From a virus, in IMG/VR virus record IMGVR_UViG_3300029908_000007, positions 98,309 through 162,308 of that record: a stretch of 64,000 nt of DNA; one strand, given 5' to 3'. Positions within the stretch are counted from its first letter, which is position 1. The number at the start of each line of letters is the position of its first letter. A model generated the notes under the pieces. It was not told the DNA's origin. It made no database searches and saw only the letters and a list, made by a program, of their open reading frames with translations. The position numbers were made by a program, and so were the translations under genes. Positions 1-64,000 of the stretch are shown here, piece by piece.

Positions 1-128
1 ATGGTTTGACCGGAGGAACCCGTAAAGTATTGAATTTGTTTACTAGTATTGACAAGGGTTGTGGTGCCGCCCGCTGTGGCAGTACTAGCTTCTTGCATTA
101 CAACTTGGCCGAATTGAAACAGTCCCAT
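1..128 (-). CDS. Tail-fibre-associated protein, N-terminus (runs off window start)
   Basis: ATG at 128 with AAGGAG RBS and late motif upstream. MGLFQFGQVVMQEASTATAGGTTTLVNTSKQIQYFTGSSGQT resembles the TATAASTTTLSVSSTYYQQFTGTTTQT segment of 1242..2006. Confidence 0.7.
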   Translation of the reverse strand, partial: MGLFQFGQVVMQEASTATAGGTTTLVNTSKQIQYFTGSSGQT

Positions 129-155
129 TGAAACTCCTTTAAACTCTATCTATCA

Positions 156-163
156 TAAAGATT
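156..163 (-). promoter_or_regulatory. Late-promoter motif AATCTTTA (representative copy)
   Basis: Also at 7889, 9339, 21366, 23161, 28480, 34080, 39200 and 57945 (minus) and 7938 (plus), all intergenic. Confidence 0.8.
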
Positions 164-170
164 GCGATTT

Positions 171-1220
171 CTACTGGTAAGCCGCTAATTGCCATGCCAG
201 CCTATAATTTGAGGATCCAGTTGGTACATTCCAGTTCACCGTAAAAGTCGATATAGTTTTTGCGGTGATTGTAACTGGTTGAAATTGTGGAGAAATATCT
301 GTATAATTGGTAAGCTCTGCTATGACCACGTAATTTGTAGATAATAGCGCTAAGGGGAAGGTAATAGTGATCGATGTTTGACCCGATCCTACAATTGATT
401 CCCCGGATTGTTCCGAAAGTCCTGGCGAAATCGCGTAGTCCAGGTAATAATTCCCGTCCGGAATAAGTTGATTCCATTCAAAAGTCGCGGTAGTCGTGGT
501 TTTATTTGTAACAGTAAGTGGGAAAAATTCAGGATTGGGATCGGTTGAATTATAAATACCGCCCAAGATAACATAGGAACTACTACTTTGTGGACTCAAA
601 AATGTAACTACTTGACTGGTTGTTCCCATAGTTAGTGGAACTTCCTGCGCGGTTCCTCCGCCGCTTCCCGAGCCCGAACCAGATCCATAAAACATGGTGA
701 TCGCGCTTTGAACAACGTTTTGGATGGTACCACCCATATTGTGAAGCGTGACATACCCAAAAGGTTGGGTTTGTGATTGTGGGGCTGGAACCAGAGCGTC
801 GGCTAATACCGCATTTGGGGTACCGATAACTACGGCGATATCATTGCTTTCATCGATAGCTAATAGAATTTGAACGTAATCTCCGGAAGGTAAAGTGAGT
901 GGGATTGATCCTCCCGTAGAGGTGACAATATTTCCACCAGATGAAGCGGGGAAGGTCACGGTTCCACCCGTAAAGACCGGAACTACGGTACCTAAAAAAG
1001 AAGCCGATTTATTTCTGCCTGAGACGGAATTTGCAACTAGAGAAGGACCGATATTGACTACAAGAGAGGGACTAGACGTGGCGTCAATTTTAAATGGAGG
1101 GGTTAGATCTTGATCAATAGAAGATAGTAAAACGTCAAGAGTATTTCCTGAAACCCAAGGAAATAGTTCTTGTAAGATGCCACGATACTCGCTTTGTCTA
1201 GAATCTATGGGTTTATACAT
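171..1220 (-). CDS. Virion/tail-fibre protein with two C-terminal beta-sandwich (H-type-lectin-like) repeats
   Basis: 349 aa, S/T/G-rich; two copies of NxTDxxPxFxPxTxTxKTxxxxTxxWN. Confidence 0.6.
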   Translation of the reverse strand: MYKPIDSRQSEYRGILQELFPWVSGNTLDVLLSSIDQDLTPPFKIDATSSPSLVVNIGPSLVANSVSGRNKSASFLGTVVPVFTGGTVTFPASSGGNIVTSTGGSIPLTLPSGDYVQILLAIDESNDIAVVIGTPNAVLADALVPAPQSQTQPFGYVTLHNMGGTIQNVVQSAITMFYGSGSGSGSGGGTAQEVPLTMGTTSQVVTFLSPQSSSSYVILGGIYNSTDPNPEFFPLTVTNKTTTTATFEWNQLIPDGNYYLDYAISPGLSEQSGESIVGSGQTSITITFPLALLSTNYVVIAELTNYTDISPQFQPVTITAKTISTFTVNWNVPTGSSNYRLAWQLAAYQ

Positions 1221-1241
1221 ATCAATCTCTATATATCATAA

Positions 1242-2006
1242 CTAGTTGTTTGCAATAGCGTGCCAGACCAAAGAATAGTTTGCTGTTGCGGTCGGACTAT
1301 TCCATTTAACCGTAAAGCCCGTGGTACTAAAAGCAGTAATTTCAATAGGTTGAAACTGAGTGTTGGTGTCAGTGGTGTTAATGAAATTACATGTGATGGC
1401 ATAACTTGTATTAGCAAAAGCCGTGCTGTAAGTAACGGAAACCGTGGTAACACCGCTGCCAATGGCCTGTGTTCCCGATCTATAAGTAATAGCGGTTGCA
1501 TTGGTTGCACTATATGCGGCATCCCATGCAGCTGCGGTATTAACTGACGTCGAGGTACAAGTAAATATACACTGAGTTCCAGCCGCCATCACTTGAACGC
1601 TAGCACTTGTAGAAGTCTGAACAGTTACTGAGCCCGTGGAACGATTCATTATCTGATAGGCTTGACCCACAACTAAAGTTGAGGTACTTGGCAAAGTAAC
1701 GGTTTGTGTTGTGGTTCCTGTGAATTGCTGATAATATGTACTTGATACCGATAAAGTCGTAGTACTGGCAGCGGTAGCAGTAGTTGTAAAGCCCTCACTT
1801 ATATTATTGATCTGTGTATTAGCGTTGGTATCCCTAAACATTACCGTAGAAGCCGTAGGAGCTGCTACAAGACTTACCGCACTAGGTGTGGTGGAGCTGC
1901 CACTGATATTAGCTAAGACCGTGGCAGTGGCGATCGACGGCAAATCCGTCAACGCCATCGCCGTGCCTCTTAGTGCTCCACTTACTGGTTTTGTAAAATT
2001 TGACAT
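1242..2006 (-). CDS. Tail-fibre-associated protein with the same C-terminal repeat domain
   Basis: 254 aa, Thr-rich; C-terminal NTTDTNTQFQPIEITAFSTTGFTVKWN. Confidence 0.6.
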   Translation of the reverse strand: MSNFTKPVSGALRGTAMALTDLPSIATATVLANISGSSTTPSAVSLVAAPTASTVMFRDTNANTQINNISEGFTTTATAASTTTLSVSSTYYQQFTGTTTQTVTLPSTSTLVVGQAYQIMNRSTGSVTVQTSTSASVQVMAAGTQCIFTCTSTSVNTAAAWDAAYSATNATAITYRSGTQAIGSGVTTVSVTYSTAFANTSYAITCNFINTTDTNTQFQPIEITAFSTTGFTVKWNSPTATANYSLVWHAIANN

Positions 2007-2031
2007 CCTTACTTTCTATATCATGAACCTA

Positions 2032-4404
2032 TTAGTTGACTCCGACTACTTGCGCGTCAACCCAGATATTGTTAGCATCTTTTACTTGACCCACTCTTAC
2101 GATAGCCAGTCCCGAAGACGATGGCGCCGTTGAAGTACAAGCACCGGAGCTACCTAAGTAAAGTGGCGCTCCCGTGGTGAATCCATGGCTTGGTACATTG
2201 ATGATACCAAATTCGGTTACGGTTACCGACTGACCTTGAGAAACACCGGAACCAGGATAGGCCAAACCGATAACGTAAAAATTGTCTGTTGTAGCAGCGT
2301 TGTTGTCGGCTTTCCACATTCTGCCCACGGTCGAACCGCCATCGGTTGACAACGCGTATCTCAAAGCGTACAGCGTAGAAGCGGTAAGCGATTGATCCGA
2401 GGTTTCCGTCGTGGTTGTAGCAGTGCTAACTGTTGAGGGCGTCGCCCATGCCGCAGTGCCTCCGGAGACCGTCAATACCTGTCCCGTAGACCCAATTGCA
2501 AGATTGGTTGCGGAATTGCTGCCGTTGCCAACGATCAAATCGCCAGTCGCTGTGATTGGAGATAATGCGTTAAAAGCCGCTGATTTTGTTGTCTGACCGG
2601 TGCCGCCGTTTGCTATTGCAATTGTAGTTCCAGTCCATGTACCAGACGTAATAGTTCCAACCGAGGTCAGACTGGAACTTACTACCGTACTGTTCAGCGT
2701 GGTTCCAGAAAGCGTTCCGGCTGGAGCCACAACTGCGTTTCCGGTAATGGAAGTTACCAAACCTTTTGCATTAATAGTAACAGCTGGAATGCTGGTAGAA
2801 GAACCCGTGGTACCAGCGGTAGCAACTGTTGCCAATGTAAGAACGGATCCAGAAGTTGTGGCGTCGCCGCTTAGAGCAGCAGCTGCAGTAACCAACCCTT
2901 TTCCGTTTACAGTTACTGAAGCAAATGTTCCCGTATTAGAATTTACAGTTGCAAGAGTAAGAGCTGCAGAGCCCGGTCCGGAAGCCGTTGCGTCCCCGGT
3001 CAATGCTGTGATATAGTTTCCAGCGGCTTGTTTTCCGTTGAAAGTATTCCAGTCCGTTGAAGACAGATATCCGTTTGTAGAGGTATTTGACTGAGTAATG
3101 CTAACGGTGTTTCCAGATAACGACAGGGGAGCGTTGAAAGTATAAGACGTAGGTCCTGCGAACTCCGTAAACATTGGAGTAGAAGAAGATCCGAATACAT
3201 GATTTGCTACAAAAGCGCTGTCAGCGTATACGGTACCATTTAAAATTAACCACGCATCGCCTATTGCGGTAGGTAGTCCGTTTGAAGTCAGGACATAAGC
3301 GGTACCAATCCCACTTGCGGTGTATTCACCGCTTGTAGTTGCTACGGTTTGGTTTCCGAGAATAACTAAATCACCGTTCTGAACCGAATATCCGTCGATG
3401 GTAAGAGTTGCCCCACCAGTCAAAGGTACGTTGCTAGCAGCGTAGGCTTTAGCCGGACCTTGCCATGTTAATCCACTAATCGCGGCATCAACATATCCTT
3501 TTGTAGCCGCATCTGTTGAGGTGGAAGGAGCTGCAAGACCGTTAATCTGATTGCTTCCCATGTTCAGGGCTTGTGCTTGCGTACCCAACGAAGTCAGGGA
3601 AGATGCGGTAACCGTAGAATTCAGAGTGGTTCCAGAAAGTGTGCCAGCAGGTGCTACAACCGCGTTACCAGTAACAGAGGTTACCAATCCCTTAACGTTG
3701 ATGGTGATAGAAGGAATGCTAGTAGAAGAACCTGTGGTTCCAGCAGTTGCGACAGTTGCGAGTGTCAAAGCACCGGAACTTGCAATAGTTGCATCACCGG
3801 ACATCGCAACAGCTGCGGGCTGATTTGAACCGTTTCCAACATAGATATCGTTAGTCGCCAAAGGTAACATTTGGGCGGCTGTAATCGTGCCAGACAACTG
3901 AGAGGTCGGAAGACTTAATGCGGAAAGCGTGGTTAGCGTAGAATTAGAACTTGCTGTAATATTAGAGGCAGTTCCCGTAATGCTCCCGCTCGGGATTACA
4001 TAATCGGTTCCAGCAACAGCGGCACTGATTGCGGTTCCATTACCCTTTAAAAGTCCGGTAATAGTTGTGGTTAGAGTTAGAGCAGGAGTAGATCCTCCAG
4101 AAGAAGTCCCCGCAAATCCGTTGGCAGTATTTACGGAAACCGATGTAACGCTACCAGAAGCAGAAGCGATCCAACTCAGATTACCGCTGCCATCATTTGC
4201 CAAAACGTAGTTTGATCCACCGGCTTGCGCGGCAGGCCAAACAACGGAATACGTCGTGGTCGTGGAATGCGCGGCTTGTGTAAAAGATCCGCCGCCAGTT
4301 GCGGCATTGATCTGAAGACCTTGTACGCTAAGAGTGTTAGTTGAAAGATCAACTGTTCTTGGTACGGCGGAGATAAGTTCTAAAATTTTGCTATAAGTTG
4401 CCAT
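2032..4404 (-). CDS. Tail fibre protein with internal repeats
   Basis: 790 aa; DAATKGYVD fibre motif, duplicated LTLATVATAGTTGSSTSIP...GTTLNSTV block, IANGGTG motif. Confidence 0.75.
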   Translation of the reverse strand: MATYSKILELISAVPRTVDLSTNTLSVQGLQINAATGGGSFTQAAHSTTTTYSVVWPAAQAGGSNYVLANDGSGNLSWIASASGSVTSVSVNTANGFAGTSSGGSTPALTLTTTITGLLKGNGTAISAAVAGTDYVIPSGSITGTASNITASSNSTLTTLSALSLPTSQLSGTITAAQMLPLATNDIYVGNGSNQPAAVAMSGDATIASSGALTLATVATAGTTGSSTSIPSITINVKGLVTSVTGNAVVAPAGTLSGTTLNSTVTASSLTSLGTQAQALNMGSNQINGLAAPSTSTDAATKGYVDAAISGLTWQGPAKAYAASNVPLTGGATLTIDGYSVQNGDLVILGNQTVATTSGEYTASGIGTAYVLTSNGLPTAIGDAWLILNGTVYADSAFVANHVFGSSSTPMFTEFAGPTSYTFNAPLSLSGNTVSITQSNTSTNGYLSSTDWNTFNGKQAAGNYITALTGDATASGPGSAALTLATVNSNTGTFASVTVNGKGLVTAAAALSGDATTSGSVLTLATVATAGTTGSSTSIPAVTINAKGLVTSITGNAVVAPAGTLSGTTLNSTVVSSSLTSVGTITSGTWTGTTIAIANGGTGQTTKSAAFNALSPITATGDLIVGNGSNSATNLAIGSTGQVLTVSGGTAAWATPSTVSTATTTTETSDQSLTASTLYALRYALSTDGGSTVGRMWKADNNAATTDNFYVIGLAYPGSGVSQGQSVTVTEFGIINVPSHGFTTGAPLYLGSSGACTSTAPSSSGLAIVRVGQVKDANNIWVDAQVVGVN

Positions 4405-4417
4405 GATTTACTCCTAA

Positions 4418-4873
4418 TTAAAGTTGACCGATTAGTTGTGGAATTATTACCAAATCTTGCTGTAAACTGTTTGTTTCGTTTTGCACAATTATTCCCACGT
4501 AATAGACGAAGTCGCCGGGACCAAAACCTGTAACACCGTCATCAGGGCGCGTGTTCTGGATGGTACCACTCAGACCAATCCAAATAGCCTGTCCTATCGC
4601 AAATCCGTAGGTAAGAGAAAGATTTAAAAGTCTGCCGTTGCTGATCACTGGCCCGTTGGCATTACCGGGAATTCTGAACTGAGCAATGCCAACAAATGCG
4701 CTAACCGAAGCCTGCGAGGTGACATCGGTGGGCGCGATCATGTCTTGTGTGCCAGTAGAGCTGACAGGGGTTCCTTGAGGAATTGCGGTACCACTATTAT
4801 TGGTATAGTTAGACACAATTCCAGTGGAACTTGCGGTACTTTGCTGACTAAAGAAAAATGGACTATAAGTCAA
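4418..4873 (-). CDS. Small virion structural protein (capsid-cement/fibre-attachment-like fold)
   Basis: 151 aa; similar in style to the C-terminal domain of 2032..4404; structural operon context. Confidence 0.45.
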   Translation of the reverse strand: MTYSPFFFSQQSTASSTGIVSNYTNNSGTAIPQGTPVSSTGTQDMIAPTDVTSQASVSAFVGIAQFRIPGNANGPVISNGRLLNLSLTYGFAIGQAIWIGLSGTIQNTRPDDGVTGFGPGDFVYYVGIIVQNETNSLQQDLVIIPQLIGQL

Positions 4874-4888
4874 AGTTAGCTCCCAAAG

Positions 4889-7861
4889 TTATAAAATATA
4901 CCAAGCTGATCCCGAACTGACCACGGTTACGGTTTGCCATTGCGAAGACAATAGAAAAGTATTGCTGCCATCTATCAATTCCGACCCATTGGCCATAATC
5001 GTTAAAACATTTGCGCTGGAATCGATCTTCTTCATAAAAAAGATTCTTCCAACACCAGTGGCTGCGGTTGGAAGAGATAGTGTAAATGCTCCACCGGTGC
5101 AATCGCCTAAAATTACAAAGTCTGTAGACATTAGGGTATATGGACCGGTTTTCGTAGAAACTGATACCGCGTTTCCAAATGCGTTGGTTCCAGCAGGCCC
5201 TGCGGGACCAGTAGGACCAGTAGGACCTTCGGGTCCGATTTCGCCCAGACTCCCACCATTACCGGCAAAACGAAACTGAAGTTCGTCGCCAACAACTAAT
5301 CCGCCACCGGGAAAACTAACGATTTGAATTTCATTACTAGGAGCGCCAGAGGCCCCGACTTCAGCATAGGCTCCGCTTTCAACGTCTAAAAACTGACCAT
5401 TAAGAAGAACTTGTAGTGTTCCTTTGCCCACGGTATAATATTGCGTTGCGTTGGCTTCTCTGCTATTATTTGGAAGATGAATGAAACCGCCATTGGCAAC
5501 GGGTCCGTTTATAGAGACCGGAGAATTTAAAGAAGGAGGATATGTTCCACCGGAAGCGACGACATCAACGGTCTCATCGTATGTTGGGGAATCCAATGAA
5601 CTTAGAATGATTCCAACGTCTTCATCAAGTTTTTTAATACCCAATGTTAGATTATCGCCGTCTTGAATAGCAAAGTTTCCACTACCAGTTCCGGCCTGTG
5701 TGGCAGAAATTGCAAACGGAGCACCCACATTAACGTTAGCCGGTGAATTGGTAAGACCGGCGCTGTTATTGGTAACGGTAATAACATTACTAATTGCGGT
5801 TGCGGTGAAATCTTTTCTGCTTGTGGAATTGAGAAGAGTGGTCAACGTAGTTGCGGTTTGAGCAGCGGTTTGTCCAGTGGTTACAATCCATTCCAAAGAA
5901 ATCGCATTTGCGATTGGCATTGGATCCACGCCGGTTCCATCTTTGTTTACCCAAACATAGTACTGTATAAGACTAACGGAAGGAAAAATTTCAAAATACT
6001 GATTAGAAGCCATCGAAGCCGCGCTACCGGTTGTAATGCTAACGATCTGTGGAAGAACTAAAGGTCCTCCGCCTTCCCACATTTGATATGTAGAAACATA
6101 GGCTGGAGCGGTGGCGCTTTCAATTGGGCTACCGGTGTAGGTAAGTAGGTTTTGAATTTGAGGACCACTGACGTTTTCGCTGACGCCATATGATAAATCC
6201 ATTCCTAACCAACGAATATAAACTCTAGGTAAGGCGCCGCCGTCATCGTTTCTAGCTAGCAACCACCAAGTATTCGATGCAATCGGTACGCTTGCACGTG
6301 GTACGATTTGAATATCTCTGGAATTACCACTAACACCGGGTAATGTATATTCTCCCCAAGCATATTGAGAAGCCGCTCCGCTAGCCCCCGTAGAAGTTCC
6401 ACCATAAGTAGAAGTCAATGTGACTTGTGAAACAGAATTAACTGTCAAAATCTGATAATAGGCGGCATGACTTGCTGAAGCTATTTTGATCCAATCACCA
6501 GCAAGTACAGCGGACGTCCAGGCCACACTGCCTACGGAACTAACTACAGCAGAAGCATTGGTCCAAATAAGATCTGGGGAGATTGCGGCGTCGCGAGTAA
6601 GTTCTAAATAAGCGACTTCACCATCGGTCAGAGTTACTGTGCTACCCGTAGGATTTGCTTGGATCTGATATTCTAAATTAGAACCTATTACTTTAAAATT
6701 TAAAACGTTGGACCAATTAATTTGGCCCGGTTGCGTTGCCACAGGATTTGTAAATGAAACCGTGGTTCCAGTTACAGTATCTGAGGCTTCGTTGGACATG
6801 ACAACCGTGGAACCACTAATAGAAAGAACCGTGGTGCCAGCGATAAAAGCTTCGCCACTGATATACTGACCACTGGCTATTCCTGTTGTGGAAGCCAGAC
6901 TGGTAATTTGGTTGCTGCCTAGGGTAACGTTACCGGTAGTCGTGAGAATTGGTGTGGTATCGGGAATCACACCGTGACTGATGTTACCATTACTGGTTAA
7001 GATGGTATTAACAGCGTCTTCTCTAAGTTGAGGTACACTGCCACCCGGACTTGGACCGGTCCCAAAAAACGAATACCAATAGGGTCCGCCGCCTAAATCT
7101 AGGAAGCCCGACATCACAGCGTTCATCCAATCCTTGAGATCGGTGATGGCTTTGTCTCCACCGTAAAACGGATTGCTGCCGTTTGTGGTAGTTACTGGTG
7201 GATTTTCTGAAGTCCCTTCCGGCCAACTATAGACATTGAACGGATTAGGATTGGCGCCGCCTGTTCCTAAGCGAAACAGTAGGGGCCTGGAATCTGTTAT
7301 GGAAACCACGTTGTTGCCGCTATCGGTAAGAATTACGGCAATGGGAAGAATGTTGGAAGCCCAAACCGTAGATGTGATTACGAATTCGTAGTTTAGGATG
7401 ATCGCTGCGGGATCAATTGTGGAATCTTGTTGGCTCGTTGAAGGATCCCAAAGCGCACGTTGTACGTCGGTTGTGGGATCTTGGAAGCGATAGTAATCGA
7501 TGCCAACATAGTTATTGGTGCCTGGAACGAAGGCGCCGCTGACATTTGACACAATCGCAGCATTTAGGGTAACAGCGGGGGTTCCAGCTGGAACCAAATA
7601 TATGGTACCTGACTGAGACGCGGTGACGTGCATGAGGGCGCCAGCGCTAACGATTACCTGTAGGTTTGAGGCGGCGCCACCGATGGGGTTGGTGGCCATG
7701 TTTAACGCGAAGCCGTTGATGATATAGGGGTTACCGGCTCCGGTCACGAATGCTTCAAAAGACGTGTCAAAGTCAGCACTTACAGCGGATTCAACAGCCT
7801 TTAGATCAGGCACGTCAACTCTCATCTGACTTAAATAATTTTCGCGGCGCTGAATAGCCAT
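4889..7861 (-). CDS. Baseplate-attached tail fibre protein with a short collagen-like segment
   Basis: Start revised to MAIQRR (7861; late motif and GAGG upstream); GPEGPTGPTGPAGPAG; fibre-type C-terminus KKIDSSANVLTI. Confidence 0.7.
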   Translation of the reverse strand: MAIQRRENYLSQMRVDVPDLKAVESAVSADFDTSFEAFVTGAGNPYIINGFALNMATNPIGGAASNLQVIVSAGALMHVTASQSGTIYLVPAGTPAVTLNAAIVSNVSGAFVPGTNNYVGIDYYRFQDPTTDVQRALWDPSTSQQDSTIDPAAIILNYEFVITSTVWASNILPIAVILTDSGNNVVSITDSRPLLFRLGTGGANPNPFNVYSWPEGTSENPPVTTTNGSNPFYGGDKAITDLKDWMNAVMSGFLDLGGGPYWYSFFGTGPSPGGSVPQLREDAVNTILTSNGNISHGVIPDTTPILTTTGNVTLGSNQITSLASTTGIASGQYISGEAFIAGTTVLSISGSTVVMSNEASDTVTGTTVSFTNPVATQPGQINWSNVLNFKVIGSNLEYQIQANPTGSTVTLTDGEVAYLELTRDAAISPDLIWTNASAVVSSVGSVAWTSAVLAGDWIKIASASHAAYYQILTVNSVSQVTLTSTYGGTSTGASGAASQYAWGEYTLPGVSGNSRDIQIVPRASVPIASNTWWLLARNDDGGALPRVYIRWLGMDLSYGVSENVSGPQIQNLLTYTGSPIESATAPAYVSTYQMWEGGGPLVLPQIVSITTGSAASMASNQYFEIFPSVSLIQYYVWVNKDGTGVDPMPIANAISLEWIVTTGQTAAQTATTLTTLLNSTSRKDFTATAISNVITVTNNSAGLTNSPANVNVGAPFAISATQAGTGSGNFAIQDGDNLTLGIKKLDEDVGIILSSLDSPTYDETVDVVASGGTYPPSLNSPVSINGPVANGGFIHLPNNSREANATQYYTVGKGTLQVLLNGQFLDVESGAYAEVGASGAPSNEIQIVSFPGGGLVVGDELQFRFAGNGGSLGEIGPEGPTGPTGPAGPAGTNAFGNAVSVSTKTGPYTLMSTDFVILGDCTGGAFTLSLPTAATGVGRIFFMKKIDSSANVLTIMANGSELIDGSNTFLLSSQWQTVTVVSSGSAWYIL

Positions 7862-7927
7862 TAAATGCCCTCTGGAATGGATCCTAGGTAAAGATTGTTG
7901 TTTAACTGACACCCCTATTATATCATA

Positions 7928-7957
7928 TTGACATCGCAATCTTTACTGTGATATAGT
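7928..7957 (+). promoter_or_regulatory. sigma70-type promoter with embedded late motif
   Basis: TTGACA...TG-A-TATAGT, with AATCTTTA at 7938-7945 inside the spacer. Confidence 0.6.
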
Positions 7958-7980
7958 CTAAAGTGAAGAGGTGCGCTACA

Positions 7981-8364
7981 GTGGGAAAAAGTAAGCGAAC
8001 AGATAGATCGTTCACTAGAGAGCAGCGATTATCTAAAGAAAACAGGCAGTTAAAGAAAGAGTTGGCTCACCTAAGAAAACAGATAGCCCGTCTGGATCTG
8101 GATCGGTTCGAGACTCTCAGACAAATGGTAGCCGACCATGAGGAAAGCAAGCGTTTTGAAGAAAGTGCTGTAGAAGCCAACTCAAATATAGAGGCTTTGA
8201 AGCGTGATTGGGCATGTCATGAATGCGACAACGGTTTTTTAGAGATTGTTTTGTATTCAAAGATGGGGACTACGCAATACTACAGGAAATGCAATAACTG
8301 CACCAATCGTACCAAGGGTAAGCGTTACGAAGAAACTGTGAAGGGAATCCTAAAGAATGATTGA
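7981..8364 (+). CDS. Coiled-coil plus Zn-ribbon hypothetical protein
   Basis: GTG start after GAGGTG RBS; CHEC...CNNC. Confidence 0.6.
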   Translation: MGKSKRTDRSFTREQRLSKENRQLKKELAHLRKQIARLDLDRFETLRQMVADHEESKRFEESAVEANSNIEALKRDWACHECDNGFLEIVLYSKMGTTQYYRKCNNCTNRTKGKRYEETVKGILKND

Positions 8365-8584
8365 AGGCGACGTTGTTATTTGTGCCACTTCTCAGGCCGG
8401 TAGTATTGTTCAAATCGATGGCAAAAATGTTTGGGTATTGTTAAGAAATCACGATATTTGGACTGGCCTCTTAAGTCAAACCTACAAACCGCAATCCAAA
8501 GAACATCTGGATGCCTGTCCCATAGATGTCGCCAGGGTAGAGGCTAAACGCACAATCCGTGAAGACAGCGGATACGAAGACTAA
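8357..8584 (+). CDS. Hypothetical protein (SH3/KOW-like)
   Basis: 75 aa, overlaps the stop of the upstream gene. Confidence 0.55.
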   Translation: MIEGDVVICATSQAGSIVQIDGKNVWVLLRNHDIWTGLLSQTYKPQSKEHLDACPIDVARVEAKRTIREDSGYED

Positions 8585-9333
8585 TCCACCCACCACTTCG
8601 AATATGGGTTATTATTTAGCCCTTGCGGACTGTAATAAATCGAAGTCACAGACTTCATGGGATCCGCGCCATAGTATTTCTTCAATCTCCAAAACCAAAC
8701 CTTACTTGCTAACCAACACCATAGACTAGTCTTTTTTAGGTTATTTTGAATCGTCCAGGTAAGCTGTCTGGTATTGGTATCCATGACGTTTTCCGACATA
8801 TTGGAAATCGCGATGGCTAGCGCGGAAAAAACGAACAATGGATGACACATCCAGCGAATCCAGCAATGCAAGGGATTGATTAGAGATGGAAATGCCGCCG
8901 AAATCATCGCGGTAAGAAGTGCGGGTTGTCTGATTAAAAAAGCCTGCCATTGCCACTTGCCGGGCTGCGGATTATAGAAAGAGCCTTTATATTTGATACA
9001 ACCCCAAAGTAATTTACGGGGGATTTCCGTGTTTCCCAATTCAATGCATGCGCTTACTGTGCCATAATAGTCATCTGGGCCATTGAGTCCGTCATTTTGT
9101 CCAACAGGAACTCTATTGAGTAGGTTGGAACCAATACACTGATTGATTTTGGCGGCGTAGTCTATTTTGTCTTGATCGGTAAGTTGTCCGTTTTTGTTTA
9201 ATAATATATAATAGATGGAAGTAAAAAGATTTCCATTGTCAGAGCCGCTTTGTCCGGGTTGCCACGTACCTGGATTTGGGGTGTTTAAATTGTTTCCATC
9301 AATGTACGTGGAAAAATCCTGTCTTATCGTCAT
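8581..9333 (-). CDS. Hypothetical protein, late-expressed
   Basis: 250 aa; late motif ends 5 nt before the ATG (near-leaderless). Confidence 0.6.
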   Translation of the reverse strand: MTIRQDFSTYIDGNNLNTPNPGTWQPGQSGSDNGNLFTSIYYILLNKNGQLTDQDKIDYAAKINQCIGSNLLNRVPVGQNDGLNGPDDYYGTVSACIELGNTEIPRKLLWGCIKYKGSFYNPQPGKWQWQAFLIRQPALLTAMISAAFPSLINPLHCWIRWMCHPLFVFSALAIAISNMSENVMDTNTRQLTWTIQNNLKKTSLWCWLASKVWFWRLKKYYGADPMKSVTSIYYSPQGLNNNPYSKWWVD

Positions 9334-9402
9334 ATTAGTAAAGATTGTTTTTAGCTTGACTTCTGCCGCAATACCATATAGGGTATTTGGTGGAGGATAG
9401 CT

Positions 9403-9834
9403 ATGACCTATCTACAAATCATAACTGCTGCTGCCAAAGCAGCTAAGGTGAGCGCAATACTTCTGTATTCGATCTGTTCTCACGAGAGTCGCAATTTCGA
9501 ACTCGACTATTCTCTATATGACTCCGGATCTCCGAGTTATAGTGTTTGCCAAATAAAAGAAACCACAGCAATTCAGATGGGATGGCAAGGAAAAAATCCC
9601 ATGGAACTTCGAGATCCCCATGTTGGCATTAAATTTGCAGCGCTTTATCTGAGATATCAGCAAGACCGCTATGGCTCGGGGGATTGGGTTAAGTTGGCAA
9701 GCGCTTACAATGCGGGAAGCTATTCCGAAGGTAGAGTTAGAGGATGTCCCAAAAATCTAGGCTATATTAAATTGGTAAAGGAAAAGCTGCCCAAGAACCT
9801 AAGATATAAACTTAGCTGCGGTCCAAGGCCATAA
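9403..9834 (+). CDS. SLT-family lytic transglycosylase-like protein
   Basis: HES (catalytic Glu), CQI, YL, AYNAG motifs. Confidence 0.75.
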   Translation: MTYLQIITAAAKAAKVSAILLYSICSHESRNFELDYSLYDSGSPSYSVCQIKETTAIQMGWQGKNPMELRDPHVGIKFAALYLRYQQDRYGSGDWVKLASAYNAGSYSEGRVRGCPKNLGYIKLVKEKLPKNLRYKLSCGPRP

Positions 9835-10237
9835 GAGGAATCATTCCTTTAAAGGAAAAGTTCAGTTTATATGTGCCGGTAGCAGGGATGGAATGATTTT
9901 CACTAACTACTTTACACTGAGGAATAAAGAGAATATCTTCAGAAGTAGAGCGATCCGTAACTCTCAAACTCACATAAGGATTTGCAGAAACATCGGTGAA
10001 TAGTGGACGCAAGTTTTTAGCCTGAAGTCCACCTGAGTTTTTGATGCGAAATCCGCTTACGTTTCCGCTCACCGTTACTTTTCCACCTGCGATTTCTTGG
10101 CTATAGGCGCTGTCAATTCCGAAAATCTCCTCTTCGCCGTAATCGATGCCAAAACTAACATCGGCAACTTCTTTATAAAGTTGATTATTCCAAAAAATCG
10201 TGATTTGCGCTCCGGTGATTACAACTGGTAGTGACAT
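9812..10237 (-). CDS. Tail-tube-like/baseplate tube-initiator protein
   Basis: 141 aa beta-rich; follows the baseplate wedge genes. Confidence 0.55.
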   Translation of the reverse strand: MSLPVVITGAQITIFWNNQLYKEVADVSFGIDYGEEEIFGIDSAYSQEIAGGKVTVSGNVSGFRIKNSGGLQAKNLRPLFTDVSANPYVSLRVTDRSTSEDILFIPQCKVVSENHSIPATGTYKLNFSFKGMIPLMALDRS

Positions 10238-10238
10238 A

Positions 10239-12173
10239 TTAAGTTCCCGTCAAATCATTGGTTGGATATATTACCGTAGTGGGGTTTGGACCGTATACAT
10301 AAGCGATCTCTGAATTAGGAGTTCCCGCTTTTCCCAATCCGATGTCGTTTGGATATAGGATTACGAAATTTATTGCGATTCCGGCTGCCACCACTTGTTC
10401 GATCAGGCTTTGACAATAAACTCGTCCACCAACGATATCTGTGATAAATCCTTGATAGTCGCTACCATTAGTAGCTGGAACTACCGGTGATTTAGTGGGT
10501 ACTACGCGGATTTCCTGGCCAGCGGGATGATCATACTGCAAACTGTTAACCGGTGAAAGCAAAATGCTCGTACTAGAAGGAACTGCGATTATGTTTGCCA
10601 ATTCCTGTGTGGGACCGCCGTAGTCAAAAACTACATAACCGGTTCCGTTTGGAAAACCCGCACTGTCTTCGACAAGTACTACATCTCCTGTTGAAGCATT
10701 CACGTCTTGCGTTAAAATCGAATGCTCAGCTCCTACAGTGAAGGGTTGCGTGGTGTCGTAGCTGTATGGACCATATTGATTGGGCTCCAGCGAAATATTA
10801 CTAGCTTGCATTAGATCAGGCACAATACTCGCAGAGCCAGTATAGGTCAAAACCAAGGTATTGGATAAACTGTTGTTGTAAATCAATACCACATTGTTGC
10901 TATTTATGATGGCTTGCAAACCAGCATTTAAAGCATTGATGGCATCAACCATGTTGGTAACGGTTTCTAGAATGGTTCCACCAATAACAAAATCGACTCC
11001 GGCTGTAAAATTGAGCGACGTAGTGATTTGAAACGTATCGCCGGGATTGGGCTGAGCATTGAAAGTGTAGTTCCCACGCGGTGGATCATGAAGGAACATG
11101 GCTCCGATTCTGTTTCTAACTATGACTTGTGTAGTGGCTGGAATAAAGATTTGTAACACATTGGTTCTGGTCTGATAGAGTGCGGCGTAATAGCCTTTGG
11201 TCTGAATGGTTTGCTTTGCGGGATAAAAGAATAGAACAGCGGTGTCCGAACCCTGCGTTACGATCCCCGTGGAACCAATGGGATTGTAGACATCGAAATA
11301 TGAGCTGCCAACTAATCCACCCACGGTATCTATGATAGTAAAGGTGCCGATATTTGTGGAGCTAGTAAAACCTCCGCCGTAGATATTAACGTAATCGCCG
11401 GGTGAAAGCTTACCAAGATTTGGATTGGCTCCGCCCGACCATGTAAAACGAATTCTTCCATCACTCTGTACACTAAGCGTCCATTGAGTCGATGCGTTTC
11501 CACCGGCGCCCACGCTTTCGGGGAACAGTAGGACATTTTGTGCTCTGCCACCCATAACTGTAACTGATGACCGAGGACCTATAGTATTACTAACAAGTTC
11601 GACATAGTTTCCCAACCCATTATTTTTAACCGCAGCCAGACCTGATAATCCCTGACTGTTGAGGTAGGCAACTACGGCATCTGCGATTTCAACTGCTAAG
11701 GCAGCGTGAATGTTGGTAAAATTTGCTGCTAGAAAAGGAATGGTTACTGGAGTGGCGCCGTCAAAACTTACAATCAAGGTGTCGCCATCTGCTAAATTAT
11801 AAGGCTCTACCGCAGTTGCGGAATCCGTGGCTTTACAGAATTCGTCGCTAAAAATGATATCAAGCAAGTTGTTGATAAGATCCCTAACTTGTTTTCTGTT
11901 CTTGACTTCTAAACCGATGGCGCGAAAGGCGCCATCACTGATTCCGATTTGTGCTGGCCTTGTGATGCCATAACTTGAAAGCAAAAGGTCAATGTATTGT
12001 GCAGAAGCTGTGGTAATGAACAAATTCTGATTGACGGCGTAAACCGAATTCACTAAGTATGAAGTCGCTGTCGCCAAGGAATACAAAACGGCGTCAACAT
12101 TTTTCCCTTTGATAGTAGGATTGAGATAACCTCTTAGTCTTTTGTACTCGCTCTGCGTTGTCGCTATAGCCAT
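10239..12173 (-). CDS. Baseplate wedge subunit
   Basis: TASAQYIDLLLSSYGITRP...SDGAFR (P2 gpI/Mu gp48-like N-terminus); C-terminal VVAAGI. Confidence 0.7.
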   Translation of the reverse strand: MAIATTQSEYKRLRGYLNPTIKGKNVDAVLYSLATATSYLVNSVYAVNQNLFITTASAQYIDLLLSSYGITRPAQIGISDGAFRAIGLEVKNRKQVRDLINNLLDIIFSDEFCKATDSATAVEPYNLADGDTLIVSFDGATPVTIPFLAANFTNIHAALAVEIADAVVAYLNSQGLSGLAAVKNNGLGNYVELVSNTIGPRSSVTVMGGRAQNVLLFPESVGAGGNASTQWTLSVQSDGRIRFTWSGGANPNLGKLSPGDYVNIYGGGFTSSTNIGTFTIIDTVGGLVGSSYFDVYNPIGSTGIVTQGSDTAVLFFYPAKQTIQTKGYYAALYQTRTNVLQIFIPATTQVIVRNRIGAMFLHDPPRGNYTFNAQPNPGDTFQITTSLNFTAGVDFVIGGTILETVTNMVDAINALNAGLQAIINSNNVVLIYNNSLSNTLVLTYTGSASIVPDLMQASNISLEPNQYGPYSYDTTQPFTVGAEHSILTQDVNASTGDVVLVEDSAGFPNGTGYVVFDYGGPTQELANIIAVPSSTSILLSPVNSLQYDHPAGQEIRVVPTKSPVVPATNGSDYQGFITDIVGGRVYCQSLIEQVVAAGIAINFVILYPNDIGLGKAGTPNSEIAYVYGPNPTTVIYPTNDLTGT

Positions 12174-12174
12174 A

Positions 12175-15100
12175 TTAACTTCCGATCACCGAAACCGAAA
12201 CATTTGATGGATCTAGGATAAAGGTTTGTTCGGATTGCTGCACTGCGATCAGATCATCTGTAGGAGAATACAGAGGGCTCGAAATAACTACTGAAGTTAC
12301 ACCAGGTACGACCATACAAACCGCTACTATGGAGCCCAATGCTATGCTCTGTCCAACTTTATTGCTATTAACTAAAGCCGCTACATTACTCTGGATCTGC
12401 TGACTCACCGCACTAAATGGAGCACCTGTTTGTAATCTGACTCCAATTGCCAAACTAACTACCAATGCCAAAGGCTCTCTAATAAAAATATCAGCGCCCG
12501 CCGCAGAAATTCCAGGATATTCACTCGAATCCGTAGGATCACCGTAGATCACACGATTTGCTTGTTGAATCAGTCCAGTATTATACTTGTAGCCATCTAG
12601 TCCTTGAGAAACCGATGTTCCAAAGTTAAGTTTGTTTAAAGCCGTAACTTCTACACCAGCGCTTTGATTGATCTTCTCATATTGTAAATACGTATCAAAT
12701 AAGATCTGATTCAAGTTAGTGGTACCGGGTTGTAATGCTACCAAATAGACATGCTTGTATCCTGTATATGCGGTTCCTTCTTCGATGTAGAAAGACGACA
12801 GCAATCCGTTTAGATTGATGCTATTGATTGTGTACGAGGAAAATGTAATCGTGGTATCGCCGGTGCCCGAGATCTTAGTAAGAGTTCCAGATGACAACGG
12901 ATTGCTTGTGCCGGTAGCGAGTAATGTAGTTCCGCCAGAAATAGTCGATCCCACAGTAAAAACTCCACCATTGTTGGAGTACGTGGCTCCAACGGTAGCG
13001 TTGGCCGAACTTACCGAGAACACATAGGTAGTAGTCAATACTCCGGTTACTACTATTTCCGTGGGACTAGGAACTGAATAAACAGGATAGGTACCAGCAT
13101 TTGTGGTTCCAAACGCATTGCTGGAAATCACCAAATCATCACCGGGGATCGTGGCTTCGTATTCGTAAAACTTCAAACTACTGCCAGTCAATACTTGTTC
13201 TTCTTCTACGTAGTCGGTGTTCTTAATCCAAAAACTATCGTTGAATGTTCTAATAACCCTATAGGTTCCCTGATTTGGGGCACTAAATGGTGCTCCAACG
13301 ATCACAGAATCGCCCTCCATGACACCGGTTGTAGCGGTGAAAGTACCCGTAGTATACGTATCGCTGGCTTCAACAGCGGCATTAGGGTTGGTTACTTGCA
13401 ATACACTAGAACTTACACCAGAAACTACGAAAGTACCATTATTCGCACTATTCGTTAGACCCGATACAGTTACCAAATCTCCAATACTTAATCCACTAAA
13501 AGTTGCTGCACCGCTTGTAATAGTATATTGACCTATTCCCGTACTTGGAACCGCAACACTTAGATTTCCGCCACCGGATTCGTTAAAATTCACTGAGAAC
13601 GTCAGATACTGTGGACTTCCCGTGCTGCCGACATAACTAAAACAAACCAAATCACCCTGCGCTTCGACTCTGAAAGTTAGTCCACTCAATCCACTTATAA
13701 TTCTAGGTGCGCCGAAGAAACGCTCACTTAAGGTTTGACCAGTTAAACTCACCGTACTCAAACCTGCAGAAGGCTGATTTGGGGTAATGGTAACATCGGT
13801 GCCGGGTCCAAACTGTGTTTGTTTCTGTTGTGTGTTAGCTGCTTGTAGGTAAAACCATTGTCCGCTGATTACATTAGCAGATGCTATAGAAGACGCAGAA
13901 ATCGCGCAATACGTGTTGTCAATGTCTAGTCCGGAATTTATGACTGGGAATGAATAACCGTTTGCCGCACCTCCTACGATTTCAACGTAACCCTGACTTC
14001 CATAGGTTTCCGACGACACTTCGAGTTGCGAATCTCTATTTGCGGTATTAATCAAACTAGCCGTACTGATGCCACTTACTGCCAACGTGTTTATGAATAG
14101 GTTGACTTGATCAATGGTGGTTGGAACGAAAAGCAGGGTTTCTCCGTTATTAAAAGCGTAACCTACATCGGTTGGGAGTGCTAAGGCGTTCTTCAATACA
14201 AATTGTGGAGAGCCCGATACATTACTAGAGAGCAACCAGTTGATGCCATCCAGAAGTTGGGTGCTGGCATTGGCAGTAATAATCCCTGTTCCAGGAGTGC
14301 CGCCGCTGCCATCATTTACAACGGTAGCGGATACGTAGGCGGATAGATTGGCGTTGACGTAAGCCGCAACCGCAGTTGCCGTTGTCGCAGGAGGAACGGT
14401 GATGGCGACATTAATCGTATTAGTAATAGTAACACTATTATTAAGCGCAGGTGCGCTAGGCGAATATACATAGCTAACCACGATTTCCTGACCCGTGGCA
14501 CCCCACGCCGTAGCTCTATAAAGAATCGAGCTTTGCGGCGTCGTGCTGCTCAAAGTCTTTTTGGCTTGCATCAGTACTTTATAGTTGTTGAAAGCAAAAT
14601 TAGCACCGAAAGAAGTTACAAAACTTCCGGTAGGTGCGAGATCGGTGTCGTAGGCGTTAAAGTTATTAGAGTTGGGACTATAGCTGGTATTGGTAAGCGC
14701 GTGACGATAAAGCGGAATCTGGAAGGTATTGTTTACGGGATTATTGTCAATAATAGCAACTAAACTATCTTTGTTACCAAAAGAAAGCGGGGCCGACGTG
14801 AAGAATCTATCATTGGTTCTGATACGTCTAACATCGGGATCTTTGGTGATTCCAACCGTGGTACCAGAAACCGTGGTTTCCTGCACGACTTCATTGACGG
14901 GTTGCTCGTCGTCGATACCGCCATAAGGATTTAAGAAGGTAATGATCTCATCGTCATCCCTACCAGCGAGAGTGATGTCGGAAACAAAAGAAGTAAGAAA
15001 AGTATCTGGTGGCTCCGCATAGGTGTCGCTGGCTACTTTGCTGTGAAAGAACGAAGGCAAGTAATTGCTAACGGTATCCTGATAGGCTATGATGGGATAG

Positions 15101-17655
15101 CTGCTTTCGCTACTTTGTCCCGCAGAAAAGTTGAGATCTTGTCCGATTGCGTCAAAAGTTACAACGGTAACGTATCCATTAGTATTGAGTGTCTTTGAGG
15201 TAATGGTGAGGTATTCTTCAACGATTACGCCAAAAATGAGAGAATCCGTCTGTGCTTGTAGAAATAATACCAAAGCATCCAGTGTTTGTAAACCCGTAGG
15301 TGTATTAAACTTCTGAGGTGCGTCTTTCATGTTAGCCACTACGAAGCCAGCTTTGTAGATGACATTGGCTTGTGGAACCACTGCGGCGGCTTCTGCAGAA
15401 GTAACTAAGATATTGAGCGTATCGTTGGTAAGCGTGGTCGTAGTTATGGAATGAACTCTGCCTTCTAATCTATTGGCGGCATTAAGTTCTGCGGACCAAA
15501 TAATGACGTAATCGCCGGGTACGACATCGGAGAATGCGAACAACGTATTTGATTTGTAACTCACCAAACTGCCGCTAACCGAAACCGTCAAAAACGAACC
15601 AGCTGTGACCCCGGTATGTATAGTGGTTGCGGGTTCGTCGATGGCGATCCAAATATAACCTTCGGATGGAAATGTAATAGATGCGCCGCTGATGACGGCA
15701 CTTGTTATGACCGCTCTTGTGCTTTCAATACCGGCTTCCAAATCTTCGCCTTCAACAAGCGGTGTTGCGAGTTCAAATTGGGCGGTATTTCTATCCAATG
15801 TATAACCAGCTGCAGCGCCTTGGGAAGTCAGACCTTCGCTTACGCTAAACATGCTCTTGGTAACCAAGGTTGAGCTTGGATTGATTACGATCTGCGCTCT
15901 AGGATTTGCTCCTAAATTGCTGGTAAGTTCGAGTTGAGAACCAGAAACCGTCGCAGTGATACCCGTTACTTTATTGTTAATTACAAGTGCCCAGGAAGCC
16001 AAAGAGTTGGTTGCATTTACGGTGTTGTAAAGCCCGGTTGCGATAAAATCTGCGTTTAAGAATGTATATGTGTTTTGAGCGGTACCGTCGACGCCTATGA
16101 TTAAAGTGTCGCCGTTGCTAATACTACTAGACCAACTACCTTGTTGTTCTGAAAATACTGAAGCCGTATTACCGTCTTCGAGGAGGAGTACTCCGTCTCT
16201 GTAAAGTCTGAGCGTTTCGTTTAGAGTAGTAGGGAAACCCATGTATAGATTGGCGTTGACAAGATTAGGCGAAGAAGGAACTGTGACTTGGATGCTTTCG
16301 TTGGCTTCTTTGATGGCTCTGATAACAACGTAGGTGCCGCCACCAGCGGTCGTGGCTTCGAAATTAACCAGGGTATCGGCGTTGATGCTAGCGCAGATTT
16401 CATAAGCGGTAGCGGCGCCTGGAGCTTGAAAATCCGAGGTCTGGAAAGCATGTTGAGTTGTAACTCCGCCTACGGTAACCGCTAATACGTAACCACCGTA
16501 AATAGCGAAGGGGCTGGCGTCTGTGGACTGCAAGAAGGCTTTTGCTACTGGAGCCTGGGTTCCACCGGTTGCGAGTTGAAAGAATTGTTCGCCGCCGATT
16601 GCGGAATCAATAATATGTTCGATCGCTACTCCGGCTGTCTTTGCCTCATACGGACGTCCTCCACCGGTTGAGATATAAACCGTGGAACTGCCGTCGAGAT
16701 TGTTAACCAAGGAGTCCGAAGTAATTGTGCCGGCTTCCGTAGTAGAACTTACACCAATCAAGGAGTTCTTGATAGCTGTCGGAGTGCCCAATCCTATTGA
16801 ACTAAAGAAATTTTGAATCGCGGTACGGATTTCGTCGTCGGTCTCGGGATCGGTTCCACCGCTGGTGGGGACAGGATTTGAAACCGTGGCTCCAGAAAAG
16901 GGTGGGCTTGCGAATTGACTAATAGCGGCTGCGGGAACATCTCCTGCGGAACCCGGAAGCTGAGCGGTTACAGGAATATTGGAAACTGAGGTAGCACCGT
17001 CTAGAATGATGCCTTGTTGGGTAACAGTGTATTGTTGAGCTGCTACCAATCCATTAGAAGGTGCGGTTACGATAGTATTGATTGGAACCGTGCGAACCCC
17101 GCCTTGACTAAGAATAATGCTTTCATTCAGGTTGTGGAATTTGGTGGTGGGGCTTGTGAGATTGAACTGAAAGTAATTCCCAACAGCTACAATAGAAGAA
17201 TAACCAATCGGCCCCTCGCTATTGTTCGTCCCACGACCGAGATAAACGGATCCCGAAGATGGAAAACCGGTGTTAGAACTAGCGTAAATAATTACGGAAC
17301 CCGCATTTGTAGCAGCAGCCCCAGGATACACGCTGGTTGAAACCATGGTAAAACTGGTATCAGTAACTGTTACATAACCCGTGGAAACCTGTGATGGCGT
17401 TAATTCGATATTAAATTCAGCAGCCATGGCCTGCAAACTGCTCCCAGTAGCATATTGTAGGGAACTGTTAAGAATGGTTTGGAAAACATCACCAGAAGCG
17501 CGGGAAACCGCCAAAGCCATGGTTTGAAAGAGGCTCAGACTAGCAGAACCTACGGACACGCTGGGGATCCCAGTAGCCGCTGCAAACTGATTAAGCATCG
17601 CCCCGAGGGTTTCTTGATATGACTGGGGTTGTGGAAGATTAGGTGTAGTCGCCAT
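12175..17655 (-). CDS. Baseplate J-like wedge protein with very large insertions
   Basis: 1826 aa; ATGSSLQAMAAEFNI and GGTDPETDDEIR motifs; J-like C-terminus (VGQSIALGSIV...VPGV). Confidence 0.8.
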   Translation of the reverse strand: MATTPNLPQPQSYQETLGAMLNQFAAATGIPSVSVGSASLSLFQTMALAVSRASGDVFQTILNSSLQYATGSSLQAMAAEFNIELTPSQVSTGYVTVTDTSFTMVSTSVYPGAAATNAGSVIIYASSNTGFPSSGSVYLGRGTNNSEGPIGYSSIVAVGNYFQFNLTSPTTKFHNLNESIILSQGGVRTVPINTIVTAPSNGLVAAQQYTVTQQGIILDGATSVSNIPVTAQLPGSAGDVPAAAISQFASPPFSGATVSNPVPTSGGTDPETDDEIRTAIQNFFSSIGLGTPTAIKNSLIGVSSTTEAGTITSDSLVNNLDGSSTVYISTGGGRPYEAKTAGVAIEHIIDSAIGGEQFFQLATGGTQAPVAKAFLQSTDASPFAIYGGYVLAVTVGGVTTQHAFQTSDFQAPGAATAYEICASINADTLVNFEATTAGGGTYVVIRAIKEANESIQVTVPSSPNLVNANLYMGFPTTLNETLRLYRDGVLLLEDGNTASVFSEQQGSWSSSISNGDTLIIGVDGTAQNTYTFLNADFIATGLYNTVNATNSLASWALVINNKVTGITATVSGSQLELTSNLGANPRAQIVINPSSTLVTKSMFSVSEGLTSQGAAAGYTLDRNTAQFELATPLVEGEDLEAGIESTRAVITSAVISGASITFPSEGYIWIAIDEPATTIHTGVTAGSFLTVSVSGSLVSYKSNTLFAFSDVVPGDYVIIWSAELNAANRLEGRVHSITTTTLTNDTLNILVTSAEAAAVVPQANVIYKAGFVVANMKDAPQKFNTPTGLQTLDALVLFLQAQTDSLIFGVIVEEYLTITSKTLNTNGYVTVVTFDAIGQDLNFSAGQSSESSYPIIAYQDTVSNYLPSFFHSKVASDTYAEPPDTFLTSFVSDITLAGRDDDEIITFLNPYGGIDDEQPVNEVVQETTVSGTTVGITKDPDVRRIRTNDRFFTSAPLSFGNKDSLVAIIDNNPVNNTFQIPLYRHALTNTSYSPNSNNFNAYDTDLAPTGSFVTSFGANFAFNNYKVLMQAKKTLSSTTPQSSILYRATAWGATGQEIVVSYVYSPSAPALNNSVTITNTINVAITVPPATTATAVAAYVNANLSAYVSATVVNDGSGGTPGTGIITANASTQLLDGINWLLSSNVSGSPQFVLKNALALPTDVGYAFNNGETLLFVPTTIDQVNLFINTLAVSGISTASLINTANRDSQLEVSSETYGSQGYVEIVGGAANGYSFPVINSGLDIDNTYCAISASSIASANVISGQWFYLQAANTQQKQTQFGPGTDVTITPNQPSAGLSTVSLTGQTLSERFFGAPRIISGLSGLTFRVEAQGDLVCFSYVGSTGSPQYLTFSVNFNESGGGNLSVAVPSTGIGQYTITSGAATFSGLSIGDLVTVSGLTNSANNGTFVVSGVSSSVLQVTNPNAAVEASDTYTTGTFTATTGVMEGDSVIVGAPFSAPNQGTYRVIRTFNDSFWIKNTDYVEEEQVLTGSSLKFYEYEATIPGDDLVISSNAFGTTNAGTYPVYSVPSPTEIVVTGVLTTTYVFSVSSANATVGATYSNNGGVFTVGSTISGGTTLLATGTSNPLSSGTLTKISGTGDTTITFSSYTINSINLNGLLSSFYIEEGTAYTGYKHVYLVALQPGTTNLNQILFDTYLQYEKINQSAGVEVTALNKLNFGTSVSQGLDGYKYNTGLIQQANRVIYGDPTDSSEYPGISAAGADIFIREPLALVVSLAIGVRLQTGAPFSAVSQQIQSNVAALVNSNKVGQSIALGSIVAVCMVVPGVTSVVISSPLYSPTDDLIAVQQSEQTFILDPSNVSVSVIGS

Positions 17656-17656
17656 T

Positions 17657-18664
17657 TTATAGAATTCCCATTTCTTTTAGCTTTTTCTGATTCCAAAGTT
17701 CTGAATTGGGATACTCTGACTTAAGCCAATCCCATTTGATCTGGGCATCGGGTCTCATCCAACCCTTAATTTCTACCCAAACGTTTAAATCGGACAAATA
17801 CAGATCTGGTCGATAGGTCTTGCCATCGGGCATTTTAAAAGTCTTGGGTTGCCAGTCGAAGTTGATCTGGTTAGCATTGAGATAGTCTACGGTTTTAGCT
17901 TCATATGAGCCTACGCAAACTAGCTCTTCATTGGTTTTCCAATGGAATTTGATGGAGGCTCTATTAGCGGACCTAGCAATTTTAAGCGCTATTCCTGGAT
18001 CTTGAATGGCGTACTCGAAACCATATCTAAGTAATGAAGTCTGTCTGACTTTTTCCCTTACTTCCGGAGATTTGCTGGGATGGTCAACCCCACGATTCTT
18101 AAGATTCGTTTTCTTTTTCTTCTCTTTTACGGAATCTGCCTGAGAAAGATTTTTTACTCCGTATTTTTCTTCTATTGTTTTATTACGTTTAGTCTTAGCT
18201 TCGGCATTCTGAGAAGCGTGTTCTACTCCATATTTTTTTAAACTAATTCTTTTCTTCTTTTCTTCTTTATCACCGGGATGAGAATCACCTCTCACATAAA
18301 CATGGTTCGGATAGGCAAAAAATTCTCCAATTCCCTTTTGAAAAAATCTACAGACTGTATGAGTATCCACGTAAGTACTTTCATCTACGGTCACTAAATT
18401 CCCATGAATGCGAACGAGTCTTTCTTTAAATTCTTCTAATGTAAGAGACTGTTCTTTCGCTCTTCTTTTGATTCCTACATCGGGATGGGTTTTTCCCTGA
18501 AACACAAAGGTGGGTTTAACCCACCATTCTCTGTCGTAGTCCTTGTGAATAAATTTTGCCTTTATTTGACTTCCGCGATAGGTCTCCACACAAAGGGTAA
18601 GAGAATCCCCATGTAATTTTTTAATCTTATCTAACACCTCTTTTAATGTCATCTTCTTTGGCAT
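17657..18664 (-). mobile_element. Free-standing homing-endonuclease-like gene (DNA-binding repeats plus PD-(D/E)xK domain)
   Basis: YRPDLYL...WVEIKGW; repeated KYGVEH/KYGVKN units; AT-rich; own promoter TTAACA-17-TATAAA; sits between two baseplate genes. Confidence 0.75.
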
Positions 18665-18706
18665 ATATCCTTTTATATCACATCTTTAAAAATTTGTTAA
18701 GTAGAT

Positions 18707-21352
18707 TCATGAAGCTAGCTCAAAACTTAATGGTAAGGTGCCGCTATTCCCTGGTAACGCTACTGCCAAGTTTATTGACAACTTTGGTGGCGCCGCTGTA
18801 ATTTGAAGACTTGTTACACTTGCAAATCGTGGATCTTGAGTAACTTGTTGATTTATTTGCTGATAAAGCTGTTGAATATTCAAGTCTGCAATACTTGTAC
18901 CAGGACTCACACCGCACCCGTAGTTGGGGTCCAATAGTGAGGTATTCAGAACAGTTGAAAACAGTATCCATAAGGCCTGGATAAGATTTGTTAATCCAAA
19001 CGCGATCATACAATTTCCGTATTGGTCGAAGGCTAAATCGGAACCATTCAGCAAAATATCCACTCCCGACAATCCGGTCAACGGATCGTTCTGCGCGAGA
19101 CCGGGAGGAATGATGTTTGCCTGTCCTGGGTAAGTCGGGGCTGGTAGATCGGAAGGAATAAATATCTTCTGTTGCGAATTTACCGTATTCGGTAAATATG
19201 CCTGTACGGTAGCATTATCGCTTGTAATAAAATTACCAAGATTTGGTTCGCCATTTAAGGTCAAAAGATAGCTATTGGCATTAGGCAAGGTCGTGATATT
19301 TGTAATCTGTCTTGAGACAGGTATTTGTGTAAGACTTACTAAAGTGACGGTTTGCCCAATGAACAAATTTTGATTGCTAGAAACTACTACCTGTCTTCCA
19401 ATAGCGTTACTTAGCAATGGTAATAAAAAGGGAGTGTTTGAAATGTATGGCTCTTCCAAATTATTCAAAGTTGCGATTTCAATCCACCTATTTGGATCTC
19501 CGAGGTATCGTGCGGCGATTTGTTCGATGCTTGCGTTAAAAGGAACCGGTACGTAGACCTTGCTGTTGGGGATGTTAAACGGAATGCCCGATGCATTGGC
19601 TAGGCCCGCAACATAATTCATAGAGCTGACGACGTTGAGATCGGTTACCTGCGTGGAAGCCGTGAGATAGTTGATACCACTTACGAATTCGTATAGTGTC
19701 TCCAAAATATCGAACTCCGGAATTTGCATCGGTTGAATTCTAGAAGGAGGAGGTGTGAGATTAAACAAAGTGTTGTAAGTCGTATCTCCGGCGCCGAAAT
19801 AATCTGCTAATTGAATGGCGAGATTTAAAATCATACTCTGGTTTTTTTTGAGCTGGGCTACGGTCAGCGTGGTATTTGACAATATACTGTTTAGCTTCGC
19901 CTGTTGTGCGGAATTCAGACTTAACTGATTAGTGGGTACCTGATCTAAGAGATCGACATTTGCGTTGGGATTATTAAGAACCGCTGCGGCATTACTGGTC
20001 TGTTGTGCGTTTTGTGCGGCCACGCCTAATTGACCACCGGATACCGAAGTCTGGGTTAGCCCGTTATTCTTATTGTTGTTGGCGACCAATGCTGCGATTG
20101 CCGCCGCACCTGCTGCGGTTGTGACCGCTGCCGCTATTGCCGCAGAATTTATAGAAGCGTACTGCGCTATTGCGGAATTAAAATCCTGTGCTATGGCTTG
20201 TGGCATATCGGAAGCCGTGGTTCCAACGCCAAGCAGATCTTTTACAAATAACGCGGTTTGACTGAGCACGCTGAACACGCCGTTAACGTCTGAGGTCACC
20301 GCACCAATCAATGCAATAGCCGAACTGCAGGTAAGCCGGGCTTCGGTGATGCTGTTTAGAATCTTCTGTAAGATACCCGGCGTGATGGTATATGCTTGTG
20401 CTTGATTTACAGGTTGAGGAATTTCGCTGAGATCGATACGGCGCCAACCCTTGAACTGGAGTTGGTACATTATTTCCATCGGCTTGTTTACGCTTTGCTG
20501 CCAGGTAAACGCCAGCGGGGTTACAACGTAGGATTGGTTTTGTTTGGGTATGTCAAACACCAATCGCCAGCCCGCGTTTTTGGGGTTCTTCTTGGCTTCA
20601 GCGTATTGTTCCAAAAATTGTTGCAAATAAAGAGCTTGATAATAGCCCGTAGTCTCTCCACCGGCTCCGCCTGGATCCGTGGGACCGATTGTGACGGGTT
20701 TGCTATTCGGGCTATTCGTGGTGAATGTTTTAACCGTAGCAGCTGCTTGGTTGATAAGGCTAGTCGCCGCCGATAGGGTTCCACCGAATACGGATTGAAT
20801 TGTGGAAGGGCTCTGAGGTGGTTTGGTCACACTTCCTCGTTGAGGCCAAACGCCCATGGTGCCAGACGCGCTGATCATTTTAAACTTAACACCGTTGTGC
20901 TCTTCCAAAACACCTCTTAAAGTAGCCGAGGTATTGATAGCGTATTGGTCGACAATGCTAAGTTGTTGTGGAGTAATAGGTAGATTTAAAAGCCAACTAT
21001 TGTTTACGGGTGTGAAAATCAGTGTAGAAGAGCCCTGTTGTTGACCTGCTACAAGCTGAACAGAGAATTGGGAGGTCGCCGTCCCTACGATTGTGTTATT
21101 CTTTGAGGTGTCAACTACAAGTAATCTATAGGGAAAAAGCTGATTCCAGCGTTCGGCTTGAATCGTTATAGGAGCATAAAATGGACTAACAGATGGGGTC
21201 TGACCATTGGCATTCCACGGTAGAAGGCCTGGAGTTGCGGCATTGGCGGCGGTACCAGAAGATAGGCCAAAAGCTGCTAGAGCGGAGTTGCTCAGACTAC
21301 TAATAGCGTCGCCTACGCCTAAATTGCCGGTGCCGTTGTCAAAAACTCCCAT
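18707..21352 (-). CDS. Baseplate protein (LysM-like plus C-terminal gp25-like domain)
   Basis: SIEQIAARYLGDPNRWIEIATLN (LysM-like); NLIQAL...DPNYG...QDPRF (gp25-like). Confidence 0.75.
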   Translation of the reverse strand: MGVFDNGTGNLGVGDAISSLSNSALAAFGLSSGTAANAATPGLLPWNANGQTPSVSPFYAPITIQAERWNQLFPYRLLVVDTSKNNTIVGTATSQFSVQLVAGQQQGSSTLIFTPVNNSWLLNLPITPQQLSIVDQYAINTSATLRGVLEEHNGVKFKMISASGTMGVWPQRGSVTKPPQSPSTIQSVFGGTLSAATSLINQAAATVKTFTTNSPNSKPVTIGPTDPGGAGGETTGYYQALYLQQFLEQYAEAKKNPKNAGWRLVFDIPKQNQSYVVTPLAFTWQQSVNKPMEIMYQLQFKGWRRIDLSEIPQPVNQAQAYTITPGILQKILNSITEARLTCSSAIALIGAVTSDVNGVFSVLSQTALFVKDLLGVGTTASDMPQAIAQDFNSAIAQYASINSAAIAAAVTTAAGAAAIAALVANNNKNNGLTQTSVSGGQLGVAAQNAQQTSNAAAVLNNPNANVDLLDQVPTNQLSLNSAQQAKLNSILSNTTLTVAQLKKNQSMILNLAIQLADYFGAGDTTYNTLFNLTPPPSRIQPMQIPEFDILETLYEFVSGINYLTASTQVTDLNVVSSMNYVAGLANASGIPFNIPNSKVYVPVPFNASIEQIAARYLGDPNRWIEIATLNNLEEPYISNTPFLLPLLSNAIGRQVVVSSNQNLFIGQTVTLVSLTQIPVSRQITNITTLPNANSYLLTLNGEPNLGNFITSDNATVQAYLPNTVNSQQKIFIPSDLPAPTYPGQANIIPPGLAQNDPLTGLSGVDILLNGSDLAFDQYGNCMIAFGLTNLIQALWILFSTVLNTSLLDPNYGCGVSPGTSIADLNIQQLYQQINQQVTQDPRFASVTSLQITAAPPKLSINLAVALPGNSGTLPLSFELAS

Positions 21353-21405
21353 TTAACCCTCAATGTAAAGATTGCGATTTTCGGTCTTATGATATACTAT
21401 ATCAT

Positions 21406-21981
21406 ATGAGCCCTATTTTTAGAATGTTTGCCCTTGTTTTTGTTGCTGTTTTGGTTAATTTCAGTTGCCAAAGCTGTTCTTCTATTGGTATAAAACCATT
21501 CCCCGAGTATAAAGGCGTAGATCCTAGAGCTGAGAGCATTGTCAAAGAATATAAAGAATTGGCTAGAATTCAAGGAATCGTCTTTAAAAACGAGGTAACT
21601 GTTGGATTTAAAACGATAAATCGTGGAACAGTGATTGGCATTTGTACCAGAGCGCCGTTTTGGCATGAAGTGGATTTGGATCTTGATTTCTGGAATCAAG
21701 CCACACAAACATCGAGGCTGGCCCTGGTCTTGCATGAATTATCACATTGTTACTGCGAACGCGGACATGATTGGGGCAATGCACACGATTACCCCGAAAC
21801 TTCCAGCGAAAGGCTCAAAGAGATCTTGGATTCGTTGGCGGAAGGCAAAGTACCTCCTGGACGGTACGATGACAACTGTCCTCAGAGTTTGATGTTTCCA
21901 GAAATTTTAACCGATGGTTGCGTTAAAGCTCACTATGGCGATTTTTCGAAAGAGCTATTCCAAAGATGTGTGCCATACTAA
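21406..21981 (+). CDS. Lipoprotein metzincin metallopeptidase
   Basis: Signal peptide/lipobox; HELSHCYCERGH (HExxHxxxxxxH); SLMFP Met-turn. Confidence 0.7.
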   Translation: MSPIFRMFALVFVAVLVNFSCQSCSSIGIKPFPEYKGVDPRAESIVKEYKELARIQGIVFKNEVTVGFKTINRGTVIGICTRAPFWHEVDLDLDFWNQATQTSRLALVLHELSHCYCERGHDWGNAHDYPETSSERLKEILDSLAEGKVPPGRYDDNCPQSLMFPEILTDGCVKAHYGDFSKELFQRCVPY

Positions 21982-21982
21982 T

Positions 21983-22351
21983 ATGCTTGACAGCGCCCAA
22001 ATAAAAAATATCACGTATCTTTATACTAAGTTCATGGAAAGCGAAGAACTGGGCTGGAGTGATGTCGACGATTGTCTTGAATTGCTCCAATTTTTGGATG
22101 ATTTTCAGCTTTGCAGAGAATGCGATGTTCTTTATTCGCACCACAAGTACAAAAACATGGGCTGCGAATTCGATCATAAACCTGGTTCGGTTTGTATTGT
22201 TAAAAATATTTTAGAAGCCGTGGATGCTATTTTGGAACTTTATAAAGAGACAAACAGCCTTCATGTTAAAAATCGTTACGTACTCTCGCACTATCTAGCA
22301 TTAGCCCAAGTTGGTAAGATTATAGAATTGCCAAGTTCTGAAGTTTATTGA
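21983..22351 (+). CDS. Hypothetical protein
   Basis: ATG follows the upstream stop; 122 aa. Confidence 0.55.
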   Translation: MLDSAQIKNITYLYTKFMESEELGWSDVDDCLELLQFLDDFQLCRECDVLYSHHKYKNMGCEFDHKPGSVCIVKNILEAVDAILELYKETNSLHVKNRYVLSHYLALAQVGKIIELPSSEVY

Positions 22352-22608
22352 ACCCTGAGTGGTAGAATTTGAAGACTAGATAGGCAATTCATGGCTGCGT
22401 TATATTGTTTTTCATTGCCTTCGTCTAGGGTGCGCAGGATATTGCTCATTAGAATGTCGTAGTACTTTTCAGCTTCCTGACGGGAGAAAGCAAAATCGCC
22501 GTCCTTCTGGTAAAAATCGCTGCCAATTTGTATAACGTAGGTATTAGCTTCGGCTCTGAAGATCTGTTCCTTGGTAATTCCTGCGAACGGTCTCTTCTTC
22601 TTGCTCAT
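22345..22608 (-). CDS. Hypothetical protein
   Basis: 87 aa, overlaps the stop of the CPBP gene. Confidence 0.55.
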   Translation of the reverse strand: MSKKKRPFAGITKEQIFRAEANTYVIQIGSDFYQKDGDFAFSRQEAEKYYDILMSNILRTLDEGNEKQYNAAMNCLSSLQILPLRVQ

Positions 22609-23147
22609 AAATGTCCCACAGCCGCCCTTACCGTCATGATGGTCGCGAAGTCATAGAGCATGTGTCCCAACATAAGAGTTGTAACACCATTCTTTTCAAT
22701 GAACCTAACAGCGTAGGGGATATAAAAAGAAATCATAGCCGCAGCAAACACGCCTTGGTAAGTGTGTCCCGTGAAGAAGGAGAGCATAACAAAAGCTAAT
22801 AATAGCATGTGGACAGGCCACATCCACTTACTGGTTCCCAGCATGCGTTTCAATAGAACTAAGGGAAAACTATAGCATAAGTCTTCCCACCCGACAAACG
22901 CGGTTCCACCAATCGGTAACATGTAGGCGGTTTGCGCTTGTTCTAATCCGATTCCTTGCGAGAAAGCGGTTTTGATCATAAAATATCTAACTACTGACAT
23001 GCAGGCCATGAACAAAACCCATTTACCAAAAACTTTAGGTTTGAAAGATAGCAGATTTTTATATTCGGATTTCCAAACACAGTAAAAGGTAAAAACGCCT
23101 AAGCACCAATATGGAAGCATACGAGTGGCAAATTCTAAAAAGCTCAT
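22605..23147 (-). CDS. CPBP (CAAX protease/Abi-like) intramembrane glutamic protease
   Basis: Multi-TM; WED, FFTGH and HMLYD motifs; late motif upstream. Confidence 0.7.
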   Translation of the reverse strand: MSFLEFATRMLPYWCLGVFTFYCVWKSEYKNLLSFKPKVFGKWVLFMACMSVVRYFMIKTAFSQGIGLEQAQTAYMLPIGGTAFVGWEDLCYSFPLVLLKRMLGTSKWMWPVHMLLLAFVMLSFFTGHTYQGVFAAAMISFYIPYAVRFIEKNGVTTLMLGHMLYDFATIMTVRAAVGHL

Positions 23148-23169
23148 AGTTACCTCAAGTTAAAGATTC

Positions 23170-23430
23170 TTACGAAATAGTTCCAGTTCCCACACCAGTG
23201 CCCGCGCTAGGAGTTCCTGGAGGTGACGTAACTGGGATAGTTACCACGTCTGCAGTAGTTACTAACGCGTTGCTTACAAAAAATGGAATAATGGCATTTG
23301 CGATTCCCAAAGATAGGGCCGGTATATAATTGGGAGTACTTACGGATCCACCGAATTGGGCTTCAATAGCTGCGGTGATCGCTGCGGTTAATGCACTTTG
23401 TAATACCGTTTCTTGTCCTGTTATTGGCAT
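23170..23430 (-). CDS. Small virion protein next to the spike (possible spike tip)
   Basis: 86 aa; GTGVGTGTIS C-terminus; context. Confidence 0.45.
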   Translation of the reverse strand: MPITGQETVLQSALTAAITAAIEAQFGGSVSTPNYIPALSLGIANAIIPFFVSNALVTTADVVTIPVTSPPGTPSAGTGVGTGTIS

Positions 23431-23438
23431 AATATCTC

Positions 23439-24374
23439 CTATTTTGTAAATACGTGTGTGCTTAACGACGGATCCATTGGAACCAAGGGAGGGCCGGTTG
23501 GAACCGCGAGATCGCCGATATGAGTGTGAGCATTGTACAATGTAGCAAAAGTATTTCCTTTGATTACGGCTTCAACCGCACCTACTCCTAAATCGATATT
23601 GCTTCCGTCTATAGTCGTGAGACCTTCGGCGATAATATCCGTGGTCCCCGTAGTTTGGATACTAGTATTTCCCTGATTTATAACATTAATATTTCCAGTC
23701 GCCGTTACCGTCACGTCTCCACTTTTAGCCATCGTAAACGTAGCCGTGCTGTGGGCAACACTAAAGCTTCCATCGGTTGAAATCTGGACAACTGTATTGC
23801 CTTGGCTGGGGTCAACCGGCGTTCCGTCACTATTTGTGGCGCCTTTAAAAGTTAAGGCCGTAGAACCGTCTGGGTTGACTGCGACATTGACACCGTTATA
23901 CTCGCCCTGCAAACGAGGTTGAGTATCTACAAGAGTGGTCGATCGATCGGGATTAGGAAATCCTCCAATGATCATGGCTTTATTAGAAGTGCCATCCAAA
24001 CAAAGAAGTAGAACAATACTACCATTTTGTCCACTAAATCTAACCGCCTCACCTGTATAGGTCTGTTGGGTTTTGGCTCTAAAGTTCATTTCGAAAAAAT
24101 CGGCGACGCCACCAAAGGAATCATTGGCCAAACATTTTTTATACCTAATAGTCGTGGCTCCGCGATCCTCATCCTGCTGGGTTGTGACTACATCGTACTC
24201 GGTCGACAATTTGGTTCTATTTTCTGGATCACTTATTGGATAAGATGCAACCACAACTCCAGCCCTGAGTGCTGTGTCTTTATAGCTCTTATTGAATCCA
24301 GCCATTTGAGAACTGACGGAATCGCCCAACAAACCGGAAGGAAGTACGGCGCCATTTTCTAAGTAGTTGCTCAT
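23439..24374 (-). CDS. Baseplate central spike (gpV/gp5-like)
   Basis: OB-like N-terminus, beta-helix-type repeats, C-terminal YNAHTH metal-binding motif. Confidence 0.75.
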   Translation of the reverse strand: MSNYLENGAVLPSGLLGDSVSSQMAGFNKSYKDTALRAGVVVASYPISDPENRTKLSTEYDVVTTQQDEDRGATTIRYKKCLANDSFGGVADFFEMNFRAKTQQTYTGEAVRFSGQNGSIVLLLCLDGTSNKAMIIGGFPNPDRSTTLVDTQPRLQGEYNGVNVAVNPDGSTALTFKGATNSDGTPVDPSQGNTVVQISTDGSFSVAHSTATFTMAKSGDVTVTATGNINVINQGNTSIQTTGTTDIIAEGLTTIDGSNIDLGVGAVEAVIKGNTFATLYNAHTHIGDLAVPTGPPLVPMDPSLSTHVFTK

Positions 24375-26245
24375 GTGTTGGTATTCTCCCCGCCGCCAGT
24401 GCGTTGAGGGCTGTTAATAGAAGTGCCTGTATTGGGTTGAGGAAATCCGGTTCCACCACCATGCGGGGTATCTGGATTAGAAGGAGCGCTTCTGTAAACC
24501 GTGTCTTGGCTTTCTGATACTCCGGGAAGAATTTGATTATGTTTGTAATCGTTTTGTCGCAAAGCGTAGGCATCGGAGAATGTCATTTCCGCGTATTTTA
24601 AGCCTTGTTTGCTGGAACCAATGCTTATGCCGTGACTAACACTTAGTGTGGTTACAAATTTCTTCCTACCATCTGCGGGTGATATCGCACAGGTATGTGA
24701 GATCTGTTCTATGTGATACACGACTCCGTTGAACTGTAGATTATCTCCTACTGCGATGGGATCTACGATGCCCACGCATTCTATGGTTCCGTTCATTTTT
24801 AACTGGCCGCCGATAAGAGCATCTCCCAATATCTTGGCCCAATAAACGCTTTTATAATCGGTCTTATTGGCATAATTAACGGGTTCGTCGAAAAGGGAAG
24901 TGACTACATAAGGTCGGAGCCCGCTTCTCTTGACATCATCGACGTCGTAAAGATAGTTCTTTTGTGCGGTTTCAGAAGAAAGATCGTAGCCTTCTGGACC
25001 CAATGTAGACCTACCGAAGTACTGAACAAAATTAATTCTAGCAGATTCGTCTCTACCTAGATCAAAATTATAAACTATGGCAGGATCTATCTTCCATCTT
25101 GGGATGTTCATAAATCTAGTAACTTGAAAACCACCTACGGCAAAATCATCATTCGTGAAAGGTATTTGTCTGAAAACCACGGTTGGCATGACATCACCAT
25201 CTGGGGAGAGCCTAAAACAGGTATATAGTTCGTTGATTGGAGCATTGGAGAATTGATTAAGGATTGACCAAACCTGAACCTGATTCCAATATTCTGGTTT
25301 GGTTACGGTTTCACCCTGGCATTTATTGCTGGTAACGAAAAATCTTCCATCGTCTTGCGAAATCGTTGGGTTGAGACCGCTGGCAGCGTCTTGACTAGCA
25401 TTGGCGTTATAACTCTGTATACCAAAAAGATAGTTGTACACGTCTTTAGCCGCAACGGCTTCCGGCACATTCAATAGTTTCCCCAAAAGACCGGGAATAA
25501 AAAATAGTGTGTTTGGACTTTTAACTATGCCTTTTACAAATCTTCCATTGTCGCCTATCCCATTTCCAACTAGAACTTCTATCAAGAACTGCATTATGTC
25601 CTGAACGTTAGTAAGTCCTTTATTGGTTACCATGAGCGCCCAGGCAGAGGCTAGGTTGGTAAACCATAGATTGACGTTATTTTGTTCGGATTGATCGACG
25701 AGATTTTGATTAAAGTAAATGGTATTATTGAATTCCGTGAAAGCAAAACCCGTAATTCTATATACCAGCGATTTAGTTCCTTTTTCCTGATCAATAATAG
25801 CCAATGATTCTCTGACCCCTTGTACTTTGAAAACACCCTTAAATCCGTCATTGGCTCCATTGATGGGTAAACTATTTCTGGCGTTGTCGGCAACACGTCG
25901 GGCTTCGGATTCCCAGTTCAACATATTTACTATTACGAAATCACCGGGCGCGATTTCGGTTTCATAATTTACGTCGGTCATAAGAAGAGTGGCCGACATA
26001 GAGGGAGTAAGAACGCCTTTATTAACATTGGCGGAAACCTGAATACAGTCGTTTTCAACTACTAACGGTTTAGGTCTCACCGTGGTATAGTTGACTCCAT
26101 TGCTTGGAGTCGTCCTAAGCGTATCTCTTTGTTGCCAGCTTACGAAAGTTAGGACCCAGGTAGGACTGCTTTGATTTACAAAACCTTCTCCTTGGCCGTT
26201 ACCATGTACGGTTAGGGGATATGTGTAGGCGTTGGTATTCGCCAT
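24371..26245 (-). CDS. Baseplate hub (gp27-like)
   Basis: 624 aa between TMP and spike; IAVGDNL...YHIEQISH. Confidence 0.7.
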   Translation of the reverse strand: MANTNAYTYPLTVHGNGQGEGFVNQSSPTWVLTFVSWQQRDTLRTTPSNGVNYTTVRPKPLVVENDCIQVSANVNKGVLTPSMSATLLMTDVNYETEIAPGDFVIVNMLNWESEARRVADNARNSLPINGANDGFKGVFKVQGVRESLAIIDQEKGTKSLVYRITGFAFTEFNNTIYFNQNLVDQSEQNNVNLWFTNLASAWALMVTNKGLTNVQDIMQFLIEVLVGNGIGDNGRFVKGIVKSPNTLFFIPGLLGKLLNVPEAVAAKDVYNYLFGIQSYNANASQDAASGLNPTISQDDGRFFVTSNKCQGETVTKPEYWNQVQVWSILNQFSNAPINELYTCFRLSPDGDVMPTVVFRQIPFTNDDFAVGGFQVTRFMNIPRWKIDPAIVYNFDLGRDESARINFVQYFGRSTLGPEGYDLSSETAQKNYLYDVDDVKRSGLRPYVVTSLFDEPVNYANKTDYKSVYWAKILGDALIGGQLKMNGTIECVGIVDPIAVGDNLQFNGVVYHIEQISHTCAISPADGRKKFVTTLSVSHGISIGSSKQGLKYAEMTFSDAYALRQNDYKHNQILPGVSESQDTVYRSAPSNPDTPHGGGTGFPQPNTGTSINSPQRTGGGENTNT

Positions 26246-28431
26246 TATCTACCGCCCTGAGGTTGTCTGCTTCTAGACGTGGGATGAAAAAAAGATCCCT
26301 CTTCTTTTTTGACCGGAGTTCTTCCAACTATATCTAGGTTTTCTTTTACAGCTTTATTGAACTTATCTAATCCATCAGCGGCTGGGACTATCACATCTTT
26401 CAGTCCTCTAAAACTTTCCAATATAGCTTTGGAATCCGCTGCCAAAGCTTTGACCATTTCGTCTTCCGCTCTTCCGGTTTCACCGGGACCTTCCAACTTT
26501 TTCTTTGCCATTTCTTCGAACATATCTGTTCGACCAGCTCCTGCGGGCTGAGTTGTGCCCTTAATAAAAGCTTCCATTTGTTTGCGATTTTTAGCCATTT
26601 CAGGGTATTCTATAGCAGTTACTTTAAACAATTCTTGTTCTTGCTGATTGATTTGGCCACCGACTTCTCCCATTCCTTTAGCACTTAGTGGTCCCATCAT
26701 CTGCGCTCTTTTTGCGGCAAGACTCTTAGTTAGTACATCGCCTTGAGGCAAGCGATGAATTGCTCCAGCACCGGCTTTTTGTAATCTACCTACAAGATCT
26801 TCTGGAGATTTGCCATATTTACGGGATAACTCTTGTACTATGGGATGATCGGCAGATAATTGATCGGCGGGAATCGTAGAAAGCGAAGCTCTGTCCATTG
26901 GGGACATACCTCCAATTACGGAATCCTGAAGCATGCCAGCGGCACGCATGACGCCTTGAGGTCCGGTGTTGGCCGATGTTATCTGATTGAACGCCTGATA
27001 AGCACCTTGGGCGCCTTGAATGCCTCTGGTAGTGGGTTCCGCCATGAAACCGCCGAAGCGCTTTACAATGTTCTCGATATCTGCTTGATTACCGGTTTCA
27101 CTTCTAGAAATTACCTGAGCCGTGGCGTCTAGGAATTTGCGATTCTCTTCTCTGAATTCGCTGCCATCTAAACCCAGTCTATTGCCTTCGGCGATCATTT
27201 TGACAAATGCCTGAGTAGAAGCTTGTGAACTTCCCAGGGTTTGGGAAAGATTTCCCAGGATTCCACCGGCATTGGTGATATCCATGTTTCTTGCCGCTTG
27301 TAAGCCTGTGACAGAACCTCTGCCCATTCTAGTAGATCCGCCAGCTCCTATGATCTGGCCCGACATCTGGGCCGCCATGTCATCAGTAAATCCAGCACCA
27401 ACCGCTCGTTCTCTGAATCCTCCGGGGCCGTGAAAAGTGCTGTAATCCAAACCGAGTTGTCGTTGTGTGGAAAGATAGCCTCCAGCGGCTCCTCTAAACT
27501 GTTCTTGAGCCCTCAATTTCTTGAGCCCTTCGGGACTGGATTTAAGTGCTTCGTATTGTTTGGCTTGTTCTTCTTCGAATTCCTGTCGTAGCTCCGCCTG
27601 GACCATATCCTTTTGGCCTTGATTTCCGAACACACCCATAAGTGATTGTCTTGGCCTGAGAATCGCGGCTAGCGGATTATTCAGCCTACCTTCCATGCGC
27701 TCACCGGCGACGCCATGAGCTTTAGCTCTTTCACCCCTAAACATAAACTCTTCCATTGACTTGCCAGCGTAGAGTGCGTTGAACTGGGCTCCAGGGGCTC
27801 CGGCTTGAGCTATGGAAGCCGATAAGAGTTCTGTGGCTCTACCACCGGATTCCGCGAAAGATCTGCGAATGTTTTCGATCATCAAGGCGACACCGGTGAT
27901 GGCCGCTGCGGCGCCGGTTACAACGGCTGCGGTTCCTGTTATCGAAGAAGTGAGAGAAGAAAGAGCCGCAGTAGAACTACCTTGATTCCCAGGAGCTGGG
28001 CCGCCGGTTAGATTTCCACGGTTAACCAACGTATGTAGTTCGCCCGTGGTTCTAAGTTCTTGCTTCTTTAATTCGTTAAGCCTTTCCTGAATCTGAAACT
28101 TTCTTTGTTCGCTTGCTAATCCGCTGGCTTGTTCTTTATTTAGGTCGCCTTGAAGTTTTTTTATGACTTCCATCTTGCGACGGGTTTCTTCGAAAATCTT
28201 ATCGGATTGCTGTTTTGCTTTGTTTTGCTCTTGCTGGACCTGGCCCGAAGAAGGCGCTCCTGGAAGGCCTCCTAGACCCATGGCACGCATTTTCTGGTCG
28301 ATCTGGCGCTGCTGCTGGAGAAGATTGGCGGGATTATTCAGCTGATTGAGCTGTTCTTGCATCCTTTTGACGGCGCTTTGAAAAGCTTTATCATCCAGAT
28401 CAAGACTGATTTTTAGTTTTTTCTCTGCCAT
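26245..28431 (-). CDS. Tape measure protein
   Basis: 728 aa, helical A/G/Q-rich; KLKISLDLDDKAF N-terminus; position upstream of the hub. Confidence 0.75.
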   Translation of the reverse strand: MAEKKLKISLDLDDKAFQSAVKRMQEQLNQLNNPANLLQQQRQIDQKMRAMGLGGLPGAPSSGQVQQEQNKAKQQSDKIFEETRRKMEVIKKLQGDLNKEQASGLASEQRKFQIQERLNELKKQELRTTGELHTLVNRGNLTGGPAPGNQGSSTAALSSLTSSITGTAAVVTGAAAAITGVALMIENIRRSFAESGGRATELLSASIAQAGAPGAQFNALYAGKSMEEFMFRGERAKAHGVAGERMEGRLNNPLAAILRPRQSLMGVFGNQGQKDMVQAELRQEFEEEQAKQYEALKSSPEGLKKLRAQEQFRGAAGGYLSTQRQLGLDYSTFHGPGGFRERAVGAGFTDDMAAQMSGQIIGAGGSTRMGRGSVTGLQAARNMDITNAGGILGNLSQTLGSSQASTQAFVKMIAEGNRLGLDGSEFREENRKFLDATAQVISRSETGNQADIENIVKRFGGFMAEPTTRGIQGAQGAYQAFNQITSANTGPQGVMRAAGMLQDSVIGGMSPMDRASLSTIPADQLSADHPIVQELSRKYGKSPEDLVGRLQKAGAGAIHRLPQGDVLTKSLAAKRAQMMGPLSAKGMGEVGGQINQQEQELFKVTAIEYPEMAKNRKQMEAFIKGTTQPAGAGRTDMFEEMAKKKLEGPGETGRAEDEMVKALAADSKAILESFRGLKDVIVPAADGLDKFNKAVKENLDIVGRTPVKKEEGSFFHPTSRSRQPQGGR

Positions 28432-28532
28432 TTCAATACCTTAGCGGTTTGGTCTTTAAATACTAAAAGACCATATAGGTAAAGATTCCAATCTTTGACC
28501 CTACCCCGGCGTTATATCATAAATGGATGGAA

Positions 28533-28709
28533 TTACTGTGAAAACAATAGCTTAATAGGCCCCGCTATGGCCGCAAACAACGTGACGTAGATGAGATAGA
28601 ACTGAAAGGGGCTAAAACCCCTTTCCTTAAAAGACATGAATAGAAGGATGGGCCCAAACACCACCAGCATATCTAGCCAAGCTCTCAGATAGGCCTTGAC
28701 ATATTTCAA
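28533..28709 (-). CDS. Small two-TM membrane protein (not in the ORF track)
   Basis: TTG start; MKYVKAYLRAWLDMLVVFGPILLFMSFKERGFSPFQFYLIYVTLFAAIAGPIKLLFSQ. Confidence 0.4.
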   Translation of the reverse strand: MKYVKAYLRAWLDMLVVFGPILLFMSFKERGFSPFQFYLIYVTLFAAIAGPIKLLFSQ

Positions 28710-28852
28710 TTACTTGGTCTCCCCTAATTGCTTTACCAGCTTTGCTTTCTGGCCCACAAATACCTGGTCGAGATCGCTGCCGTCGCCTTTGATATTGCGT
28801 TCGGTGTATGAAATTAGTTTCTTAATGTACAGGCGTTCCGAGCTTTCTTTTT

Positions 28853-29740
28853 TCATTTTCTTCGCTTTCTTTTTGCTACCGGTCTGTTTTTTTGCCATGT
28901 TGTATCAGTGCTCCTATTGTTATTTAGGTATTCTATAGCTTTTAACATTAAGTCTTGTGAATCGCTAAAATGTCCTAAACCTCTATTGCATTTGTCACAC
29001 AGAAGGCCTCTGATTAAACCAGTCTTATGGTCGTGGTCTACAGACATACGCTTTTTAAAATCTTTTTGGTCTATTTTACATATAGCGCATTTTCCATCCT
29101 GTTGTCTCAAAAAATCTTCAAAATCTTCTAAATTTATTCCATAAGTAGATCTCAATTGACTATTTTTATATTGATGGGGTTTCTTTTTCCTTCTTTCATT
29201 ATCTTGCATTCTTACTCTCTCTATATTGTTCTTTTTCCAGTTATCCGGGGTTCCCAACTGACAATCTATACAAAAAGGTCTAGCGCCATCTTTAGTTCTT
29301 TTACTCGGATAAAATTCTGATAATTTTTTAGTTATTTTACATTTAAAGCAATTTTTAAGTCCTTCTAAAAAAAGAGGATTGTGGGGATGTTTGAAGCTTT
29401 TACCGAAAGGATTTTTAGAACGCATTAAGGTTTTGTCCATATGCGCCGTAGCCTCTTCTAGCCATCCATTTCTGCCAGCGATAACTGGAGCAGATGGGGA
29501 CTCTCTTTCCCAATCAGACGGTCTGTCAAATCTTTTAGCGTCTTCCATTATTTTTTCTTTAATCCAATATCCATTGGGTTTCTTTTTGGGTTTCATATGC
29601 GCTGTCAGTTCTGGTAACCACCCATTTATTCTGGATTTATCGTAAGCGTGTTTAGACTCCAACTTCCAGGCGCTCTTAGAATTAAATCTCAGAGCGTCCT
29701 CTCTACATTTTTCTTTAGTCCAATATCCCCAATTTTTCAT
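28853..29740 (-). mobile_element. Endonuclease VII-family (HNH) homing-endonuclease-like gene
   Basis: QQDGKCAIC...VDHDHKTGLIRGLLCDKCNRGLG; N-terminal WTKEKC/WIKEKI repeats. Confidence 0.8.
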
Positions 29741-29741
29741 A

Positions 29742-30227
29742 TCACCATTTCAAACTAAATTCAAGGTTGATAAAGTCCCGACCAAGATTTTGTGGATATA
29801 AATCACAATTTGAGATGTGATTGTATTCAATCCCCATCCCAGCTCCGTCTTCATCCCTTATTCCAATCCCCAGATTCTCATTAAAGTTGGGAAATATCCC
29901 GCCCAAATAACTATCTGTTGATGTAATCATAGCCAATCCAATCCCACTCCTAATTTCCACAATGCCTTCATGCACAACAATACCAAGTCCGGAGCTTCCA
30001 TAAAGACTACTACTCCTAGCCGGATTGCCACTATTGTCGGTCCAATAACCTACCTTGTTCTGCCAGTAAAGTGATCTTAATAGATAGTAGCGATAGCCCA
30101 AATCCACGGTTTTCGTCTCGATCATCGAATTAGTAGCACTAGGTCCCACACCTAGGCCGTAATTGATGAAGGCTTCATCGGCGAAGACTTGGCTGGCGAG
30201 TAGAAGTAGAAAGAGATATTTCATCAT
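29742..30227 (-). CDS. PagL-like lipid A deacylase/acyloxyacyl hydrolase outer-membrane beta-barrel
   Basis: Signal peptide; amphipathic strands; YNHISN...NLG motif; C-terminal W. Confidence 0.65.
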   Translation of the reverse strand: MMKYLFLLLLASQVFADEAFINYGLGVGPSATNSMIETKTVDLGYRYYLLRSLYWQNKVGYWTDNSGNPARSSSLYGSSGLGIVVHEGIVEIRSGIGLAMITSTDSYLGGIFPNFNENLGIGIRDEDGAGMGIEYNHISNCDLYPQNLGRDFINLEFSLKW

Positions 30228-30245
30228 TTTCCCTCATTTTTTAAA

Positions 30246-30334
30246 GTGCGTGGGCCGCTGGACCACCCTATCTCCACTTAGCCGGAATTGTACCGGCACC
30301 CGCGCACCCTCAGCCCTCCGAAGAGAGCGGAGAT
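30246..30334. ncRNA. GC-rich structured element with a 14-nt inverted copy of the DGR VR 3' end
   Basis: Stems ATCTCC/GGAGAT, GCCGG/CCGGC and GTGCGTGGG/CCCGCGCAC; 30246-30259 is the reverse complement of 30851-30864. Confidence 0.5.
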
Positions 30335-30541
30335 TTAAAATTCACTGTAAGGACCGGACCAGTCCCCGCCACGTTTACCGATGCAAAATAATCGCTTGGA
30401 GACGTATCCACAGATGGGTTCCATCCAATGAGCGCGGGTCCAATGACACACCAGCAGAGGATATTGGCAGAGCATCCACTGATCTTCGCGGTGAAAGACC
30501 AGCCATCCGAAAATAACGGGCACCCTAAAATACAACTTCAT
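30335..30541 (-). CDS. Hypothetical protein (MKLYFRVP...)
   Basis: ATG overlaps the TGA of the frameshift-corrected upstream gene. Confidence 0.45.
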   Translation of the reverse strand: MKLYFRVPVIFGWLVFHREDQWMLCQYPLLVCHWTRAHWMEPICGYVSKRLFCIGKRGGDWSGPYSEF

Positions 30542-30787
30542 CCCCCGCCTCCCTCTTTCATGGCCTCTAGGCTGCGGATACGGGCTATGAGTTCGAGGAT
30601 CGCGGTGGGGGTTGCAAGCTGCGATGAACTCAGAATCCTCTTTTGGTTTGTGCCCAGTGTAAGCCACATACCAAACATCACGAGTAATGTGCGCCGTCTG
30701 AATTACATCATTGTCAGCCGTCTTATGCCAAGGTCCCGGCGTCGCCGACCGTGCGAGTTTTTCAAGAGCGTCGTAATCTGTGGTCAT
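30538..30787 (-). pseudogene. Ead/Ea22-like gene with a +1 frameshift in a C5 tract
   Basis: LEKLARSATPGPW...FIAACNP; removing one C at 30607-30611 restores PTAILELIARIRSLE. Confidence 0.65.
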
Positions 30788-30800
30788 GGGGTTCCTTTCA

Positions 30801-30970
30801 GCCTCCCTTGCGGTCGGCAATTACCTAATCATCAAATGATATTCACGCCTAGCGGCCCACGCACCGAACCGCATAGGTACTGATGCGGAAGCCATAGTAC
30901 ACGACGCCGCCGAGGCTGCCGTTGAATATCCACGCACTGTAGCGACCGCCGGAGAACACCGAGGCGGACC
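30801..30970 (-). other. DGR variable region with downstream IMH-like T-rich tract and hairpin
   Basis: NNC/NNT codons at variable positions; TCATTTGATGATT followed by GCCGACCGCAAGGGAGGC after the stop. Confidence 0.6.
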
Positions 30971-31223
30971 AAAAGCTTTCTACGTCAGGGATAACATTGA
31001 GCAGTCCGTTCTCAATGGCCACGGAGATTTCATCCCTTGTTGGGATGCCCCATGCCCTGTCTTTGAATTTACCTAATTCAGCCACAAAAGACGCTTGTGT
31101 GATCTCAATGGCTTTGTCGAAAGCATACTTGTCTTTCAGCGGAGGACTCCAGAGGAGATTCGTTTGATTGTCTCTCCAGAAAACGAGGCCTTTTTTATTC
31201 GTGATCTTTGTAAAAGATTTCAT
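30849..31223 (-). CDS. DUF1566/Lcl-type C-lectin-fold protein, DGR target-like
   Basis: TNLLW...WGIPTRDE...FWSAS...AW...VRCV; GC-rich, A-poor 3' variable region. Confidence 0.75.
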   Translation of the reverse strand: MKSFTKITNKKGLVFWRDNQTNLLWSPPLKDKYAFDKAIEITQASFVAELGKFKDRAWGIPTRDEISVAIENGLLNVIPDVESFWSASVFSGGRYSAWIFNGSLGGVVYYGFRISTYAVRCVGR

Positions 31224-31555
31224 AGTTTCTCTTTCTCCGTTGAAGACGTGTGAGGCTGTTCATCTAGCAATGCGCCATGTTCCTTGGATCGTCCGAGAAA
31301 CTTTTCAAACCGCTGTTTCTTTTCCATGACTCTTTGAGCGAAGTCATCGGGCCATTTAACGAGACCTTCTTCAATACACTTTTCCATCATCCCGTTTAAA
31401 TCTGCCCATTCGTGCATGATGCGTTCGGCGTTGGTGTAGGGCTGTCCCGGCTGTATCTCTCCCAAGCTAAACCTGGCAGCTTTGCTGGCTCGTTGCGCGA
31501 CTTCGCCACACTCTTCCATTAAATTTATCAAAATATGTTCTGTTCTATCCATCAC
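31220..31555 (-). CDS. MazG-like NTP pyrophosphohydrolase
   Basis: LMEECGEVAQRASKAARF...EWADL. Confidence 0.7.
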   Translation of the reverse strand: MMDRTEHILINLMEECGEVAQRASKAARFSLGEIQPGQPYTNAERIMHEWADLNGMMEKCIEEGLVKWPDDFAQRVMEKKQRFEKFLGRSKEHGALLDEQPHTSSTEKEKL

Positions 31556-31788
31556 TCCTCCGAAACCGGCGGCCTACTTATTGTCAGATTTCTGGGTTTA
31601 CTGACGGTAATTGGATTCATTCATCGTTTACCCCAAACATTCGACAAAGTTTTGTAAGTACTTTCAAGACTGACTTTCGATCCATTCTTAAAAGAAGATC
31701 AGCACATCGCCCATAAATCACATCCTCGAATGCTTCTCTCTGTTTTGGTGTCATTGTTCAGCCTTTCTTAAGCACAATCCTACCAGGC

Positions 31789-32064
31789 TTATTCTGACGC
31801 ATCAGCTTTTGCCGGGTTACTCTTGTGTGCTTCCCATCCTAGACGAAAAGCATTTTTCAATCGAACGTCTACCGACGCTCCAACTTTAATTCGATCCTCA
31901 CAAAATCGTCTAAGAGCCAGTTCGAATGGTCGACGAGCCTCTGGAATATTTTCAAGATAGGCATATTCATCCTCTCTGATTCTGTGTTTAAACCCATCTC
32001 TTTTGGCCTCAGCTTCACCCCGTGGTGAATCCTCGTACCGCCTCATTTGACCTCGATCATCCAT
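31789..32064 (-). CDS. Hypothetical protein
   Basis: 91 aa with AGGA RBS. Confidence 0.45.
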   Translation of the reverse strand: MDDRGQMRRYEDSPRGEAEAKRDGFKHRIREDEYAYLENIPEARRPFELALRRFCEDRIKVGASVDVRLKNAFRLGWEAHKSNPAKADASE

Positions 32065-32239
32065 TTTTATTTCCTTTCTTCAGCGTAGTCCTGCGCGGTT
32101 CAGCGTTTCATATTTTGATGATTGACAACATCTCGTCGACAGAAACTGGGATCGGTGTCGTCATTCCCAGTACAGACGAGCTTCCCATCAGTAGAACAAG
32201 CGCTTAAAGCAATCATGGCAATTAAAATCATTAGCAGTT

Positions 32240-32614
32240 TCATAGTTTCCCCTTTGTTAGTAGACCGTTTACAATCAAATCTTTAAAGTATTTTACAGGC
32301 AATCTTCGGACCTGAGTTCTCTTCCGCCAGTTCCCGAGATCGTATGGGTGTGTGGGAACGTCTCTGCAGAAAATTTCAGAATTACAAACGTAATGGGTGA
32401 AGCCGGGTCCAGCATACTCTAGGATGGTTAGACGAAAGCCGTCTTCGCTCGGGACTGGAGAATATACGGGGTCTCCATTTTTATTAGTTAGGCCGTGAAG
32501 AACGAATTCGATGTTATTTCCTAAAACAAAGAAAAGAACGTCGCCGTAATAGATGTCTCCGGGTTTAGGGGGACTAAGGACAAGTTTTGCGCGTCTAAGG
32601 GCTTCAACGATCAT
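32240..32614 (-). CDS. Hypothetical protein
   Basis: 124 aa; TTGACA-17-TAATAT promoter just upstream (32622-32650). Confidence 0.55.
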   Translation of the reverse strand: MIVEALRRAKLVLSPPKPGDIYYGDVLFFVLGNNIEFVLHGLTNKNGDPVYSPVPSEDGFRLTILEYAGPGFTHYVCNSEIFCRDVPTHPYDLGNWRKRTQVRRLPVKYFKDLIVNGLLTKGKL

Positions 32615-32623
32615 CCGTAGATA

Positions 32624-33037
32624 TTATACCGACTTTTTAAGAATGTCAAGGGCTAAATTTACGTCTTCTGAAGTTAGTCCAACATACGGGAATGTTTTAA
32701 CAAAGTGATCTTCTAGGCCTGTAAATCCTCTTTCATCGTCTATAATAACGTAATGAGTTATTTCTGGATTTCTGGCTAAATGGGCCCTGATCTGATTCCC
32801 TCGTTCGCCCTTCTCATCTCCGGTAATTCCTATAACTCTAGAGGAATCGATGCCGTTGGCTTGTAAAGTCTTTTTACATTGTTCTTCGCCTAAATGACGC
32901 CAACTCGAAGATATGACAATTTTTAAATCGGGTTCTTGATCCAAAAGAGACTGAAAATTCTTACAAGCGACTTTAGAGAAATTATAATTTCCAAACGTAA
33001 ATATGACACCGTCAAAATCTGCGTATACCGCCTTCAT
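32624..33037 (-). CDS. HAD-superfamily protein (Swiss-Army-Knife RNA-repair-like HAD)
   Basis: DFDGV, IVISSSWR, RGNQI and YVIIDDE motifs. Confidence 0.75.
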   Translation of the reverse strand: MKAVYADFDGVIFTFGNYNFSKVACKNFQSLLDQEPDLKIVISSSWRHLGEEQCKKTLQANGIDSSRVIGITGDEKGERGNQIRAHLARNPEITHYVIIDDERGFTGLEDHFVKTFPYVGLTSEDVNLALDILKKSV

Positions 33038-33312
33038 AATCTTCTCCCCGGATATCCATCTGGGATACCCTCAATTTCTGAATATTTGTAGAATTTTGTC
33101 AACGACTCAATGGTATCCAGAGTGTCTTGTTTCCATCCACTGACTTCGCCGATATAAAAATTACAAACAATTACTGGAACGTGTAGGGCCGCCGACATAA
33201 TAGCCGCGCCTTCGGGTCCACCAAAAGAGGTCTGTTCTGAGAACCACTTCTGGATAAATGGTCGATTGACGTCGTAAGCGGTAATGCTAACCCTCACTAT
33301 TGCCTTCTTCAT
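33034..33312 (-). CDS. Hypothetical protein
   Basis: 92 aa, ATGA-coupled to the next gene. Confidence 0.5.
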   Translation of the reverse strand: MKKAIVRVSITAYDVNRPFIQKWFSEQTSFGGPEGAAIMSAALHVPVIVCNFYIGEVSGWKQDTLDTIESLTKFYKYSEIEGIPDGYPGRRL

Positions 33313-33511
33313 CGCTCAACTCATCAAAAGTAATGGTCTCTGGCATATCGGTTAGGATTAGATCTTCTTTGCCTAAAATCTTTTCGACCAACCCAAAAAG
33401 GTGTGTTCGTTCGGAATCGTCTTCGCTGAAATCAAGCAATTCTCCGATAGCACCAAGAGCTTCCCGGTTTGTAAGTTTTTCTTTTTCCCACTGTAAACAG
33501 ACCACACACAT
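33287..33511 (-). CDS. Hypothetical protein
   Basis: GAGGAG RBS; MCVVC N-terminus. Confidence 0.5.
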   Translation of the reverse strand: MCVVCLQWEKEKLTNREALGAIGELLDFSEDDSERTHLFGLVEKILGKEDLILTDMPETITFDELSDEEGNSEG

Positions 33512-33520
33512 ACTATCTCC

Positions 33521-33745
33521 TCAACCGTTCCAACGCCAAAATGGAGCCTTGTTTCCCTTTTCAGGAAAGGGAGGACATCCGAGGTAGCCGTCAATTTTGT
33601 CCTTCGCTACATCTTTAAAAAACAAATTTTTATCTTTACACTTTTCACACTTAAGATCTTTTAGACTGCTCTGATCATAGACGGTCTTGTAGATGGTGTG
33701 ATCACAGTAAGAGCAGATTACTTTAATTTCCACGAGCGCCCTCAC
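33521..33745 (-). CDS. Zn-ribbon protein
   Basis: CSYC...CEKC. Confidence 0.5.
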   Translation of the reverse strand: MRALVEIKVICSYCDHTIYKTVYDQSSLKDLKCEKCKDKNLFFKDVAKDKIDGYLGCPPFPEKGNKAPFWRWNG

Positions 33746-34064
33746 TAATGCTCTTGAGAGTTCTCAGTATGATAAGGCCCAGTCTATCAACCAACTCTCT
33801 ATAAGCGGCATCGGCATCTGTGTGTTCTTTGATCTTGTGGTCGAAATAACCAGGATAGGCTTTTTCCGCTTTCTCCAGAAGTGTGGCGCCTTTGTCTTCA
33901 TCACCCATGGCGTACCAGTCGTGGGCCATGCAAATCATGGATTTTGCTATAATGGCGGGCTCTAGCTTAGTATTGCCATCAACATTATCTTCTATTTTGA
34001 GCAGTTCTTCGATAAGATCGCGATGTTCTTGGGGAATATCACCATGTAGATTGTGTCTGCTCAT
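33723..34064 (-). CDS. Hypothetical helical protein
   Basis: 113 aa; late motif and GAGG upstream. Confidence 0.55.
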   Translation of the reverse strand: MSRHNLHGDIPQEHRDLIEELLKIEDNVDGNTKLEPAIIAKSMICMAHDWYAMGDEDKGATLLEKAEKAYPGYFDHKIKEHTDADAAYRELVDRLGLIILRTLKSISEGARGN

Positions 34065-34119
34065 AAGAAAGGCCTCAGGTAAAGATTAAGCCTTGAGGAA
34101 AGAAATGTCAAGGCAAATC

Positions 34120-36096
34120 TTAGACATCACAAATTCCACCGGCACAGGCCAAGCTCTTAGCGCCTTCGGTGTTATCGTCGGTTTCGTATTTACCAAGTTG
34201 GGTATAGTCGATTTTAGGGAAGGCCTTGGCCATTTTGTCGTACTCTTCCTTGGTGATCTTCTCGTATGGAGGTTGCTCATATACATGATCCTTCACTGGC
34301 AAGAAGGATATTCCATTAACGATCTCCCAATTCTTGTATACCCAATCACCTACCGATAACCATTCTTCGGGCTTAATATAAACCGTAATACTAGCGTTAT
34401 GCTCACACCAGTTCTTCTGGATCTTTTTATAGTGCTCTAGTTGATCCAGAGCCGTCACATCTTCGATCGTAATAGCATTCTTGGGAGCCGCCACTGGAAA
34501 CGAGACAATCCACGTATTTACTTTGTCTGGGCTCCATCCATCGGGATCAAAGATCGGACATTCGGCTCTAGCTTGTTTAAGTCCTTCTAACTTGTTTTCT
34601 GCGGCATCGTATAATCTGATGGCTTTGACATAGTCTTGTTTACGTTGCCCATTTTCAGGTGAAACCGGAAGACCCTGATCTTTGATCATTCGAAAAAGAG
34701 GGTCACTTCCGGAAATGCGATATCTGCGGATATAGTATTTTGCAAATCTCTGGTGTAGGCCCGAAGAAGAGTCCACCAATTGGGAGACCGTTCCGCTAGG
34801 TTTCACGCAGGTAATAGCGGCTGGCATTGGAATTCCCATAATCTCCGAAGCCTTCTTGGCGACTTTCAAAGCTTTGGCCTTATATGCTTTGAGTGCTTCT
34901 TTGGTGAATAAATGGGGGGCATCGAATTGTCCGGTAATAGAAACTCCGAGCAAGCGCTCTTCATCACAGTTCTGTTTCCATTTAGGATTCAAATATGGAA
35001 AATTGGTAAAACATGCTTGTATAATTCCCATCCAGGTAGCGGTCTCTATCTTTTCTAGCATAGTTCCGATATCATCGTCTGCGCGTGCCACTACTTCGGA
35101 AAGATTGCAAAACTGTTGATTTCTAAGGAGAATTTCAAAGCATGGATTTGCCCCTAATATCAAGGATTTGTCCCGTCTCTTTGGCGCCATTTCTCTGGCA
35201 GCTTCCAGATTACAGATTCCTCGTTCTCCGGAACCCGATGCGATTAGGGAACTCCATTCATTCATAAATGTGACGATATCTGGTTTGGAATAATATACAG
35301 CGGAATTATTGGCCATGTGTCGCCTAACTGGAAAATTTCCAGACTTGGCGTCTCGCATTTCTTTGTCGTTAAGATCAGAAAGACTTATTTCTGACGAGCG
35401 CCGAACTCCTCCAACTACGACGATCTGAGCAATCTCACACATAATGTCGTGACACTCTAATGACGTAAGTTTTCTACCCCTAGCATGATGGAATACGTCC
35501 TTGATAAAATAGTGCAGCTGTGCCAACGGACCTGGACCACTAGCACGTCCGCCCATAGTCTTAAGCCTTGCTCCTGCTGGTCTGATCTTGTTGTATCTCA
35601 TTTCTAGATCTTGGCCGGAATACAAGGCATTAATTAAAAGCTTAATAGAGTCCGCCCAGCCGGTTTTTGAGTCTTCGACTTCATGAACTTGACCGCTTGG
35701 AAAGATCTGGTCGGACACAACAGGAAGCAAGCTAACGTATTTATTTTCAACTGAGAACCCCGCTCCGGAACCGCACATTAGAATATACAGGGCTTCGGCA
35801 AATGCGTCGGGGTTGTCCACAGCTCCAAAAGAGCAGTTGTAGATAGTCGTATTGTCTTGTTGAGCAGGCTTTCCTGCGGCCCAGAGGAAACGCATTGAGG
35901 GCATCACACCAAAGGAAAGAATACCTTCTTGGATTTTTCTGAGAACTTTGTCTGGGATCTTGTCTCCTAGATTGGACTGTACGAAATCCATATATCTCTG
36001 AACTGTTTCTGGCCAATTTTCTCGTCTTCTTTCTTCTTCTAGCCAACGCGAATATGTGCGAACGTAAACGAACTCCGAAGCGGGGGAACGAAACAT
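34120..36096 (-). CDS. nrdJ: Class II (B12-dependent, monomeric type) ribonucleotide reductase
   Basis: RTYSRW, PSMR, YNC, VGGVRRS, NPCFEI, TCVKPSGT motifs; C-terminal CAGGIC. Confidence 0.92.
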   Translation of the reverse strand: MFRSPASEFVYVRTYSRWLEEERRRENWPETVQRYMDFVQSNLGDKIPDKVLRKIQEGILSFGVMPSMRFLWAAGKPAQQDNTTIYNCSFGAVDNPDAFAEALYILMCGSGAGFSVENKYVSLLPVVSDQIFPSGQVHEVEDSKTGWADSIKLLINALYSGQDLEMRYNKIRPAGARLKTMGGRASGPGPLAQLHYFIKDVFHHARGRKLTSLECHDIMCEIAQIVVVGGVRRSSEISLSDLNDKEMRDAKSGNFPVRRHMANNSAVYYSKPDIVTFMNEWSSLIASGSGERGICNLEAAREMAPKRRDKSLILGANPCFEILLRNQQFCNLSEVVARADDDIGTMLEKIETATWMGIIQACFTNFPYLNPKWKQNCDEERLLGVSITGQFDAPHLFTKEALKAYKAKALKVAKKASEIMGIPMPAAITCVKPSGTVSQLVDSSSGLHQRFAKYYIRRYRISGSDPLFRMIKDQGLPVSPENGQRKQDYVKAIRLYDAAENKLEGLKQARAECPIFDPDGWSPDKVNTWIVSFPVAAPKNAITIEDVTALDQLEHYKKIQKNWCEHNASITVYIKPEEWLSVGDWVYKNWEIVNGISFLPVKDHVYEQPPYEKITKEEYDKMAKAFPKIDYTQLGKYETDDNTEGAKSLACAGGICDV

Positions 36097-36111
36097 CGTG
36101 ATGTCTCCTAA

Positions 36112-36423
36112 CTATTCCTGGATTTTGAAAATCTTTGCTAACTCTTCAGCGAGTATCTCATTCTCCGCCAAAAAGTCAAGACGAATCTGTCTGATGAACA
36201 TAAAACTATTGAGAGTGGCGGCGGCAAACAAAAAATATGGGTTGTTATCGACGTACCTGAGATCGATTACTGCAACAGCGATAGTCGCTAGAATCAATCC
36301 AACCACATTCCTAAGACTGAGCCCAATGGTACGCCAAAACAAGCGCTTCTCTAAAGCTTTGAGCTGAGTTTTTTGTTCTTCGGTGAGTTCTTTGTCTAAC
36401 TCATTAAACTCATTGTTTTTCAT
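36112..36423 (-). CDS. Two-TM membrane protein
   Basis: Two hydrophobic helices. Confidence 0.5.
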   Translation of the reverse strand: MKNNEFNELDKELTEEQKTQLKALEKRLFWRTIGLSLRNVVGLILATIAVAVIDLRYVDNNPYFLFAAATLNSFMFIRQIRLDFLAENEILAEELAKIFKIQE

Positions 36424-36792
36424 TTTTCATCCTTCTCATAACTTTGTCAATACACTTCACTATAAGTCCTGGATCGATTTTTTCTTCTATCATCAGTGTT
36501 GCGAACCGCTCCACTGCTAGCTCCGCGTCTCCTCCGCAGTCAGTATTTTCTACGATGAATTCGATCTGTGCTCGGTTTAAGCTAATTTTTTCGCTCATAT
36601 CAATCCGTGAGTACCAGTGCGCGATAGTTGCCGTCTTCGTCAAGAACGACTAAGAGACCGGCTGCGCGATTTGTCCGAACCACCCTTTCGATCCCGGTGT
36701 GACCAATGCTGCCGATATCAACCCAGAGCCCTCTACCGTCTACGGAGACGCGGCGCGGGCGATCAATTTTCTTTAGATAAGGCTTGCCAAGC

Positions 36793-37053
36793 TTATTGGC
36801 GTGAATTTCGAATACCATCTTGCAGCTCCTTGTAGAAAACTTCCAAAAATTCAATTATAAAACCGGTCAGGGTTGCCATATCGCAATCTGGGTAGCCGAT
36901 ATGCCGATGATCGTAGTACTCGTGGTCGAATTCTTTCCTAATTTCTACCCTCAACATCCCGGAGAAATCTCCGCAGAATTGAATGCGGTGGTCTAACTCT
37001 ACTATATCAGATAAAAGTTGAATCAATCTGAGATCTGTAAATTTATTCTCCAT
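36793..37053 (-). CDS. Hypothetical protein
   Basis: 86 aa in a coupled run of ORFs. Confidence 0.45.
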   Translation of the reverse strand: MENKFTDLRLIQLLSDIVELDHRIQFCGDFSGMLRVEIRKEFDHEYYDHRHIGYPDCDMATLTGFIIEFLEVFYKELQDGIRNSRQ

Positions 37054-37194
37054 GACGCTTCACGTACCTTTCTAAGATCCACAGAACAAATCTAAACGGT
37101 AATAAGTACAAAGAAATCAATAAGATGGGAACGCATGCTATGACGAATGTCGCCACCAACCAAAACATTCTCCACGCGACTAAGATCCCGTTTT

Positions 37195-37632
37195 TCATAC
37201 ACCAGTACTTCCGAATCCTCCTGATCCCCTATCGCTCACCGAGAGTTCTTCGACTTCCACTGGGATCGGCAAAGCAATGGGTACTATTAGGAGCTGAACC
37301 ACTCGATCGCCTGGCACGTATTCTCGTGAATGAATACCAGGCAAAACTTCTTTGTAGAATCTAGACTTCAGAGATCCTCTGTAGGAACTGTCGATAACAC
37401 CAATTCCGTTTGCAAGCGAAAGACCGGTCTTGCTCACACTTGATCTTGCCGCAATCAATCCCATAAAACCGGGGTCGATTTCGACTGCCAGCCCGGTATC
37501 GTATTCCCAGAAACCGTATTCATTGTCGTAACGAACGCTGATAGCTGCTAAGTCGAGTCCGGCGTCGTTGGAGTAAGCCCTTCTGGGGATCTGGGCATCG
37601 GGGTGTAGTTTTTTGAACTTTAAGGTTTTCAT
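37195..37632 (-). CDS. dut: Trimeric dUTPase
   Basis: DAGLDL, ARSS, GVIDSSYRG and RGSGGFGSTG motifs. Confidence 0.95.
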   Translation of the reverse strand: MKTLKFKKLHPDAQIPRRAYSNDAGLDLAAISVRYDNEYGFWEYDTGLAVEIDPGFMGLIAARSSVSKTGLSLANGIGVIDSSYRGSLKSRFYKEVLPGIHSREYVPGDRVVQLLIVPIALPIPVEVEELSVSDRGSGGFGSTGV

Positions 37633-37841
37633 TCTTCGTTCTCCACTTCTTCTTCGTCATCGCCGAGAGTCCATTCCAGCTCGTCTCCCTCGATCAAAAA
37701 TTGAAGAGTCTCGTAAAGTCTCTCTTTTACGTCATCGGGATCTGTGGCATCTGCTTTAAGATTTAGTGTTATGCTTACTTTCAAAATTTTTAGCATCTTT
37801 ATCCTCTCAGTACTTATATCTGGCTTAATTCAAAAAGTCAA

Positions 37842-38408
37842 TCACTTTTTCGAACACCACGAACTATGTGCGCCGCCTACGGAACCGGCTCCGCAAACAC
37901 AGGCATCGGCGTCGTCTTTGAGTACTGCGTCGTCATCGCTTGGCGGCTGTATTCCCGTTAAGGCTTTGTAAGGCGGGATGGCAGGAGTAGCACTTCCCGC
38001 GCCGCCGCCACCAATAAAATAGTGATAACTCCCTCCACCACTAATACCTGGGGCGGTAATGGTGACAACGCCTCCACCACTACTAAAGTTGCCTGTAGAA
38101 GGGCTACCAACCATCCCTTGCGTTTGTGGATCGATTACAGCAATCCCTTTAAAAACAGTATAACCCGAAGAGAAACCACCGGTATTCTGATAGCCCGTGG
38201 TCCAATTGGGAACGATTTCGGTTCCATCCAGAAATTGGTCGTTTTCGGCTTCGATAAGAAAAGAATAAGAGCTGGGATCCTGGCCTATTTTGGTAATAGT
38301 CGTGGTTCCACTCAAAGCGTTAAAAATTTGTTCGAGAATGTAAAAATCGATGCCATTAGGACTGGAAGCGCCTAAGCCAGGCATGATTCTGGTGAAAATT
38401 TTGCCCAT
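37842..38408 (-). CDS. Hypothetical protein, Gly-rich, with a C-terminal CxCG...HSxWC motif
   Basis: 188 aa; sigma70 promoter upstream. Confidence 0.55.
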   Translation of the reverse strand: MGKIFTRIMPGLGASSPNGIDFYILEQIFNALSGTTTITKIGQDPSSYSFLIEAENDQFLDGTEIVPNWTTGYQNTGGFSSGYTVFKGIAVIDPQTQGMVGSPSTGNFSSGGGVVTITAPGISGGGSYHYFIGGGGAGSATPAIPPYKALTGIQPPSDDDAVLKDDADACVCGAGSVGGAHSSWCSKK

Positions 38409-38469
38409 TGAAATACCCTCTTAAGAAGGATATATCACGGCGAATCTAGGAAGTCAAGGATTATTTAGA

Positions 38470-39195
38470 TTATGGCCAGGGATAGTACGGCCATTGCGGA
38501 TAGACCGGAGTGGAGCGCCAGGTAATGAGGATCCTGGGAGGAGCGGGGAATTGCTGTGGGCTGCCCCAAGGTCCGGAGTAGTCTAAAACGTTACCGTAGT
38601 TTATTAAATTATACGGGTAGCCGCCGTAAAAAGCTCCAAAACCTGGTAGAGTGAACGGCTCATAACTGACGGGATACCCGTTATAGCTTTTCTGCGTTAT
38701 ACTGAAAGTGAAGCCTAAGCTCGTGAAATAATTGCCTAAACTCGCGATCGGCAGATGCGGCAATACATCAAACCAAGCCTGAAATAAGCCTAACTCATTA
38801 TTATTGCTTATAATCTGGTTGGCGCCGTCGATAAAGTTTTTAGCAGCAATGGCTTGAAGATCGGTGAGACCAGTCGCTGAAGCCTGATTCGCCAGTGGGG
38901 CTACGATTGGGATGTCTTCAATGGCTATAATAACCGTACAATAATGCACACTTGAGTCGGTTTGGGTGACACCGATGACGACTGAGGTGGGCGGAATTAC
39001 ACCGCCCGCAGTCCCGCTTATAACGCCCGTGGTTGGATCTAAAACGAGTCCTGAAGGCAAAGTGCCACCGGTAACCGCATATGGCGTTCCAGAGGTCCCT
39101 GGGAAGGGTGTAATGGTCACTGTCTGGCCGGGCTGCCATATACTGGGGTTACTTGAATAGCGTAGGACGGAAAAAGGGTAGATTGGCGTAGTCAT
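38470..39195 (-). CDS. Ig-domain (putative Ig/He_PIG-like) protein, late-expressed
   Basis: GTLPSGLVLDPTTGVISGT; late motif ends 4 nt before the ATG. Confidence 0.7.
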   Translation of the reverse strand: MTTPIYPFSVLRYSSNPSIWQPGQTVTITPFPGTSGTPYAVTGGTLPSGLVLDPTTGVISGTAGGVIPPTSVVIGVTQTDSSVHYCTVIIAIEDIPIVAPLANQASATGLTDLQAIAAKNFIDGANQIISNNNELGLFQAWFDVLPHLPIASLGNYFTSLGFTFSITQKSYNGYPVSYEPFTLPGFGAFYGGYPYNLINYGNVLDYSGPWGSPQQFPAPPRILITWRSTPVYPQWPYYPWP

Positions 39196-39222
39196 GTACT
39201 AAAGATTGCGATCCAAATGACC

Positions 39223-39756
39223 CTAAGTGTGTTTTACAAAAGTCTTGTTTGACCATTCCAAAAGTTGTTTATTCATTTCTTCCAGATTCTTACTTACTTG
39301 CTCTTTATGGGCTTCCACGCTCTTCTCGTAGGCTACAACAGCATCTTCTTTAGAGCCCTGTCCCATTACGTAAAATCCTGGCTTATAGGTATTTAAGTAT
39401 ATTTTAATATCTTCTAGTCTTTGACTTATGGTGCGACCGTACCAGGTTTCCTCATCGGGAAAAGTCTCTCCTACCAAGACGGCAATTATTTTGTCATCGC
39501 TGACTCCATTATCGTCGCAGTAAAGAATGCTATGGATCTCAGCATCAACCTCGGCTAATGGGGCGATGGCGTCGAAACTTAAAACAAAGATATCAGCGGC
39601 GTCGGTATCGGCGCTTAAAGAACCAGGTATAAATCCATAGTTGTCCGGAACGGTTTGGTTAAGAGGTCGGTCTAGCCTAAGTCGTCCCGTTGTCTTATCG
39701 ACTTCGTATTTATATCTGGAACCCCGTGGAATCTCCACCACCATCTTAACTTTCAT
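39223..39756 (-). CDS. ppa: Family I inorganic pyrophosphatase
   Basis: VEIP.GS..KYE, LDR, NYGFIP, DTDAAD and DDKIIAV motifs; start revised to MKVKM. Confidence 0.85.
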   Translation of the reverse strand: MKVKMVVEIPRGSRYKYEVDKTTGRLRLDRPLNQTVPDNYGFIPGSLSADTDAADIFVLSFDAIAPLAEVDAEIHSILYCDDNGVSDDKIIAVLVGETFPDEETWYGRTISQRLEDIKIYLNTYKPGFYVMGQGSKEDAVVAYEKSVEAHKEQVSKNLEEMNKQLLEWSNKTFVKHT

Positions 39757-39843
39757 CTTCGACCTCATCTGGCATGGGGAACATAAACACTGCGGTTCCC
39801 AAAACGCCGATCTCAAACAGCACAAATGCTAGAGTTGCTGTGT

Positions 39844-40047
39844 TCATGCGTCACCCAGGACGACATCTAATTCTTTTGCGGCGACAGCGACGGCTTTTCC
39901 GGCCTCTTGATTTCCACGATTGCTCATATACCAGCGCTGCGCCGAACGGAGGGCTCTGGCGGCATTGGTCAGGGCTTCCAGTTTAGCTTCTGCCTTTGCT
40001 AATTCTTCTCTGAGATCTTGTACGACATAATCTTCACCCATAATCAC
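39844..40047 (-). CDS. Hypothetical coiled-coil protein
   Basis: 67 aa with RBS. Confidence 0.45.
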   Translation of the reverse strand: MIMGEDYVVQDLREELAKAEAKLEALTNAARALRSAQRWYMSNRGNQEAGKAVAVAAKELDVVLGDA

Positions 40048-40079
40048 CCCTTAAAATTTTTAACCATCTTATTAAGAAA

Positions 40080-40205
40080 AACTCTGGCCTCGTGTCCGCT
40101 TCTAAATTCTAACCTCAGGTACGAAAGATTTCGGTGTCATCGTGACACCGTTGCTTTCACGGCACCTGATCGCTTTTTGACCGTAGTCAAAATGCTAGCC
40201 GTTCC
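40080..40205 (-). ncRNA. Predicted TnpB omegaRNA scaffold and guide overlapping the gene 3' end
   Basis: TTTTGAC-TACG-GTCAAAA hairpin; TCAGGTGC/GTACCTGA stem enclosing GAAAG/CTTTC and CGGTGTCA-CGA-TGACACCG. Confidence 0.6.
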
Positions 40206-41222
40206 CTTCAGAGCTATGTTCTTTGCCGCATTTACGTCGGCATGGAACGCGCTTTTACACGCGGTACAACTAAATGTACCATTCGTTCTACTCCGCTTGT
40301 CTACGTGGTTACAACTGGAACAGGTTTGACTAGTATATGCTGGATTTACTGTCCATACAAACACTTGTTCTTCCTGTGCTATTTGCTCACAACGACTTGC
40401 AAAGTAAGTTCTCGCCCACCCCTGAAGCTTTCCGCTTCGGAGATTGGCGATCACTTTTGGGTCTTCAACTACTAGATTCCACCCGTTTAGCTGTGCGACG
40501 CGCACCGCTCGACGGGCTTCAACATCAAGTATTTGTTTTAAATTTGTTTTAGTAGAATCGGATTTAAAGTGTTGGCCTTTTAGATTAGCTTGTCTTTGGC
40601 GTTCCGCTTTTTTAAGTCTTTGTTTTTTAATAACAACTGAGGTGTTCTGGCCAACATAGCCGTCACTACGAGCGACAGAATTACGATAGCCGACATCACA
40701 GCCCAGGCTTTGTTTCTTAGGGTGTGCTTTTTCAACTTCTTTTTGAACAAAGACTAAGGCATAGAATTTGCCGTTCTTATCTTTTACGAATTCACAAACA
40801 GGGTTGAGCGCGTAACCGCGCTTTAACCACTGATTTAATCTTTTATGACTTTTTACGGGAAGTAAGGTTTTTTTATTACTAAATTGGCTCTCAACTTTTA
40901 ACCAATAGTCGAAGATAGAATCTTTTGAGACTTCGATGGCTGCTGGGCAGCCAATGAAAGCTATTTTAGGAACGTTGGATTTATTATCGGTAGCCTTAGT
41001 TGCCGCACGGTGTGCGGCTAAGATGTTTCTAGCACGATGCTGGGCTTTGTTAGCAAGTCCTCCCATACCCGAAGTACTCAATGCCGCGCCATGGGGCGCA
41101 AAATAGAGTTGAGTTACAAAGTGTTGGGCATAAAGCAAATGTTTTTCATAGGTATACCTGGCCGCGTCGAGTTTCGACACGTTGGGGAAGATCGCTAGTT
41201 TTAAAGCTCTAGTAACTAACAT
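40137..41222 (-). mobile_element. tnpB: TnpB (IS200/IS605-family RNA-guided nuclease), no TnpA in the window
   Basis: RuvC-I GCDVG, RuvC-II VVED, NPAYTSQTCSSC...CTAC Zn finger, RuvC-III HADVNAAKNI; D-E-D triad intact. Confidence 0.9.
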
Positions 41223-41228
41223 CGTTTA

Positions 41229-41257
41229 AGCCTATCCTATCTATTTTGAAAAGTCAA
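41229..41257 (-). promoter_or_regulatory. sigma70 promoter giving a leaderless tnpB mRNA
   Basis: TTGACT-17-TAGGCT, 6 nt before the ATG. Confidence 0.6.
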
Positions 41258-41453
41258 GCAAATAATTAAAATCTTTCATTGGCGACCCGTCCGGTGGTCG
41301 CCTAACACGTACCCCTCTGCTGCGCAGCCTGGGTACTGTAGGAAAGCCTATGATTCATTTAACAGGCTTTCATCGAACTGCTTAGAAGCACTATATAGGG
41401 CCAGGGCATTTCTGATAAATATCTGTCTTTTGGTCATCTTATGTACGATACTA

Positions 41454-42392
41454 TCACTTTACGATAGTTTCTGTCAAGGAAAAGTTCCTCACCCTGGTCA
41501 CAAACTCCGAAAAATCGTCATCCGTGCATCCCATATTGAGTCTAATCCATTCATTGGTCGATCCAAAGGCTTCTCCGCCGATACCCGTAACCCCGGCCTT
41601 GGCGAAATACTCGGCACGCTTCTCCCACAAGAAAATGCCATCCCTAACCTGAAAGCCTAGATCGCCTAAGATCTTCCACCTGTAGTTCATAACAGCCCGA
41701 CCTAGCTCCATAACGTTGACATCGCTTACCCAATGGTGTATAAGTACCTGGTAGGCTTTGTTCTGGGCTTCAATGCTGACACCACAGGTCTGGTATTCGA
41801 TGAACTTCCGCATCTTGGCGGCGACTTCGGGGTCTTTAACCAAAGCCCATCCCAGGCGAGTGCTGGCGTGGCCCGTGGCCTTGGATAGGCTAAACACCAT
41901 TAAGTCCTTGTCGGTCTTCATAGCATCGCCGGTTCTAAAATATTGTTGCCAATTATAACAATAATCATAGATAGTCGGGATCTTTGAACCCAACCTCTGC
42001 AGCCATTCTCCATCGGGGTTGTTTGGGCAGGTTGCGATTTCAACATCGGCGTTTTCATAATTTCGGACAAAATTGGCGCCTGCCATGTTTGCCATATCGG
42101 GGAAACGCATGAAATATGGGGGTGAAGCGTATACATGTTTGGCGCCTAAAGCACTAATCGCCGCCTGAATGACCTGCGTGGCACCATTGGCTATCACGAT
42201 TTCGTGGTCCGTCGCATGGGGTCCAAACACGTTTTGTTCTTTGTAATGCAACATACGGATGGCTTGGATGAGTTCGGGTAGGACAATTGCGTATGATAAA
42301 TCCTTATCCAAGGCGTGCGTCATGGGTGGCAGATTCTTCCAGAACGGATATAAAAAGTAGGTGTTACCCCAGCCGAGTTCTAGTGTGTTCAT
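41454..42392 (-). CDS. PLP-dependent aminotransferase of the alliinase/TAA1 family
   Basis: GATQVIQAA, PNNPDG, YDYCYNW, FSLSKATGHASTRLGWALVKD (PLP lysine), GVSIEAQ. Confidence 0.8.
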   Translation of the reverse strand: MNTLELGWGNTYFLYPFWKNLPPMTHALDKDLSYAIVLPELIQAIRMLHYKEQNVFGPHATDHEIVIANGATQVIQAAISALGAKHVYASPPYFMRFPDMANMAGANFVRNYENADVEIATCPNNPDGEWLQRLGSKIPTIYDYCYNWQQYFRTGDAMKTDKDLMVFSLSKATGHASTRLGWALVKDPEVAAKMRKFIEYQTCGVSIEAQNKAYQVLIHHWVSDVNVMELGRAVMNYRWKILGDLGFQVRDGIFLWEKRAEYFAKAGVTGIGGEAFGSTNEWIRLNMGCTDDDFSEFVTRVRNFSLTETIVK

Positions 42393-42510
42393 GGGATCCC
42401 CTTAAGAAGTCGAAAGCTGAGGCAGGTCGAACAAAGATTATCTCGGTAGACAACAATCAGACCGCATTGAAAACACCAGGCAACTTCTTCGTCTTTGAGT
42501 AAACGGAATA

Positions 42511-42963
42511 TCATACGCTCTCCTTATTTTTCAAATACTCAACAATCCTTTTCCATTCTTCCTCGGATCTAGTCCTATCAAAATGGATAAACTTCCCAGG
42601 AAAGGTCTCCCATCTCCTGTCGTCATCGATGAGATAGTCACCTCTTAGAAGGTTCTTGTCGGTAACAATGCACATTCTTTTTACAAGTTCTGGGAAATGT
42701 TCTCTCACCCAACCCACCTTTTCTGATGGCGAATAATCGGTCTTCGTTGTATGCTTGGTTCCAATATAGACTTCGAGTCTTGGGTTGTCTAATAAAGCTT
42801 GAACACCTTCTTTGGCACCTGGCAGTACTTTTAGATTGCGAAAAAACCCAGGCTCGAACATCTCGGGCGGATCTTTAATATGAACAGCAATGGCACCGTC
42901 GAAATCGGCGCAAACTCCATCAAGGTCAATGAAAACGATTTTCTTTCTAGGTTGGGACTTCAT
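42511..42963 (-). CDS. 5'(3')-deoxyribonucleotidase (NT5C-type HAD)
   Basis: IDLDGVCADF, FFRNL, EKVGWV and GDYLIDD motifs. Confidence 0.85.
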   Translation of the reverse strand: MKSQPRKKIVFIDLDGVCADFDGAIAVHIKDPPEMFEPGFFRNLKVLPGAKEGVQALLDNPRLEVYIGTKHTTKTDYSPSEKVGWVREHFPELVKRMCIVTDKNLLRGDYLIDDDRRWETFPGKFIHFDRTRSEEEWKRIVEYLKNKESV

Positions 42964-43529
42964 GTTTTCTCCCTAAGCTTTTCCAACAGTTTCAAGTAAA
43001 TCCTAAAAGTATTTTCGGCATCATCTCTTGCGTTATGTTTTTGTCCTTGAAACTTGAGACCCAGTTTGGTCATGCTTTTAGCTAAACCACCCGCAACCTG
43101 TCTACCGTTAATAAGTCTCCAGGATACAAACAAAGTCTTGGCGTCAATCCAGCGGCGTCCAAAACACCAATCAAACTGTAGACCTTCCTGTTTAAGTTGA
43201 TTTCCTAGTTCCTGGGTGTCGCCTCCGCCCCAGGTTATCGCGTTTACAAAGGATCCGTGTTTTTCATGGATGGCTTTTAATTCGTTGTAAGCGTCTTCCA
43301 AGGTACCAGCGCCGTCTACATCGGATTGTTTGATTTTAGTGAGTTCCGTGATCACGGGATTAAGTTCTTCATTGGGGTTTACGAATACGTGGAATCGTTC
43401 CAAGATCTCTCCGGTCTGTATATTACCAACAACGGCGCCAACAGAAATGATCTTCTGGGACGGCTGGTTCATCTCCAGATCCAAAGAAGTAAAAATGACG
43501 ATGGGTTCCATGACTTTCTGATTCTTCAT
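42960..43529 (-). CDS. DEDDh 3'-5' exonuclease
   Basis: LDLEM, ITELTKI, WGGGD and HNARDDA motifs. Confidence 0.85.
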   Translation of the reverse strand: MKNQKVMEPIVIFTSLDLEMNQPSQKIISVGAVVGNIQTGEILERFHVFVNPNEELNPVITELTKIKQSDVDGAGTLEDAYNELKAIHEKHGSFVNAITWGGGDTQELGNQLKQEGLQFDWCFGRRWIDAKTLFVSWRLINGRQVAGGLAKSMTKLGLKFQGQKHNARDDAENTFRIYLKLLEKLREKT

Positions 43530-44077
43530 TTTCTCTTCCCGGACAAATCTTTCTTTGTCTTTTCCTTATGACAGGTATAGCAGATGGCCTGGTGATTGTC
43601 AAGTCCTAAAGATGGTCCACCCTTACTAATTGCAAGTACATGATCTACTTCTGGTTTTCTTTCCTTTGGGACCATTTTCTTAAGTCGTTTGAAATAATAC
43701 CAAGGCAAGCTTTCCAATTCGAAAGTGGCCCTATGTCTAATCATATCCTTTTCTCTCATTGATTCCAAAAATGGGAAGTAGTCGAATTGGCAACACAAAC
43801 ATTTCCAGTCCTGTCTATGTAAAAGCATACCTAGAGCATCTTCTTTTTGTGGATAGAAGGTAGCCATAGCAGACGTAGAGCAGTTCTTAGAACAATACTT
43901 TTGGTTCCCATGAAAAATCTCTGTAATGGCGCACCAAGCGCAAAATTTCTTTGGCTTACCTAACTTATTTAGTTCTTCAAGTCTTATGGGTTTAATAGAA
44001 TCAAGGTTGTGGGATCTGTGTGTAGTTGATTTGATCAGTTCCTCAACTTTGGGATTACCTGAAGGAACGTATTTCAT
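43526..44077 (-). CDS. HNH endonuclease
   Basis: EVDHVLAISKGG...NHQAICYTCHKEKT. Confidence 0.8.
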   Translation of the reverse strand: MKYVPSGNPKVEELIKSTTHRSHNLDSIKPIRLEELNKLGKPKKFCAWCAITEIFHGNQKYCSKNCSTSAMATFYPQKEDALGMLLHRQDWKCLCCQFDYFPFLESMREKDMIRHRATFELESLPWYYFKRLKKMVPKERKPEVDHVLAISKGGPSLGLDNHQAICYTCHKEKTKKDLSGKRK

Positions 44078-44556
44078 TTCTTGGCGTCGCACTTCTCGCA
44101 ATAATCGAACCGGGAAGTGAACCCCTCATAAGTCTTCCAAGAATGAAGACACTGTTTTACAATCTTTTCATCGATAGCAATGTGCCAATTAATGCCATCA
44201 CTATAAAATTTGACGGGCTCGTATTGGTTAATTCCGTGCATCGCATATCTCATAGAGTCTAAATAATGTGCTTTGTCAATACTATCTACAATAGATTTTA
44301 AGGCGCCTTGGATGTCAATGGGCTCAACTTCTTCCAAATCTTCCTCTTTGCAATCTATTTTAGCGTATCTCTTTCCCATGTACGTACCTACCTGGTCACT
44401 GAAATCCCAATAATCTTCTTCCACAGCAACGGTATATTTTGTTTTGTGGCCATTCGTTTTGCTATAACTGAAATTGCATGCTACAACCATACCTTCTTTA
44501 TTTACAGTTTTAACAAAAACTTCTTCATTACACGAAAACTTAAAAGGATTGCTCAT
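44074..44556 (-). CDS. Hypothetical protein
   Basis: Coupled ORF with a C-terminal CxHxW...CxxC motif. Confidence 0.5.
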   Translation of the reverse strand: MSNPFKFSCNEEVFVKTVNKEGMVVACNFSYSKTNGHKTKYTVAVEEDYWDFSDQVGTYMGKRYAKIDCKEEDLEEVEPIDIQGALKSIVDSIDKAHYLDSMRYAMHGINQYEPVKFYSDGINWHIAIDEKIVKQCLHSWKTYEGFTSRFDYCEKCDAKK

Positions 44557-44765
44557 CGTTTCTCCCCACACATAGCCGAAAATTGTCGGTCGGCGTATTT
44601 TTTAATCCAAATCAGACATTCACCCGATTTCCCATAAATCTCTCCGCACCTCCGTTGTGCGTATACCAATTCCTTCTGGTCCTCTGCGTTCCAAGGCAGC
44701 TTGGACGTATTGACGATCTTAGGCTGCGGGCACGACAAAGTCAAGAGAATAAAGGCGGCGATCAT
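44553..44765 (-). CDS. Small lipoprotein/secreted protein
   Basis: Signal peptide ending LSC. Confidence 0.5.
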   Translation of the reverse strand: MIAAFILLTLSCPQPKIVNTSKLPWNAEDQKELVYAQRRCGEIYGKSGECLIWIKKYADRQFSAMCGEKR

Positions 44766-44904
44766 TCTCCACCCTTTACCAACTTAAGTCTGCTCTTCTT
44801 CTTAGCTTTGGCACGCTTCTTGCGTTCAATAGTCAAAACAGACGCTGCGATTAACGCGAACATCCCAACATAGACGGCTGCGACGATCCAGTCAATAGCG
44901 GTCA

Positions 44905-45303
44905 TTATGGATACCATTCCGACCCATCCGGCTGTTTGCCCGGTTTCTTCTTTGGTTTCTTTGGTTTCTTGCCCTTCTTCTTAACTTTCTTCTTAGTCTT
45001 ATCAAGAGTTTTCCTGGCGGCTTTGAGCATTTCTTCTGGTGCTGGTTTCATTACTTTACTCATGGCTACCCACGTCGCCTCGTCGGCCTCAAATCTGGCC
45101 TTAACGCAATCTCCGCAATCGCAATTGACCACCATCTGCTGAATCCCAACCCCGTCATATACAAACTTTTCAATCTGCTCTGATTCTTTCTTGATGTCAA
45201 CCTTCCTCTCCTCCGCCTTAATCGACTCCCAGACCGTCAATGCGGCTAAAACGACAATAGCCAAAAGTATAGATATTCCAAAAATGTTTTGCCACATAGT
45301 CAA
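44905..45303 (-). CDS. Membrane-anchored protein with a Lys-rich tail
   Basis: N-terminal TM helix; KKKVKKKGKKPKK. Confidence 0.5.
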   Translation of the reverse strand: MTMWQNIFGISILLAIVVLAALTVWESIKAEERKVDIKKESEQIEKFVYDGVGIQQMVVNCDCGDCVKARFEADEATWVAMSKVMKPAPEEMLKAARKTLDKTKKKVKKKGKKPKKPKKKPGKQPDGSEWYP

Positions 45304-45881
45304 TCCCGTAATCGTCTCCCGTGTTTCATAAGGATTCCATACAATCTGCGCTCATCCCTCTGCTGTTGCCATTCCTCAATCGTCCAACTAGCTTTAAAGT
45401 CATTCATTTCTTGTTCTTTGTCTTCATCAGTTTTTACATTTGGTCTACTTGACTTCATATAAGAACAACCTTTCTTATCTTCACAAGGTTCAAACCAGAT
45501 CTTAGATTCTCCCCACTTTATATCATGGTGTCGACGCGATCTATCCGCGTATTCGTCTTTTTTGAGTCTTCCCGCGAGCTTAATGGCAATCCTCAAGGCT
45601 TGGAGATCCTTTTCTTCTTGATAGGCGTGGCCATTGAGCAGGGTCTTTTGGAGACGGATTAGGAAGTACTCGATGATGGTGAAGATACTTTGGAAATCGA
45701 AGTCCCAGGTCTTCCTTAGGGCATGGTACCACCACTGAAAACCTCGTTTGATTTCAAAGACGGGCTTCCCAAAGAGTCGCCAAGACCAGTCGTAGTAGAA
45801 ATCCCCAATAGGAGACATCAACCACCAACTGTAGAGTTTTGAATGTTCTTTGGGTTCTTTGAGAGCTTTTGAATTAAACAC
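45300..45881 (-). CDS. Hypothetical phage protein
   Basis: 193 aa; WDFD motif. Confidence 0.55.
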   Translation of the reverse strand: MFNSKALKEPKEHSKLYSWWLMSPIGDFYYDWSWRLFGKPVFEIKRGFQWWYHALRKTWDFDFQSIFTIIEYFLIRLQKTLLNGHAYQEEKDLQALRIAIKLAGRLKKDEYADRSRRHHDIKWGESKIWFEPCEDKKGCSYMKSSRPNVKTDEDKEQEMNDFKASWTIEEWQQQRDERRLYGILMKHGRRLRD

Positions 45882-46213
45882 TATCGCTTCTCCAACGCTC
45901 GTTGATCGAAAACATCAAAGAACTCGGTCTCGTGTATATTGCTGCACTCTTCCAAATACACCCAGGCCGCGTTATAGTTCTTAGTAGCTTGTAGACCTAC
46001 GACCGTCATTTTCTTACAATTGCTGTTGTAAAAAGTCGCGCCGCTATCATTCTGATTAACTTTAACCGATTCACCATAATAAAGTTCTTTGTCATCTCCA
46101 TACCAAGAACGGAAGAAGGTTCCTTTGCCTCTGTGATCTTCTCCGATGGAAATACCTACCGCAAGAAAAATACAAGCTAAGGCAATTCTATGTAAAACTT
46201 CTGCTTTATTCAT
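45881..46213 (-). CDS. Hypothetical exported protein
   Basis: N-terminal hydrophobic helix. Confidence 0.5.
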   Translation of the reverse strand: MNKAEVLHRIALACIFLAVGISIGEDHRGKGTFFRSWYGDDKELYYGESVKVNQNDSGATFYNSNCKKMTVVGLQATKNYNAAWVYLEECSNIHETEFFDVFDQRALEKR

Positions 46214-46476
46214 CAGCTCTCCTTCATCCTTCTCAGGTTACGTTTCTTAAGCTTCTTGGCTTCATTTTTTCTATTATAGGGCCTATGGAATCCATGATCG
46301 ACTTGCCACAATCCAATTAGTAAGCCCTGTACATCCCTTGGTCTCATGCCTTCCTTACTAATTATCTTTGCAAATGACTTCCAAAATTCCTCGGAATTGA
46401 TATAGGCTAGTTCTTCTCGGTGGGCTAAGTAGATCCCAGTTTGACGATAAATAAAGGATTTAAGTTTTAGAATCAT
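46213..46476 (-). CDS. Hypothetical protein
   Basis: 87 aa, coupled. Confidence 0.5.
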   Translation of the reverse strand: MILKLKSFIYRQTGIYLAHREELAYINSEEFWKSFAKIISKEGMRPRDVQGLLIGLWQVDHGFHRPYNRKNEAKKLKKRNLRRMKES

Positions 46477-46641
46477 TATTCTTTTCCAACTTATTAATCC
46501 GCTTTTCCAACATAAACACTTTCTTCTGAAGTTTCTCTAAAGGAGTTTCTCTTGCTTTAACTCTGTCCCTGCAGTCCGAGCAATACGAAAAGTGGGGAAG
46601 TAACCAAACTTCCTGACAACATGAGCATAGGTGTTGTTGCA

Positions 46642-46977
46642 TTACCCCTCCACCCTCAAAACAATCATATTCATTTCGCATGCATATTGTACGCAATTAG
46701 CGGTGCCTCTACCGCCTGGGAAGGCAACGACTACGGCGTCTGGATGAGCTTTTAACATCTCCACGTTCCTAATAGGTCCAGCTGCTTTCCCATGTTTTTC
46801 CCAATCTGCTGACATCGTAACGCATTCGATTTTATAAAATTCTGCATACATTCTAGCCAACCGATCGGCTCCAAATGCGCCACCTTGGACAATCATAGTT
46901 GGTTTAAATAGGTCCAATACATCGTCTACCATATTTGCGTCGCTATAATCTCTGCCGCCGGTTACAATTACTTTCAT
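46642..46977 (-). CDS. SLOG-family (DUF2493/YspA-like) protein
   Basis: VIVTGGRDY, QGGAFGAD, GKAAGPIRN and FPGGRGT motifs. Confidence 0.85.
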   Translation of the reverse strand: MKVIVTGGRDYSDANMVDDVLDLFKPTMIVQGGAFGADRLARMYAEFYKIECVTMSADWEKHGKAAGPIRNVEMLKAHPDAVVVAFPGGRGTANCVQYACEMNMIVLRVEG

Positions 46978-47219
46978 TTTACCACACCTCTAATGGGATG
47001 ACTGAATTCATGATAGGGTTCCAAACAAGTCGCTCTCATGCCCTGAAGTCTGGAACTTCCCTCAAAATGTCTTGCTAAGGCTTTATGAAAGGCGTCGTGA
47101 ATCAATTCACTATATAGTCCTTCGAAACTAACGGCTTCCGTTGTACACCACTTTCCGCTTTCTTTCCAAAAATCTACCCTGCACATATAGGGATCTCTGC
47201 TATAATTGCTCATATCCAC
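46974..47219 (-). CDS. Hypothetical protein
   Basis: RVDFWKESGKW motif; promoter upstream. Confidence 0.55.
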   Translation of the reverse strand: MDMSNYSRDPYMCRVDFWKESGKWCTTEAVSFEGLYSELIHDAFHKALARHFEGSSRLQGMRATCLEPYHEFSHPIRGVVK

Positions 47220-47228
47220 CTCTTATCC

Positions 47229-47264
47229 AGCCTACCATAGCTGTTTTGGGATGTCAAGAACTAT
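47229..47264 (-). promoter_or_regulatory. sigma70 promoter of the ATAGTTCTTGAC family
   Basis: ATAGTTC-TTGACA-17-TAGGCT. Confidence 0.7.
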
Positions 47265-47433
47265 CTACGACCGTATGAAACGCCAAGTAAAAACATCGCC
47301 ATATGCGGTACCACGCTTTTGATACTTTCAAAAACCGCTTCGGTCCCGTTTTTAACCATAAATACTTCGGCCACGCAAGCCACTAAGTACATGAAGGCGA
47401 GGAAGGCTAGTGCTGATTTGGTGAAACCGTCGT

Positions 47434-48171
47434 TCATTCCACGTTCTCCTGTTCCACAACGATCATCTCTGGGTATTGCAGGGCAATAAGCCTGCCATAA
47501 GGTTCTCGTTTGAAGTAAGCGCCACCATCTATGCAAGCGAAGTGTTCCTTCACGGTGGCGCCACCACGCTGTGGAGTATGGCCATAAACTGAGTAAATTC
47601 CTTCTATTTTCGCAGGGTAAGGTGTCCGTTCCCAAAGCAGATTATCTCTAAACTGTGGACTGTCATGGGGATATTCGTCCCAAGCATAGGCAGCGGTGCT
47701 ATGGCTAACCAAGAGATAGTCGCCTTTGGCGTTCCGGCAATCCTTATATTCGATATAAACTGGTAACGTCTTCATCCAAGCCAGATGTTCTTTAAGTGCG
47801 GCGATGTCGTAGGGCCTGGTTTTAACGATCTCTCCTGAAGCCATCTCTTCGGTGGCATCGATTCGATAGCTCTCCAAGCACCGATCGCCGCCATTCATTT
47901 CCCAAATCCCGTGGTAGTGATCAGTAAATGCGTGCTGGGTTCCATCTGGTTTAGTGCGGAATTGGAGTTCGTCGATCATCATTTGTTCGTGGTTGCCAAC
48001 CACGCAATCGTAGCCGCCGTTCTTTACGAATTCCACGACTTTGCGTGAATCCAAACCGCGATCCACGAGATCTCCCGCAAACGTGATAGGAACTTCTGGT
48101 GGAAGCTTGGCAACAAGGGCCATTAGGGTTTTGTAGGTGCCATGGACATCCGAAATAACGATTCTACTCAT
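47434..48171 (-). CDS. Metallophosphoesterase (Ser/Thr phosphatase-like)
   Basis: SDVHG, GDLVDRG, GNHE and YGHTP motifs. Confidence 0.9.
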   Translation of the reverse strand: MSRIVISDVHGTYKTLMALVAKLPPEVPITFAGDLVDRGLDSRKVVEFVKNGGYDCVVGNHEQMMIDELQFRTKPDGTQHAFTDHYHGIWEMNGGDRCLESYRIDATEEMASGEIVKTRPYDIAALKEHLAWMKTLPVYIEYKDCRNAKGDYLLVSHSTAAYAWDEYPHDSPQFRDNLLWERTPYPAKIEGIYSVYGHTPQRGGATVKEHFACIDGGAYFKREPYGRLIALQYPEMIVVEQENVE

Positions 48172-48366
48172 AAAATCCTTCAACGGTTATGTGTGGAACA
48201 GATAGAGGATGGGGTGGTGGAAATGCTCCAAATGGATTTCCTCTCAGTTTCTCAACTTCTTCAATCAGTTCCATCACCTGTAGAAACTCGGCGTAATGTC
48301 CGTAACTCCTGGCTTTGGCCTTGAGTAGGTCTAGCCCTTCTTGTGTGCTTAAGTCAATTTTCTTGC

Positions 48367-48705
48367 TCATTGTTTTTCCTTCTTCTGTTCCTTAGCTGGC
48401 TTCCCCAGTCTTTTCCTTACCGGTTCCATTTCTTTCTCCCAAAGACTATAACTGTCTAAATTAGAGTCGACTCTAATTTTCGCCGATTGAGCCAGACCGT
48501 CTTCGGGGTCGAAATCAACCATGTCCATAATCTTCCCACCATGCTTTTCAGCTAGTGCGTTGTAGTCGCGCTCGATATAATCATACATAGAATCTTCTAA
48601 AACCGGTGCCGCCAAGACGTAATAACGATATCGATGCTCAAGTAGGCGGCCATAATAGAGTTCTAGGTAAGCAGTCATTTCTTCGGGAGTTAAGTCGTCG
48701 ATCAT
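48367..48705 (-). CDS. Stand-alone NAD-dependent DNA ligase domain Ia-like protein
   Basis: HRYRYYVLAAPVLEDSMYD resembles the LigA Ia pattern H..RYY....P...D..YD; no adenylation domain follows. Confidence 0.6.
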   Translation of the reverse strand: MIDDLTPEEMTAYLELYYGRLLEHRYRYYVLAAPVLEDSMYDYIERDYNALAEKHGGKIMDMVDFDPEDGLAQSAKIRVDSNLDSYSLWEKEMEPVRKRLGKPAKEQKKEKQ

Positions 48706-49369
48706 TTAATACTCACTAATGCTTTTAATGGCACATAGCTTGGATGTCTTATCCCGTATTCGTTGATTTCCTCCGGCGTAACCTCATTATAATAAAATTT
48801 ACAATAAGCTAGGTGTGCGGCTTGATGAATCATGTTCTCATTCTTTTTGGTTTTGGGTATCTTAAGTTACTCTTGGTAAAGTCAGAGATTTCAGTATTTA
48901 TATAGCTTTCCATAAGTTCTTGGAGCCGCTCTGCGCTTCTCATACCTCTTCTTCCCCTAATCCCTCTAATTCTTCCATGGTAATCTCCAACCACTTGGCG
49001 CTGGGGATCTCTTTTAGACGGAGGAGTTCTTTGGCTTTCTGAAACCCCGCCCTATAGGCATCGTACAGACTACATCCACAAAACATATAGATGTGCTCTC
49101 CAAAGGGAGTTCCTGGTACTGTGCGCTGGCAAAGACAATCGTCGCCATTTTCATGACAATGGGCTTCGGCTAGCTTGTCTATGAGTTTCATTCATCCTCC
49201 AATTCAAACCGTTTCAATGCTTCTTCTTTCCAGGCCAAGGTTTCTTCGTTACTAATCTCCAATTGTTCTCTGAGATAATCGATTTCAGCTAAAAGTTCTT
49301 TAGTCATTTGCGCTTGATTTAAAGATGCAAGTTCTCTAATTTCAGCTTCTCTCTCTGATGATAGTCTGC

Positions 49370-49738
49370 TCATTTCTTACATCCTTTCTCACACTTTTTA
49401 TTAAATTTAACAATTAACTCCACATCTGCATCCCAGCTTATCACTTTTGGAAAATTAGAGCAAGCCATATCATATCTTTTCGATGTTTCTTCTAATAACA
49501 GAGCCACGGATACCGCACATATTTTAGAACAATTGGAAATTTTTTCTTTAAGAATTCCTTCTACTTCTGCGATATCTTCGGTATTATGGGGAATGTCGGA
49601 AACCGGAGTCTCTGGTTTTGGCTCGCAATCCACCAACTGTTGCCCCATAAAAGCTCGGGTCCCGTTAGAGAATTCGCAACGGTCCTTGTCTGTACAACCA
49701 CATGCTGCTAGGAGTAGTAAAAGAATTAAGTATCTCAT
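49370..49738 (-). CDS. Lipoprotein
   Basis: MRYLILLLLLAAC lipobox. Confidence 0.6.
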   Translation of the reverse strand: MRYLILLLLLAACGCTDKDRCEFSNGTRAFMGQQLVDCEPKPETPVSDIPHNTEDIAEVEGILKEKISNCSKICAVSVALLLEETSKRYDMACSNFPKVISWDADVELIVKFNKKCEKGCKK

Positions 49739-50092
49739 TTGTCCTTCTCATCTTCGAATACAGGCGTCCAGTACAGTGTGGGGCAATTTTTGATAGAATC
49801 GTGGAATTGTTTTCTCATGATCCTCATTTCCCATTCTTCTCTGGCACTAATGGTCTTTACAAAGGAACCTATTACTTCTCCATCGCCGTTTTTAATTTCA
49901 AAAAGAGTAATGGTTTTCATCCCTCTCTCCTCTTCTTATTCATGCATTTCTCACAATAATAGGCGTTACAAACTTCGTTATCGCTAACCCAATGCGTACC
50001 AAACTCGCTTAGCTGTCCGCAAGCGCAGAGATCGTCGGGATTTATGACCCCAAAATTAGCAGCTATAGACTCTTCGGGGTTGTATACGGCGA

Positions 50093-50464
50093 TCATTCCA
50101 CACCAAAATCCTGTAAGCACTGGCGAACCAATACCAAACTAACCCTAAGTAGATCTACCTTTTCTTCTCCGGTCATGCGATCTCCGTAAATATTTACGGT
50201 GTCAGTGAGTCCCATTGCTAGATTCTTAACTGGTCCGTGGCCTTCGATAAATTCTTTTAGTGTTTTCATACCAGCTCTAGGATCCGGATCCACGGGAATG
50301 ATTTTGCCGATCACCAAAAAGTCAACCCAGTAACCCTCCATTGGATCCGGATGGGCCTTCAAAAACTTGGTTACAAAGGTCTTTGCGGACTTCAGACTTT
50401 TGAAGAGTTTGAGTTTGGGCGTGGAGTCGTCCACGTAGTGGACATATGTTTTATTTTTCTTCAT
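50093..50464 (-). CDS. Hypothetical protein
   Basis: GGAGG RBS before MKKNK. Confidence 0.5.
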   Translation of the reverse strand: MKKNKTYVHYVDDSTPKLKLFKSLKSAKTFVTKFLKAHPDPMEGYWVDFLVIGKIIPVDPDPRAGMKTLKEFIEGHGPVKNLAMGLTDTVNIYGDRMTGEEKVDLLRVSLVLVRQCLQDFGVE

Positions 50465-50669
50465 TGTCTTCCTCCAAAACTTCCAACAAAATATCTGCGG
50501 CTGAAACCACATGCTTTGCCCAGCTCTTTAGCTGGCCATCGCTATCCGATGCATTGATGGTCCTGGCATAAATATCCATAGCTAGGTATTCTCGTTTGGT
50601 GAGTCCATCTTCTACCCTATATATGTTGCCAACGCCAGTTTCTTGGGGGAACGCTGATTTATTTTTCAT
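50451..50669 (-). CDS. Small phage protein (AFP...GLTKREY family)
   Basis: SAFPQ...DGLTKREYLA...ADILL motif common in phage accessory genes. Confidence 0.6.
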   Translation of the reverse strand: MKNKSAFPQETGVGNIYRVEDGLTKREYLAMDIYARTINASDSDGQLKSWAKHVVSAADILLEVLEEDNEEK

Positions 50670-50955
50670 CCAATCTCCGTTTCATCAAAAGTCTTAACTG
50701 CATTCTTAAGCTCATCGAATTTAAACCCATTGAAAGGCCATTCGGTATGATATTCATAGGTTTGTACAAAAGTTCGAGCTGTCTTAATTATAGCTTTGAT
50801 TTGTAGCCATTCCTCTCTAGTTAGTTCCATGCTCTTCCTTCCATTCCTGACATTCTTCCTCTTTCATTTTTAAATAACAATCCTCACAATAATACTCGCT
50901 GCCATCGTAATAAAAATTCGCGCCTTCAAGACCACAGCCGGGGCAGTTGGTCATA

Positions 50956-51270
50956 TTAAACCCTTCCCTCTCCACGACATTTATAACAACCACTAGTTGC
51001 AGAATGGACTGGCCCATAGGTAGTAATGCTGCCGCTTCCATTACATTCGCGACAAATTATTTTATTTCGTTCTTTATAAAGTTTATCTTCAAGTGACTTG
51101 ATCTCTTCCCGCATAGGATTAGAGATGCAATCGTAGCCATGAGACATGCTATAATTGTCGTGAGCACCAGCCACCCATGAGGCAACTATATTTAGCTGCT
51201 CTTTGGTCACAACTAGGCCTGCATCCTCGAAAGCCTCTGCGATGCAATCTGTCCAATAGTCACTGGCCAT
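50956..51270 (-). CDS. DnaJ-type Zn-finger-containing hypothetical protein
   Basis: CRECNGSG...CYKCRGEG. Confidence 0.6.
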   Translation of the reverse strand: MASDYWTDCIAEAFEDAGLVVTKEQLNIVASWVAGAHDNYSMSHGYDCISNPMREEIKSLEDKLYKERNKIICRECNGSGSITTYGPVHSATSGCYKCRGEGRV

Positions 51271-51286
51271 ACCTTCTCCTCCGCCC

Positions 51287-51325
51287 ACTGTCTCACAAGG
51301 CCTGGCGGAAGTCAAGAACTATTTT
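51287..51325 (-). promoter_or_regulatory. sigma70 promoter of the AAAATAGTTCTTGAC family
   Basis: AAAATAGTTC-TTGACT-17-GACAGT with upstream TG. Confidence 0.6.
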
Positions 51326-51373
51326 ATTAAGGGATTGTTAAATCAGGACACTTATCTGGACACTGTGTCCAGA

Positions 51374-51589
51374 TTAAGAAGGCGGTGGTCCATTCTCTTC
51401 CATAGCCCCAACCACAAACTTGGCTACTTTTTGAAGACCGGCTTCTCCTCGAATGGCGATAAGATCGGATGGCGACATGTTTCCAAAGTGAGGATTGTCG
51501 GTTAGCAGCCAAAACGCGATCTTCGCCGGATCATCCTTAAAGAATTCAGCGAGACCGGTTGCGATGGCGGTTATTGGGGAGTCGATCGT
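51374..51589 (-). CDS. Xre/MbcA/ParS antitoxin C-terminal-domain (DUF2384-like) protein with a non-canonical start
   Basis: AEFFKDDPAKIAFWLLTDNPHFGNMSPSDLIAIRGEAGLQKVAKFV; ACG codon 6 nt after AAGGA; absent from the ORF track. Confidence 0.55.
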   Translation of the reverse strand, partial: TIDSPITAIATGLAEFFKDDPAKIAFWLLTDNPHFGNMSPSDLIAIRGEAGLQKVAKFVVGAMEENGPPPS

Positions 51590-51828
51590 TTGGAGTCCTT
51601 ATACAGATCTTCGACAGCCTTCATAGTTTTATCAGCATCGAAACCGTTTTGGTTGCACATATAGGCGATCCCGAATTCCGCATAAGCTACGTCTGCTGGA
51701 GATTTATCTTTTACGCTGTCGTCGAAATCAATTCTTTGCTTGATCTCTTTCCTACAAGAGTCCAAAGTGGGTCGGGGCTTAATGGTAGCACAAGCAAATA
51801 AGAAGGGGAGCAAGAGTAGGTATTTCAT
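51571..51828 (-). CDS. Lipoprotein
   Basis: MKYLLLLPFLFAC lipobox. Confidence 0.6.
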   Translation of the reverse strand: MKYLLLLPFLFACATIKPRPTLDSCRKEIKQRIDFDDSVKDKSPADVAYAEFGIAYMCNQNGFDADKTMKAVEDLYKDSKRSTPQ

Positions 51829-51837
51829 ATATTCTAC

Positions 51838-52035
51838 TTAAACCTTGATAATGTCTTTTTTAAAGAATAGCTTAGCGCCTCCAATAACGATGCCGAAAGC
51901 ACCAAAAACTAGAGCCAGGAGCCCGATATACCATTTCTTACGGAAGCCCAGAACGGCTCCGTAGATATGAAGCGCAAATAAACCCAAGGCCAGTGCTAGC
52001 ATTCCTAGAACAAAAACAGCTGATACCAAAGTCAT
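51838..52035 (-). CDS. Small two-TM membrane protein
   Basis: GGAGG RBS; two hydrophobic helices. Confidence 0.55.
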   Translation of the reverse strand: MTLVSAVFVLGMLALALGLFALHIYGAVLGFRKKWYIGLLALVFGAFGIVIGGAKLFFKKDIIKV

Positions 52036-52185
52036 AAATTAATCCTCCATTTGTTGTATATCATAGACCACAGATGACATAATCGGATATTCCAAAATTG
52101 GAAAGCGTCTTCTCAGAGGCCTCAATAATACAATCCTCGCATATATCTGCGACTAGTTCTAGTTTGTGTTTAATACAAATGGCCA

Positions 52186-52506
52186 TTAGCTATCTTTCCT
52201 CTTCATTTCAACATAGAAGGTCCAAACCTGAAGTTTTTCTTTATACAGACTTAGTATTAAGTCCCATTTGGTTTTCCAAGAATCGTTATTTAAAACCAAG
52301 GCATATATTGAAGATCTATAAAATTGAACATTGGCTAGCTGATCTCTTAGAAAGGGGTCGGTTTCGGCTTCGACTTCCATGGCCTTCAAATAGGTCTCAA
52401 TTTCTTTGATAAACTCGGTTTTAAGACGAAGCTCTTGGCCATCAGATAATATGGTCAACATTCTGGAGAATTGGGTAAAGTAAGGGGAGACTTCTAGGGT
52501 TTTCAT
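52186..52506 (-). CDS. Hypothetical protein
   Basis: 106 aa, coupled. Confidence 0.5.
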   Translation of the reverse strand: MKTLEVSPYFTQFSRMLTILSDGQELRLKTEFIKEIETYLKAMEVEAETDPFLRDQLANVQFYRSSIYALVLNNDSWKTKWDLILSLYKEKLQVWTFYVEMKRKDS

Positions 52507-52917
52507 TTAAACCTCGACCTTGTGCGACCGGCAGTACCTAAACTTCTTACCCGCGCACTCGTTATCCACGACTTCACATTGGCTGTGATCGGAGCCGCTG
52601 GAGACCTTGACTTCGATGGGCATGTTGTCGATACCTGTTGGAATTCGAAAATTGACATTGAGAGCGGCGTGGTATTGACCGCTATAGCCGCCCTGAACAG
52701 AGGGGGAGCCGAGGGTAAATATAGAGGTTCCGGCTGCAAAATCAAAAGAACTAGCCCAAAATTGGTTGCCCACATATACACTGTGGTCCGAGCTGCGAAT
52801 TACATCGGATATAGACTCAAAAAAATAAATTCCTGCATTAATTTCAGTAATTACAGCTCTAAAAGGTAAAAAAGCTTTTGAGCTTAGTTCTAGTATTCCG
52901 ATGTCTCCTATTTGCAT
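52507..52917 (-). CDS. Hypothetical protein
   Basis: 136 aa with AAGGA RBS. Confidence 0.5.
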   Translation of the reverse strand: MQIGDIGILELSSKAFLPFRAVITEINAGIYFFESISDVIRSSDHSVYVGNQFWASSFDFAAGTSIFTLGSPSVQGGYSGQYHAALNVNFRIPTGIDNMPIEVKVSSGSDHSQCEVVDNECAGKKFRYCRSHKVEV

Positions 52918-52919
52918 AA

Positions 52920-53282
52920 TTATCCTTTCAATAATGGCATCGTCGCCACTAATACTGTTAAATGTAAGGCTTGATCGACGCCGATGACGGCGAAAAAGTT
53001 GTGAACTTGTTTTTCAGCCCAGAGGCGCTTGGTGATGCGGGAAGTGATGTAGTCTGTTGCGAAGTGGGCCAAGCCGTTAACTAAGACGTAGGCGGAGGTA
53101 GCACCCACTGAATAGGGTCCGACAAAGATCTGAGAGAAACGAAGAGCCAGCCACATCCAAAACATGTAACTAACAATATGTCGGGCTAGCCAATAGTTTG
53201 AGCTGCTCTTGTTCTTGGCTTGTTGGTCGGTTTGCATGAAGAAGTCGGCGAAACAATGGGCCCAGATTAAGACGTAAATCAT
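52920..53282 (-). CDS. DUF3307-family membrane protein
   Basis: HCFADFFMQT...H...HFATD...DQALH. Confidence 0.75.
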   Translation of the reverse strand: MIYVLIWAHCFADFFMQTDQQAKNKSSSNYWLARHIVSYMFWMWLALRFSQIFVGPYSVGATSAYVLVNGLAHFATDYITSRITKRLWAEKQVHNFFAVIGVDQALHLTVLVATMPLLKG

Positions 53283-53665
53283 GGCTTCACCTCGGCTTTA
53301 ATAACGGCGATGTTAACGATGGGAATATAAGCGCAGAGTCCGTCGTCTTTGTAATAGCCATCCCTAAACACCGAGTATTCTATGAAATTCTCCACACGTT
53401 CCTGGCTGTCATAGAGTTCGGTTTCCCAGCCGAAGCCATTGTTCCGAGTTCGGGCTTCTGGTTCAAAGGTGTCGGTGTAATGGACATGGCCGTCTTTTCG
53501 AATAATAACGGCTCTATAACGAGGTTTGGCTTTCTCCTCTGCTATCCAAGCCGATTCTCCTTTTTTACATAGCTGGTAAGCGCGTTTGTCATCTCTGCTA
53601 TCTTTGATACAGGCCCAGACGATGACGGCGATGAGAAAGACGGCGACGGCGAGGATGTAGGTCAT
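53279..53665 (-). CDS. Membrane-anchored hypothetical protein
   Basis: N-terminal TM helix. Confidence 0.5.
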   Translation of the reverse strand: MTYILAVAVFLIAVIVWACIKDSRDDKRAYQLCKKGESAWIAEEKAKPRYRAVIIRKDGHVHYTDTFEPEARTRNNGFGWETELYDSQERVENFIEYSVFRDGYYKDDGLCAYIPIVNIAVIKAEVKP

Positions 53666-54012
53666 ACCGAATCCCTTGCTTTAGTATAGGTCTCAATTTC
53701 TTTTTGTGCTAATTCAACCGCCTTCTTCGCACTTTCTAGAATGGCTTTAAAATCTTTCTTTTTGGCCATTCGAATCTCGTCTACGCTGACATACGATTCC
53801 GGCTTATAGATAGCAGCCATTCTGGAATCGCTTATGTAATAAGCTACACTCTCCAACCCCATTTCTTCTGAATCTTTTTTATTTGCTTCAACAAAACGCC
53901 AATTTAAAACGCTGCGAATAACTCCCCCAAATCTAGGATCCTCTTCTAATTGGACAGGGTATTTGTTGTAGCTGGGAATGACCACCCAATCGCCTTTCTT
54001 GTACGCGTTCAT
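53662..54012 (-). CDS. Hypothetical protein
   Basis: GAGGAG RBS. Confidence 0.5.
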   Translation of the reverse strand: MNAYKKGDWVVIPSYNKYPVQLEEDPRFGGVIRSVLNWRFVEANKKDSEEMGLESVAYYISDSRMAAIYKPESYVSVDEIRMAKKKDFKAILESAKKAVELAQKEIETYTKARDSV

Positions 54013-54256
54013 GTGGTTTCTCCTCTAGATCCAAGTTCTTGGAGAATGGCTTCTAGCTGACCCGCTTTCTTGTGAAAATCTTCTAGGATTGAAAAATAGA
54101 GATCTCTTAAGGTCTCATCATCTGCTAAGTCAAGTTCCCAATCGCATTCTATTATCTTAAATAGACTCATAATCCCAATCCTCGGTCCTCTAATCGGTTA
54201 AAGCAACTTAGACTAAAATTAAGCCAAAGCCAGCGCACACTGCTCACCACGAAACC

Positions 54257-54295
54257 AGGATATAACAGGGTTTGGGGAATGTCAAGAACTATTTT
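54257..54295 (-). promoter_or_regulatory. sigma70 promoter of the AAAATAGTTCTTGAC family
   Basis: AAAATAGTTC-TTGACA-17-TATCCT. Confidence 0.7.
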
Positions 54296-54926
54296 AGTAA
54301 CCGTCGTCTTCGTCAGGCGGCTTAGGAGCGGGAAGTGGTTGGATTCTATGAGTAGGTAGTTCAAACTCAATATCTTTGTTTTTACAGTATTCCATGAGTT
54401 TGTCGACATCTAAAGGTGCTGGTACGCGCTCCAACACGCCCTCATAGTAATCGTGGCATTGATCGACATAGCACCAGGTTCCATCTTCTAAACGATCATA
54501 CATGCCGTAATAACGTGTGGTTAGTAGTTGATCGGAAGCCAAGGGGTGTCGGATCTCAACCGTGGTTCCAGTATAAGGTTTGTCATGGAATGAGTAAATC
54601 CTAAACTTGCCTTCGTTAAAATATAGAGAAATGCTAAAATTTGGAAATAGTTCTTCGAGTTCTTTTTTGATGGTTTCTTCGAGTTCTTTGGTATCTACAT
54701 TTAGGGGAAGTTTGAGAGCTTTAAGTATTTCTTTGGAAACCCACATCGAGCCCATGGTTAGTTCTTTGTCGATAATAGTTCGTAGGACGTTGTCATCCAT
54801 GGCGATGCGGAGCTGTTTATCGATGATCCTGTGGGTTGAAACATTGGCTAAAGTCGGACTCCAACTGCCGTCTTCGTCTAGGATTACTTGAATTTTAAGT
54901 CTAAGGTTTCTCATACCGTAAGTCAT
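54294..54926 (-). CDS. Hypothetical protein
   Basis: 210 aa, coupled. Confidence 0.55.
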   Translation of the reverse strand: MTYGMRNLRLKIQVILDEDGSWSPTLANVSTHRIIDKQLRIAMDDNVLRTIIDKELTMGSMWVSKEILKALKLPLNVDTKELEETIKKELEELFPNFSISLYFNEGKFRIYSFHDKPYTGTTVEIRHPLASDQLLTTRYYGMYDRLEDGTWCYVDQCHDYYEGVLERVPAPLDVDKLMEYCKNKDIEFELPTHRIQPLPAPKPPDEDDGY

Positions 54927-55204
54927 TGGTTCCCTTCTATCCTTTCCAACGCCGTCCTAGCTGGGCCCAAGTAGCTTAATGCGTTAAGAGCGTGTACGGC
55001 GATACTAAGTTTGTCTTCAAGCCTCATTCGGCCTTTCTCGCATTCCCAGCTTTCAAGACCACATTCGGATCTGTCTTCCACGGCCTGGGCGTAACCCCAA
55101 CGAGCACCTTCTTTGAAATTATACTTGGCGGTAGTTCGGGAATCGATAAAAGTATCGGAACCAGCTTTTTCAGCGGCATCTCGCAGCTTATTCTCATCGA
55201 TCAT
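54923..55204 (-). CDS. Hypothetical protein
   Basis: FKEGARW motif common in phage small proteins. Confidence 0.5.
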   Translation of the reverse strand: MIDENKLRDAAEKAGSDTFIDSRTTAKYNFKEGARWGYAQAVEDRSECGLESWECEKGRMRLEDKLSIAVHALNALSYLGPARTALERIEGNQ

Positions 55205-55392
55205 GAAAAAATCCTCTTAATAGCCAGCCAAGCGCCCTTAAGTGCTAACAAAGTAAGAAGTAGCGGCCATATAAAAAACCAGGCAAGGTTTTCTGCTGAG
55301 GGATGCTTGCTGTCTTCGCTTAGTAAGGCGCAGAAAAAGCCGATGGCTATATAGCCTATAATTGTTAGGGCAATGATTTGATCCATATTCAT
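55201..55392 (-). CDS. Small membrane protein
   Basis: AGGAG RBS; two TM helices with FIWP. Confidence 0.55.
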   Translation of the reverse strand: MNMDQIIALTIIGYIAIGFFCALLSEDSKHPSAENLAWFFIWPLLLTLLALKGAWLAIKRIFS

Positions 55393-55406
55393 AAATCTCC
55401 TATATA

Positions 55407-55584
55407 TGCAAGGGCTGCTCGCGACTGCAGCTCAGATTGGACCCAAGATCATCTGTTCCGATCGGACTCAGCCAACTAGCCTGCTTGGGCGCTAGTTGTT
55501 GCGCATCTTCCGACTCGTGCGTGTCTCCAGCGGGATGCGAAGTAAGCCTCGCCACCTTCCCGCAGCTTCCCACGCCGCCTTGCC
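55407..55584 (-). ncRNA. Structured, tRNA-shaped ncRNA with kissing loops
   Basis: Closing stem GCAAGG/CCTTGC, GCGTG/CACGC arm, CAACTAGC/GCTAGTTG and CAGAT/ATCTG hairpins with complementary loops, GCTGC/GCAGC arm; predicted TSS at the 5' stem. Confidence 0.7.
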
Positions 55585-55589
55585 TAACT

Positions 55590-55628
55590 AGAGTATAACA
55601 GGGGGAATCAGAAGTCAAGAACTATTTT
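55590..55628 (-). promoter_or_regulatory. sigma70 promoter of the AAAATAGTTCTTGAC family (drives the ncRNA)
   Basis: AAAATAGTTC-TTGACT-17-TACTCT. Confidence 0.7.
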
Positions 55629-55662
55629 GGGGCGTAAGCCTTTCCGGGCTGAGCCGGGGGTT

Positions 55663-56280
55663 TCATAACCCCAGCACGTCTCTAATGGGAAAATCTTTTA
55701 AGTCCTGGTCTCCTAGGATATAACAACGGTTGTGCGCGGGGACTTCGAGATAAGCTTTTCTCAGCTCTTCCAGATTGGATTTGGAGGGATCCAGGATGTA
55801 GCTATGGTAGGCGTCAAAACAGATTTCAGAAGCCGATTTATTACCTAGTCCGACGTGAACCGCGTCTAAAACGGCTTTGACGAAGTCGGCTTGGGTTATC
55901 CATTTATGAGCAAACATCAGACCGCCGTCTTTTCGTAAGGTCTTGGCCTGCGTGAATACAAAGCCTTGATCGCCGATCCTAACTTCGGTTCCATCGGGGA
56001 CGTCTATGGTAATCCAGCCCGAAGACGTTTTAGCCAAAAATTCGGCTTTATCCATTGGCCCCCAACATTCGATGCCGCCGCCTTCGAAGACTTTAAGAGT
56101 GGTTAGGTAGTAGTTCGTGTTATGGATAAAACAGTAGGTTTCAAAGATACAGTCTTTACCGGGATAGTAGTATATCACAAATCTAACTATTGCTGGTAAA
56201 ACGACAAAAGTGACAAATGTTGGGTTCCGTAAATTTTCCGGAACAGGTGTAATGGTTGGAAGCGGCAGCGCTAGTCCCAT
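55663..56280 (-). CDS. Hypothetical protein resembling the domain found N-terminal to some NADAR proteins
   Basis: FIHNTNYYLTTLKVFEGGGIECWG...SGW...YLEVPAHNRCYILGDQDLKDFPIR; true start uncertain. Confidence 0.45.
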   Translation of the reverse strand: MGLALPLPTITPVPENLRNPTFVTFVVLPAIVRFVIYYYPGKDCIFETYCFIHNTNYYLTTLKVFEGGGIECWGPMDKAEFLAKTSSGWITIDVPDGTEVRIGDQGFVFTQAKTLRKDGGLMFAHKWITQADFVKAVLDAVHVGLGNKSASEICFDAYHSYILDPSKSNLEELRKAYLEVPAHNRCYILGDQDLKDFPIRDVLGL

Positions 56281-57284
56281 ATGGTACAGGGGGCTGTAGG
56301 TTTGGGGGCTGGAGCGGGATTAAGGAATTTATTAATATCAAAAAATTCAGAAGGAATATTGGCGTTTTTCTTCAGGTTATCTGCACATAGTATGGGACGT
56401 AAATTAGTGTAATGTAAAGCTTTTAGATAAGCTTCAGAGCTGTGATCATAGGCTTTACTTATGGGATAGTAGTGATCTAGATGCCATAAAGTTCCGTGGT
56501 TATCCCAGGTCATTCCATTTACAAATTGTTTTTCTAAATACTTCCTTAAGTCCGTGTTAGTACAACCGATTTTATCATTAAACCTTTCGTTGTCAGCAAA
56601 TAAAAATTGTCTCAAAGAAGCTCTGGCGGCATTGAAAAATTTATCACGATTAATCCTCGTGGGGTTATATCTGCAAGTACTACAAATGAGTCCGTTATTT
56701 CCGGTATCGGTTTTAAACAAATCTAGGGATAATTCTTGGTTGCAGTGTTTACAAAATCTATGACCATCCTTGGGAGTGATTAGGGGCTTCCTGTCTCTAT
56801 GGCTTTCTGGAAGTCTCGTCAACGACTGTACGAAAGTACCCATGGCCATAGCTCGTTCCCAAAACTCAGCTCTGCGATCTCTGTGAGTCTTTTTAGGAGA
56901 CTTACGGGACTTGGGAAGGGGTGGCAGTCCGTTTCTCTTACGGCGGTGTCCTTCAGCCCTACAGGGCTTGCATTTGGAATAATATTGAGGATAGCCTTTC
57001 TTAGTCCAATTGGCAATGGTAAAATCGTCGATGGGCTTCTCTAGACCACAATGGCCCTGGCATTCTCTACGTGTTAAAACTTTTGCTTTTTTAAACTTAG
57101 GAAGCTTTTTGAGGATCCAAAGGCTTTTTCGATTCTTTAAACGCTTTTCGGCTTTCTTGAGTTCGACTTTCTCCTTACGCCTCTGAGCAACTCTTATGGG
57201 ACGCATACGGTCTTCTAGGCGGCAATAGTCGCAATATAGACCCGCTTCTACTATTCCCCTACATTTACGACATAGCTTCTTCAT
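56271..57284 (-). mobile_element. HNH homing-endonuclease-like gene with Zn-finger repeats
   Basis: LRKYLEKQFVNGMTWDNHGTLWHLDHYYPIS...HYTNLRPI...NLKK. Confidence 0.75.
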
Positions 57285-57289
57285 AGCTT

Positions 57290-58150
57290 CTATATATCAA
57301 AGAGAAAGGTGCCCATCGTGGTAATCATTGGATTTTTGTAAAAAAAATTTTAAAAATTGACATGCTATATTAAGAGAAAATCCTATGGAAAAAAATTTTA
57401 GAAATTATAAAGTAATTGCATTTGTTACATAATAGGGTTGAACCATGCGACCTAATAGGGATTCACCGATAAACGATTTTGCTGACTAATCATCAATGTA
57501 TTCAATGACTTACACATGTGTCGTATCCGCGCAGGTGTCAACTTGATTGATAGCAGACTAACGCGCTGATACTGTTAGACTATTCGCGTTGACAATTATC
57601 GTCACTTCGGACGCCTAACCTAGGCCATAACAGACATGGGCCTTAACAATTAGGGGAATGCGGGCGCGGTATCGGATTGACTCCGCATGGTGGAATAGAC
57701 GGAATTGATAGATTGACGTGATATTGAATAGATAGGGAGATCTCGTCTAGGTTTAGTACATGTTTGGTTTTAACATTTTGTAACGTATTGAGGATTGACC
57801 GGGGATATCGGACGCACAAATGCCCTAGACCGATGCGGACTAAGGCGATTGTTAAGGTTTTAAAATCTATTGTAAACGACTCCTATTAAATCGCATATAA
57901 CGCATGCCAGCGCATTAAGTTGCTTTTAATAGATAGCCTATAGGTAAAGATTGTAGGGACTAAGAGGAAAAGTGAAAACGAAAAGCGAATTGCTGAGTAA
58001 TTCTATGTGGTTAACGTCTTCAAAGGCCTACCGGCCACGTCCGACGATCTTTTAGACGCTGTAAACACCATATACAGCGTTTTTGCCATGTTTTGCCATG
58101 CCCTACGCTATAACGTTCCCTGTCATGGTATCTGCCTTGCATCATAGAAG
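57290..58150. other. Non-coding strand-switch region (candidate origin, genome terminus or control region)
   Basis: About 860 bp without a convincing ORF; A-tract repeats, IHF-like sites, divergent promoters. Confidence 0.55.
58126..58141 (+). promoter_or_regulatory. sigma54 promoter
   Basis: TGGTATCTGCCTTGCA with GG-N10-GC spacing; predicted +1 at the ATG (leaderless). Confidence 0.7.
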
Positions 58151-58152
58151 TC

Positions 58153-58647
58153 ATGAAAACCCATTTTGAAACCGAAACCTGCTCTAGATGTCATGGAAGC
58201 GGCAAATATAGTTACTGCGAGCGTTTCGCCGATATCTGTTTTAAGTGCGGCGGCGCGAAAGTCGTTTTGACTAGTCGCGGCGCCGCTGCTAAGGCCTACC
58301 TTGAAAACCTATGTTCTAAGCCCGCTAGTGCGTTACAGGTAGGCGAGCGCGTCTTAGTCCATGGCATGACCTTGGGCGGTACGCTATTCAGCTATATCGC
58401 CACGGTTACATCAATTGAAGTCGACGCCGCCGATCCCTGTATTAGTACTAGCTTCATTGGACCCAGAAACCGCTATATTGAAGTAACGACTTCGCATCCC
58501 AAGTACGGCGAAAACCGTCAAGGCGTTTATAACAGTGATTTCCGAATGTATCCCGCTAATAATGAAAAATTAATAGCCAAGGCCTTGGAGTATCAATCCA
58601 GCCTGACTAAAAAAGGAGTTCCCAAGAAGTCTCGAAAAACCGCTTAA
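58153..58647 (+). CDS. Early hypothetical protein with an N-terminal Zn finger
   Basis: CSRCHGSG...CFKCGG. Confidence 0.65.
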   Translation: MKTHFETETCSRCHGSGKYSYCERFADICFKCGGAKVVLTSRGAAAKAYLENLCSKPASALQVGERVLVHGMTLGGTLFSYIATVTSIEVDAADPCISTSFIGPRNRYIEVTTSHPKYGENRQGVYNSDFRMYPANNEKLIAKALEYQSSLTKKGVPKKSRKTA

Positions 58648-59187
58648 ACGTTTTTCATTCCTTGCATCTCCTCTGTTTTGCCTATAATGAGAAACACTAG
58701 GGCCCAGTCTTGACGCCTAGACTTGACGCATGACTCCGGGCCCTAACGCCGTCGACTGACTCCTATTGATATACCCTTGACCGATCCGCGCCCAGTCAAG
58801 CCTTACTGTTTAAGCCCTTGACGCTGTACTGACAATTGACGACTTTTAAAACTCCGATTTCAATTGTTTCAAGTACTTGCGAAAAGTGTTAACAATTGCC
58901 TGTAACTGCCTGATATATAACGCGGAAACCAGCTAGCGCTGGCGAGCATTATACAACTATTTGAATAGACTGGGATTAATTGATTATTTCAGCCTTGGCA
59001 TGTTTAGTGTACTATAGTCTGGTAGGACTGCAAATTGGATCATTTAAATTTGTGGGCATTAAACAAGGCGCGACCGGCGAATATTTGCAGATAGGTTGCC
59101 ACAAAATCTTGATCAGTGAAGTCGAAAAGGTTTTAGGCTCGGAAAACGTGGTTAGAATTACTTAACCCATTGTATTGAAAGGAAATT

Positions 59188-59862
59188 ATGTTAAACCAAG
59201 TCAAGTCTGTTATTAGTATTGAAAACCTTGTTAAGGAATTAAGCCCTAGGGGGAATGGGAAAACCATTAAGTCAAATAAACCTAAAAACGGTATTCACGC
59301 CTATGTCTGGCGCATGGCTCGGTTTTATGGCGGTATCGATACCTGTATTCCCATGACTGCTAATTGGGATTTACATACCGGGATAGAAGAGACTTTCGGA
59401 GTGAAGTACTATACCAGTATTAAGGACGAAAACGGCCTATCTGTTAAGGGTTACAGCGACAATGAGATATGCGCATGGCTTGACGGAGTCGCAAAACAAG
59501 TACTAGGTGCAATGGGCTTGGGTCCGATGCGATTGACGGTTAACCCGGATGAAACACTAGTTCTAACTGGCCGTCAAAACAGTATGGATGGAATCGCGGT
59601 AGGCGCAATGGTTGCTAAAGTCAATACCTTGGATAAACTAACACTCGCCATTGTCTATCATGGTGCCCGACTTCAACCCTATGGCGCGTCAATTGAGTCT
59701 TGGCGAGTCGTGAAGTCTGGCATTGATTTAGCCAAACTAGAGTCAATCGGCCTAGGCGAATTGCGCAAAACCGTTGTTTTGAAAAATGGGGGAAGCATTA
59801 ATGGATCGATTGACGCATGGCTTGACTTGCATCAAGAGATATTGAAAACCGATGCGGCGTGA
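59188..59862 (+). CDS. Early hypothetical protein
   Basis: AAGGA RBS; AYVWRMARF motif. Confidence 0.6.
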   Translation: MLNQVKSVISIENLVKELSPRGNGKTIKSNKPKNGIHAYVWRMARFYGGIDTCIPMTANWDLHTGIEETFGVKYYTSIKDENGLSVKGYSDNEICAWLDGVAKQVLGAMGLGPMRLTVNPDETLVLTGRQNSMDGIAVGAMVAKVNTLDKLTLAIVYHGARLQPYGASIESWRVVKSGIDLAKLESIGLGELRKTVVLKNGGSINGSIDAWLDLHQEILKTDAA

Positions 59863-59875
59863 GTTAACTTAGTAT

Positions 59876-59902
59876 GGGTCCGGGTATCTGCCCGGGCCCT
59901 TT
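59876..59902 (+). terminator. GC-rich hairpin after the stop, possible terminator
   Basis: GGGTCCGGG-TATCTG-CCCGGGCCC followed by TTT. Confidence 0.45.
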
Positions 59903-59908
59903 CGCCAT

Positions 59909-59966
59909 TGCCCTTGGGTCCCTGCCCTTGGGTCCCTGCCCTTGGGTCCCTGCGGCGGCGGCGGCG
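59909..59966. repeat. 3 x 14-bp tandem repeat followed by (GCG)n
   Basis: TGCCCTTGGGTCCC three times, exact. Confidence 0.9.
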
Positions 59967-60104
59967 ACCCCCACCGTGTCAGGCCTGACACATCCCTGCG
60001 TCCGATCTACCCTATTCCCAGCCTACTGCCCAACAAATTGACGGCGACTAATAGTTATACGCTTTCCAAGTAGCAATTCCCCAATAATATCAACTAAACC
60101 ACGC

Positions 60105-60120
60105 TGGCACCGATTCTGCA
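60105..60120 (+). promoter_or_regulatory. sigma54 promoter
   Basis: TGGCACCGATTCTGCA upstream of the cold-shock gene. Confidence 0.75.
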
Positions 60121-60146
60121 ATATACTATTCCAAGAGGTACTAGAT

Positions 60147-60380
60147 ATGAAAACAGTAAATGGTAAAGTAAAATGGTTTAACTCGTCGAAAGGATATGGC
60201 TTCATTGACTCCGAAGGCACTGGTGAACACATTGACATTTTTGTTCACTATACCGCTATAGCTGGCGAAGGCTACAAGGAATTGCAGGAAGGCGAAGTTG
60301 TGACTTTCGACTTGCTAGACGGGCCAAAGGGTCCCCAGGCTTTGAACGTGGTTAGACAAGGCTCGGCACTGACGGCCTAA
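60147..60380 (+). CDS. csp: Cold-shock domain protein
   Basis: [21 protein letters not shown] and KGPQALNV motifs. Confidence 0.95.
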
Positions 60381-60568
60381 AAGGGATAGGGTGGGGTAGG
60401 GTTAAATCCCCTACCCCTCAAAATTGAGTTTCTAAAAGTGTTTTTTTCTGAAAGTGTTTTTTAGGAAGGACTATATGAGCTTCGCCATGATCTTAGCTAT
60501 AACCTTGGTAGGCCTGACTGACTTGTTGATCCTTTCGATCAGAGTCAACGGTGGGATTGGAGATTATT

Positions 60569-61189
60569 ATGCTTAAATATAAATTACGACTTGATCTTAA
60601 ACTCAAACTAGGCTTTGTGACTCTATTTAGGATCGAGCGCATATCCAACGGAGAATTGGGCGGATACATTGAAAAAGAAAGTAACCTAAGTCAAGAAGGC
60701 TCGGCTTGGGTATACGGCGAGGCTCGGGTATACGGCTCGGCTCAGGTATCCGGCTCGGCTCAGGTATACGGCTCGGCTTGGGTATACGGCTCGGCTCAGG
60801 TATCCGGCTCGGCTCAGGTATACGGCTCGGCTTGGGTATACGGCTCGGCTCGGGTATACGGCTCGGCTCGGGTATACGGCTCGGCTCAGGTATACGGCTC
60901 GGCTCGGGTATACGGCTCGGCTCGGGTATACGGCTCGGCTCAGGTATCCGGCTCGGCTCGAATAGAAAATATTGAAGAAATTGTTAACTTTGTAATTGCA
61001 ATGAGTTTTTCTATAACAATTACACCAGACAATATCGCCATTGGCTGTCAGTTAAAAACTAGAAAGGAATGGTTTAAGGTTACTAAAAAACAGGCAATTG
61101 AAATGGGCTTGAAATCCGAATTATATCCGCATTACAAACAATTGCTTAAAACAGGTATGGCAATGGTGCCAGCTAGAAAAGGTAAATAA
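60569..61189 (+). CDS. Hexapeptide-repeat (left-handed beta-helix) phage protein
   Basis: LFRI...ELGGYIEKESNLSQEG followed by about 14 V(Y/S)GSA(Q/R/W) units; start revised using the GGAG RBS. Confidence 0.8.
   Translation: MLKYKLRLDLKLKLGFVTLFRIERISNGELGGYIEKESNLSQEGSAWVYGEARVYGSAQVSGSAQVYGSAWVYGSAQVSGSAQVYGSAWVYGSARVYGSARVYGSAQVYGSARVYGSARVYGSAQVSGSARIENIEEIVNFVIAMSFSITITPDNIAIGCQLKTRKEWFKVTKKQAIEMGLKSELYPHYKQLLKTGMAMVPARKGK
60698..60960 (+). repeat. 18-bp coding tandem repeat
   Basis: GGCTCGGCT(CAG/CGG/TGG)GTAT(A/C)C units. Confidence 0.9.
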
Positions 61190-61432
61190 TATGCAAATTA
61201 AAATGTATGACGATATTCAGTTAATGACCGGACAAGGCGAGGAGTGGCTTTTAAACCGGCTGGGTTGCCATGTCATGATCTTTTTTGACGGCAATTTGAG
61301 GAAAGATGGAAGCGGCAACGACGACGTGACTCTGACTAACTACTGCGATGCTTGATTTCTGGCCTATCCCAATACGGTAACCCCTAGTCGTTTGCGCTGT
61401 TCTGCGCGTTCTAAAAGCGATTAGGGGTTATT

Positions 61433-61615
61433 TCAATAGATTAGGCATTTTATTGCCCTTCTAGTCTTACCTTCTGGTGTGCCATTCAATTCTACACTAC
61501 GCGCATTTATACATGTTTTGCATCGCGCCGTCGCACCGTCCCGAACATACTTGCTTTTATGAAACAGAGTTAAACTTTTGATTTCTTTACAAGTTTTACA
61601 TTGTTTGGATTGCAT
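61433..61615 (-). pseudogene. Truncated homing-endonuclease Zn-finger N-terminus
   Basis: KQCKTCKEIKSLTLFHKSKYVRDGATARCKTC, similar to the Zn fingers of 28853 and 56271; no nuclease domain. Confidence 0.55.
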
Positions 61616-61799
61616 GAGACCTTCCATCCCTTACGATAGGTTAATTGCTAACCTACCGTCCTTGCGCAAGGGATGGAAGGTCTAACGATTGTCTTATATC
61701 ATAAACTCGTATAACTTTTATACGATATGACAATTTAGGGCATTTTAATTGCCAATTATTGTCACTATTTCTATAGAAAACCTTATATTGATTTATGGC

Positions 61800-61815
61800 T
61801 GGCATGGGCATTGCT
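61800..61815 (+). promoter_or_regulatory. sigma54 promoter
   Basis: TGGCATGGGCATTGCT. Confidence 0.8.
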
Positions 61816-61845
61816 ATATAGTCTGGTATAAGAGGAGATTAAAAG

Positions 61846-62031
61846 ATGTTCACCACAATGAAATTAAGGGCAGTAGTTAAAGAAATCGAAAAAGCAGGTT
61901 TTGTTTTAATCCGTAATAGTACACACAAAGTCTATCAAAAAGGAGAAGTCGTCGTTATGGTCCCTCATAGTTCAACTATTTCCCCTGGAACGGTTCATGG
62001 CATTTTTAAGGCCATTAAGAAAGCGGCATAG
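61846..62031 (+). CDS. hicA: HicA-family toxin-like RNase
   Basis: IEKAGFVLIRNSTHKVY...VPH...ISPGTVHGIFK; GAGGAG RBS. Confidence 0.7.
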   Translation: MFTTMKLRAVVKEIEKAGFVLIRNSTHKVYQKGEVVVMVPHSSTISPGTVHGIFKAIKKAA

Positions 62032-62157
62032 TATGTTAAGTGAAACAATGTTAGATGATATTATGGCGAATGAAGAAATCTGGTATGTCTCAAGTAGTGG
62101 CAATGCTTGGATTATTTCATATTACGATCTAATCGATAGACAACAAAGGAAAACTAT

Positions 62158-62697
62158 ATGAACAAAACTATTAAGGCACTGAATAAGAAACTTGACTCGG
62201 CAAAGGCTGATATTGGTGAAATCGAAGCCAAGTTACAGCTGGCATGGGATAAGATTTTCGTCAAGAACAAAGCGATTAAGGAAGCCGTTATTAAGGTCGA
62301 GTCAAGTCAGGAGTATGGTTACAACGGCATTTATGAAGAGATATACTCATGGGTCCGTTTTGACGCCGCTGATTTCAAAGATTCAAAAGTGTTTTTTAAG
62401 AACTATATGCGGGAATACCATTTTATCGAAGTCGACTTCGACAACGACGCTTTGATGCTAAACCTGGGTCCTAATATCATTGTCTGCGATGACGGCTCGG
62501 TCTACGATCAAGACGCGAGGAAAACGATTTTGACCAAAGACGACTATAGAGACGACGACGGACAACTAGACTATGATCGGCGCAATGCGCTAATCGAAAA
62601 GTATATGGAAGAAACGGGTTGTTTCCCAGGAGTGTTTTCAATGGATCGATACGGCAATGTGTTCCCTGTTAAAACTCAGAAAGAAAAGGTGGCGTAA
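62158..62697 (+). CDS. Early hypothetical protein
   Basis: 179 aa; C-terminal FPGVFSMDRYGNV. Confidence 0.6.
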   Translation: MNKTIKALNKKLDSAKADIGEIEAKLQLAWDKIFVKNKAIKEAVIKVESSQEYGYNGIYEEIYSWVRFDAADFKDSKVFFKNYMREYHFIEVDFDNDALMLNLGPNIIVCDDGSVYDQDARKTILTKDDYRDDDGQLDYDRRNALIEKYMEETGCFPGVFSMDRYGNVFPVKTQKEKVA

Positions 62698-62876
62698 TGA
62701 AAAAGAAAGAAGTCGAAAAGAAAATCGAAGCGGCGTACAAACGGCATGGGAACGGCGTGCAAATTCCAATGCTAGTTATTCCCCGGATATACAAGGCTGG
62801 GCAAGACGCCGCTGCGCTGGGCTTGGATATTGACGCCGCTGTGAAGGCTGCAATTGAAAACTACAGACTAAACTGA
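62697..62876 (+). CDS. Small early protein (not in the ORF track)
   Basis: TAATG-coupled, 59 aa, MKKKEVEKKIEAAY... Confidence 0.5.
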   Translation: MKKKEVEKKIEAAYKRHGNGVQIPMLVIPRIYKAGQDAAALGLDIDAAVKAAIENYRLN

Positions 62877-62886
62877 GGAGAATCGT

Positions 62887-63093
62887 ATGAAGTTAGAACT
62901 ATATGTAATCGGACACTATTCGGATACCGGACGCTATTATATTGGCAGACTAGACCGTGTCACTGATTACGGTACCGTTAGCCGTATCTTGGTCAGGGAT
63001 GACATTCGGACCAAGGCCGAGGCATTGGCATTGCTTAAAGAATACAATCGGCTGGGCTTAAGGCCGGTGAGTGAATTGGGAAAGGTGGCTTAA
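62887..63093 (+). CDS. Small early protein
   Basis: GAGGAG RBS. Confidence 0.55.
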   Translation: MKLELYVIGHYSDTGRYYIGRLDRVTDYGTVSRILVRDDIRTKAEALALLKEYNRLGLRPVSELGKVA

Positions 63094-63094
63094 T

Positions 63095-63283
63095 ATGCAA
63101 GTTAGTAATAAATTAGAGTCATTGACTTTGGTAGCCGAACATATTTTAAATCAGGAAGCCGACGACTACGTTCAGTGGTGTGAAGAAAATGAGCTAGATC
63201 CCAAAGATATTAATGGGGATATGCAAAAGAGTCACGTCTACGCATTGGCACTAATTGGGCTTGGCCTGGAATTTGAGGAGTAA
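63095..63283 (+). CDS. Small acidic early protein
   Basis: AAGGTGG RBS. Confidence 0.5.
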   Translation: MQVSNKLESLTLVAEHILNQEADDYVQWCEENELDPKDINGDMQKSHVYALALIGLGLEFEE

Positions 63284-63288
63284 TTGAT

Positions 63289-63612
63289 ATGAAAACATTA
63301 GCAGATTTCAAACGACGCCTAGTAGTGGGTCAAGTAGTCGAGAAAACCTTTCACCTTGGCGACTTAATCGTGAATGGCAATACCGGGCAGGTCAATCTGC
63401 GCGGTGGACCCAAGGTGATGCTTCAGAAAGTAGTCAAGCCACAAAGTCAAAGCGTGGGATTCGAGTTATTGGAAGGCTCCCAGGCTGGGCAGACTACGTG
63501 GCTACAGTATCCAAAGGCTAAGGATTTAAAGATAGTGGATGCTGATACCGCTCAGGTATGGGATGGTGGGGAGTTAATTTTGACGTATCGGTTTATTCAA
63601 TCTGAAAAGTGA
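63289..63612 (+). CDS. Early hypothetical protein
   Basis: GAGGAG RBS; MKTLADFKRRL N-terminus. Confidence 0.6.
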   Translation: MKTLADFKRRLVVGQVVEKTFHLGDLIVNGNTGQVNLRGGPKVMLQKVVKPQSQSVGFELLEGSQAGQTTWLQYPKAKDLKIVDADTAQVWDGGELILTYRFIQSEK

Positions 63613-63625
63613 AATCGAGGAACAT

Positions 63626-64000
63626 ATGAAAACTATTGAAATCAAGACACAAAAAGAATTAGATAAACTTCCGGATTCATTTAATGAATTTACTTGTATT
63701 GAAATTCGGTCAGATAAAACTATCCGAATTGAAGTAACAAAGCATCGTAGTAATAGCCAGGTTAGGGCGTGCGATTCGAGCCAGGTTACGGCGTATGGTT
63801 CGAGCCAGGTTAGGGCGTGCGATTCGAGCCAGGTTACGGCGTATGGTTCGAGCCAGGTTACGGCGTGCGATTCGAGCCAGGTTAGGGCGTGCGATTCGAG
63901 CCAGGTTACGGCGTATGGTTCGAGCCAGGTTAGGGCGTGCGATTCGAGCCAGGTTACGGCGTATGGTTCGAGCCAGGTTACGGCGAGCGATTCTATCCAG
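63626..64000 (+). CDS. Octapeptide-repeat protein (runs off window end)
   Basis: GAGG RBS; open frame with SSQV(R/T)A(CD/YG) units. Confidence 0.75.
   Translation, partial: MKTIEIKTQKELDKLPDSFNEFTCIEIRSDKTIRIEVTKHRSNSQVRACDSSQVTAYGSSQVRACDSSQVTAYGSSQVTACDSSQVRACDSSQVTAYGSSQVRACDSSQVTAYGSSQVTASDSIQ
63755..64000 (+). repeat. 24-bp coding tandem repeat
   Basis: AGCCAGGTTA(G/C)GGCGT(GCGA/ATGG)TTCG, about 10 copies. Confidence 0.9.

Follow-up and report, generated by a model that had tools for sequence, protein, structure and literature searches.

The DUF1566 gene of the phage studied here is probably an orphaned and currently static DGR target cassette. The phage is an IMG/VR record of 162,308 bp, rated 98% complete, and the window, which is the whole stretch of 64,000 nt that was analyzed, comprises bases 98309-162308 of this record; all positions given below are positions in the window. 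The initial annotation had already described the gene as an orphan DGR target, and this view is upheld by the equidistant tails in five homologues, the invariant scaffold codons, and the C-type-lectin fold, as well as by the fact that RT, Avd, and the template repeat (TR) are all missing from the 98%-complete genome. A 14-nt sequence downstream of the gene that is complementary to the end of the variable region (VR) is real, statistically unusual, and unconserved, and a DGR-related function of this complement is unsupported.

Every gene near the cassette is encoded on the minus strand. A ribonucleotide reductase gene is followed by small genes, including a HAD-like one, by two genes of 47 and 91 aa, the gene of a MazG-like NTP pyrophosphohydrolase, the 124-aa DUF1566/Lcl_C gene (30849-31223), a 150-codon ORF (ORF150, 30335-30787), a 107-nt spacer, the gene of a PagL-like lipid A deacylase (29742-30227; Pfam PagL, E 1.3e-8), and an endonuclease VII-domain gene. 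In a relative whose PagL is 77% identical, the PagL gene directly adjoins the 47-aa gene, and positions 30228-32099 of the window are therefore regarded as an inserted block. By this comparison, the insert of about 1.9 kb would consist of the 91-aa gene, the MazG-like gene, the DUF1566 gene, ORF150, and an intergenic element at its 3' edge. ORF150 is GC-rich beyond its first 60 aa and has only a weak coding signal there. The families phrog_1667, phrog_4029, and phrog_8171 match its residues 2-62 only, no homologue of the part past the first 60 aa was found among 5.8 billion proteins, and a six-frame Pfam scan of the GC-rich region gave no match. The codon-usage score favored another frame at 30542-30607 and was near zero at 30338-30541, which corresponds to the last 68 codons.

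The DUF1566/Lcl_C gene encodes a stand-alone domain with a predicted C-type-lectin fold, as indicated by the ORF, Pfam, and an AF2 model. The Pfam Lcl_C match (E 2e-7) reached 31.8 bits, which is under the cut-off of 34.9. The AF2 model had a pLDDT of 89, and its top matches in the PDB were C-type lectins, with C-type-lectin folds dominating the top 50 at a best E-value of just 6e-3; the C-terminal domain of Legionella Lcl (8q4e) was among the matches with a TMq of 0.58. An exhaustive phmmer search identified 247 homologues, most of which are larger proteins that have the same FWSASV.S..R..AW.F.G..G.V....R....VRCVGR tail at their C-terminus. One member of the family, P0133, still has 11 Asn at variable positions.

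The evidence for the DGR assignment comes from the tail of the gene (30849-30974, minus strand), which is VR-like (FWSASVFS...VRCVGR plus stop), GC-rich, and A-poor. The count of 13 A in 120 nt that had been given in the initial annotation holds for the coding strand; the mean over 120-nt windows is 35, and the tail is the minimum among all 120-nt minus-strand windows in the 64 kb, with 0.01% of them being that low. Most of the variable codons indeed end in C or T, as had been claimed, but ATA and GCG are exceptions. We used a five-way codon alignment of the window gene with the four closer homologues for which DNA was at hand (L012, L013, L010/L034, and L037) to compare the tail with the remainder of the gene. 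The window gene and L012 share 87.6% DNA identity upstream and 62.5% in the tail, and the window gene and L037 share 51.2% upstream and 71.7% in the tail. Over all ten pairs, tail identities range from 62.5 to 75.6%, with 46-88% in the remainder of the gene, and tail identity thus appears unrelated to divergence elsewhere in the gene. Variable sites are evenly spread over codon positions 1, 2, and 3 in the tail (21/20/21 of 40 codons), whereas position 3 dominates upstream (44/33/61 of 69 codons). Scaffold codons are identical in the alignment, including their four-fold-degenerate sites, and a scaffold block of 27 nt, AGCTTTTGGTCCGCCTCGGTGTTCTCC, is identical in the window gene, L012, L013, and L037. 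Silent variation in codons with an invariant amino acid was found in 17 of 21 cases upstream and in 8 of 17 in the tail, and an excess of transversions is confined to the tail (transitions:transversions 143:212, compared with 406:387 upstream). This is the pattern that would be expected of repeated copying from one conserved template in which fixed sites are randomized, and protein-level selection would not be expected to yield it. As the pattern fits template copying and not protein-level selection, we accept the tail as once DGR-written, and as the source template was never found, we infer this from the comparative pattern and not from a TR/VR pair.

The machinery that would have written the tail is missing. 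Searches of the 162,308-bp record with RVT_1 and with 23S_rRNA_IVP (Avd) gave 0 matches each, which confirms the earlier statement that the 64 kb contain no RT, Avd, or template repeat and extends it to the whole genome. Adenine-tolerant ungapped scans detected no template in the window, the genome, L034, L186, L189, or L037, and a gapped adenine-tolerant alignment to 30200-30848 gave TR-like scores no better than those of shuffles. When the region downstream of the tail was itself treated as a TR, no target was found elsewhere. None of the relatives carrying the cassette has a TR or RT adjoining it, and the whole 35,221-nt contig of a distant relative contains no RT, Avd, or template repeat. 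Searches with the scaffold block gave no match in viral contigs, no match in genome contigs, and 20 matches in metagenome contigs, all of them in unrelated GC-rich DNA. The IMH-like pattern had 147 matches (27 in viral and 120 in genomic stretches), 0 of them in a DUF1566 context, and the back-translated FWSASV(F/Y)S pattern had one true DUF1566 match, in a Bdellovibrionota MAG, without a TR. No TR was found in the viral, metagenome, and GTDB scans, and GenBank phages gave no match by DNA or protein. Beyond the window, the search thus came back empty for a TR in the genome and in all collections scanned, and for an RT in the genome.

The tail is also static. No difference was seen among nine independent assemblies from different samples in the tail, ORF150, or the spacer (100% identity), with the reservation that assemblies hide minority variants, and the identical protein is encoded on 23 contigs from many samples, its 90% cluster having one member. 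Judged by the assemblies, the population has a single, fixed version of the tail. The 3' flank that is conserved with L010 (TAGGCGTG...ATTTGATGATT..., 30788-30848, minus strand) extends about 60 nt past the stop codon and includes a GC-rich hairpin (30801-30818, minus strand) that has decayed in the window phage by two mismatches in its 3' arm. In L010, this hairpin is clean, its GC stem having 6 bp and its loop 4 nt (z -1.6), whereas the window hairpin GCCGACCGCAAGGGAGGC, which had been pointed out as a feature following the VR, folds no better than shuffled sequence (z +0.15). The IMH-like end differs from those of L013 and L010 by five silent differences and a 3-nt deletion. These alignments point to drift, in the window phage, of both the IMH-like 3' end and the hairpin for target recognition. 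A GC-rich inverted repeat follows the IMH in DGR targets, with just 34% of DGRs having one (PMC5758913).

The cassette was found in different surroundings in different phages. L034 has many genes in common with the far left end of the window phage genome, and its cassette lies among these genes; the cassettes of L012 and L037 have other flanks again. These different genomic neighborhoods suggest that the cassette is mobile. We propose that the DUF1566 gene would form, with about 60 nt of its 3' flank, a mobile cassette that served as a DGR target and belongs to the CLec2/DUF1566 class, and that, judging from the comparative patterns, mutagenic retrohoming would have rewritten the last ~125 nt of the gene, with a template repeat common to at least four other phage lineages as the source. 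In the window phage, the cassette is orphaned, the genome having no template, RT, or Avd; the tail is fixed, and the hairpin and IMH-like end have drifted.

CLec2/DUF1566 variable proteins are category 'd' of Wu et al. (2018), with Legionella LdtA as an example (PMC5758913). The window gene resembles this class in its C-terminal C-type-lectin-like domain ending in VRCVGR, in its variable codons between invariant scaffold, in its GC-rich IMH-like 3' end, and, in the relative L010, in the GC-rich inverted repeat downstream. It differs from the class in that the window phage has no cognate TR, RT, or Avd, in that the tail is static and the hairpin decayed, and in that the gene encodes a 124-aa stand-alone domain in a nucleotide-metabolism region and not a tail-fibre or surface protein. 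By its pattern, the gene would thus be a DGR variable protein of the CLec2/DUF1566 class, but it has none of what marks an operating DGR, namely TR, RT, and, at the assembly level, population variability. Remote or non-adjacent DGR targets are known from Treponema and cyanobacteria (PMC5758913, PMC8144416). There, too, neither a TR nor an RT lies next to the VR, but these targets lie inside the genome of the RT itself and belong mainly to cellular DGRs (PMC5758913), whereas the window phage replicon is without any RT.

The intergenic element (about 107 nt, 30228-30334, minus strand) was analyzed by fold predictions on both strands. On the minus strand, it is predicted to form a 9-bp hairpin at 30309-30332 that is capped by C(UUCG)G and has a 1x1 mismatch, a local helix with arms at 30298-30308 and 30245-30255, and a heptaloop hairpin (30281-30297), and it contains an A-run. 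The initial annotation had described a structured multi-stem element, and this is true in that the plus strand is unusually stable (z -2.9), but the transcribed strand is not (z -1.28). The alternative local pairing that had been described for the element does exist, as CCCGCGCAC at 30299-30307 is part of a 10-bp helix on the minus strand with one C.A mismatch. UUCG hairpins are a generic motif in this genome, which has nine of them compared with 3.4 in shuffles. A comparison of the element with Rfam at E<=10 returned just two chance matches, and the best complement that could serve as a stop-duplex analogue was 8 nt long with a duplex energy within the range of shuffles. In L010/L034, the genes downstream are unrelated, the element has no homologue, and there is no complement of at least 10 nt to their own tail end; L037 has no element, its cassette running straight into another gene; and the PagL relative is without the whole inserted block and hence without the element. 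Co-variation of the 14-mer with the VR end is thus not seen, as none of the relatives open to examination has the element or the complementarity. The element appears, from these comparisons, to be a lineage-specific sequence at the 3' edge of the insert and outside the conserved cassette.

The left arm of the 14-nt inverted repeat (30246-30259, plus strand GTGCGTGGGCCGCT) is the exact reverse complement of the right arm (30851-30864), and the earlier observation of a perfect complement to the VR terminus is correct at 14 of 14 positions. The right arm lies at the 3' terminus of the tail, in the position equivalent to the IMH, and consists of the last 13 coding nucleotides of the DUF1566 gene and the T of its TAG stop codon. 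The arms are separated by 591 nt. On the minus-strand RNA, the sequence of the left arm is AGCGGCCCACGCAC, with UUUAAAAAA and the ribosome-binding site of the PagL gene coming next; this gene starts 19 nt past the 14-mer. A blastn-short search of the whole genome with the 14-mer gave an E-value of 0.066. Mononucleotide shuffles gave a match of at least 14 nt to the variable region, in either orientation, in 0.06% of trials when the 621 nt downstream were considered, in 0.04% when the search space was +-1 kb, and in 0.02% when it was restricted to the element. At about 5e-4 in shuffles, the complement is unlikely to have arisen by chance. Genome-wide, there are three independent perfect inverted repeats of at least 14 nt within 1 kb, with about 0.6 expected under uniform composition. 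The silent changes GGG>GGC and CGG>CGC, which are specific to the window phage, sit inside the right arm, and these two lineage-unique substitutions raise the complementarity from 11/14 to 14/14. That both raise it is what co-evolution would do. As they correspond to the reverse complement of GCGG, it may be speculated that a single templated or micro-inversion event took place that was tolerated as silent.

Several other origins of the inverted repeat were considered and rejected. An inversion switch is contradicted by the lack of a serine recombinase, the distance of 125 kb to the sole tyrosine recombinase, and the single orientation in all assemblies; an insertion of the MITE/TIR type, by the location of the arm within the gene in sequence that is colinear with the relatives; and a recurrent regulatory motif, by the absence of further copies of the 9-mers from the genome. 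An intrinsic terminator was not predicted.

The known structure that invites comparison is the BPP-1 DGR RNA, in which TR117-129 pairs with Sp47-56 and A56 primes cDNA synthesis (Handa et al., 10.1101/2023.10.23.563531). An 11-bp UNCG-capped stem-loop directly after the TR binds Avd in that system, and a second (stop) duplex brackets the TR (10.1101/2023.10.23.563531). The 14-mer is a complement of the tail end on the same strand, downstream, and with its 3' end towards the tail, which is the template:primer geometry of TR:Sp in BPP-1 (10.1101/2023.10.23.563531). The element is also loosely similar in having, nearby, a UNCG-capped hairpin of about 9 bp that contains an unpaired base, with adenosines following. 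However, the complement is 590 nt from the VR, compared with about 50 nt from the TR in BPP-1; it forms 14 perfect pairs, compared with 7 canonical and 3 non-canonical ones; the order of hairpin and template-like arm differs, with the UUCG hairpin of the element lying upstream of this arm and the UNCG stem-loop of BPP-1 downstream of the TR end; and the window has no TR, stop duplex, thumb ring, RT-binding stem, or RT-Avd.

One could explain these similarities by a deleted DGR, with the element as a remnant of the spacer (Sp) RNA and the 14-mer as the former primer strand, which once paired with the TR 3' end (equal to the VR 3' end) before template body, Avd, and RT were lost. The 14/14 complement located at the IMH-equivalent end, the perfect match of the window-specific tail end to the element, and the UNCG-capped 9-bp hairpin with its A-run would all fit this history, and so would the local 5' arm GGUGCGCGGG, which agrees with the tail end in 9 of 10 positions and, over a loop of about 40 nt, pairs with the same strand, on the scale of TR129 to Sp47 in BPP-1 (10.1101/2023.10.23.563531). 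Such a relic, which the initial annotation had offered as one of two options, is nevertheless unlikely and was down-weighted: 30200-30848 contain no TR-like sequence, alignment scores being no higher than those of shuffles; a stop-duplex analogue and remnants of RT or Avd were not found, the PagL gene beginning right behind the 14-mer; the hairpin is on the wrong side of the TR-end-like arm; and in none of the relatives does the cassette lie beside a TR or RT. The other option had been a split DGR, with the element as its primer or regulator RNA. It would then be a cis-acting primer- or spacer-like element in an active system in which RT-Avd, provided in trans by a host, a prophage, or a co-infecting phage, reverse-transcribes either an external template or the mRNA of the target itself. 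In experiments with BPP-1, TR and RT do function when provided in trans, and the geometry is right and the pairing perfect. Moreover, tails were rewritten after lineage divergence although no sampled genome has a TR or RT, which argues that a trans-acting DGR exists or existed somewhere. But nine assemblies without variation speak for an inactive target, as does its decayed hairpin; self-templating would irreversibly erase adenines; RT and Avd are missing from the genome; and, as relatives without the element have equally rewritten tails, the element is not needed for rewriting. We thus down-weighted this option as well and consider it very improbable. The same low probability applies to a phage that keeps only the cis-acting DGR parts, namely the target and a UUCG-hairpin/14-nt primer element, and obtains RT-Avd from the host or another mobile element, and we are equally doubtful that the mobile DUF1566 cassettes of several RT-less phages would be rewritten in trans across replicons. 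Either DGR role of the 14-mer, as spacer-RNA relic or as primer, is therefore a minority reading.

Two explanations do without a DGR role of the repeat. The end of the DUF1566 gene could pair with the spacer before PagL in a polycistronic minus-strand transcript, with the 150-codon ORF looped out, and this long-range helix could act in processing or stability or, in competition with the local helix, as a switch that is sensitive to translation. A long-range 15-bp helix is indeed part of the MFE structure of the 686-nt minus-strand RNA, an alternative local partner is available, ribosomes terminating at the DUF1566 stop codon would be expected to open the long-range helix, and the 14-mer is in statistical excess over shuffles. 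The overall fold, however, has a z of just -1.2, there are 10 nt between the end of the helix and the PagL Shine-Dalgarno sequence, which is thus not occluded, the helix does not recur as a motif in the genome, and 14 bp are short compared with known RNase III sites. We therefore also regard a functional mRNA helix as rather unlikely. The remaining explanation denies any link to DGRs and attributes the tail to ordinary diversifying selection on the lectin binding surface and the inverted repeat to chance. Although DUF1566 domains occur without DGRs too and a TR was not found in any collection scanned, this is highly improbable, as selection can neither fix four-fold-degenerate scaffold sites in genes that are 51% identical upstream nor make all tail pairs equidistant. 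With the orphaned, static target cassette as the preferred reading, the 14-nt complementarity would probably have no DGR role and would reflect coincidence or ordinary long-range or local mRNA structure; the coincidence may have been sharpened by the two clustered silent substitutions, possibly in one template-switch or micro-inversion event from GCGG to CCGC.

DGR surveys start from the RT, and RT-less targets are therefore missed (PMC8144416). Here, what appears to be a DGR-written cassette occurs without a DGR in a large phage that is complete and in at least one fragment from a distant relative. The 14-nt complement matters only if it is a priming element; if this were true, a target could bring its own spacer RNA. 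Rewriting of the tails would postdate the split of these lineages; it may have been carried out by a trans-acting DGR that was not sampled, or it may have preceded repeated losses of the DGR. These findings should be of use in annotating A-poor, GC-rich gene tails and in estimating how often DGR products outlive their machinery, and the differing neighborhoods of the cassette across phages suggest that such tails move between phages as small modules.

The DUF1566 gene lies in a block of about 1.9 kb (window 30228-32099) that also holds a 91-aa gene, a gene for a MazG-like NTP pyrophosphohydrolase, a 150-codon open reading frame (ORF150) and the spacer element. This block is absent from a relative phage in which the PagL gene, 77% identical to that of the phage studied here, immediately adjoins a 47-aa gene, and window 30228-32099 is therefore an insertion or moron block. 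After PagL, the same relative carries a 94-aa gene in place of the gene for the 295-aa endonuclease VII-domain protein (28853-29740, minus strand), which for this reason may itself be a mobile insertion. The N-terminal module of this protein is internally duplicated, with direct repeats of families D1 and D4 spaced at 156 nt.

Repeats were also seen elsewhere in the phage record. In the direct-repeat count, the left end of the record (bases 1-100, outside the window) was seen to open with tandem copies of a 24-nt unit (CGTGCGATTCGAGCCAGGTTAGGG...). A perfect 16-nt inverted repeat, AGACCTTCCATCCCTT and its complement separated by a spacer of about 37 nt, is located at window 61617-61685, the genome's only other strong short-range hairpin of such length. 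As a further side aspect, this phage, otherwise lytic and T4-like in appearance, encodes a tyrosine recombinase domain of the Phage_integrase family (G000:C1:4550-5035 in record coordinates, plus strand; E 1.2e-21).

Within the block, ORF150 (30335-30787, minus strand) looks like a fusion or a frameshift, judging from its phrog matches and coding-frame scores. The matches to phrog_1667, phrog_4029 and phrog_8171 comprise residues 2-62, the coding score favours another frame in the segment 30542-30607, and the signal is nearly nil over the final 68 codons. The alternative frame would terminate at a TGA overlapping the ATG at 30541. As the sequence was identical in every assembly fetched, this oddity is not a sequencing error.

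The DUF1566 cassette also occurs in a relative phage (L034), where it sits amid homologues of the 4-12 kb region of the phage genome studied here and away from the RNR genes. Interspersed with numerous tiny ORFs, this relative (L034:2862-3470 and L189/L190) has genes for a serine resolvase, a CSD protein and a HicA-like toxin. At the DNA-pattern level, the sole GTDB genome match was the Bdellovibrionota MAG JTS-AC74, which has the same FWSASVYS...VRCVGR tail (L250:6645-6770, plus strand) with no template repeat within 8 kb, and the fold search matches included the C-terminal domain of Bdellovibrio Bd2740 (8oks). The tail in the Bdellovibrionota MAG may hint at where, ecologically, the cassette came from.

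Follow-up and report, generated by a model that had tools for sequence, protein, structure and literature searches.

Stem-loops at the 5' terminus are known to stabilise mRNAs, as in the E. coli ompA leader and in the 5' stabilisers of Bacillus aprE and phage SP82. These elements consist of one or two hairpins, or of a ribosome-binding purine tract, and present a helix at the very 5' end that is followed by an open ribosome-binding site (RBS). Long structured 5' UTRs are also carried by the mRNAs of the type I toxins tisB, zorO and hok, the lysine riboswitch combines a five-way junction with an L2-L3 kissing contact that is also found in the purine riboswitch, and T4-type phages contain promoter-containing shuffling cassettes (PeSL). 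Here we describe a GC-rich stretch of an uncultured phage genome that may act as a functional, structured leader in cis, possibly as a 5' stabiliser. We put the probability of this reading at roughly 0.4.

The window analysed, a stretch of 64 kb whose first letter is position 1, is the last part of a 162,308-bp IMG/VR virus record with a CheckV completeness estimate of 98% and a genome GC content of 43.9%. All features below lie on the minus strand of the window unless stated otherwise. Identical copies of the locus are found in several JGI metagenome assemblies from peat (3300031788, 3300031261 and 3300031524), and none of the metagenome copies of the leader locus differs from the others. The phage also has a class II (B12-type) ribonucleotide reductase-like gene (34120-36096) and an alliinase/aminotransferase-family gene (41454-42392).

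A sigma70-type promoter precedes the stretch. Its UP-like upstream block and -35 box, AAAATAGTTC-TTGACT (55613-55628, with TTGACT at 55618-55613), were recognised by their recurrence in the genome, and the -10 region at 55590-55599 can be read either as TGT-TATACT, an extended -10 with a 15-nt spacer, or as TACTCT with a 17-nt spacer, which is the promoter family's own spacing. With either choice the predicted transcription start falls ~7 nt past the hexamer, from A55585 to G55583 and 0-2 nt before the closing stem P1; an earlier note on this DNA had placed the predicted start on the first stem base. A start 2-3 nt further in would shorten P1. A scan for consensus promoters missed this one because of its 15-nt spacer and weak -10.

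The block AAAATAGTTCTTGACTTC, an 18-mer that ends at the -35 box, occurs exactly or as close variants in seven copies in the 162-kb genome, at window positions 55628, 54295, 51325, 47267 and 38467 and at genome positions 61373 and 70687 (both on the plus strand). The copies comprise the conserved upstream block and -35 box, followed at 15-17 nt by a -10 hexamer; the -10 hexamers of the family are weaker in this phage. Five of the six other copies lie 20-30 nt before an RBS and ATG, and the copy at 54295 has a leader of ~85 nt. This longer leader (54171-54262, before a gene for a 53-aa protein) is not GC-rich and folds no better than its shuffles (z = +0.59). Beyond this genome, the 17-mer AAAATAGTTCTTGACWT, which covers upstream block and -35 box, has matches in IMG/VR on at least 120 further stretches, which come from many environments. 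Among the matches listed it is almost always followed by TATAAT at 17-nt spacing after the -35 box, and there are often 2-3 copies per contig, which points to a widespread sigma70-type promoter with an upstream block. Several groups of loci carrying AAAATAGTTCTTGACWT have conserved leader sequences in common downstream of the 17-mer. Of the whole finding, the predicted promoter has the strongest support.

The anatomy downstream of the fold is that of a small operon. P1 ends at 55408 and is followed by AUAUAU, by the Shine-Dalgarno sequence AGGAG (55401-55397) and by ATG codons at 55392 and 55386. The Shine-Dalgarno sequence sits in an AU-rich linker 6 nt past P1 and, in an ensemble predicted with downstream sequence included, is only partly paired. 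The first gene (55201-55392) encodes a protein with two hydrophobic segments (predicted two-TM) that has 63 aa if translated from the earlier ATG and 61 aa in the JGI gene call, from the ATG at 55386, which has the better spacing. Genes for proteins of 93 and 210 aa follow (54294-55204), each start overlapping the preceding stop (ATGA), and the next copy of the promoter family (54257-54295) forms the downstream border of the cassette. The interval from the fold to the Shine-Dalgarno sequence contains neither a U tract nor any terminator-like site, and the stretch should therefore be a 5' leader rather than a separate gene. Most likely it is an untranslated mRNA leader of ~185-190 nt, and it appears to be the physical 5' leader of a cassette bordered by two promoter copies. 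The suggestion in the earlier note of a large leader for the membrane gene fits this arrangement of family promoter, missing terminator and ATGA-overlapping genes. On the other side of the promoter lies a DUF7638/DUF7639 open reading frame (55663-56280) of 205 aa; 15 of its homologues have 167-180 aa and align from about residue 33-50 onward, and translation of this frame probably begins at an internal codon, not at the ATG overlapping the endonuclease VII-like gene that lies upstream.

The earlier note had described a set of helices and two loops, and reading the sequence directly we found all of them, and the promoter, in place on the minus strand. The same five-helix architecture was recovered by RNAfold on 55407-55584 (-71.2 kcal/mol), where the minimum free energy (MFE) and centroid structures both agree with it and the pairing probabilities of the stems are mostly at least 0.95 (about 0.95-1.0). 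The predicted domain spans 55408-55583 at 61% GC. It is closed by the 6-bp stem P1 (GCAAGG 55583-55578 with CCTTGC 55413-55408). The first arm is built from P2 (GCGTG 55575-55571 with CACGC 55523-55519), P2a (GCGGGA 55563-55558 with TCCCGC 55535-55530) and P2b (GCGAGG 55552-55547 with CTTCGC 55542-55537), and the second from P3 (TCGGA 55513-55509 with TCCGA 55466-55462) and the 8-bp hairpin P3a (55498-55491 with 55480-55473), which closes loop 1, GCCCAAGCAG (55481-55490). P4 (CAGAT 55455-55451 with ATCTG 55437-55433) closes the 13-nt loop 2, GATCTTGGGTCCA (55438-55450), and P5 (GCTGC 55431-55427 with GCAGC 55418-55414) carries the 8-nt loop AGUCGCGA. The first 40 nt of the leader (55545-55584) are very G-rich, with many GG and GGG runs, and a two-tetrad RNA G-quadruplex is formally possible there as an alternative to P1 and P2.

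The earlier note had also proposed a 7-bp kissing interaction between the two apical loops. The complementarity is present: GCCCAAG of loop 1 (55490-55484) can pair with CTTGGGT of loop 2 (55447-55441) through six Watson-Crick pairs and one G-U pair. An energetic preference for the contact did not emerge. RNAfold closes part of both loops with local pairs, among them two G-C pairs in loop 1 of the MFE structure, and the kissing pair is possible but not clearly favoured over these local pairs in the model, because opening both loops costs 8.5 kcal/mol and the isolated loop-loop duplex yields -10.2 kcal/mol before any pseudoknot penalty.

In the reading that we prefer, host RNA polymerase would start at the sigma70-type promoter of the AAAATAGTTCTTGACWT family, and the first bases of the transcript would pair with the last bases of the leader to form P1 and, in vivo, a closed, GC-rich five-helix domain. 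An exposed, AU-rich ribosome-binding site would follow 6 nt after this domain. With a helix right at its 5' terminus, the mRNA would be protected from the 5'-end-dependent decay pathways of RppH/RNase E or of RNase J-type enzymes, and the translation start region would be kept free of upstream pairing; a role in binding a protein or ligand is also possible. Given where the stretch lies, and that it has no 3' end signal, a leader acting in cis is the most economical reading. Counting against it, a single 5' hairpin would suffice for a stabiliser, which leaves five helices unexplained, and the fold is no more stable than shuffles of equal composition.

The comparison with dinucleotide shuffles gave a z-score of -1.06 for the MFE; 25 of 200 shuffles folded as stably or more so, and the opposite strand folded about equally (z = -1.27). 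Loop-loop complementarity of at least 7 was reached by 2% of 1000 dinucleotide shuffles under an identical loop definition, and 15% matched the energy of the native loop-loop duplex. An end-closing stem of at least 6 bp appeared in 9% of shuffles, a figure that is biased because the earlier note had set the ends of the element at that stem. The mean base-pair distance of the ensemble was 16, compared with 41 ± 16 in shuffles, so that the fold is better defined than 94% of them (6% tail). Overall, this test of the fold against chance is marginal, and there is weak evidence for anything special about the fold itself. The one clear signal of the leader is its composition: with 61% GC versus 43.9% for the genome, it ranks among the highest 0.4% of windows of 178 nt. 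Other GC peaks of this kind are nearly all located inside long open reading frames, and the leader is among the few outside.

These figures bear most directly on the main rival to a functional leader, namely that the stretch has no specific RNA function and is mere spacer DNA rich in GC, or the remnant of foreign DNA, its helices being those that any sequence of this length would form at 61% GC. The folding energies of both strands and the loop-loop duplex energy are what such a spacer would give, and the search for homologues points the same way. Searches with blastn against 50,697 phage records returned no match. Within the genome only the promoter block recurs, and a covariance model (R1) built from the structure in the earlier note, run with its filters off, found no second copy in the window. 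The upstream DUF7638/DUF7639 gene has 16 homologues; on their contigs the next gene either immediately adjoins, leaving no gap, or differs, and the lack of any neighbour in common marks the region as highly mosaic. Neither R1 nor nhmmer found anything credible on these contigs and 18 metagenome loci, a 17-bit match in a coding region of a 69% GC contig being judged spurious, and R1 had no match on 80 loci that carry the promoter 17-mer (635 kb). Together the related and promoter-sharing loci searched amount to ~820 kb, and these searches are of limited reach. Exact and purine/pyrimidine-degenerate patterns for both loops, P2 and P5 gave 0 matches in viral and genome collections.

The proteins of the operon offered no further route to a relative of the leader. 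The 61-aa protein is without relatives, the sole other member of its cluster being the 63-aa alternative-start form, and IMG/VR contains none for the two proteins of 93 and 210 aa. A library of 1.84 billion proteins yielded 17 distant homologues of the 210-aa protein, all in other gene contexts, and the RNA fold is absent from their loci. Nothing specific on such an element was found in the literature. The leader thus appears to be a singleton in the data reachable here; with no homologue in any set searched, nothing shows selection on the helices.

Several observations nevertheless sit poorly with a spacer or relic devoid of RNA function. In phages, spacers without coding function are usually short and rich in AT, as the 20-30 nt that separate most other promoters of this family from their genes illustrate, and the fold is well defined and reaches almost exactly from the start site to the RBS. 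The complementarity of the loops, found at this length in so few shuffles, also speaks against it. We regard a stretch without specific RNA function as a serious, if doubtful, alternative.

Translation of the membrane-protein operon could instead be controlled through P1 by a regulatory aptamer, be it a riboswitch or an operator that binds a protein, with a loop-loop contact compacting the fold as in the lysine and purine riboswitches. The multi-helix junction closed by a P1 that adjoins the RBS is in keeping with this idea, as are the complementary loops. An open P1 would free CCU of its 3' strand for pairing with AGG of the Shine-Dalgarno sequence; in predictions that take in downstream sequence, the 5' strand of P1 can pair instead with UUGCC in the coding region (5 bp). 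The alternative pairing with the Shine-Dalgarno sequence is, however, 3 bp only, and there is no terminator. True riboswitch classes are widespread, whereas this sequence is a singleton. The search of Rfam that the earlier note had proposed matched no described family: Rfam 15 had no match at the gathering threshold in the 64 kb, with riboswitches, ribozymes, YrlA, HEARO/omega RNA and the cspA leader among the models, and at E values up to 10 the best match in 55300-55700 was a eukaryotic lncRNA model, at 25 bits versus a threshold of 70. An aptamer is, on this evidence, improbable.

Other classes of structured RNA were considered and set aside. Retron msr/msd RNA and the RNA of diversity-generating retroelements (DGR) were excluded because the genome lacks a reverse transcriptase: PF00078 had no match in the 162 kb, and control genomes were positive. 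For a TnpB omega RNA the only TnpB-like gene is 14 kb distant. A TnpB-like 361-aa open reading frame with a Cas12f1-like TNB domain lies at 40137-41222. An attenuator based on an intrinsic terminator would need the U tract that is missing here, and a type I toxin-antitoxin locus was rejected on finding no plus-strand promoter-like site in 55300-55650 and a stop of the open reading frame that overlaps the next start.

The other reading offered by the earlier note was a tRNA-mimic or decoy RNA, and this failed the tests applied here. ARAGORN found 0 tRNA or tmRNA genes in the window and 0 in the whole 162-kb genome, and the Rfam result for the locus was equally negative. P1 has 6 bp rather than 7 and runs on into AUAUAUAGGAG, with no discriminator base or CCA. 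The third pair of P1 is A-U and not the G-U of a tRNA-like domain, and the 8-nt P5 loop AGUCGCGA has no U-N3-A register, unlike the 7-nt UUCRANY T-loop. Judged by these features the leader is not a tRNA mimic.

More generally, the leader could be processed into a stable RNA acting in trans, whether as a tRNA mimic or decoy, as a scaffold, or as a regulator that uses loop 1 to pair with CUUGGGU sites at other places. A compact closed domain could survive as a processing product, and candidate partner sites exist. The loop 2 9-mer CTTGGGTCC occurs three times in tandem at 59913-59949 on the plus strand, within 3.2 perfect tandem copies of TGCCCTTGGGTCCC (59909-59953, plus strand) that are followed by (GCG)5. 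Since the 9-mer is contained in the repeated unit, loop 1 is complementary to these repeats too. The array belongs to a GC-rich non-coding stretch of 284 nt, reaching 67% GC, that lies ahead of a cold-shock-domain gene (60147-60380), and a sigma54-like box, TGGCAC-N5-CTGCA, lies at about 60105-60120. The repeats may not be transcribed, because they lie ~150-200 bp upstream of this box. The leader moreover has no 3' end signal, and its tRNA and tmRNA features fail. An RNA acting in trans is in our view unlikely.

The same 9-mer invites two further readings. Exact copies of CTTGGGTCC number seven at five loci of the genome, compared with 0.8 expected, with the 9-mer having been picked after the fact. 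With one mismatch allowed, 16 copies were found versus 11.4 expected, which is no enrichment. The flanks of the copies have nothing in common, and two copies lie inside genes. The sharing could reflect a common protein-binding DNA motif, an RNA-RNA link or coincidence. In the most ambitious form of the RNA-RNA link, the leader would belong to a new class of compact phage RNAs, its two apical loops serving as a kissing switch subject to regulation, with GCCCAAG of loop 1 pairing either in cis with CUUGGGUCC of loop 2 or in trans with the cold-shock repeats or other CUUGGGY sites. We consider such a switch very unlikely; were it real, expression of the membrane-protein operon would be linked to another early unit.

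Alternatively, the complementarity of the loops might have nothing to do with RNA and mark an inverted pair of CTTGGG(Y) sites, 36 bp apart, for a DNA-binding protein whose targets also include the CTTGGGTCC repeats ahead of the cold-shock gene. The excess of exact copies would suit this explanation, as would the placement of one locus, a perfect tandem array, in a promoter-upstream region. The excess nevertheless belongs to a word chosen after inspection and vanishes with one mismatch, and the surroundings of the copies, two of them in genes, differ, so we hold a protein-binding DNA motif to be highly improbable.

Finally, it is scarcely credible that the 72-aa open reading frame at 55400-55618 encodes a protein. 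The frame is open over the whole GC-rich stretch, but at 61% GC we estimate a chance of ~10% per frame for an open frame of this length. Its start codon, a TTG, falls within the -35 box and would thus be missing from the promoter's transcript, and no ATG further inside the frame has an RBS. The frame was left uncalled by JGI in the 3 copies fetched, no sequence in a database of 5.8 billion proteins shares words with it, so that it has apparently never been called as a gene, and its codon-usage score is -0.06 bits per codon versus +0.12 to +0.21 for the neighbouring genes. By these measures the frame does not look coding, and the stretch is best taken as non-coding.

A functional fold would make the leader an unusually large, self-contained 5' domain of a phage early mRNA, one without described relatives. 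It would then be a candidate stabiliser, insulator or sensor acting in cis, of interest both to the study of phage gene control and as a part for synthetic biology. At present it is one sequence whose folding energy is at chance level. The solid results are the annotation of promoter, leader and operon and the removal of the tRNA-mimic idea, and the widely shared promoter 17-mer AAAATAGTTCTTGACWT may be the more generally useful by-product.

Set beside the described systems, the predicted leader resembles several of them in part. Like the lysine and purine riboswitches it has a multi-helix junction with P1 just upstream of the RBS and a possible kissing pair between neighbouring hairpins, but it differs from them in having no Rfam match, no conserved family, no terminator and no convincing sequestration of the Shine-Dalgarno sequence, and the kiss is not energetically favoured. 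With the tRNA-like domains of tmRNA (TLD), YrlA and viral RNAs it has in common a closing stem, a 5-bp hairpin directly before the 3' strand and the lack of an anticodon arm; it departs from them in the 6-bp rather than 7-bp stem, the missing discriminator and CCA, the missing G3-U70 pair and an 8-nt loop without a T-loop pattern. As in type I toxin mRNAs, a long structured leader precedes a gene for a small hydrophobic protein, yet here the gene for the 61-aa, two-segment protein is translationally coupled to two more, and neither an antisense promoter nor an sRNA was found at the locus. The likeness to the PeSL of T4-type phages concerns the cassette and not the RNA fold: in a mosaic region, a repeated early-type promoter block (55628 and 54295) borders a cassette of orphan genes, with no conserved stem-loop beside the promoter copies. 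Compared with the 5' stabilisers of ompA, aprE and SP82, the leader is a far larger object, a predicted 176-nt five-helix domain. It would nonetheless share with them the helix 0-2 nt from the predicted 5' end, the accessible RBS after the leader and the action in cis.
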